Shown here piece by piece: positions 1 to 30,690 of a DNA stretch of 30,690 nt (position 1 is the stretch's first letter; each line of letters starts with the position of its first letter). This stretch comes from Fimbriimonadaceae bacterium (lineage in GTDB: Bacteria; Armatimonadota; Fimbriimonadia; Fimbriimonadales; Fimbriimonadaceae). Location of the stretch: NCBI GenBank assembly GCA_035248525.1, contig DATFHI010000273.1:1-30690 (forward strand). Direction: 5' to 3'. The notes beneath the pieces were generated by a model. It ran no database searches and was not told the origin of the DNA. It was given only the letters and a program-made list of their open reading frames with translations. Made by a program: the position numbers and the translations under genes.

Positions 1-23
1 TTCGAGCTTACTCAGTCACAAGC

Positions 24-686
24 TCAGGCTTTTTCCAACACGGTCGAAGCTCGGTTAGCCAGATCGAGCAGCACCTGCTTGTCCGGACCCTCGATCCTGA
101 GATCATAACCGGCCTGAAGCCACCTCACCCCGCGGCCCACATAGACTTCGCGACCGTTGGGAAGCATCTTCCGATCTCCAATCATTTGTATGCTTGGATT
201 TTTGCCTACGTTCAGGTGATAAGTTTTCCCTTTCACCTGATAGTCGAAGCAGCAGATATCCCCACCTTCGTGAACTCGTACGATTGGTACGTCCGATCCA
301 AGGTCCATTGTGGGAAGATCAAAAGACTGTTGTTCCTTCACCCAGTTTGTCGCTACGACGGGGTCATTGGTTTCCAAAGCTCCCTTCGATGTTTCGCTTG
401 GGAAATTGACCAAGAATAGGGCCAATGCGGCAGCAACTGCGGCCCCGGCGGGAAGCCAGTACCAACTCAAGCGCCGAGTTTCGGGCTTCGTTGATGGTAT
501 CAAACTTTCCAACCTGGACAAGGGAACTTCTTCGCGAAGGGCTTCCTGCCGAACGGCTTCGATAAATTGATCCAAACTTTCCAGGGATCTTGTGGCTTCA
601 GGGTTCGTTCGCAACTCCTCCCGAGCGAGCGCCATTTCCTGCTCAGGAAGACTTCCATCTCGAAAGGCTTGCCAATCGATCTTCAT
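24..686 (-). CDS. Putative anti-sigma factor (single TM, extracytoplasmic C-terminal domain)
   Basis: Start overlaps the stop of the upstream ECF sigma (683-686). N-terminus (WQAFRDGSLPEQE) resembles anti-sigma domains, followed by a TM segment (WYWLPAGAAVAAALALFLV) and a soluble tail. No HxxxCxxC zinc motif. Confidence 0.7.
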   Translation of the reverse strand: MKIDWQAFRDGSLPEQEMALAREELRTNPEATRSLESLDQFIEAVRQEALREEVPLSRLESLIPSTKPETRRLSWYWLPAGAAVAAALALFLVNFPSETSKGALETNDPVVATNWVKEQQSFDLPTMDLGSDVPIVRVHEGGDICCFDYQVKGKTYHLNVGKNPSIQMIGDRKMLPNGREVYVGRGVRWLQAGYDLRIEGPDKQVLLDLANRASTVLEKA

Positions 687-1186
687 CGGATTCCTTCCTC
701 GATCTGGATTTGTCCTAAGCAGCGAGCTCGTAACCTGGCCCGGGCTCGAAAAAGGCGGGAACGTACGGTGCCGATGGGAATGTCGAGGGCGTCAGAAGCT
801 TCTTCGTAGGTGAGCTCTTCCACGTCGCAAAGCTGAATGATCATCCGATGCTCTTCCGAGAGCTGATCCAACTCGCGCATCAGGGTATCGGCGTCGACTC
901 GCAAATTCACCTCTTCCCAAAAGTCCTCGGTCTCGCCCTCGGCATCTTCCAGAACCACGGTCGGACGGGCCAGTTCACGGCGGATTAGGGAATTGAATTC
1001 ATTCCGCAGAATCTTGATAAGCCAACTGCGAAAATGGCGACCGTCGAAGCTGGATTGAAATTTTACGGCGGCTAAAAGGGTCTGGCCGACCAAATCCTCG
1101 GCCATCTCATTTGAGCGGGAAAGGCGCTTGGCAACCCGAAAGAGAACTGGAAGTTCGCTTTTCAGGCTTCGCTCAAAGTCACGCAT
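683..1186 (-). CDS. ECF RNA polymerase sigma-70 factor
   Basis: Region 2 (AEDLVGQTLLAA, FRSWLIKILRN) and region 4 (LTYEEASDALDIPIGTVRSRLFRAR). Start placed at ATG 1186 (MRDFERSL) because the longer ORF-track start overlaps the neighbouring gene. Confidence 0.92.
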   Translation of the reverse strand: MRDFERSLKSELPVLFRVAKRLSRSNEMAEDLVGQTLLAAVKFQSSFDGRHFRSWLIKILRNEFNSLIRRELARPTVVLEDAEGETEDFWEEVNLRVDADTLMRELDQLSEEHRMIIQLCDVEELTYEEASDALDIPIGTVRSRLFRARARLRARCLGQIQIEEGIR

Positions 1187-1311
1187 TATCGCCCCATCGC
1201 GGCGCGTTGCCGCCTGGGAACTATCATACAGCTTTGGACAAATCGTATAGCTCAACGAGGACGTCATTTGGAGATCAAGTCTCAAAAGCGACCTCGACCC
1301 GCAATAGTTCC

Positions 1312-1839
1312 CTAACCCTTGGACTTTAGTCTCTGGAAACGCCATCGTCGAACAATCGGCACGGAAAAGATCACGATGCCGGAGGTCGACAGTAGGAATA
1401 ACATGACGGCCACCCCGGGCAAAACGAATTCATGGATCACGTTGGCGAAGTAACTCATGTCATGCAGGTCCTCCATCAACTGGTCGTTCCGCTTCGCGTT
1501 CGAAACGATCGTTCCCCGTGTGCCATCAACCTGAATCTCGCGGTATCCGGTCTTGCTCACGACCTTAAACACGTTGTCGCCCGGCCTAAAGTCCACCCGG
1601 TCCACATCCTTCAATTCGTCGAGTTCGTGATGCCCTGCGTCAAATGCGATTTGAAGCACGTCGGCCAGCGGCAAGATTGCTTCGATCGACTCCAACTCTG
1701 ATGTGGGCATTACCGGCGGCCGCATAAACGCAAATTGGCCTTTAAGCGCCAGAAAGAAACCTGTGGTCGATATGAGGGCCAGGAAAAGGCATGCAACAAA
1801 GCCAATCCAGCGATGCAAAGTTCGGAGGCGGTGGTACAT
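1312..1839 (-). CDS. PepSY-associated TM helix domain protein
   Basis: LRTLHRWIG at the first TM, a short PepSY-like soluble segment (VDRVDFRPGDNVFKV...EIQVDGTRG) and EDLHD before the last TM. Start at ATG 1839. Confidence 0.8.
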   Translation of the reverse strand: MYHRLRTLHRWIGFVACLFLALISTTGFFLALKGQFAFMRPPVMPTSELESIEAILPLADVLQIAFDAGHHELDELKDVDRVDFRPGDNVFKVVSKTGYREIQVDGTRGTIVSNAKRNDQLMEDLHDMSYFANVIHEFVLPGVAVMLFLLSTSGIVIFSVPIVRRWRFQRLKSKG

Positions 1840-1901
1840 GGGATGGACCCAGGATACTCGGTACGCACCTGGTTCCATAATCGTAGTATCCCTGTCGTCC
1901 C

Positions 1902-3827
1902 ATGAGTAGAACCCTGCCTGAAACGGTTGTCGCAAAGCTGAAAAAGCTGCCGGCCAAACCTGGGTGCTACATTTACCGGAACGAAAAGTCTGAAGTGCTC
2001 TATGTGGGCAAAGCGATCAATCTCCGGAACCGAGTTCGCAGCTACTTTCAGGAATCAACCAGGCATGGAATTCGGATTGCCCGGCTTGTCACCAACGTCC
2101 GAGACATCGAGTGGATCGTGGTGGATTCGGAAGTTGAAGCCCTGGTTCTCGAATGCAATCTAATAAAAGAGCACCGGCCACCGTTCAATGTTCGACTTCG
2201 GGATGATAAGAGCTATCCGTACATCACGATCACCAAAGAGCCATTCCCCCGGGTGATGTTCACCCGACGCCCGCGTAAGGATGGGGCGAAATACTACGGA
2301 CCCTACACTTCAGCATTCTCTGTCCGCGACACCTTGCAACTGCTGCACAAGATATTTCCGCTCATTCCGTGCGGCAAATCATGGAGCGGCCGTCCGGAGC
2401 AAAAGCCTTGCCTGTATTACCACCTTGGACGCTGCCTTGGCCCTTGCGCAGGTTTGAGTGAACCAACCGAATACCGAGAGGTGATTGGAAAGGTCGACAG
2501 GTTCCTGCAAGGGAAAGAGGAGAGCATCGTCGCGGACTTGAAAACGGAGATGGCGAAGGCGTCCGATGACTTGGACTTTGAAAAGGCCGCCAAGCTTCGC
2601 GATCAGATGAACGCCATCGAGACGCTGATGCAGCGTCAGAAGGTCCTTACTGGGGAGCGAGTGGACCAAGACGTGATCGCCGTGGTCAAGGACGACCGCG
2701 GAGCCGCGATCCAAATGCTTTACATCAGGAGCGGCAAGCTCATTGGCCAGCGGCAGTTCATGCTCGACGGTGCATCCGAAGTTCCTGCGCCGGAAGCCGT
2801 TCAGGAGTTTGTTAAGCAGTATTACGCGGATGCACCCGAAGTGCCTCGAGAAGTGCTCCTACCCGTAGAGATCGAGGAGCGGAATATCGTCCAAACCTGG
2901 CTGCGGCAGCGACGTGGCGCGGCGGTAACCGTTGAAGTGCCGCAGGGTGGTGAGAAAATGCGGCTCGTGGACTTGGCGGCCAATAATGCTGAACAGGCCC
3001 TGGCGACTTTCTCACAAGAGCTCGCCCAAAAAGAAGCATGGGCAGAAGAGGCGCTTTCACAGTTGCAGGAGCAACTAGGACTGCCGACTTTGCCCTTGAG
3101 GATTGAGGGATACGACATTTCTAATATCCAAGGCACGGCCCCGGTTGGTTCGATGGTGGTCGTGGAGAACGGGGAAGCCGCGAAGAATGAATACCGCCGC
3201 TTCAAAGTCCGGTGGCACCCTGAAAGTCCAAATGACTTCGCGATGATGCATGAAGTCATAACGCGCCGGTTACGGGCGCATCTGGACGGAGATGAGAAGT
3301 TCGTCAAGCTGCCCGATCTTATCATGATCGACGGCGGTAAGGGACACCTGGCGGCTGCACTTCGCGCCCGGGACGAACTGGGGTTGTCCGTACCGATGGT
3401 TGGATTGGCGAAGCGACATGAGATCTTGTATTTGCCGGAGAGGTTGACAGATGAAAATCAGGTGGGGCTGCAATTCGAAGGCCGAGCCCGAGCTCTGCCA
3501 TATGAGTTCAAAGGAGTCTCTGAAGACTATCGCTTTCAGGATTTCGAATTGCCGCTGAACTCTCCGGGGCTGATGGTATTGCGCAGGCTCCGAGATGAAG
3601 CACACCGATTCGCTCTATCATTCCACCGCAAGATTCGCGACAAGCGAATGACCGGTTCCGCAATCGAGGAAATTCCTGGAATTGGACCGCGGAGGCGAAG
3701 GCTGCTCCTACGAACCTTCGGATCGGTTGAGGGAATCCGGCGCGCAACGGTGGACGAGTTAGCCGCTGTTCCTACAATGACGCGAAAACTTGCCGAGCAA
3801 GTGAACGAATATCTTCGAGAAGGTTAA
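1902..3827 (+). CDS. uvrC: Excinuclease ABC subunit C
   Basis: GIY-YIG nuclease (PGCYIY...LYVGKAINLRNRVRSYF), Cys cluster, UVR domain, RNase H-like domain (EGYDISN, PDLIMIDGGKGH, LRDEAHRFA) and C-terminal HhH (IPGIGPRRR). Confidence 0.98.
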   Translation: MSRTLPETVVAKLKKLPAKPGCYIYRNEKSEVLYVGKAINLRNRVRSYFQESTRHGIRIARLVTNVRDIEWIVVDSEVEALVLECNLIKEHRPPFNVRLRDDKSYPYITITKEPFPRVMFTRRPRKDGAKYYGPYTSAFSVRDTLQLLHKIFPLIPCGKSWSGRPEQKPCLYYHLGRCLGPCAGLSEPTEYREVIGKVDRFLQGKEESIVADLKTEMAKASDDLDFEKAAKLRDQMNAIETLMQRQKVLTGERVDQDVIAVVKDDRGAAIQMLYIRSGKLIGQRQFMLDGASEVPAPEAVQEFVKQYYADAPEVPREVLLPVEIEERNIVQTWLRQRRGAAVTVEVPQGGEKMRLVDLAANNAEQALATFSQELAQKEAWAEEALSQLQEQLGLPTLPLRIEGYDISNIQGTAPVGSMVVVENGEAAKNEYRRFKVRWHPESPNDFAMMHEVITRRLRAHLDGDEKFVKLPDLIMIDGGKGHLAAALRARDELGLSVPMVGLAKRHEILYLPERLTDENQVGLQFEGRARALPYEFKGVSEDYRFQDFELPLNSPGLMVLRRLRDEAHRFALSFHRKIRDKRMTGSAIEEIPGIGPRRRRLLLRTFGSVEGIRRATVDELAAVPTMTRKLAEQVNEYLREG

Positions 3828-3829
3828 CC

Positions 3830-4330
3830 CTAGAATAGGGCGCCTTGAGGCTCAGATTCGAGTTCGACCTCACGGTGCGAGCGCAGATTTCCATGTTCGT
3901 CGACGTGTTGATAATCGATGCCCTTTTTAAGAATCGGTGGACCGAGTAATCGGGACCGATGGCACCGATGTGGGCGCAGGCAACCGCACATCAAAACGAT
4001 GCGATTCTTTGGGTCCGACGCCGCTTCCGTGAGTTTGTCTATCCCGAGTGCAAGATAGTCCGTCTGTCTGAGTGGTTCGATGTCAACCGAGTCAGGATCT
4101 TTGCAAAGTACTGCACTTCCCGTAATAGCGCCAAGCGTGTCGCCCATGTAGACGTAACGGATTTCGGTTTCCGACATGAGGAATGCAAGTCGCTCCCTGC
4201 GGAAATCTTCCCAATAAGCTGATTGCGGAACGGATCGGACATCCACCAAGTGACTGAACTTATATTGGCGGATCAAATCCAGGAACGCCTCGAACCCTCG
4301 ATTGCCGTAGCCGACGGAATAAAGGGTCAC
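3830..4330 (-). CDS. DUF488 family protein
   Basis: YSVGYGNR...LVDVRSVP, YVYMGDTLG and LMC...CHR motifs typical of DUF488. Start placed at GTG 4330, just after the upstream stop. Confidence 0.85.
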   Translation of the reverse strand: MTLYSVGYGNRGFEAFLDLIRQYKFSHLVDVRSVPQSAYWEDFRRERLAFLMSETEIRYVYMGDTLGAITGSAVLCKDPDSVDIEPLRQTDYLALGIDKLTEAASDPKNRIVLMCGCLRPHRCHRSRLLGPPILKKGIDYQHVDEHGNLRSHREVELESEPQGALF

Positions 4331-4340
4331 GGCGCTAAGG

Positions 4341-4895
4341 CTACGCTCGAGCTTTTTCGCGAATTGCACCGACGGGAACGGAATCTGATCGCTCCATTTC
4401 CTGCTTGCCGCGCTCGATGGTTGTAGCCACTTTCCCGACTACATTTTCCAGCTGGGTAAGTACATCCAGCGCATACTTCTCTGCTCCTCGACGCATGGAG
4501 ATGGATTCACGGTCGGCAGCATTTCGCATCTCTTCGCTCTGTGCCTTGGAAAGCTTCAGAATTTCGCTCTCTCCCACCATTTGCTGCTGCTGGAGTCGGG
4601 CTTGATCGATAATGCGTCCGGCTTCCTGTTGAGCTTCTGCAATGATCCGCTGCGCCTCTTTTTGGGCGCTCTCCAACGTCATCGTCGCGTCTTCTCGCGC
4701 CGACTCCACAATCCGGTCGGTCTCACGCACCGTGGCCGCTGCCGCCTTCACTTCGCTCGGAAGCGAAGCTCGAACCTTGGCGATCTGCATGCTGATCTCG
4801 TCTTTATTCAATCCCCAAACCAAGGGTCCACCCAGGCTTTTGGGGTTGTCGACGGCAAGTTCGTGCAGTTGATCGAGTAGGCGCAGAATATCCAT
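4341..4895 (-). CDS. Coiled-coil protein of the coaD-adjacent SepIVA/DivIVA-like family (often annotated 'ATPase' or 'ATP synthase B-like')
   Basis: MDILRLLDQL start, RASLP motif, long A/E/Q/R heptad-type repeats, and position directly downstream of coaD as in Actinobacteria and Firmicutes. Confidence 0.7.
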   Translation of the reverse strand: MDILRLLDQLHELAVDNPKSLGGPLVWGLNKDEISMQIAKVRASLPSEVKAAAATVRETDRIVESAREDATMTLESAQKEAQRIIAEAQQEAGRIIDQARLQQQQMVGESEILKLSKAQSEEMRNAADRESISMRRGAEKYALDVLTQLENVVGKVATTIERGKQEMERSDSVPVGAIREKARA

Positions 4896-4964
4896 AGGGC
4901 TCCGAAGTGAGGACGAATGAGTGGTCTACATTGTGGCACGAAGGTGCGGAATTGAACCTAAAAC

Positions 4965-5456
4965 TTATCCACCCACTTTTCCCAACGCTCGGTGGATAAC
5001 TTTTGCAACCGGCTCCGAAACTAGCTTTGTATAGTCCCCACCAAGGTTGGCCACTTCCCGAACAATGCTGCTGCTCAAGTAGCTGTACTCCCACTTGGTC
5101 ATTAGGAATACGGTTTCGATTTCGCTGTCCAGGCGTCGGTTAACCATCGCCATCTGAAATTCATATTCAAAGTCCGCGGTCGCCCGCAAACCTCTGACCA
5201 CTGAGCGCGCATTTTTTGACCTGACGAAGTCCACGAGCAAGCCCCTAAACGTCTCCACTTGCACATTGCCCAGGTGTGAAATGCTTTTTCTAATGGATTC
5301 CACCCGCTCATCTTCGCTCAGCAAATACTTCTTGGCAGAGTTCACGCCGACGCCAACGATAATGTCGTCGAACAGCGCCGCCGCCCGCTCGATAACGTCG
5401 AGATGCCCCAACGTTGGCGGATCGAACGAGCCCGGATAAATCGCAATTCGACGCAT
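4965..5456 (-). CDS. coaD: Phosphopantetheine adenylyltransferase
   Basis: AIYPGSFDPPTLGHLD, RGLRATADFEYE and LSSSIVRE motifs. Confidence 0.98.
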   Translation of the reverse strand: MRRIAIYPGSFDPPTLGHLDVIERAAALFDDIIVGVGVNSAKKYLLSEDERVESIRKSISHLGNVQVETFRGLLVDFVRSKNARSVVRGLRATADFEYEFQMAMVNRRLDSEIETVFLMTKWEYSYLSSSIVREVANLGGDYTKLVSEPVAKVIHRALGKVGG

Positions 5457-5471
5457 AGCAAATGAGGATAC

Positions 5472-6221
5472 TCAGCGGCGATCCACGACGCGCTCCATGA
5501 CTGGATAGTTGTCGCTACTCACCATCTCCTTCGCGCCATCGATGGTTCTGAACACCTGAACGAAGTATCCAGGTTTGCCTGAGTTCCGAATTTTGCCCGC
5601 CGCAGTTCGATCGCCGAGCTCAAACAACCCGGGATTTCGGACGTGGCGCACTTGCGTGTCCAATTGCACCCGCTTTGCCTGTCCGGCCCCATAGAATCCA
5701 ACTTCCAACCGATCTCCCTTTATTCCGGCCTCGATTCTTATCGAAAATGGGTAGGGATTTTTCAACTTCAAGTCGATGTTGTAGTAGGCAACTGCCGCAT
5801 CAAGCCCTGGGGGAACATAGTTCGGGGCAAAGCGGTGCCGGCAACGTTCGACGATTCCCAACCCGGCTCTCAGAGCGGCATTGTAGGTCGTAGTCGACGT
5901 TTGACATACACCTCCTCCGAAGCTATTTATCAGTTGGCCGTTGAAACTCACCGGCGCCTTTCGGTAACCCACATCTTTGGAAAATGATCCGACCCGTTCG
6001 TTGAAGGAGAACGTCTCCCCGGGCTGGATTACCGCTCCATTTAGCTTGGCGGCGGCCAGGTACGCGTTGTGCTTCTGATTGCGACTGCGGTTCTCGACCA
6101 TGGTTGAAAACCGTGCCAGGCAATGTTGTTTCGGCGCGGCAACCAAAGCGACCGCCCCGGTTGTAGCGAAGAGCGCCGCCGGCAGAACGGCAAGGAGCGT
6201 CCGTCTCCTAGAACGCGTCAT
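5472..6221 (-). CDS. VanW family protein with N-terminal signal/anchor and G5-like tail
   Basis: LNGAVIQPGETFSFN, GGGVCQTSTTTYNAAL, HRFAPNYVPPGLDAAV and DLKLKNP are VanW core motifs. Start overlaps the A2M stop (6218-6221). Confidence 0.92.
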   Translation of the reverse strand: MTRSRRRTLLAVLPAALFATTGAVALVAAPKQHCLARFSTMVENRSRNQKHNAYLAAAKLNGAVIQPGETFSFNERVGSFSKDVGYRKAPVSFNGQLINSFGGGVCQTSTTTYNAALRAGLGIVERCRHRFAPNYVPPGLDAAVAYYNIDLKLKNPYPFSIRIEAGIKGDRLEVGFYGAGQAKRVQLDTQVRHVRNPGLFELGDRTAAGKIRNSGKPGYFVQVFRTIDGAKEMVSSDNYPVMERVVDRR

Positions 6222-9200
6222 CTTGGCTGCACTTCCAAGCCGATTTCACGCGTGCTGGCATAGTCTTCGGGGTCGTACATGTTGCCGACTCGCGTGGGCA
6301 GCGCGTTGGACTTTCCGTCCGACTCAGCCCGCATGAAGTAAGTGAATTCCGAATCTCCGCTCGGTAAAGTTCGAGCGAAGAAGGATACGCGGTCATCGCG
6401 AATCACGGTTCTCGCCCACCACCAGCCCCATTCCTCATCCTCATACGGCTCGTCCCGCTCCGTTACCCGGCAATTGCTCGGCACGGGGTCCTCCACCATC
6501 ACAAACTGTCGTTCCCGACCGGAGTGGATCTTGACCACGACCTTGATCACTTCGCCGGACTGAATCTGCTCGACGATGCGATCGGACGGCCGGAATCGCA
6601 AGGTTCCGTCCTCCATCCGTTTCGCCTCCATTCGGTAGTAGGCGCGCTCTACTTTCAGGTCATTGCTGGCCACGAGTTCGCCCAATTTGTCATCGGGAAT
6701 GATCTGCTTCAGATCGGCGGTGTAGTAGCAAACCGAATTCCCCGCCTGCGAAATTTTCACCTCATTGGCGCCTGAATGCAGCTCCGACATCGGGACCGTG
6801 ACCTGCAATTCTGGCTGCAGTATTGAATTTCGATCGAAAATAACTCGTTGAACTTCCTTGCCGTTCACCGAAACAATGAGCGAGCCGTTCGGATTGGAGA
6901 GCTCTTTAGTCTTTGCCAGGTATGACGTCATCCCGATCAATACATAAGCGGTGTCACGCGTGCTCGACCAATATTCGCCTTTACGCGACGTCATAAGGTA
7001 GCGAACAACCTTCGGAATCAAGTCGGACTGGGGATCGAGTTCGACCAGTGCGGCAAGCGCGAGCGCGGTGCTTTCTTGACCCCATGAATACGGTTCCTCT
7101 GCCCAGCTCGCCACTTGAGGAGTTGCCTTGGCTTGAGCCTTCAGCTTCCTTAGAAACGACATCGCCAATTCCTCATTTCCGACGAGGCGAGCGGTCATTG
7201 CGCCAATCGCCAGCTCCGGCGCTCGCCATGCTTTGGAATCAGCTTTCAAAACGCTCGCGGCTGCTTCCGTTCTCCCATTCGATGCCAGTGCAAAGCCGAG
7301 ATAGACCCTATCCCGGGCAATATCTTTCTTCCCTTGGTCGGAGTTCAGCCTCTTTTGCGACCAGTCCAGGGCTCGATCGATCATGGATTGATCCACCCTC
7401 AGGCCCGCTAACCGGGCTCGGTGCAGCCCATCGAGGACCAATGCGGTCATGAACGGATCGGAATCATCGAATTCCCACCAACCCCAACCGCCGTCGCCGT
7501 GCTGCATCTTCGCCAGTCGAGTCAATCCATCGGCGGCAATCGCCGGCACTTTCGCGCGGAGATCTGGACGGGACAATCCCAACTTGCCAAGCGCTTGGTC
7601 GACCAGGATCGCCGGCAGGAAGCGACTCATCGTCTGTTCCACACAGCCATACGGATAGTCGACCAGGCCGTCGAGGGATTGAACCAGCGTTGAGGCAATC
7701 GATGGACTCAGCGAGACCACCAATCGTCCGCTGTTGGGGTCCGCGCCATCACGTATTGTCACATTGAAGGAAGCCTCTCCCTTTACGATGCCCGAATCGG
7801 AGGACTGGAACTCTCGACCGTGCGCCTTCACTTCAAAGGTGGATTTGACGCCATCGTTCGCGCCTCCGGCGATTTCCGCGGTCGCTACAAGTTCTGCTTG
7901 ACCAGTGCGCTGGGCGGTCGCCGTCCATTCGATTGTTTGAGGCTTACCCGGCTCCACCCGTATGGTTTGAGAAGTTTGTCCGTCAAGGGTTATTCCGGTA
8001 GGTGTCACCCCAACCCGAACATCTGCGGCCTGTCCGGTGTCGTTTTGCACCGTCGCCGTTACCTTTTGTTGGTCTTGAACGACCATAAATTGCGGCGTCT
8101 GCAACTTGATCATCAGCGGTTTGCTCGCCACGACCTGCTCGGTTGCCATTCCAACCGCCGTCCGGTCGGTGACTGCCACGACAGTCGCTCGCCATGTCGT
8201 TAAGTTGTCGGGAAGCGTCACCGAAACCCTCGCCGAACCGGTGGCGTCGGTCTGCACGGAGGGAGCCCAGAACGCGGTGTCTTTGAAGAGGGTCCGGATC
8301 GGCACGTTCCCGGCCCCCTTATCACCACCGTCTAAATAAATTTCGGGGAAGGAATAGCTCGTGACCACGGAGACGTTTCTTCTCGGGAAGAATCCTATGA
8401 ACGGGTCCGTGCTGTCCTCCATGATCGCGTAGATGGACTCGTCGACCACGGCCAATGACAGGTCGGCAGAAACGGGCTGACCCGACTTGTCCTTTGTCGT
8501 CACGAAATACGTAACGGTCTGACCAGGCAAAACCTTTTCCCTATCGGGAACCACCGCCACCTGGAGTTTCTGCTCCGATAGGTTGAGAACCATCGAAGAT
8601 CCCGCCTCGTAGAACTGCTTTTCGCGGATGTAAGCGACTGCTACCTGGGCGTTTGGCGCGAACTGTTTCGTGACCGGAATCTGAACAATGGTCACGGACT
8701 GGGTGAGATTCACCACACTTTCGTAAAGAACCTCGTCAGCCTCAACGGTGAACAGCGCGAATCCGCCCGGCTTGTCCGTTTGAATTAATGCTCGAGCCGT
8801 TTCTCCAACCTCATACTTCTTTTTGTCGAGAGTTACCGTGAGCTTTCCACCCGGTCTCGCCGGAACTCCGGCGCCCTCCACATAGAAATAGGTTGAAGAC
8901 TCAATTTCGTGCTTCTGCTCGTCGACGGCGGTGGCTTTGAAGACAAGTGATCCGGCTTTGCGAGGCGTGTAGGTTACGGTTCCACTTCCATCCGGACCCG
9001 TGGTCGCCTGAAGTGTGTCCAGAGGTTCGAAGTGGACTTTGTCGCCACTCCAATTTTCCTCTCCGGCGACGATTTTAAATGCAATGCCGGATAAAGGTTT
9101 ATCTTCGGCGTGCGAGGAAGCGTGCACCTTGATTTCAACGGGCTTCCCAACGTCTCCAATGTAGTCGCTCGCTTCGACCCCGGTATCGAAGAGGCCGCGC

Positions 9201-10894
9201 GTCACCTTTACGGATCCTTCGCCTTCGAAGTATTTGTCACCCTCGTCGGCGGCGGAGACGCTCAAGGTGTAGAGATAATCGGTGTCGGACCCGTAATTCT
9301 CCTCTTCGGGTTTGCTCGTATCGAATTCGACGATTGCCTCTCCGTTCGCGTCTGAGACGGCCTCGAGGTTATCCAAGCCTTCTCCGGAACCACTGTCGTC
9401 CGAATACATCTCCCCCTCTTCATCCATCCAAGTCCAAGATGGCGCACGGGAAACGTACGCGTCGATCTTCGCACCTACCACGGGCCCCCCGTGGTAGTAC
9501 TCGCATTTGATCCTCATTTGCGCGGGCTCGCCGAACACATAAAAGTCCTTTAGGGGCTCGACGGTGATCTTGAATTCCGGCTTTCGGTAAGCCGCAATGC
9601 TGATGTCGAGGGTGCCTTCACCGCCGGGACCGGTGGTCGTTAATCGATAATTTCCCGGCTTTGCCTCCCGGTTGGTCGCAAATGAGCCATTGAACGTACC
9701 GCGATTGGAAACGTTGAGATCAAAGGACTTAATTAGATTTTCATCCGGGTCTTTAACTTCGACCTTGACTTTCCCCTGTCGCGGGACCGCGAAGTCGACG
9801 CCGCTCAGCACGCGGGCGATCCCCTTGAATTCAATCGTGTCGCCCGGTCGGTAAATGGGTCGATCTGAATAAAGAAAAACGCGGCCCGATCCGGCCTGGT
9901 TATCCCCGGACCGAGAATAGTAGTCCACCAAGGCGACTGATTCGCCTTTCTTGGCCACGAGGAGTTGATGTTCGCCCGCGGTCCGGCCAACGTGGACCGT
10001 GCCCGAAGGGCTCGTAATGCCAACCTGCTTTAATCCCTGATCGGTTGCAAGTCCAATTGCCGCATCTGAAATGGGTTGACCGGACTGCAGGTCGGCCACG
10101 TAGCACATGGTGTCCTTTTCGCCCGACTTGGTGACCATTCCGATCGTCGACACGTTGACATAAGTGCCGCGATCCACATTCTTTGCCCGACAACGCACCC
10201 AGTAAAACCCCTCCGGAAGGGACTCTAGGGAGACCGTCTCGACGAATACGCCTTCGGCATCGCGATTGGAGAAGGAGTGGCTGACAGTGCGGACCTTTTT
10301 GCCGTATTTTTCAGGCTCATCCCTTCGGGACGCGTACCGGGAAAAACCTTCTAGCAGGTCCCTAACGCTTCCCTTCTTGACGATATCCGTCAAATTCAGC
10401 TTGTAAATATCGATGCTGACTTTTTCGGATGCCAAAAAGCCGTCCGCTTGGAAGCTTGGTTGCTCAGAAGGCAAGAACACCTTTTGGCTTGTATTGAGGT
10501 CCAGGTACGGCTCGCTTGGGTTCATCGCGAGCTCGAGAACGGTGGGCTCACCCTCCCCGATGGTGACTCTTTGGCCCTCTAACCGATGTGCCTTCGCATA
10601 AGCGTAAATCTTGTACGTTCCGGCAGGAATATTCTTGATGCTGAAGTGGCCGCTTTCATCCGACGTCATAGTCCGCTGGCGATAGGCGTCATCCTCCTCT
10701 TCACTAATCGGTCCAATGCTCAGAGCCACCCCGCTAATGGCTCGACCATTTTCCTTGAGCATAACTTTGCCTTGGAGCCCGCCCATCGGCACTTCTTCCG
10801 TAATGCCGGCTGATAGCAATCCGCCCGCAATTCCTAGCGAGGCGAGGAGGGACAAGCCCTTGATGGCAACAAGTCCACGGTTCAATCCTTTCAT
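6218..10894 (-). CDS. Bacterial alpha-2-macroglobulin family protein with intact thioester motif
   Basis: 1558 aa. MG2 motif (SDRPIYRPGDTI), DLSLAVVDE, FKDTAFW, LPDNLTTWR, thioester YPYGCVEQT, QHGDGGWGWW, and receptor-binding C-terminus (VEDPVPS, RDDRV, MYDPE). The N-terminal carboxypeptidase-regulatory-like beta domain (SDESGHFSIKNIPAGTY) follows a hydrophobic anchor. Confidence 0.96.
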   Translation of the reverse strand: MKGLNRGLVAIKGLSLLASLGIAGGLLSAGITEEVPMGGLQGKVMLKENGRAISGVALSIGPISEEEDDAYRQRTMTSDESGHFSIKNIPAGTYKIYAYAKAHRLEGQRVTIGEGEPTVLELAMNPSEPYLDLNTSQKVFLPSEQPSFQADGFLASEKVSIDIYKLNLTDIVKKGSVRDLLEGFSRYASRRDEPEKYGKKVRTVSHSFSNRDAEGVFVETVSLESLPEGFYWVRCRAKNVDRGTYVNVSTIGMVTKSGEKDTMCYVADLQSGQPISDAAIGLATDQGLKQVGITSPSGTVHVGRTAGEHQLLVAKKGESVALVDYYSRSGDNQAGSGRVFLYSDRPIYRPGDTIEFKGIARVLSGVDFAVPRQGKVKVEVKDPDENLIKSFDLNVSNRGTFNGSFATNREAKPGNYRLTTTGPGGEGTLDISIAAYRKPEFKITVEPLKDFYVFGEPAQMRIKCEYYHGGPVVGAKIDAYVSRAPSWTWMDEEGEMYSDDSGSGEGLDNLEAVSDANGEAIVEFDTSKPEEENYGSDTDYLYTLSVSAADEGDKYFEGEGSVKVTRGLFDTGVEASDYIGDVGKPVEIKVHASSHAEDKPLSGIAFKIVAGEENWSGDKVHFEPLDTLQATTGPDGSGTVTYTPRKAGSLVFKATAVDEQKHEIESSTYFYVEGAGVPARPGGKLTVTLDKKKYEVGETARALIQTDKPGGFALFTVEADEVLYESVVNLTQSVTIVQIPVTKQFAPNAQVAVAYIREKQFYEAGSSMVLNLSEQKLQVAVVPDREKVLPGQTVTYFVTTKDKSGQPVSADLSLAVVDESIYAIMEDSTDPFIGFFPRRNVSVVTSYSFPEIYLDGGDKGAGNVPIRTLFKDTAFWAPSVQTDATGSARVSVTLPDNLTTWRATVVAVTDRTAVGMATEQVVASKPLMIKLQTPQFMVVQDQQKVTATVQNDTGQAADVRVGVTPTGITLDGQTSQTIRVEPGKPQTIEWTATAQRTGQAELVATAEIAGGANDGVKSTFEVKAHGREFQSSDSGIVKGEASFNVTIRDGADPNSGRLVVSLSPSIASTLVQSLDGLVDYPYGCVEQTMSRFLPAILVDQALGKLGLSRPDLRAKVPAIAADGLTRLAKMQHGDGGWGWWEFDDSDPFMTALVLDGLHRARLAGLRVDQSMIDRALDWSQKRLNSDQGKKDIARDRVYLGFALASNGRTEAAASVLKADSKAWRAPELAIGAMTARLVGNEELAMSFLRKLKAQAKATPQVASWAEEPYSWGQESTALALAALVELDPQSDLIPKVVRYLMTSRKGEYWSSTRDTAYVLIGMTSYLAKTKELSNPNGSLIVSVNGKEVQRVIFDRNSILQPELQVTVPMSELHSGANEVKISQAGNSVCYYTADLKQIIPDDKLGELVASNDLKVERAYYRMEAKRMEDGTLRFRPSDRIVEQIQSGEVIKVVVKIHSGRERQFVMVEDPVPSNCRVTERDEPYEDEEWGWWWARTVIRDDRVSFFARTLPSGDSEFTYFMRAESDGKSNALPTRVGNMYDPEDYASTREIGLEVQPR

Positions 10895-12294
10895 TCAGAA
10901 GCCACCTCGGGCTCAACGGTTTCTGGCTTGGAAACAAATGCGACGAGCGCTCCAAGTCCCAGCGCAACGCCTGCGATCCAATAGAAGGCGATCTGCTTCT
11001 CTTCCCGAGTCAGATCCAACAACTTTGTGAACCAATTGTAGGATACAGCGACGAGAGCGCCGAGCCCCCCGGTCAAAGCGATCGGCAGAATGCTTGAGCC
11101 TCCCCGAAGTCCATCGACGAACGCGGCAAAACCCAATCCCGCGACAAATCCGACGATTCCCTTTGCGCCGAGGACTACGGCCATTGCGACGGGAATCAGG
11201 GCAAGGATAAAACTCCAGATCAATCGTCCGAACCCGGACGTGAGCGATTCGCTCCACCTTCTCTGAACCCATTCCGTAGGGAAAAGCGCGGCGAGCATTC
11301 CAAACGCCATGCCGATAACCGCGTAGTGCTGCCCCAAATCGAGCGCCCGAACCGTATCGGGGTGCGATTCTCTAAGCACGCGGTAGAAAGCAAGGCCGAT
11401 CAATGGACCGGCGGATTGCAGAGCCCGGCCATTCTCCAACATGAGAAGGCTTGCTCCCGCCCCGACGGCGGCAATGGCGATGCCGAACCCCTTGAAGAAT
11501 GAGAAAGCAAGGGTGGCAATGGCGATCCAGATAACGGTTCCAATTAAAAAGCTGAAGGAATCGTTGGAGCCATCCGGCCTGATCAACGTATTCAACACGA
11601 GTCCAACCAGCACGGCGCCGTCGAAAATCATCCAGGCTTCACGGCTCTCAACCAGGCGACTCCCCACGACATAGCCGAGGATTAGGAGAATTCCGACCCC
11701 AAGATATCCGCCAACTCCCGATGAGCGATCCGCTTTTGGCCGGGAAACCAACATCCCGAGCATCGAACTGACCGCGGTCGCCAAACCAAATAGCGTGCCC
11801 GTCATTCCGGCGGGGGTCGTCTCTATCGCCTGCGCTCCCATGAAGTCAGCAGCAAAGCACAGGGCGACCAGCGCCGCAGTTATGAGCGGCAGGGAGTTTT
11901 TCTTTACCAAACTGAAGTCGCTGCAGGTCCAGGCTCCGAATGCAAATCCCACGATCGACGCCATCATCGCGGCTTCCCCATAGGACGGGTCGAGCCAAGC
12001 GGTAATTCCGCTCAAACCGGCGGCAACGCCCGCCGCGGTTGCGGTATGTGAGAGTCGATATCCCTCTGCAATTCGCAGGACAAAGCAGATCGCAACCGAG
12101 ACCGCGAAAGCAACCGCCGCGGGGAGCAATTGACTGAACTGATCCCGCCAAATGTAGCCGCCAATCAGCACGGCAACAATGATCGCGAACGCGGCAAGAG
12201 GATTATTTCGGGCGGGACGGGTCGAGACTGACGGCGAAAGGAGAAAGGCGGTGATCGCGATTCCGAAGGCGATAAGGGGAAATGCCGTGTTCAT
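10891..12294 (-). CDS. Polytopic membrane protein, possibly a degenerate membrane-pyrophosphatase (HppA)-like scaffold
   Basis: 467 aa, almost entirely hydrophobic helices. Segments such as GFGIAIAAVG, IVGFAFGA and LIPVAMAVVLGAKGIVGFVAG recall HppA TM helices, but the catalytic loops are absent. The CDS is secure; the homology is tentative. Confidence 0.6.
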   Translation of the reverse strand: MNTAFPLIAFGIAITAFLLSPSVSTRPARNNPLAAFAIIVAVLIGGYIWRDQFSQLLPAAVAFAVSVAICFVLRIAEGYRLSHTATAAGVAAGLSGITAWLDPSYGEAAMMASIVGFAFGAWTCSDFSLVKKNSLPLITAALVALCFAADFMGAQAIETTPAGMTGTLFGLATAVSSMLGMLVSRPKADRSSGVGGYLGVGILLILGYVVGSRLVESREAWMIFDGAVLVGLVLNTLIRPDGSNDSFSFLIGTVIWIAIATLAFSFFKGFGIAIAAVGAGASLLMLENGRALQSAGPLIGLAFYRVLRESHPDTVRALDLGQHYAVIGMAFGMLAALFPTEWVQRRWSESLTSGFGRLIWSFILALIPVAMAVVLGAKGIVGFVAGLGFAAFVDGLRGGSSILPIALTGGLGALVAVSYNWFTKLLDLTREEKQIAFYWIAGVALGLGALVAFVSKPETVEPEVASE

Positions 12295-12493
12295 ATTTAG
12301 TTTTGATCAAGGGTCGTTTTCGAACAAGATACGCGCAACTCGATGGAGAGTAACGATACTTTTATGCGATTCTTTCAAGGAATGCAATTCCGCACGCTGT
12401 CCAATTCAAGGATGCTTCAAAATTCATGACGGAATCAATCGGCATTTGATGCTCAAAAGCACCGACTTGGGGGCATATCTCACAATAGATTGG

Positions 12494-13657
12494 ATGCGAA
12501 AGATCGCGGTTGGAATTGGATTCGCTTTAATTGCCGCGATCGTCGGCCAATCTTTCGCACCTCTGACCTACTCCACCGCAATCCGTTCGCTCGTTCGAGA
12601 CCATTGCGTGGAATGTCACCGGGACGGGGGCAGCGGACCATTTCCGCTTCAAACCTATGAACAGGTCAAGAGGCGCGGAAGCCTGATCCGCCAAGTCGTA
12701 TTGAACGGCCAGATGCCCCCCATCGACGCGGACTCCGACGTGGCGAAGCTTTCCCGGATCGTGCAAATCAGCCGTGCTAATCTTCGGGAATTGCAGGCTT
12801 GGTTTCGTGCCGGAATGCCAAAAGGCGATACAACCGAACCCATTCAATTCGCTGATTTAGTGGTTCCGGGAATGGTCTCGGTTCAGGTCGGGGCGGACAG
12901 AAAGATTCCCGCTGAGGGCCAAATTGTGAGAATCTACTATCCCGTCGATCTGCCGGATGGGTTCAGCTCCGGAATTAGCGGATTTCGGGTTAAGCCTAAG
13001 AGCCGCCAGTCGGTGCGTCAGGCCATCTTGGCGGTCCAAGCTCCTGGTCAACCTGCGCCTTTCACGGAGTCTGGGTTACGTCCAAACGTTGCGGCGGCCG
13101 CCATGAGCGATGGATACAACGAATGGAAATGCGCGAATGCGCCGTTGCCCGTGCCCAAGGGAGCCCGGCTTTGGATGGAATTGACCGTTATCCCGTCGGG
13201 CAAGTCCGAGTCTGCAGAGGCCACCCTGGAATTGATACCGGCAACGGGTTCCGCGCCAATCGTGAGGACGCTCGGAAGATCAACGTTCGTCGTGGAACCA
13301 GAGTCCCAAGCGGTTCTGCGCGACGAATGGACTCTCGACCGTGACCTTCATTTGGTCTCGGCTCTGCCCCAAGCAAAATTCCGCACCGCCCAATTGCGGC
13401 TATATGCAAAGTCTGACGGTGTGGAGCGGACATTGCTGAGGGTCAACACTTGGGACCCCGCTTGGCCCGGGGCGTATAACTTCCCAATGCCAATTCTGCT
13501 GAAGAAGGGCGAAACCATAGGTTACGAGGCGATTATCGACAATTCCAAGCATGGACATGGCGCCGACAACGATAAAACCGAGCGCTTGGTGTTTGGTCCC
13601 AACGCACAAAATGAGCTGTTTTGGTGTCATCTTTATTTCAGCCCTACGCAACCATGA
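12494..13657 (+). CDS. Secreted c-type heme (CxxCH) plus PHM/DBH-like monooxygenase-fold protein lacking copper ligands
   Basis: Signal peptide, then CVECH (12605-12619), PFPLQTY...MPP, then PHM-like segments (IPAEG, W..W...Y....PILLKKG, DNS, FGP...E). Start at ATG 12494. Confidence 0.75.
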   Translation: MRKIAVGIGFALIAAIVGQSFAPLTYSTAIRSLVRDHCVECHRDGGSGPFPLQTYEQVKRRGSLIRQVVLNGQMPPIDADSDVAKLSRIVQISRANLRELQAWFRAGMPKGDTTEPIQFADLVVPGMVSVQVGADRKIPAEGQIVRIYYPVDLPDGFSSGISGFRVKPKSRQSVRQAILAVQAPGQPAPFTESGLRPNVAAAAMSDGYNEWKCANAPLPVPKGARLWMELTVIPSGKSESAEATLELIPATGSAPIVRTLGRSTFVVEPESQAVLRDEWTLDRDLHLVSALPQAKFRTAQLRLYAKSDGVERTLLRVNTWDPAWPGAYNFPMPILLKKGETIGYEAIIDNSKHGHGADNDKTERLVFGPNAQNELFWCHLYFSPTQP

Positions 13658-14211
13658 TTCTGACTGCTCTCACTCTCGCCGTTCTTGCCCAAGCTTGGCC
13701 AGCTAAGCCAATGGCACCGGTCACCATGGTCGACGCGGCGGGAGTGACACGCCAAATTCCCAGCAAACGCACAGCAACCGTGCTCGTGTTCGTCGCCACC
13801 GACTGCCCGATTGCAAACCGAACGGCGCCCGAGTTGTCGCGGATCGTCAAGAGGTATGCATCCAAATCCGTAGATTTCTTCTATGTCTATGCAGACTCGG
13901 CTCCAACCAATCGGCAAATTCAAAGCCATCTGATTGAATTCAATCTGGGAGCGCCGGGAATCAAAGACGCCAAGCACCTCTTGGTGAAGGCAGTCGGGGC
14001 AATGGTGACTCCCGAAGCGGCAGTGCTTAATTCCCGGGGACAGCTCCTTTATCGGGGGAGAGTCAATGATTTGTTCGTTGAGCACGGGGTGGCCCGAAAG
14101 ACAGCAAAAACGAACGATCTCCGCGACGCCCTCGACCAAATCTTGGCGGGAGTACCGGTGAAGAATCGAGAGACGCCCGCGTTGGGTTGCAGTATTCCTC
14201 CGCTCGATTAA
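13654..14211 (+). CDS. Secreted redoxin (AhpC/TSA-like thioredoxin fold)
   Basis: Signal peptide, VLVFVATDCPIAN, VTPEAAVL, LYRGRVND, LRDALD and terminal GCSI. ATGA overlap with the upstream gene at 13654-13657. Confidence 0.88.
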   Translation: MILTALTLAVLAQAWPAKPMAPVTMVDAAGVTRQIPSKRTATVLVFVATDCPIANRTAPELSRIVKRYASKSVDFFYVYADSAPTNRQIQSHLIEFNLGAPGIKDAKHLLVKAVGAMVTPEAAVLNSRGQLLYRGRVNDLFVEHGVARKTAKTNDLRDALDQILAGVPVKNRETPALGCSIPPLD

Positions 14212-14248
14212 CGTCCGGCCTTGCTAAAATAGCCTTGGATTAGAACCA

Positions 14249-15745
14249 ATGGGAGAAACCACACTCGACAAAATCTTCGTTGGCAAGGGAGAGAACGATG
14301 TCTACTTGCTGTCCAAGTACGGAAACCGGCACGGCCTGATTGCCGGAGCAACCGGAACCGGAAAGACCGTCACCCTGCAAATCCTTGCCGAAGGCTTCAG
14401 CAAGATTGGGGTTCCCACGTTCATGGCCGACGTCAAGGGCGACCTTGCCGGATTGGCTATGCCGGGCGGCGGCAACCCCAAACTGGAGGAGCGCGCCACT
14501 CAAATCGGGCTAACAAGTTATGTTCACGAAAGCGCGCCGGTAGTTTTTTGGGATCTTTATGGCCAGCAGGGGCACCCGATCCGCAGCACGATTTCTGAAA
14601 TCGGGCCGCTGATGTTGAGTCGCATGATGGACCTGAACGACGTTCAGGAAGGCGTCCTCAACATCGCATTCCGAGTCGCTGATGAACAGGGTCTGCTGCT
14701 TCTGGACTTGAAAGATTTGCGTGCGATCCTGGCCGAGATCAGCGAGCATGCCGACGAACTCCAGAGGGAATACGGGAACGTCAGTCCGACGTCGGTAGGA
14801 GCCATCCAGCGGAGCCTACTCGTTCTCGAAGAACAGGGCGCGGCAAGTTTCTTTGGCGAACCTGCCCTGGATATCCGCGACTTCATGAGAACCGGACTCG
14901 ATGGTCGGGGGATTGTAAATGTGCTGGCGGCCGACAAGTTGATGCAAAGCCCTCGGCTCTACGCAACCTTCCTTCTCTGGCTTTTAAGTGAATTGTTCGA
15001 AGATCTGCCGGAAGTTGGAGATTTGGACAAGCCGAAACTGGTTTTCTTCTTCGACGAAGCCCACCTCCTGTTCAACGATGCTCCTCCTTCACTCATTGGA
15101 AAGATCGAGCAGGTCGTGCGACTGGTCAGGTCGAAGGGCGTCGGAGTTTTCTTTGTCACACAGAATCCGATCGACATCCCGGATACCGTTCTCGGTCAGC
15201 TTGGAAATCGATTCCAACATGCTCTCCGAGCCTTTACGCCCCGCGACCAAAAAGCCGTCGATTCCGCCGCAGAGACTTTCCGCGTCAATCCCAAGTTCAA
15301 GACCGAAGACGCGATTACGCAGTTAGGCGTGGGCGAAGCGCTGGTTTCGGTGCTCGAGGACAAAGGAATCCCATCCATTGTCGACCGGACATTCATCCGT
15401 CCGCCCGCCTCAAGATTGGGAGCAATTACCCCCGAAGAGCGCCAGCAGGTCATATTCTCGAGTCCGCTACGCGGTCGCTACGACACTCCGGTCGACCGCG
15501 AGTCTGCCTATGAAAAACTGAAGGTTAAGGCGGAAGCGGCGGCGGAGCAGCAAGCCAAGGCGGAGCAAGCCGCCGCCGAAGAGAAGCAACGCGCGGTAGA
15601 GGAAAAGGCCGCCGCAAAGCCAGCGGGACGGCGCTCCGACAGCGTTTTGGAAGCGCTCGGGAAGTCCGTAGTTCGAAGCGCCGGCAGCCAGGTCGCTCGC
15701 AGCTTGATGCGAGGAATTTTGGGCGGATTGTTCAAGGGAAGGTAG
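14249..15745 (+). CDS. DUF853 / YjgR-like HerA-family P-loop ATPase
   Basis: NRHGLIAGATGTGKT Walker A, ADVKGDL, FFFDEAHLLF Walker B, LVRSKGVG and QHALRAFTP. Confidence 0.93.
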   Translation: MGETTLDKIFVGKGENDVYLLSKYGNRHGLIAGATGTGKTVTLQILAEGFSKIGVPTFMADVKGDLAGLAMPGGGNPKLEERATQIGLTSYVHESAPVVFWDLYGQQGHPIRSTISEIGPLMLSRMMDLNDVQEGVLNIAFRVADEQGLLLLDLKDLRAILAEISEHADELQREYGNVSPTSVGAIQRSLLVLEEQGAASFFGEPALDIRDFMRTGLDGRGIVNVLAADKLMQSPRLYATFLLWLLSELFEDLPEVGDLDKPKLVFFFDEAHLLFNDAPPSLIGKIEQVVRLVRSKGVGVFFVTQNPIDIPDTVLGQLGNRFQHALRAFTPRDQKAVDSAAETFRVNPKFKTEDAITQLGVGEALVSVLEDKGIPSIVDRTFIRPPASRLGAITPEERQQVIFSSPLRGRYDTPVDRESAYEKLKVKAEAAAEQQAKAEQAAAEEKQRAVEEKAAAKPAGRRSDSVLEALGKSVVRSAGSQVARSLMRGILGGLFKGR

Positions 15746-15756
15746 TTACCTTCCCT
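15735..15756. terminator. Hairpin between convergent genes (AGGGAAGGT-agtt-ACCTTCCCT)
   Basis: Perfect 9-bp stem overlapping the DUF853 stop codon. No clear U-tract. Confidence 0.4.
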
Positions 15757-15763
15757 AGTCCTG

Positions 15764-15967
15764 CTATTGAGTCTGGCCCGGGTTGCCACCGGGGATCATG
15801 CCTTCGAGTCGGTCGCCAAGGCCGCCCGGTAACTTGTCCATAAGGCCAGAAGAGCCCAGCCACTTCGGAATGTCCGACATGTGTTCCTGAACGAACTCCA
15901 CTACCTTCTGCGCCTGGTCCCGGTTTAAGCCCACTTTCTCCGTCAAGCCATTGATGAATTCTTCCAT
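15764..15967 (-). CDS. Small hypothetical protein (67 aa, helical N-terminus, Gly-rich tail)
   Basis: Strong SD (CAGGAGG) directly upstream of the ATG. MEEFINGLTEKVGLNRDQAQKVV resembles a widespread small helical family. Confidence 0.8.
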   Translation of the reverse strand: MEEFINGLTEKVGLNRDQAQKVVEFVQEHMSDIPKWLGSSGLMDKLPGGLGDRLEGMIPGGNPGQTQ

Positions 15968-16021
15968 TGGAATCCTCCTGTCAGTTGGACGACAATTTGC
16001 AGATAGGTGGATTCCTGATCA

Positions 16022-17020
16022 TCAGCCGCCTGCAGCTGACAGAACGAATCCTTGGTGGAACGGCGTACCGTCCTGACGGACCGTGGCCCAACGGACCATG
16101 ACGTCTTTGCCCAGCCCCGATATTCGACCGTTCATGATGAACGACCGAGCCGCGTCTGGATCTTGGAAACCCAAATTCGACCAATCCTCAGCGAAAGCCT
16201 CCACTAATCGGTTCCTGAATGCATCATCGAGGTCGGCAACTTTGACGTCTGATTTCCCATCCCACTTGTTCGACGCACCCGTCTGCAACAGATTTAACGC
16301 GTCTGCGGCAATGGCATCCAAATAGGAAGCCTGTTTCCCTTTCTCCAGGTTCCTTTAAGCTTGAAATTCAATGATTGCTTCATCGATCCTGGACATGCCC
16401 ACGACATCGGAATCCTCGTGGGTTTCAACCAAGATTTTTGGGGCCGCGTCCCACATCTCTTCTATCGGCTTGGGAGCGGACTTCAGTTCTGTCGTCGGCC
16501 GCGAATAGGGGGTCACGATATTTTTGGAAACAATCTCCTTCTCGAAATCAGACGGTCCGAGATGCAGTTGGGCCTTAACCGTTCCTTTGGATCCGGTTAC
16601 GCTCACTTTGAGGTTCAAGACCGAGCCCACTTTGAATTCGGGACTGTTGAATGCCTTGCGAATTGATTGATTACCGAAAGGACTTGAAGCGAGCAGAGCC
16701 TCGAGGCCAACTCGCTCCGCAGCGCTCAATTCCGCAACCTTGATTGGACCGTTACTGGCCGCTTTCGCTAACCGATTTGCAGCTAGTTTGAGCAGTTCAA
16801 GAGATGGGGATAGATAGCATTCGTTTTGGATAGCAACCAAACCCCAAGGTTTTTTTAGAATCTTGAACGATTGGGCGAGCTTCGACTCTTCTCCATTTCT
16901 CAGAGCGTCGAATGCAAACTTAGCCGAATCCTTGGACTTTACGACTACAACATAATCTTGCGCCATGCAGACGGATGCTGCTAGCGAAAAGATAAATGAA
17001 ATGTTGAGGAGCTTTTTCAT
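16022..17020 (-). pseudogene. Secreted hypothetical protein interrupted by one in-frame TAA (16355-16357)
   Basis: ORFs 16355-17101 and 16022-16321 are in the same frame and separated by a single stop (…IIEFQA*RNLEKGKQASYLDAIAAD…). Signal peptide MKKLLNISFIFSLAASVCMA from ATG 17020. Confidence 0.6.
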
Positions 17021-17089
17021 TGAACGTACTCGAATTCGGAGGTTTTGGCTCTCCGTGTGCAGTCCCAATCCGCTGCAAGGGATAATGTA

Positions 17090-17119
17090 ATTATACTGCA
17101 ATCAAGCAAATCCATGCAA
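17090..17119 (-). promoter_or_regulatory. Sigma-70-like promoter TTGCAT-N18-TATAAT for the 17020 gene, overlapping a + strand TATACT (17092-17097)
   Basis: Hexamers read directly from the AT-rich divergent intergenic region. Confidence 0.45.
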
Positions 17120-17143
17120 AAGAGATCCTTTAAGGAGGACTAA

Positions 17144-17245
17144 GTGGCGGAATTCCAAAGTGAATCACCAATGGGTCGACAAATATGGTTATCCGTCACA
17201 GCATTAAAGGGAATTCTGGATTGGACGTCGAATGGATCTGCATGA
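17144..17245 (+). CDS. Putative 33-aa upstream ORF coupled to the GH172 gene
   Basis: SD AAGGAGG (17132-17138), 5-nt spacer, GTG, 33 open codons, and a TGA overlapping the ATG of the next gene (ATGA 17242-17245). Confidence 0.4.
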   Translation: MAEFQSESPMGRQIWLSVTALKGILDWTSNGSA

Positions 17246-18870
17246 GCCGGCTCCTAATCGCCACCCTCGCTTTCATGCCCCTGCTTTCGCAAAGCCAAGG
17301 TGGATCGTTGGAGGACCTGGCCAAGCCCCAAACCGGTACCAGCAAGCGGGCGACTTCAACCTTTCGCGAAGGGCGAAACGGTCAATACGACTCCAAAGCC
17401 TTCCCCAAGGGCGACGCGCTCGAGCGGAGCAACTCCGACAACTTCCGAGTTGCCCCGGGAGCGACTCACACGCTGATGGATGTAAAGGGTCCAGGTGTGA
17501 TCACCCACATTTGGATGACGTTTCTTGGACCGGAGCCGCAAGATTGGGCGAAACAAGGATCGGCCAACCATCAAGAGATGCTGCTTCGAATCTATTGGGA
17601 TGGAAACGAGCGGCCGGCGGTGGAAGCTCCGGTAGGCGACTTCTTCGCCAATGCCTTTGGCAAGCGCAGCAGCGTCATCAGCACCCCGGTGGTGGTAGAA
17701 GATGCTGACTCCTACAACTGCTTTTGGCACATGCCATTCCGCAAATCCGCCCGCATCGAGATCGTGAACCAAGGCAAGCAAAACATCAACCTGCTGTATT
17801 ACAACATGGACTGGATTCAGCGTCCGATCCCTCGGGACACGCCTTACTTTTACGCGCAATACCGTCAGGAGTACCCGGTAGAGAATGGCAAGGATTACGT
17901 TGTCCTGGATACCAAGGGCAAGGGGCACTATGTCGGAACCGTGATGTCCGTCCGCACCCGAAGTCCATCCTGGTTTGGCGAGGGGGACGAGAAGATTTAC
18001 ATCGATGGGGAGGACCACGCCTCCATCTGGGGCACCGGCACCGAGGATTACTTCCTGAGCGCTTGGGGCCTGCAAAAAACCAGCACGCCCACGTTCGGCA
18101 CGCCCTATTTCGACCAGTGGGGAATTGTGGGTGGGCATACCAGCGCCTACCGGTGGCACATCACCGATCCCATCGTCTTTCAAAAGGGCATAAAGGTTAC
18201 GTTCGAGCATTGGGGCTGGATTTCCCCCGACGAGAACAAAGACTACAAAAGCATGAGTTGGAACGAACGCGAGGATGACTATTCCAGCGTTGCGTTTTGG
18301 TACCAAACCGGCCAGCCAACCTTCGCCGCCCGAGCGCCAGCAGATCGCGTATTACCGAACTTGGATAGGGTCATCGCCTACGCAAGGGACTCCGAGAAGC
18401 ATGGGGTTGGAAACGTGACCCAGCAGCAACTCGATCTTTATCCGGTGCCCCAGCTTTTGTACATGCCCCCGGCAACCTCCACGTTGAAGAGCGGATCATT
18501 CATCGAAATCCCATTTAGCGTTTCCACGAGCGAACCGCTTCGATTGCTCGTGAACCTGACGACGTCGTACGACTTTGGCCAGTACCAGGCTTACCTCATC
18601 GGTCCCGGAGACCAACCACCGGTAAAACTGGGCGGAATCATCGATGCCTACTCCAAGTCCGTCGAGAACCGAGAAGTGCATTTGCTGGACTTTTGGCCGG
18701 AGCTGGGCCAATATCGCTTGCGGTTGGAATGCGTCGGCAAGAATCCGCTCTCGCAAGGATGCTATCTCGGCATTGAATCCGTGCGGTTGAGGGAGCGGCG
18801 ACCGCGGGTCAACCAGATGGGACACGATCGCAGTAAGGACTGGCGAGCGCATCCCATTTTGTATGGCTAA
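17242..18870 (+). CDS. DUF2961 / glycoside hydrolase family 172 protein with C-terminal extension
   Basis: Signal peptide, GPGVITHIWMT, LRIYWDG...PVGDFF, NCFWHMPF, WFGEGDEKIYIDGE, GTGTEDYF, AYRWHITDPIVF and SSVAFWYQ. Confidence 0.9.
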   Translation: MSRLLIATLAFMPLLSQSQGGSLEDLAKPQTGTSKRATSTFREGRNGQYDSKAFPKGDALERSNSDNFRVAPGATHTLMDVKGPGVITHIWMTFLGPEPQDWAKQGSANHQEMLLRIYWDGNERPAVEAPVGDFFANAFGKRSSVISTPVVVEDADSYNCFWHMPFRKSARIEIVNQGKQNINLLYYNMDWIQRPIPRDTPYFYAQYRQEYPVENGKDYVVLDTKGKGHYVGTVMSVRTRSPSWFGEGDEKIYIDGEDHASIWGTGTEDYFLSAWGLQKTSTPTFGTPYFDQWGIVGGHTSAYRWHITDPIVFQKGIKVTFEHWGWISPDENKDYKSMSWNEREDDYSSVAFWYQTGQPTFAARAPADRVLPNLDRVIAYARDSEKHGVGNVTQQQLDLYPVPQLLYMPPATSTLKSGSFIEIPFSVSTSEPLRLLVNLTTSYDFGQYQAYLIGPGDQPPVKLGGIIDAYSKSVENREVHLLDFWPELGQYRLRLECVGKNPLSQGCYLGIESVRLRERRPRVNQMGHDRSKDWRAHPILYG

Positions 18871-19259
18871 TGTCTGGACACCAGGTTAGCTGCTGCCTGG
18901 AGTCCAACCCAGGCGGCAGCAACGGAAAGAACTACCGAAGCTCCGACGTAAACCGCGGCCTTGACAAACTCGCGGGTTTGGAGAAGATGGACCGTTTCCC
19001 AACTGAACGCCGAGAAAGTGGTGAATCCGCCCAGGATGCCGACGGCTACGAAAAGCCGCCAATTCGGTTGCCAGTTCAATGCACCGAACGCTCCCAGAAA
19101 CAGTCCGATTGCCAGCGAACCGAGGACGTTGATGAGCAGGGTCGCCCAAGGGAATCCAGAACCGGATTTGCCTTCCAGCCACACTCCTGCCCAATAGCGG
19201 CAGTTGGCGCCAATGAATCCTCCGCCCCCCACCAGCAACGCTCTTACCAAACCGTCCAT
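18867..19259 (-). CDS. crcB: Fluoride channel Fluc/CrcB
   Basis: GGGGFIGANCRY, FPWATLLINVLGS and GILGGFTTFSAF motifs; about 130 aa with 4 TM. Start at ATG 19259. Confidence 0.96.
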   Translation of the reverse strand: MDGLVRALLVGGGGFIGANCRYWAGVWLEGKSGSGFPWATLLINVLGSLAIGLFLGAFGALNWQPNWRLFVAVGILGGFTTFSAFSWETVHLLQTREFVKAAVYVGASVVLSVAAAWVGLQAAANLVSRH

Positions 19260-19281
19260 GTCCCGAACGGAATTATGCCGG

Positions 19282-19312
19282 TATTTGAAGGACAACCGGT
19301 TGTATTCAAATA
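19282..19312. repeat. Imperfect 31-bp palindrome TATTTGAA-gg-ACAACCGGTTGT-a-TTCAAATA
   Basis: Read directly between the tRNA 3' end and the crcB start. A second hairpin (19311-19337, TATCCAGA/TCCGGATA) abuts it. Confidence 0.7.
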
Positions 19313-19339
19313 TCCAGAGGACAGAGAGATCCGGATAGG

Positions 19340-19415
19340 TGGTGGAGGCAAGGGGACTCGAACCCCTGACCCTCTGCTTGCAAAGCAGATGCTCTCCCAG
19401 CTGAGCTATGCCCCC
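19340..19415 (-). tRNA. tRNA-Ala (anticodon TGC)
   Basis: 76 nt: GGGGGCATAGCTCAGCTGGGAGAGCATCTGCTTTGCAAGCAGAGGGTCAGGGGTTCGAGTCCCCTTGCCTCCACCA. G3:U70 Ala identity pair, TTCGA T-loop and encoded CCA. A TATACT -10 box lies upstream (19433-19438). Confidence 0.98.
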
Positions 19416-19455
19416 ACGTTGGGAAGAGGAAAAGTATACCTGCCACGCGCCCAGC

Positions 19456-19842
19456 TTAGGGCTTGGACTTCGTCGTACGACCTTCGGCGATCTCCCTCAA
19501 GATGTACACCGTATTTCGAATCGCGGCCGCATCTGCATCGTTGGAGTTGCTTTTGATGATCGTCAGGGCGCTATCCACCAACGCCCGGCTGGCATCAAAC
19601 CGCTTACCGTCGAGGACCACGGTCACATCCGGCACCAATCCGGCGAATGCGATGGAACGGTTGGCGAGCCCATCGAGCGTGGTCGCCCCCGCGGTGCCAA
19701 CCCACGACTGAATCAGCTTTTTGGCCATCGCCCGAGTCTCGGCGGGCAGGCGCACACTTTGGTTGGCGCTTCCGCTGGCGGAGGCGGATGAGGCAAGCAC
19801 AAGCATAAGCACGGCCAGGAATAAACATAAAAGGCGGTTCAT
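19456..19842 (-). CDS. Secreted hypothetical protein (128 aa, helical)
   Basis: Signal peptide MNRLLCLFLAVLMLVLASSASA from ATG 19842. The ORF fills the gap between the tRNA and namZ. Confidence 0.7.
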   Translation of the reverse strand: MNRLLCLFLAVLMLVLASSASASGSANQSVRLPAETRAMAKKLIQSWVGTAGATTLDGLANRSIAFAGLVPDVTVVLDGKRFDASRALVDSALTIIKSNSNDADAAAIRNTVYILREIAEGRTTKSKP

Positions 19843-19894
19843 TGCACAAAGTCGGACGGCTGCGGGCTGAATCGGATACGGTACACATGGGCCG

Positions 19895-21136
19895 ATGTCC
19901 GTCCAAACCGGCCTTGATATTCTTGTTGTTGAGGACTTCCGCCGCGTGCGTGGAAAATCGATCGGGCTGGTTTGCAATCAAGCATCCTGCGATCGCCAAC
20001 TCAGGCACATCCTCGACCTGCTACTGGCCCTTCATCGGCGTCAGCAATTGAACATCCAGGCGGTGTTCGGTCCGCAGCACGGGCTATTTGGACACACCCA
20101 AGACAACATGATCGAGTGGGAAGGGATGCGCGATGAGCGAACCGGGCTTCCGGTCTATTCCCTATACGGCGCTCACCGGGAACCTCAGCCCTGCATGCTG
20201 TCGGACCTAGATGAACTCGTCGTAGATCTCCAAGACGTCGGTTCGCGCTATTACACGTTCGTGTGGACGATGGCCCTATGCATGAAAGCGAGCGAATCAG
20301 CAGGCATTCCCGTTACGGTGCTCGACCGACCCAACCCAATCGGGGGTTTGCTGGTGGAAGGCCCAACAATTCAGCCAGGACTGGAATCGTTCGTTGGGCA
20401 GTATTCGTTGCCGACCAGGCACGGGATGACCATTGGTGAGGTCGCCAAACACCTACAACAAACCCATTTCCCGCGATTGGAATTGAATGTCGTTGCGATG
20501 CAGGGTTGGAGTCGGGATTTGTATTGGGAGGAAACCGGGCTGCCGTGGATTCTGCCATCGCCAAACATGCCAACGGTTGACACCGCCGTCGTCTACCCCG
20601 GCGGCTGCCTGCTTGAGGCGACGAATCTCAGCGAGGGTCGCGGTACTACAAAACCGTTCGAGATCTTCGGGGCACCTTTCGTCGATGCCTGGAAGTTCTC
20701 CGACGCGCTCAATGGATTGAAGCTTCGGGGTTGCCGTTTTAGACCCACCACATTCCAACCCACGTTCAACAAGCACGCTGGCAAGATTTGTGGCGGATGT
20801 CAATTGCATGTGCAGGATCGAAGTCAATTTCAACCGGTTTTGACCTATGTCGCAATCATGCAAGAAGCGGTCAGACAGTCCGGTCTGCATCGGGCCAAAG
20901 AGGATTCCACCGATCGATTCGTTGCCAATTCCCACGAGACCGATCTGCCGGGTTTCGCGTGGCGACTGCCGCCTTACGAATACGTGTACGACCGCCGCCC
21001 AATTGACATTCTGGCGGGTAACGAATGGCTCGAATCAGCGGTTTCCAACTTGGATCCGCTCGAGCGAATTAGCGAGCGCATGCGCGAAGAATCCGAAGCA
21101 TTCGGACCGGCGAGACAGGCGGCTTTGCTTTACTAA
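19895..21136 (+). CDS. DUF1343 / NamZ-family exo-beta-N-acetylmuramidase-like protein (PQHG variant)
   Basis: IGLVCNQAS, FGPQHG, VYSLYG, DLQDVGSRYYTF, VLDRPNP, RHGMTIGE, PSPNMPT, YPGGCLLEATNLSEGRGT and FQPTF. No signal peptide. Confidence 0.92.
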   Translation: MSVQTGLDILVVEDFRRVRGKSIGLVCNQASCDRQLRHILDLLLALHRRQQLNIQAVFGPQHGLFGHTQDNMIEWEGMRDERTGLPVYSLYGAHREPQPCMLSDLDELVVDLQDVGSRYYTFVWTMALCMKASESAGIPVTVLDRPNPIGGLLVEGPTIQPGLESFVGQYSLPTRHGMTIGEVAKHLQQTHFPRLELNVVAMQGWSRDLYWEETGLPWILPSPNMPTVDTAVVYPGGCLLEATNLSEGRGTTKPFEIFGAPFVDAWKFSDALNGLKLRGCRFRPTTFQPTFNKHAGKICGGCQLHVQDRSQFQPVLTYVAIMQEAVRQSGLHRAKEDSTDRFVANSHETDLPGFAWRLPPYEYVYDRRPIDILAGNEWLESAVSNLDPLERISERMREESEAFGPARQAALLY

Positions 21137-21283
21137 GGATCGTTGCGCATTTCTGCCCAAATTGCGGCCCGGTACTTAACAAAATCTTAGCGATCCTTCA
21201 CAATACTGGCGGAAGTTATATGCATTGGCCGTTGGCCCTTGTAATTTCGGCGCAACGACGCGCCCATATCGGAGGACTTATCG

Positions 21284-22255
21284 ATGAGACGTGCTTTTAC
21301 TTTGATCGAACTTCTGGTGGTGATTGCCATTATCGCCATCCTAGCTGCGATCCTATTCCCCGTTTTCGCGCAGGCAAAACTTGCGGCAAAGAAAGCATCT
21401 GTGCTTTCCAACGTCAAGCAGGTCAGCACCGCGATGTTCTTATATATGTCGGATAACGACGATACATATCCCCGCGGTCGCGGTTGCAACCTGTACAGTT
21501 CCCTGAACGAAAAGTTCCGGGCCGCGAGTTTCAATTCCAGCCCAACTCAAGGCTGCGGAGTCGGCGGGTTTTATAACTACGACGACCATTATCAGTGGCA
21601 GAAGGATCTCATGCCCTATTCCAAGAGCTTGGAGTTGTTCTTCAACCCCATCCGCCAGAAGGATCAGGGCAAGTGGGACAGCAGCGGCGAAATCCACGGG
21701 AACTTGGTTCTGAACCTCGGGCTAACCGGTTACAAGAACACCACGTTCGCCGGCGCGACGACGTCGTTCGGTGATGCCATGCCGTTCACCGGTGGCAACC
21801 AATCCGGTATCCCTAACGTGTCCGAAGCCGCCCTGCTTTTGGACAATATTCCCAAGAGCATCGCTCCATTCGTGCCGATTATCGACCAGCTTGAGCCCGG
21901 TCAAACCAGCACGAGCCAGCTCACGGTTTATCCAGTTGGCTACCGCGAGTTTTGGGCGTTCCGTCTGACTCAAATGAGTTCCGCGGAGTGTGCGGCCAAT
22001 CCTCAACCCAGCAAGCCAGTGGACACCGGGGCATACCCGGCAGGCGGCCTTACGGTCGGTCGAGCGGACGGTAGCGCCAAGTTCTATCCGGCCGGCGTCT
22101 TCCTCGCGAAGACTCCAACTCGAGCCCAGTTGACGGGCGGCGGCACGATCAGCGCTCCAACCTGCGTGGCGGGAACGCTGGCTCAGGGCTATGCCTACAC
22201 CGGCACGATCGATCGAAACATTCCATTCCCGATGTGGGGTTTCGGCCAGCAGTGA
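21284..22255 (+). CDS. Prepilin-type N-terminal cleavage/methylation domain protein (DUF1559-like, H-X9-DG-type tail)
   Basis: MRRA|[33 protein letters not shown]...MY..DNDD, and C-terminal [16 protein letters not shown] upstream. Confidence 0.93.
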
Positions 22256-22452
22256 AGTTCGTAGGAATCGTTCTGGTGCTTGGCGCATTCCTTTGCGGGT
22301 GCGCCAAGTCGGATGTCTCCGAAGCGGACCAGAAGGCCTTGGAGGCGAAGTACTCCCAAGAGGCGTACGAAGAGGCAATGCGCAAGAATGGCCGCGGAGC
22401 CGAACTCGAAGAAGAAAAGCGGCTGGCCCGCGAACGCGAAGAAGCACGTTAA
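22252..22452 (+). CDS. Small lipoprotein (66 aa)
   Basis: GTG start overlapping the pilin stop (GTGA), lipobox-like LCGC after a hydrophobic stretch, and a charged helical tail. Confidence 0.75.
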
Positions 22453-22458
22453 CAAATT

Positions 22459-22487
22459 GGACCGGCGAAACTTTGGTATGCCGGTCC
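22459..22487. terminator. Hairpin GGACCGGC-N13-GCCGGTCC downstream of the pilin/lipoprotein pair
   Basis: 8-bp GC-rich inverted repeat. No U-tract on the + strand. Confidence 0.35.
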
Positions 22488-22524
22488 GTCTCCTGCCAGA
22501 CTGCGGCATTTTTCCCTCCTCCGC

Positions 22525-22530
22525 TATAAT
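22525..22530 (+). promoter_or_regulatory. -10 box TATAAT 6 nt before the darA GTG (leaderless-type promoter)
   Basis: Perfect consensus hexamer; no SD before the start codon. Confidence 0.55.
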
Positions 22531-22536
22531 CCAATC

Positions 22537-22866
22537 GTGAAGCTTGTCGTGTGCATCGTCCATAACCGGGACAAGAATAAGATCACGGATGAGCTTGTCA
22601 AAGCAGGATTCAAGTTCACAATCATCGGTTCGACCGGCGGCTTTTTGCGTGAAGGCAACACCACATTTCTCATTGGCGTGGACGAGCCGGACGTCCCCAC
22701 CTTAAAAAAGGTCATCGGGCAGAACTGCCAATCTCGGGAACAGCTGGTGAATGTCATGCCGTTTGAAGCGGCGCCTCCTGGCGCATTCATTCCAAGCCCC
22801 GTGAAGGTGCCCGTTGGCGGAGCCGTAGTTTTCATCTTAAACGTGGATGAATTTGAACGCTTCTGA
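22537..22866 (+). CDS. darA: Cyclic-di-AMP receptor, PII-like (DarA/PstA, DUF970)
   Basis: MKLVVCIVH..D, STGGFLREGNTTFLIGV and VPVGGAVVF; 109 aa; adjacent to holB as in Firmicutes. Confidence 0.93.
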   Translation: MKLVVCIVHNRDKNKITDELVKAGFKFTIIGSTGGFLREGNTTFLIGVDEPDVPTLKKVIGQNCQSREQLVNVMPFEAAPPGAFIPSPVKVPVGGAVVFILNVDEFERF

Positions 22867-23761
22867 ACTCGAGTCCCTACCCGGTCTGCATGCCGCAAAA
22901 CGCGCAATCCTCGAGTTTGTCAAAGCTGACTCAAGCGTCCACGCCGTGCTGTTTTATGGAAAAAAGGGCGCAGGCAAGCGTCAGCTCGCAAGATTCCTCG
23001 CCCGGGCTTGGCTTAGCGAATGCGGCGCGAATGAGCGGGCGGCAAACGCCTTCGACAATGGGAACAACGCGGACTTCCTTTTGGTTCAGCCAATGCCGCC
23101 AAGCAGAATTATTCGAGATTGCCAGATAACTGAACCCAAGAGGGTGCCAAACGAGTGCAAGGGCGTTGCCGTTTTGACCTTTCTCCGGACGCCTCCACTC
23201 ACTTCGGATTTGAAGATTGTGATCATCGAGGATGCAGATCGCATGAATCCGATGGCGGCGAACGCCATCCTCAAAACCCTCGAAGAGCCGCACCCTTATG
23301 CCAAGTTCATCCTGACTACAACGTCCGTAGGTTCCCTGCCCCCAACGATTTTGTCCAGGTGCACCGCCATCGCCTGCGAACTGCCAGAGGTCGATTCCAA
23401 TGAGCCTCTGTGGTTACTGGCCGATGGGTCTCCGGGGCTACATGCTGAGTTATCTGAAGATCCAGAAACCTATATCGGACTTTGGGAGCTGGCGCGGGAT
23501 TTGCGAGTCCAAAGTTTGCCTTCGGCGTTAAGGATCTCCGAGGAGTTGCGAGCCATTGCCGATCAGATTCAGAAGAAATCAGACTCCAACTCCCGCAGCG
23601 CGAACGCTGACGTCTTGGAACTCTTGGCAATTGCGCTCAAGAAGCTACATCCGGACTGGGCGACTGCGCAACAGGCCGTAGTCGAAGCGCACCGGCGAAT
23701 CCAGGGAAACGGAAGTGCGGGACTGGTGTTCGACCGGCTGCTGACCGAACTTCTCCTTTAA
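22847..23761 (+). CDS. holB: DNA polymerase III subunit delta'
   Basis: HAVLFYGKKGAGK, IIEDADRMNPMAANAILKTLEEP and LPPTILSRC (SRC motif). Confidence 0.9.
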   Translation: MNLNASELESLPGLHAAKRAILEFVKADSSVHAVLFYGKKGAGKRQLARFLARAWLSECGANERAANAFDNGNNADFLLVQPMPPSRIIRDCQITEPKRVPNECKGVAVLTFLRTPPLTSDLKIVIIEDADRMNPMAANAILKTLEEPHPYAKFILTTTSVGSLPPTILSRCTAIACELPEVDSNEPLWLLADGSPGLHAELSEDPETYIGLWELARDLRVQSLPSALRISEELRAIADQIQKKSDSNSRSANADVLELLAIALKKLHPDWATAQQAVVEAHRRIQGNGSAGLVFDRLLTELLL

Positions 23762-23786
23762 ACTGCACCAAATGGCCTAGCGCGTG

Positions 23787-23792
23787 TAAAAT
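23787..23792 (+). promoter_or_regulatory. Housekeeping-type -10 box TAAAAT upstream of the ECF sigma operon
   Basis: TAAAAT lies 7 nt before an in-frame GTG at 23800. CTGCAC lies 18 nt upstream as a weak -35. Confidence 0.45.
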
Positions 23793-23803
23793 CTAGTTCG
23801 TGC

Positions 23804-23831
23804 GGAACTTACGCAAAGGTGAAAACCGTAA
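23804..23831 (+). promoter_or_regulatory. ECF-type autoregulatory promoter GGAACTT-N16-CGTAA
   Basis: Matches the established ECF consensus (-35 GGAAC, -10 CGT) directly upstream of the sigma ATG at 23860. Confidence 0.75.
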
Positions 23832-23859
23832 CACATCTAAATCAAAAGGTTCCCGCGTA

Positions 23860-24456
23860 ATGCTGTTCGCCATTTCCAAAGACAATACAGGGCCGAGGGT
23901 GGACTCTACTTCCCTCTTTGAGTCCTTAATGCGCAAGTCGCATCGCCAGGCGTACAGCTTGGCTTACCGGTTGACCGGTAATGCCGCCGAGGCGGAGGAT
24001 CTCGTTCAGGAATCCTTTGTCCGAGCCTTTCGATTTTTCGGGAAATACGATCCTTCGATGCCATTTACTTCTTGGCTTTATCGGATCATGACCAACGCTC
24101 ATATCGATTCAGTTCGCCGTAAAGGCAAGCTGAAGACGATGAGCTTGGAGCAAGGCGGAGCGGACGGCACAACCACCTGGGAATTGCCGGACCTGGAATC
24201 CTCTCCCGACCGAACAATGTTGCATGAAGCCCTGGATGAGCCGGTTCAACAGGCGATCTCTTCAATGACACCGGAGTTTAGAATGGCCGTATTGCTGGCA
24301 GATGTCGAAGGAATGGCGTATGAAGAAATCGCGGAAGTGATGAAAACGTCAGTCGGCACCGTCAGATCCAGAATCCATCGGGGCAGAAAACAAATTCGAA
24401 AGCATCTCATGAAGCACTCGCCCCAAGCGTATAGGAGCTTTACGGATGAATTGTAA
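23860..24456 (+). CDS. ECF RNA polymerase sigma factor (RpoE/SigW-like)
   Basis: AEAEDLVQESFVRA, FTSWLYRIMTN and EGMAYEEIAEVMKTSVGTVRSRIHRGR. An alternative in-frame GTG start lies at 23800. Confidence 0.95.
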   Translation: MLFAISKDNTGPRVDSTSLFESLMRKSHRQAYSLAYRLTGNAAEAEDLVQESFVRAFRFFGKYDPSMPFTSWLYRIMTNAHIDSVRRKGKLKTMSLEQGGADGTTTWELPDLESSPDRTMLHEALDEPVQQAISSMTPEFRMAVLLADVEGMAYEEIAEVMKTSVGTVRSRIHRGRKQIRKHLMKHSPQAYRSFTDEL

Positions 24457-24919
24457 AAACGTACAGGTTTATCTATCGGCCTACCTGGACGGCGAACTTT
24501 GCGGCCAGGAATGCCTCGACCTTCGAAACCACCTCTCGGCTTGCCCATCTTGCCGCGCCGAAGAGCAGGAGTTGCGCAAACTGAAGCAGCTTCTTCGAAG
24601 CCTCCCGAATTATCAGCCGACAGATGGATTTGAGGATCGTTTGGTTGCCAAAGTCATGGAGCCAGCCACGTCTCGACGAGGAATTGACTGGAATTTGGAT
24701 TGGCGACTTGCCGGCGGCTTGGCGGCTGCAGCGGCAATTTGCGCTTTCGCCCTCTTCCAAGTCACTGAGCGCCGAATGCCAACCGCCACCACTCAGGAAC
24801 CGATGGCAAAGCGCGATAGCATCGACTTGGACTTCTCACGCGATCAACTGTTCATGGCCGGCAATGATCCTCTAAGCGGAAATCGCTTCGCAATTCCGGC
24901 ATCCCATGGCAAGAATTAA
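24446..24919 (+). CDS. Zinc-binding (ZAS, zf-HC2) transmembrane anti-sigma factor
   Basis: MNC...LSAYLDGEL...HLSACPSC (HxxxCxxC) and TM LAGGLAAAAAICAFALF; overlaps the sigma stop. Confidence 0.92.
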   Translation: MNCKNVQVYLSAYLDGELCGQECLDLRNHLSACPSCRAEEQELRKLKQLLRSLPNYQPTDGFEDRLVAKVMEPATSRRGIDWNLDWRLAGGLAAAAAICAFALFQVTERRMPTATTQEPMAKRDSIDLDFSRDQLFMAGNDPLSGNRFAIPASHGKN

Positions 24920-26036
24920 CCCCGCCCTGACGATCCTGGTGTTCGGGATCGCGGCCACACTTTGCGCGGCGGGAGGCACATATCAATCGGAATCCGAGAA
25001 AGCCCGACAGCTGCTCCTCAAGACGCTGGACCGAAATTTCTCGCACAACGTAATTGCCCTAATCAGCCAACGCTCGCCTGAAGACCACGAAAGTTTCCAG
25101 CGTATTCAGGTGCAAATTAGCCGCGACGGCAAAATGCGGCAAACGGTGATCTATCCCCTCAGCATGCAGGGCGTGGAAACGATCGACGATGGGAAGCAAT
25201 CGGCGACCTTTCTGCCCGACGAGAAGGTCACCCTGGTTCAAGAATCGCCTCGGCTATTGCCAAACGACACCAACGCTCGCATCAACTTGACCGTCCGCAA
25301 CTACACCCTCAAACTTGGAGGCAGCAGTCAAATCGCTGGTCAGACGGCGACCATAGTTGTGGCGGCTCCGCGAAGCCGGGAGTTAGAAACTCGTCGCTAC
25401 CACATCGACGAGCGGACAGGATTCCTGCTCCAGTTAGAAACCGTCAGTGCAGGCAGCAACCCCAAACTAGCATTCCGCGCGCTGCAGGTTACGTATCCTG
25501 CCCGAATCAACCCCGCCACATTTGAAATTAACCTCGATGAGCGGGACGGTCAAAAAGTGATTTACCGCCGACGGTCAGGTTTGTACGATGCCGGACCCAA
25601 GGGCACACCTTCGATTGGATTTGAACCGGTGCTTCCCCGAGATTTGCCGTTCGGCTTCGACCTCCAGGACGCACAAATCAATGACACCGGGAAATATCGC
25701 TCGGTGGCGGTCCGCATCACGGACGGACTGATTAAAGGGACCGTTTACCAATATTCCCAGGCCAACGCCGCCCGAATGAAGGCAAGTATCGGAACAACCA
25801 TTGGGGACGGCAGCGGAATTCGATTTGTGGTGGCGGCAGATGTACCTGAGTCGGTCCGCAAGAAGATCCTCGTGGCCTTTATTGAAGCGGCGCGGCGCTC
25901 CAATTGGGATCGGCCAACGGGACCCTTGTCCCGCGCGGAACTCTGGCAGCAAATCTGGTCGTTAACCCAATCAGAGCAGTTGAATCGATTGCTAGTCGCC
26001 AACGGAAGCTTCGAATCGTTTCCTCCTTCCGAATAG
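24906..26036 (+). CDS. RseB/MucB-like periplasmic regulator (LolA-type fold)
   Basis: Signal peptide; NYTLKLGGSSQIAGQTATIVVAAPR and YHIDERTGFLLQLE match the MucB/RseB N-terminal pattern; lies between anti-sigma and degP. Confidence 0.75.
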   Translation: MARINPALTILVFGIAATLCAAGGTYQSESEKARQLLLKTLDRNFSHNVIALISQRSPEDHESFQRIQVQISRDGKMRQTVIYPLSMQGVETIDDGKQSATFLPDEKVTLVQESPRLLPNDTNARINLTVRNYTLKLGGSSQIAGQTATIVVAAPRSRELETRRYHIDERTGFLLQLETVSAGSNPKLAFRALQVTYPARINPATFEINLDERDGQKVIYRRRSGLYDAGPKGTPSIGFEPVLPRDLPFGFDLQDAQINDTGKYRSVAVRITDGLIKGTVYQYSQANAARMKASIGTTIGDGSGIRFVVAADVPESVRKKILVAFIEAARRSNWDRPTGPLSRAELWQQIWSLTQSEQLNRLLVANGSFESFPPSE

Positions 26037-26081
26037 CGCGAAACGATCGTCCGCTGTACACTTCAATTGTAAGGGAGCCCA

Positions 26082-27632
26082 ATGAACCCCAACAAATCTT
26101 CATTTAAGAGTCCATTAGGATGGATTTTGGCGGCCGGCGTATTAATCGGCGCCGGTGCGACCGCATCTGTTTTCTCAACCCGAGGTGGAGCAACCACTGC
26201 CATTCCCGTCCCGTCGGTCACCGTTTCCAGTCCGCGGCCGGTCGGCCAGATCAATGCCGACAGCCTAGATATGGTTAAAGCGCTGGATGAGTCATTCGCA
26301 AACCTTGCTGACTCGGCCAAACCGGCGGTAGTCCATATTCGAGTCCAAAACTCCGGCAGTCGGAATGCATTTGGCGAGCGACAAGTCGTGGGCGGAGAAG
26401 GATCTGGATTTATCTTTCGACCCGACGGTTTCATCATCACCAACGACCACGTGGCCGGCGGGTTTGAGAAGGTCACCGTCATCCTCTACGATGGCCGCGA
26501 ATTTCCAGGCAAAGTCCTGAGGGCGGAAGATAGCGACATCGCAGTTGTAAAGATCGATGCGGACAACCTTCCTACACTGCCCTTCGCCGACAGCGGGAAT
26601 GTCCGTGCCGGTGAGTTTGCCGTCGCTATTGGCGCCCCGTATGGATTTGAAAACACCGTTACCGTCGGCCATGTGAGCGCCACTCAGCGAACGAACGAAA
26701 TTCCCGACCCGATGTCGGGCAAAACTCGGCTGTACTCCGACCTGATTCAGACCGACGCGGCGATCAATGTCGGCAACAGCGGCGGCCCACTGATCAACAT
26801 CGAGGGTCAAGTCATTGGGATCAACTCGGCTATCTTCAGTCCTACGGGAACAAGCGGCGGAATTGGATTCGCCATCAGCTCCAATCAGGCTCGTTTGTTG
26901 GCGGAGACGCTCATCGAAAAGGGCAAGATCAACCGGGGCTTCCTTGGTATCCGCCCGGAGAATCTCAAGATCGCGCAAGCGAAGAACCTCGGTGTAGAGT
27001 CGGGAGCCTTCGTTGCCGAGGTACCGAGCGATGGCCCAGCCGCAATGGCGGGGATCAAAGAGCGTGACGTCGTCGTGCGAATCGGGAATCTGCCGGTTGA
27101 AAATCAGGCTGACCTCCGAAACGCAATGATCAAGTACGGTCCAGGTAGCAAGATCAACGTGGAAGTGATCCGTGATCGCGAACACAAGACCTTCGCCGTT
27201 ACCGCCAAAGAGCCACCGGTGCAGGAAGCTCAACCTCAGATTCGGCGATTGCCTGAAGGGAACATGGATGACTTTCCTGGCTTCAAAGACTTCCCACGGG
27301 TCGAGGTTCCTGGCCAAATCCCTAACTTGCCCCGCGGCGTCAGACTAGGCGTCGAGGTCGGAAATGTGGATGCATCCAATCAGGCAACGCATCACATTCC
27401 AGCCGGGACGAAGGGAGCGGTTGTGAATTCCGTAACCCCTGGCTCGGTTGCGAGCGAAGCTGGACTTCAACTGGGCGACGTCATCGTTGAGTTCGACGGC
27501 AAGCCGATCAGCAGTGCGGAGGATATCGCGAATGCAGTCCGCTCTGTGAAGCGCGGTGAAACCAAGAAAATCAATTTCTTGCGCTTCGACTCCGGTGCCA
27601 AAGTCGAACTGGAACGAGAAGCCCAGTTCTAA
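26082..27632 (+). CDS. degP: HtrA/DegP-family serine protease with two PDZ domains
   Basis: GSGF, TNDHV (His), SDIAV (Asp), IQTDAAINVGNSGGPL (Ser), two PDZ domains (GPAAMAGI, SVASEAGL) and an N-terminal anchor. Confidence 0.95.
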   Translation: MNPNKSSFKSPLGWILAAGVLIGAGATASVFSTRGGATTAIPVPSVTVSSPRPVGQINADSLDMVKALDESFANLADSAKPAVVHIRVQNSGSRNAFGERQVVGGEGSGFIFRPDGFIITNDHVAGGFEKVTVILYDGREFPGKVLRAEDSDIAVVKIDADNLPTLPFADSGNVRAGEFAVAIGAPYGFENTVTVGHVSATQRTNEIPDPMSGKTRLYSDLIQTDAAINVGNSGGPLINIEGQVIGINSAIFSPTGTSGGIGFAISSNQARLLAETLIEKGKINRGFLGIRPENLKIAQAKNLGVESGAFVAEVPSDGPAAMAGIKERDVVVRIGNLPVENQADLRNAMIKYGPGSKINVEVIRDREHKTFAVTAKEPPVQEAQPQIRRLPEGNMDDFPGFKDFPRVEVPGQIPNLPRGVRLGVEVGNVDASNQATHHIPAGTKGAVVNSVTPGSVASEAGLQLGDVIVEFDGKPISSAEDIANAVRSVKRGETKKINFLRFDSGAKVELEREAQF

Positions 27633-27638
27633 AAACAA

Positions 27639-27670
27639 AATGGCCCGGCTCCTTTTGGAGCCGGGCCATT
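27639..27670. terminator. Bidirectional intrinsic terminator between degP and fur
   Basis: Perfect 14-bp stem AATGGCCCGGCTCC-tttt-GGAGCCGGGCCATT with an A-tract before and a T-rich tract after. Confidence 0.9.
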
Positions 27671-27680
27671 CTTATTTGGC

Positions 27681-28175
27681 TTACTTGCCGGCAACTTCTC
27701 GGCCGGTAATTTCCACCTTGATTCCTGTTGTCTCAAATCCCGCGGCGCGAGCTTGATCCTCGATCGCCTGGATGATCGACTTCGGCATTGGCAACTCCAT
27801 CACCGTGCCCGTAGTCTCTTCGACTACTACTTCGCTGCGTCGATCGGCGCAATTGCCAATTCGGCAGGGGAAGTAACCATCGACAACGCCGATGTGGTGA
27901 ATGAGACCAACCTCTTGGAGAGTGGAGAGAATGCGGTACACGCTCACGACGTCGATCTTGCCCCCCGTTGAGATGATCTTATCGTGAATCGCGTAAGCGC
28001 TCAATGCGACGTCTGTGTCGGCGAGCGCGCGAATTACCTGCACGCGCGGCATGGTAATTCGAAAACCGGCGTTTCGAAGCTCCTTCAAGGAGTGCTCTTC
28101 GTAGATTTTCGCCGGGGTTAAAGGTTGCTGCGCAACGGCTTGGTTGCCGAAGCGCGAAGTGTTTCGCTGCTTCAT
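27681..28175 (-). CDS. Fur-family transcriptional regulator, atypical (metal-site motifs absent)
   Basis: Winged helix LRNAGFRITMPR...LSAYAIH...IDVVSVYRILSTLQEVGLI and C-terminal GF....VEITG. The start could also be 28181 or 28190. Confidence 0.82.
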   Translation of the reverse strand: MKQRNTSRFGNQAVAQQPLTPAKIYEEHSLKELRNAGFRITMPRVQVIRALADTDVALSAYAIHDKIISTGGKIDVVSVYRILSTLQEVGLIHHIGVVDGYFPCRIGNCADRRSEVVVEETTGTVMELPMPKSIIQAIEDQARAAGFETTGIKVEITGREVAGK

Positions 28176-28323
28176 TCTCATATTATGCATGACGATCAAA
28201 AATAGCAATATAGGGCAGTTTGTCTGTTTATTGCCCAAAATGGCTAAAATAATTGCCGGCTCGATCTCAAAATAAAAAACTTTGCATATTTCAAAAATCT
28301 AGGTTCCCTTGAATCTAGTGTTG

Positions 28324-28332
28324 TGCTATCAT
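28324..28332 (+). promoter_or_regulatory. Extended -10 promoter TGcTATCAT for the small basic protein gene
   Basis: TGn-TAnnnT at the end of an AT-rich divergent intergenic region. Confidence 0.55.
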
Positions 28333-28352
28333 GACCGCGATGTACAGCCGCA

Positions 28353-28374
28353 GTGGTTCGAGGGATCGAACTAC
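28353..28374 (+). other. 5' UTR hairpin GTGGTTCGA-GGGA-TCGAACTAC (GNRA loop)
   Basis: 9-bp stem with one G-U pair, extendable by CCG/CGG, lying between the promoter and the SD (GGAGGG). Confidence 0.55.
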
Positions 28375-28394
28375 CGGATGGAGGGAAACCAAGC

Positions 28395-28589
28395 ATGAAG
28401 TTTTACAATTTGAAGACTCGATCGCATGTCGATGTGCCCGATGGAGACGTTCGCAAGATGAAGATGGTCCGCAAGACCAAGTCCGGGGAACAAGTCCGAT
28501 ACGCTCTTACGGCTAACTTTGAGGGCTCCAAGCTCTTCAAGTTCATCAACGAAGCGACATACAAGTCTTCCAACGCCAAGGAAGCCTAA
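28395..28589 (+). CDS. Small basic protein (64 aa), candidate CC1/Cren7/DUF5679-like DNA-binding protein
   Basis: SD GGAGGG, ATG 28395, own terminator. 14 K+R versus 7 D+E. MKFYNLK...G.Q.RYAL...GSKLFKFI pattern. Confidence 0.75.
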   Translation: MKFYNLKTRSHVDVPDGDVRKMKMVRKTKSGEQVRYALTANFEGSKLFKFINEATYKSSNAKEA

Positions 28590-28603
28590 CGACCTTATTT
28601 GGG

Positions 28604-28637
28604 AAGGGCGCCCCCGGTATCGGAGGCGCCCTTTCTT
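28604..28637 (+). terminator. Intrinsic terminator after the small basic protein gene
   Basis: AAGGGCGCCCCCG-gtat-CGGAGGCGCCCTT stem (one mismatch) followed by TCTT. Confidence 0.8.
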
Positions 28638-28680
28638 AGCTTAAACTGAACCTGGGGCGGCTTCTGCCGTCAAGAAAGCT

Positions 28681-30078
28681 ATGGCACTCTCGACGGAACG
28701 CGAAAAATGCGCGCATCTCCTTCGCCGATTTGGCCTCGGCGCCAGCGAAGCAGAACTCGACTACTACCTGAAGGATGGCCTAAACGGAGCCATCGACCGC
28801 CTGCTCGACTACGATAACGTCGACGAAGGTTTTAATGTCGAGATCGAGAAGATGGCCAATCAAAATGGCGTCATCCAGCCCCAAGTCGTGGGCGTTTGGT
28901 GGACCCTCAGACTCGTCTCCACGCAGCGACCGCTTCAAGAGAAGATGACGGTCTTTTGGCACGACCACTTTGCCACGAGCGCAAGCAAAGTGCAGGGTGG
29001 ACCGGTCATGTACCAGCATCTGGATGCGCTTCGCTCCAACGCTACCGGCAATTTCCGAACGCTTTTGATGGAGATCAGCAAAGATCCGGCGATGCTTTTC
29101 TGGTTAGACAACCAGTTCAACGTGACCGGAAAGCCGAACGAGAATTTTGCCCGCGAAGTCATGGAGCTATTCACCCTCGGGGTGGACAATAACTACACCG
29201 AAAAGGACATCAAGGAAGCCGCCCGAGCCTTTACTGGCTGGTCCATTGGTCGCGTCAATGCCAAGGGTCCAAGGCCGAACCAGGGATTTATTTTCCGTCC
29301 ATTCCAGCATGATTCGGGGCCGAAAACGGTTATCGGTCGAAACGGGAATTTGAATGGCGAAGACGTCATTAACATCCTCTGCGACATGCCAGAATCGGCG
29401 GAATATATCACGAAGAAGATCTGGGAGTGGTTCGTCTATCCCAATCCCGAGCCGGCGTTGATCTCCCGGATGGCGAGAAAATTCCAGAGCGATAACCTCA
29501 GCATTAAGTCGCTGTTGAAGGACATCATGAAGTCCAGCGAATTCTATTCCGACAAGGCGGAACGCGCCATCTACAAGAGTCCAGTGGACTTCACCATCGC
29601 CACCATGCGCCAACTTGGAGTTGCCCAAGCCCTTTCGGAAGCGATTGCCACCGCCACCGATAACCTTCGCGGTCGAATCGCCCCTGTGCAGGTGGCGTAT
29701 CAGTCGATGCGCTCGATGGGAATGCAGCTTCTCTATCCGCCGGACGTTTCCGGTTGGGAAACGGGTCCGAACTGGATCTCGTCCGCGACCATGATGGAGC
29801 GCATCAACTGGGGTAACAAGCTGTTTGGCCAGGCAAAGACGGGAGCCCAACTGAGATTCCAATCCTATTCCATGTTCGAGAAAGATCCAACTCCTCGCGG
29901 AGTGGCGACCAAGCTTGTTTCAATATTGGACGCCCCGATCGAATCGGCGAAGCTTCCCAAACTGGTCGAGGCCGCACAAAAGGCTTCTGGGGGCGCCCTG
30001 ACAAGGCAAAACGCCAATGCAACCGCGGCCGCCGTGACCCGGTTAGTTTTTGCCGCGCCCGAATTTCAGCTCATGTAG
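28681..30078 (+). CDS. DUF1800 family protein
   Basis: AHLLRRFGLG, LQEKMTVFWHDHFATS, DPAMLFWLDN, PNENFAREVMELFTLG, KSPVDF, LLYPPDVSGW and PEFQL. Confidence 0.93.
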   Translation: MALSTEREKCAHLLRRFGLGASEAELDYYLKDGLNGAIDRLLDYDNVDEGFNVEIEKMANQNGVIQPQVVGVWWTLRLVSTQRPLQEKMTVFWHDHFATSASKVQGGPVMYQHLDALRSNATGNFRTLLMEISKDPAMLFWLDNQFNVTGKPNENFAREVMELFTLGVDNNYTEKDIKEAARAFTGWSIGRVNAKGPRPNQGFIFRPFQHDSGPKTVIGRNGNLNGEDVINILCDMPESAEYITKKIWEWFVYPNPEPALISRMARKFQSDNLSIKSLLKDIMKSSEFYSDKAERAIYKSPVDFTIATMRQLGVAQALSEAIATATDNLRGRIAPVQVAYQSMRSMGMQLLYPPDVSGWETGPNWISSATMMERINWGNKLFGQAKTGAQLRFQSYSMFEKDPTPRGVATKLVSILDAPIESAKLPKLVEAAQKASGGALTRQNANATAAAVTRLVFAAPEFQLM

Positions 30079-30111
30079 GCGGGCGCAGGTTCAAACCGTC
30101 CACAATGAGGC

Positions 30112-30690
30112 ATGGAGCCTCAGGCTTGCGACTTCTTGGTGATCGGCAGTGGATTGGCGGGGCTTACCTTTGCTCTGCGAGTCGCTGAGCGTGGGCCCGT
30201 CTTCGTCCTCACCAAGGGCGAAATTCAAGAATCCAATACCAACTGGGCCCAAGGTGGAATCGCCGCCGCAGTGAGCGATGCGGACAGTTGGGAGCTTCAC
30301 GAGGAAGACACCCTCATCGCCGGCGCTGGACTCTGCGATCGCGACGCTGTTCGGTTTCTAGTCCAAGAGGCGCCCAAGGCCATCGAATGGTTGAGTTCGC
30401 TAGGGGCCAGATTCGATAAGGAATCGGATGGCGACTTTGCCCTCGGTCGGGAGGGCGGCCACGGGATGAGCCGGATTGTGAAGTATCAGGACCGGACCGG
30501 CTGGGAAGTGGAGCGGACGATGATCGCGGCCGTGCGGAATCATCCCAACATCCAAATTTTCGAGCACGCCTTCGTAACCAATCTCGAAATCGCGGACGGC
30601 AAGTGCGTCGGCGCAAGCGCGATGATCGAAGGGTTGGGCAGTCGCCGATTCTTCGCCTCATCCACTCTGCTCGCAACCGGAGGTTGTGGC
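30112..30690 (+). CDS. nadB: L-aspartate oxidase (5' part, runs off the window end)
   Basis: Not in the ORF track because it has no stop. Manual translation from ATG 30112 gives MEPQACDFLVIGSGLAGL...TKGEIQESNTNWAQGGIAAA...HEEDTLIAGAGLCD...REGGH...LATGG. Confidence 0.93.
   Translation, partial: MEPQACDFLVIGSGLAGLTFALRVAERGPVFVLTKGEIQESNTNWAQGGIAAAVSDADSWELHEEDTLIAGAGLCDRDAVRFLVQEAPKAIEWLSSLGARFDKESDGDFALGREGGHGMSRIVKYQDRTGWEVERTMIAAVRNHPNIQIFEHAFVTNLEIADGKCVGASAMIEGLGSRRFFASSTLLATGGCG

What the first reader, a model, noticed from the sequence alone, without database searches (positions are those of the whole stretch)
5472..12294. Candidate new envelope-defence module: membrane scaffold + thioester alpha-2-macroglobulin + VanW, translationally coupled
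Seen: three genes joined by 4-nt stop/start overlaps (10891-10894, 6218-6221). The A2M keeps the CVEQ thioester (7634-7645), has a very short bait-like segment (YLDGGDKGAG), a non-lipoprotein N-terminal anchor and an extra carboxypeptidase-regulatory-like domain. Known: thioester-bearing bacterial A2Ms (YfhM type) usually pair with the PBP1c gene pbpC, and YfaS types with yfaATQP; neither partner is here. VanW domains are linked to peptidoglycan or vancomycin-resistance loci. Inference: VanW replaces PBP1c as the wall-repair partner, and the polytopic protein anchors or signals for the trap.
Basis: partly seen in the sequence, partly recalled or inferred. Interest (0 to 1): 0.72.

Follow-up and report, generated by a model that had tools for sequence, protein, structure and literature searches.

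The report
Macroglobulin, wall cross-linker, pyrophosphatase-like membrane partner
A soil bacterium of the phylum Armatimonadota keeps three tightly coupled genes together: a thioester protease trap, a cell-wall cross-linking enzyme, and a membrane protein shaped like an ion-pumping pyrophosphatase that lacks its catalytic parts. I found this version of the bacterial macroglobulin operon in no paper, and it makes the old "trap and mend" idea testable.

Summary
Three minus-strand genes are joined by ATGA overlaps: M (467 aa, polytopic), a 1558-aa A2M with an intact GCVEQ thioester, and a 249-aa VanW protein.

- **Conservation:** The order M-A2M-VanW holds in every one of 62 Fimbriimonadales loci that is long enough. 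Divergent M homologues (hhalign 99.9%) extend it across Armatimonadota, about 57 of 150 sampled genomes. Flanking genes are not conserved. In three genomes the genes are dispersed but all kept.
- **VanW:** Shown in 2024 to be an L,D-transpeptidase domain. Its Cys-His-Asp residues are invariant here, and this short form has no PG-binding domain.
- **PBP1c and AMMECR1:** No PBP1c marker and no AMMECR1 were found in this genome or in the three or four near-complete relatives searched for each.
- **M:** The model matches the whole 16-helix membrane-pyrophosphatase fold (Z 33.8), but every catalytic loop is missing.
- **Elsewhere:** A Bacillota lineage fuses A2M to VanW behind an AMMECR1 gene.

This scan had already noted A2M-VanW pairs and fusions on other DNA. 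The pyrophosphatase-like partner is the new element here. I found no paper describing either.

This is a new variant of a known kind.

The parts
10891..12294 (-). M: 467-aa polytopic inner-membrane protein with the membrane-pyrophosphatase fold and no catalytic loops
   Evidence: ORF. No Pfam or NCBIfam hit. AF2 model pLDDT 88.9, pTM 0.91. VIA Z 33.8, rmsd 3.3 over 427 aa against H+-PPase 6afx; next unrelated fold Z 5.7. hhalign against HppA: prob 80.7, E 1.3e-5, with the catalytic motifs falling in gaps of M.
11323..11388 (-). M aa 303-324 (FYRVLRESHPDTVRALDLGQHY): the most conserved segment. It is inferred to be the periplasmic loop between helices 12 and 13 and a candidate docking site.
   Evidence: D319, Q322 and Y324 are invariant in 19 Fimbriimonadales sequences. 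R305 is near-invariant phylum-wide. The side of the membrane is inferred from the hhalign register and the known M-PPase topology.
10891..10894 (-). ATGA stop/start overlap between M and A2M
   Evidence: conserved in 36/60 loci
6218..10894 (-). Thioester alpha-2-macroglobulin, 1558 aa
   Evidence: Pfam domains. Nearest solved structures are A2ML1, Salmonella A2M and E. coli YfhM. It is the only A2M in this genome.
10805..10873 (-). A2M N-terminal hydrophobic segment (about aa 8-30): signal anchor or signal peptide; no conserved lipobox
10523..10777 (-). CarboxypepD_reg-like domain, aa 40-124, directly after the hydrophobic segment
   Evidence: Pfam PF13620, E 1.5e-12, above the curated cut-off. 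A2M matches start within the first 40 query residues, so they cover the domain, in most full-length orthologues of the phylum.
8279..8425 (-). Bait-position segment, aa 824-872, with invariant K859 (8318-8320) and R867; short and conserved
7634..7645 (-). CVEQ thioester codons (C1084-Q1087)
   Evidence: GC[VTA]EQ is present in 59 of 61 orthologues.
6266..6658 (-). C-terminal bMG10 domain with RDDR (aa 1499-1502) and NMY (aa 1538-1540) lock motifs
   Evidence: Motif meaning taken from PMC4498604. xMY is present in 60/61 orthologues and RDDR in 21/61.
6218..6221 (-). ATGA stop/start overlap between A2M and VanW
   Evidence: conserved in 42/58 loci
5472..6221 (-). Short VanW-domain protein (249 aa), a predicted L,D-transpeptidase with an N-terminal hydrophobic segment and no PG_binding_4 domain
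   Evidence: Pfam. C106 (5904-5906), H129 (5835-5837) and D141 (5799-5801) are invariant in 61 orthologues. These short forms make a separate clade from the PG4-type VanW proteins.

Best explanation
This is a self-contained, translationally coupled three-gene envelope module, conserved across Armatimonadota.

1. The A2M is exported across the inner membrane of a diderm cell and stays at or near it through its N-terminal hydrophobic segment. It works as a thioester protease trap of the bacterial Type I kind: cleavage in the bait-position loop exposes the Cys1084-Gln1087 thioester.
2. The short VanW protein is a dedicated Cys-His-Asp L,D-transpeptidase. It has no peptidoglycan-targeting domain of its own, so it is brought to its place of action by its partners. 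There it makes 3-3 type cross-links in the wall next to the trap. This is "trap and mend", the role proposed for PBP1c beside ECAM.
3. M is a degenerate membrane pyrophosphatase. It keeps the 16-helix core but has lost the PPi-hydrolysing loops and has no conserved ion-gate residues. It serves as the inner-membrane platform that holds or stabilises A2M and VanW, much as MagB does for MagD.

Shown: gene structure, conservation, domain content, catalytic-residue conservation, the fold of M, and the absence of PBP1c and AMMECR1 markers. Inferred: localisation, every physical contact, and all three activities.
For: - **Synteny:** The trio is present in 24 of 40 relatives and the A2M-VanW pair in 6 more. 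All 62 Fimbriimonadales loci show the order wherever the contig allows. By my reading, about 57 A2M-VanW neighbour pairs occur in about 29 family codes among 150 phylum genomes.
- **M upstream:** An M homologue lies upstream in 13 of 14 loci from other families, hhalign 99.9%, E 2.9e-37.
- **Unit boundaries:** Flanks are not conserved; the best flank cluster is in 8 of 58 loci. 4-nt overlaps are conserved.
- **Co-loss and co-retention:** The six relatives without A2M also lack M and the short VanW. In G102, G150 and G061 the three genes are unlinked but all retained.
- **Fusion:** A2M::VanW occurs in Bacillota with an intact GCVEQ and GGGVCQ.
- **VanW activity:** LDT activity of the domain is published in PMC11348318, and the triad is invariant here.
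- **Other markers:** PF06832 is absent. Omp85 is present.
- **M fold:**
- **Precedent:** MagB as membrane partner of MagD, PMC5764988.
Against: - No experiment or expression data exist. No RNA run holds the locus.
- The bait-position segment is more conserved than the protein average and has a fixed length. That is unlike a broad-spectrum bait and fits a specific, perhaps endogenous, cleavage event.
- The module is near-universal in a free-living soil phylum. This fits a housekeeping wall function at least as well as defence.
- A2M has its own hydrophobic N-terminus, so it does not obviously need M as an anchor.
- No multimer prediction could be run.
- The genomes also carry YkuD LDTs and a second, PG4-type VanW. 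Wall mending as such does not require this enzyme.
Confidence: 0.5

Rival explanations
1. Housekeeping wall-remodelling complex rather than defence. In this reading the A2M-like protein is cut at its conserved bait-position site by a specific endogenous periplasmic protease or autolysin, which it captures or regulates. VanW then matures the local peptidoglycan as part of normal growth.
For: - The bait-position segment is conserved in sequence and length, with invariant K859 and R867.
- The same motif is present in the Bacillota fusion.
- The module is present in most genomes of a free-living soil phylum.
- MagD is processed in vivo at a defined site (PMC5764988).
Against: - The module was not found in about a quarter of the sampled genomes, including near-complete ones, so it is dispensable.
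- The thioester and the lock motif xMY are kept as in defence-type ECAM.
Confidence: 0.2
2. VanW acts on the A2M itself. As E. coli LdtA-C attach Lpp through a lysine, the dedicated transpeptidase would link a peptidoglycan stem peptide to a lysine of A2M (candidate: invariant K859) or to its processed N-terminus. This would tether the trap covalently to the sacculus.
For: - The short VanW lacks any PG-binding domain and forms a dedicated clade that travels with A2M.
- It is fused to the C-terminal MG domain of A2M in Bacillota. In ECAM that domain contacts the bait and the thioester region (PMC4498604).
- K859 is invariant in 61/61.
- 45 of 61 orthologues end in R or K.
- LDT-mediated protein attachment is established knowledge for YkuD enzymes.
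Against: - A similar GDGDDLKRGGK stretch is present in the pbpC-linked Salmonella A2M, so the lysine is not specific to VanW-linked forms.
- The C-terminal residue is mostly Arg, which is not a transpeptidation acceptor.
- No VanW enzyme has been shown to attach proteins.
Confidence: 0.13
3. M is an active transporter or energy or signal coupler rather than a passive platform. Its retained pyrophosphatase-type helix core would conduct ions or relay a conformational signal between the cytoplasm and the periplasmic A2M-VanW pair.
For: All 16 helices of the pump core are retained with high model confidence. M is kept even when unlinked from its partners.
Against: Across 26 diverse sequences only glycines and R305 are near-invariant. 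No conserved intramembrane acidic or lysine residues correspond to an ion gate, and no cytoplasmic domain is left.
Confidence: 0.08

Closest known systems
Type I bacterial alpha-2-macroglobulin operon: E. coli yfhM (ECAM)-pbpC and Salmonella SaA2M (PMC5764988, PMC4498604)
   Same: A CxEQ thioester A2M of about 1550-1650 aa with MG domains, BRD, TED and a C-terminal MG domain carrying the xMY (and here RDDR) motif. It is located at the inner-membrane face of a diderm periplasm and is encoded next to a peptidoglycan cross-linking enzyme.
   Different: - The partner is a VanW L,D-transpeptidase (Cys nucleophile, 3-3 links), not the class A PBP1c.
- No lipobox.
- An extra N-terminal CarboxypepD_reg domain.
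- The bait-position segment is about 13 residues shorter and conserved.
- A third, polytopic gene comes first in the operon.
Type II operon magABCDEF of P. aeruginosa / yfaATSQP of E. coli (PMC5764988)
   Same: A multi-gene operon in which a membrane protein (MagB) localises and stabilises a non-lipoprotein A2M at the inner membrane. This is the best precedent for the proposed role of M.
   Different: MagD has no thioester. MagB has a single helix and is unrelated to M. None of the mag partner families is present here.
AMMECR1-A2M-VanW modules and A2M::VanW fusions of other phyla
   Same: A thioester A2M with the same YSFPE.Y.GG.DK bait-position motif is functionally tied to a VanW domain. A third gene sits directly upstream of A2M.
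   Different: Elsewhere the upstream gene is an exported AMMECR1 protein. In Armatimonadota it is M, and no AMMECR1 was found in the four genomes searched. The fused VanW lies outside the clade of Armatimonadota short VanWs.
VanW-domain L,D-transpeptidases Ldt4/Ldt5 of Clostridioides difficile (PMC11348318)
   Same: VanW catalytic domain with conserved Cys, His and Asp, and an N-terminal membrane segment.
   Different: No PG_binding_4 and no recognisable G5 domain. Only 249 aa. Diderm host. Dedicated to an A2M operon.
Membrane-integral pyrophosphatases (H+-PPase of Vigna radiata 4a01/6afx; Na+-PPase of Thermotoga maritima 4av3/6qxa)
   Same: The whole 16-helix fold superposes (Z 32-34 over about 425 residues). 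There is weak but detectable profile similarity (E 1.3e-5).
   Different: - M is 467 aa against about 700.
- The GGG..KAADVGADLVGKVE, DNVGDNVGD and DxxGPIxDNA/GNTT catalytic segments are absent.
- There is no Pfam H_PPase hit.
- A canonical HppA is encoded elsewhere in the same genomes.

Membership tests
Type I bacterial A2M (ECAM/SaA2M type) | CxEQ thioester motif in a TED domain | tested here: met
   GCVEQ at aa 1083-1087. TED Pfam hit. Motif present in 59/61 orthologues.
Type I bacterial A2M (ECAM/SaA2M type) | MG-domain ring, bait-region domain and C-terminal MG domain with lock motifs (RDDR, ExMY) | tested here: met
   Pfam bMG3, MG2, A2M_BRD, A2M, bMG10. RDDR at 1499-1502 and NMY at 1538-1540. 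xMY in 60/61 orthologues but RDDR in only 21/61.
Type I bacterial A2M (ECAM/SaA2M type) | N-terminal lipobox (inner-membrane lipoprotein) | tested here: not met
   No cysteine at a conserved position after the hydrophobic segment in 61 orthologues.
Type I bacterial A2M (ECAM/SaA2M type) | Adjacent pbpC (PBP1c) | tested here: not met
   The neighbour is VanW. PF06832 was not found in G000 or four relatives of 98-99% completeness; controls gave hits.
Type I bacterial A2M (ECAM/SaA2M type) | Covalent trapping of proteases after bait cleavage | not testable with these tools
   Needs biochemistry.
Type II bacterial A2M (MagD/YfaS type) | No thioester; six-gene mag/yfa operon | tested here: not met
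   The thioester is present. The operon has three genes, and no flank gene is shared by more than 8 of the 58 loci compared.
VanW-domain L,D-transpeptidases | PF04294 domain above the curated cut-off | tested here: met
   E 1.4e-45, 154 bits against a cut-off of 27.
VanW-domain L,D-transpeptidases | Conserved Cys-His-Asp catalytic residues | tested here: met
   C106, H129 and D141 are invariant in 61 orthologues. The triad is defined in PMC11348318. Their spatial arrangement was not checked.
VanW-domain L,D-transpeptidases | 3-3 cross-linking activity | not testable with these tools
   Four of the seven foreign VanW proteins tested in PMC11348318 showed no activity, so activity cannot be assumed.
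Membrane-integral pyrophosphatase (H_PPase, PF03030) | 16-helix fold | tested here: met
   Z 33.8, rmsd 3.3, 427 aa aligned over residues 9-766 of 6afx.
Membrane-integral pyrophosphatase (H_PPase, PF03030) | Family profile match | tested here: not met
   No Pfam hit at E 0.01. The PF03030 genome search finds only the canonical hppA genes. hhalign against HppA gives only 80.7%.
Membrane-integral pyrophosphatase (H_PPase, PF03030) | Cytoplasmic PPi-binding acidic and lysine motifs | tested here: not met
   The motifs fall in gaps of M in the profile alignment. Across 26 M sequences G386 (beside the start M1) is invariant and only G66, G271, R305 and G332 are near-invariant.

The most novel reading that the evidence does not exclude
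The module is a covalent tethering machine. The dedicated VanW transpeptidase would use A2M as its acceptor substrate (candidate: invariant K859 in the bait-position loop), so that the trap is stitched to peptidoglycan. The ex-pyrophosphatase M would be the assembly platform. M would also be the first known member of the membrane-pyrophosphatase fold recruited to a job unrelated to pyrophosphate.
Probability: 0.12. Interest if true: 0.82.

Novelty: new variant of a known kind. Interest (0 to 1): 0.62.

Why it matters
Since 2004 the idea that bacteria pair a protease trap with a wall-mending enzyme has rested only on the yfhM-pbpC neighbourhood. Here an unrelated wall cross-linking enzyme, an L,D-transpeptidase recognised only in 2024, takes the same place. 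It does so phylum-wide, with co-loss, with co-retention after unlinking, and with a gene fusion in another phylum. That is independent genomic support for a functional partnership between A2M and peptidoglycan cross-linking.

The idea becomes testable in a cultured species, because Fimbriimonas ginsengisoli encodes an M homologue; whether its A2M and VanW genes lie beside it was not checked here.

Separately, M shows that the membrane-pyrophosphatase fold has a non-enzymatic offshoot. Every fold match above Z 6 was a pyrophosphatase. A dedicated pseudo-enzyme of this kind is a new object for people who study these pumps.

For annotation, about 60 species-level genomes can have "hypothetical protein" replaced by a family name for M, and "vancomycin resistance protein" by a function for VanW.

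Tried and rejected
- **Literature:** searches for VanW with alpha-2-macroglobulin, and for macroglobulin with pbpC/yfhM, found no paper on this arrangement.
- **Promoter and terminator scan, 4200-12700:** counts equal to shuffles, uninformative.
- **Expression:** no RNA holder listed.
- **The look-up of encoding contigs:** The context of the fusion was obtained with the search for related loci instead.
- **ESM Atlas for M:** its own model was poor (pTM 0.27) and the hits were below lead level.
- **A1 profile against PDB sequences:** no pyrophosphatase hit.
- **VanW against PDB sequences:** no match at E 0.01.
- **C-terminal anchoring of A2M by a terminal lysine:** rejected as the main idea because the last residue is Arg in 33 and Lys in only 12 of 61.
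- **NCBIfam hit to an anammox S-layer protein:** only the CarboxypepD_reg domain matches.
- **Origin of the A2M link in VanW:** the quick tree leaves the fused forms unresolved, so one origin against several cannot be decided.
- **coaD as a fourth operon gene:** it follows VanW by 15 nt here and in three same-genus loci, but not elsewhere.
- **Not done:** The second structure job was not used.

Full report
**What is in the sequence.**
On the minus strand lie three ORFs: M at 10891-12294 (467 aa), A2M at 6218-10894 (1558 aa) and VanW at 5472-6221 (249 aa). Both junctions are ATGA stop/start overlaps.

Pfam places these domains on the large protein:
- CarboxypepD_reg, aa 40-124
- bMG3 and MG2
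- A2M_BRD, aa 685-823
- A2M, aa 873-961
- TED, aa 1069-1179
- bMG10, aa 1413-1543

PYGCVEQTMS is read at 7625-7654. The small protein is a VanW domain, E 1.4e-45. M matches nothing in Pfam or NCBIfam. The genome is a Fimbriimonadaceae MAG, 84% complete, with a single A2M gene.

**Is the trio real?**
- *Close relatives.* Among 40 relatives, 24 have M, A2M and VanW in this order on one strand, counting four split only by contig ends and one with a 2.8-kb insert. Six more have the A2M-VanW pair. Six lack A2M, and these also lack M and the short VanW; they keep only a roughly 470-aa VanW paralogue.
- *Fimbriimonadales.* A pattern scan of one genome per species returned 62 loci from Fimbriimonadales/Armatimonadota MAGs, two of them under other organism names that look mislabelled. 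Every locus long enough shows M, then A2M, then VanW.
- *Whole phylum.* In 150 Armatimonadota genomes a full-length A2M orthologue is present in 113. By my reading of the coordinates, the short VanW lies directly downstream in about 57 genomes from about 29 family codes.
- *M outside the order.* In 14 loci fetched from other families, 13 have a 480-590-aa ORF directly upstream of A2M. The fourteenth (L092) was unclear. The profile of the 13 matches the M profile over its full length (hhalign 99.9%, E 2.9e-37).
- *Unit boundaries.* Nothing else is conserved around the trio; the best flank cluster is in 8 of 58 loci. The 4-nt overlaps recur in 36 of 60 and 42 of 58 junctions.
- *Exceptions.* In G102, G150 and G061 the three genes sit at three different places, yet all are kept. 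In G137 and G039 the A2M has a different length and no M is found.

**The VanW partner.**
A 2024 PNAS paper showed that VanW domains are L,D-transpeptidases with an essential Cys and a proposed Cys-His-Asp triad. It also reported that four of seven foreign VanW proteins gave no activity (PMC11348318).

- In 61 orthologues C106 (GGGVCQ), H129 and D141 are invariant, and all have an N-terminal hydrophobic segment.
- The protein has no PG_binding_4 domain, unlike the long paralogue of the same genomes.
- In a quick tree the Armatimonadota short forms make one clade (SH-aLRT 99). That clade excludes the phylum's own long paralogue.
- No PBP1c marker domain was found in this genome or in four relatives of 98-99% completeness, while the controls gave hits.
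- YkuD LDTs and Omp85 are present, so the cell is diderm and already has other LDTs.

**The A2M.**
- *Nearest solved structures.* These are A2ML1, Salmonella A2M and E. coli YfhM.
- *Thioester and lock motifs.* The thioester motif is kept in 59 of 61 orthologues. The xMY lock motif of the C-terminal MG domain is kept in 60 of 61. RDDR is present here and in 21 of 61.
- *N-terminus.* There is no conserved lipobox. An 18-20-residue hydrophobic stretch runs straight into the CarboxypepD_reg domain. Anchor against cleaved signal peptide stays open.
- *Bait-position segment (aa 824-872).* It is about 13 residues shorter than that of SaA2M. It is more conserved than the protein average (entropy 1.63-1.79 against 2.25). 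Its length is fixed in 52 of 61 orthologues, and K859 and R867 are invariant. The Bacillota fusion carries the same motif. A similar lysine-bearing stretch also exists in SaA2M.

**The membrane protein M.**
- *Model and fold.* An AF2 model built from 19 sequences is confident (pLDDT 88.9, pTM 0.91). Foldseek's top hits are all membrane pyrophosphatases. VIA-align gives Z 33.8, rmsd 3.3 Å over 427 residues spanning residues 9-766 of the Vigna H+-PPase. It gives Z 32.4 for the Thermotoga Na+-PPase. The next fold scores Z 5.7.
- *Sequence relation to HppA.* A profile comparison with the phylum's own HppA gives 80.7%, E 1.3e-5. The PPi-binding segments of HppA fall into gaps of M.
- *Conserved residues.* Across 26 diverse M sequences only G386 (beside the start M1) is invariant, and only G66, G271, R305 and G332 are near-invariant. 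This argues against catalysis and against a conserved ion gate.
- *Topology.* The hhalign register, the known pump topology and the positive-inside rule place both termini and the conserved segment aa 303-324 on the periplasmic side. This is an inference.
- *Distribution.* Profile searches found M only in Armatimonadota, including Fimbriimonas ginsengisoli. Both searches are limited by their seeds, so absence elsewhere is not shown.

**Wider context.**
Earlier notes of this scan reported A2M-VanW pairs and fusions, usually with an exported AMMECR1 protein, in several phyla. I checked this directly.
- P0345 (HHY31544.1, a Bacillota MAG, 1721 aa) is a complete A2M with GCVEQ fused to a VanW domain with GGGVCQ.
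- In two metagenome loci the fusion gene is directly preceded by an AMMECR1 gene.
- No AMMECR1 was found in this genome or in three near-complete relatives.
- So in Armatimonadota M occupies the slot that AMMECR1 has elsewhere.
- P0125, a partial bMG10+VanW protein, falls inside the Armatimonadota short clade. It rests on one 2.8-kb contig.

**Reading.**
The genomic facts make a functional A2M-VanW-M partnership very likely. What the partnership does is inferred. I favour "trap and mend" on an inner-membrane platform, at 0.5. The closest precedents are ECAM-PBP1c and MagB-MagD (PMC5764988).

Two observations keep rivals alive:
- The conserved bait and the near-universal presence in a soil phylum favour a housekeeping role.
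- The lack of a PG-binding domain and the fusion to the C-terminal MG domain favour the idea that VanW acts on A2M itself.

No paper in the searched library describes the arrangement.

Noticed in passing
L105:1-2817 (G009) and the other Fimbriimonadaceae hppA genes; own genome G000:C299:414-1553: The canonical membrane pyrophosphatase of Fimbriimonadaceae and of the sister family code f5 has an insertion of about 260 aa at Pfam model position 298, in one open frame of about 1050-1200 aa. Three other families of the order lack it. The insert has no Pfam hit.
   Followed up: partly
L043 and L079: Two public MAG records titled Methanoregulaceae archaeon and Methyloversatilis discipulorum carry typical Armatimonadota M-A2M-VanW loci. 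Mis-binning or mislabelling is likely.
   Followed up: no
L089 and L096: Two A2M orthologues from other Armatimonadota families have no GCxEQ motif although M and VanW are still adjacent. These may be thioester-less derivatives of the module.
   Followed up: no
window 4965-5456 (-): coaD (phosphopantetheine adenylyltransferase) starts 15 nt after the VanW stop, here and in three same-genus loci only. It is probably read through from the module in this genus.
   Followed up: partly
G015:C1:25178-27958: One family member has a 2.8-kb insertion between A2M and VanW. Its content was not examined.
   Followed up: no
L125:3088-4470 (G061): In the genome where the trio is dispersed, the short-type VanW lies in a 460-aa open frame, about 200 aa longer at the N-terminus than usual. 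This may be a different start or an added domain.
   Followed up: no
window 14249-15745 (+): HerA-like ATPase (PF05872, E 5e-233) a few genes upstream on the other strand. It shows no link to the module.
   Followed up: no
G137, G054 and other g47 genomes: A second Armatimonadota A2M type of about 1500 aa lacks the N-terminal CarboxypepD_reg part. In the two g47 loci examined (G137, G054) it has neither M nor a short VanW beside it. This fits the idea that the extra domain and M go together.
   Followed up: partly
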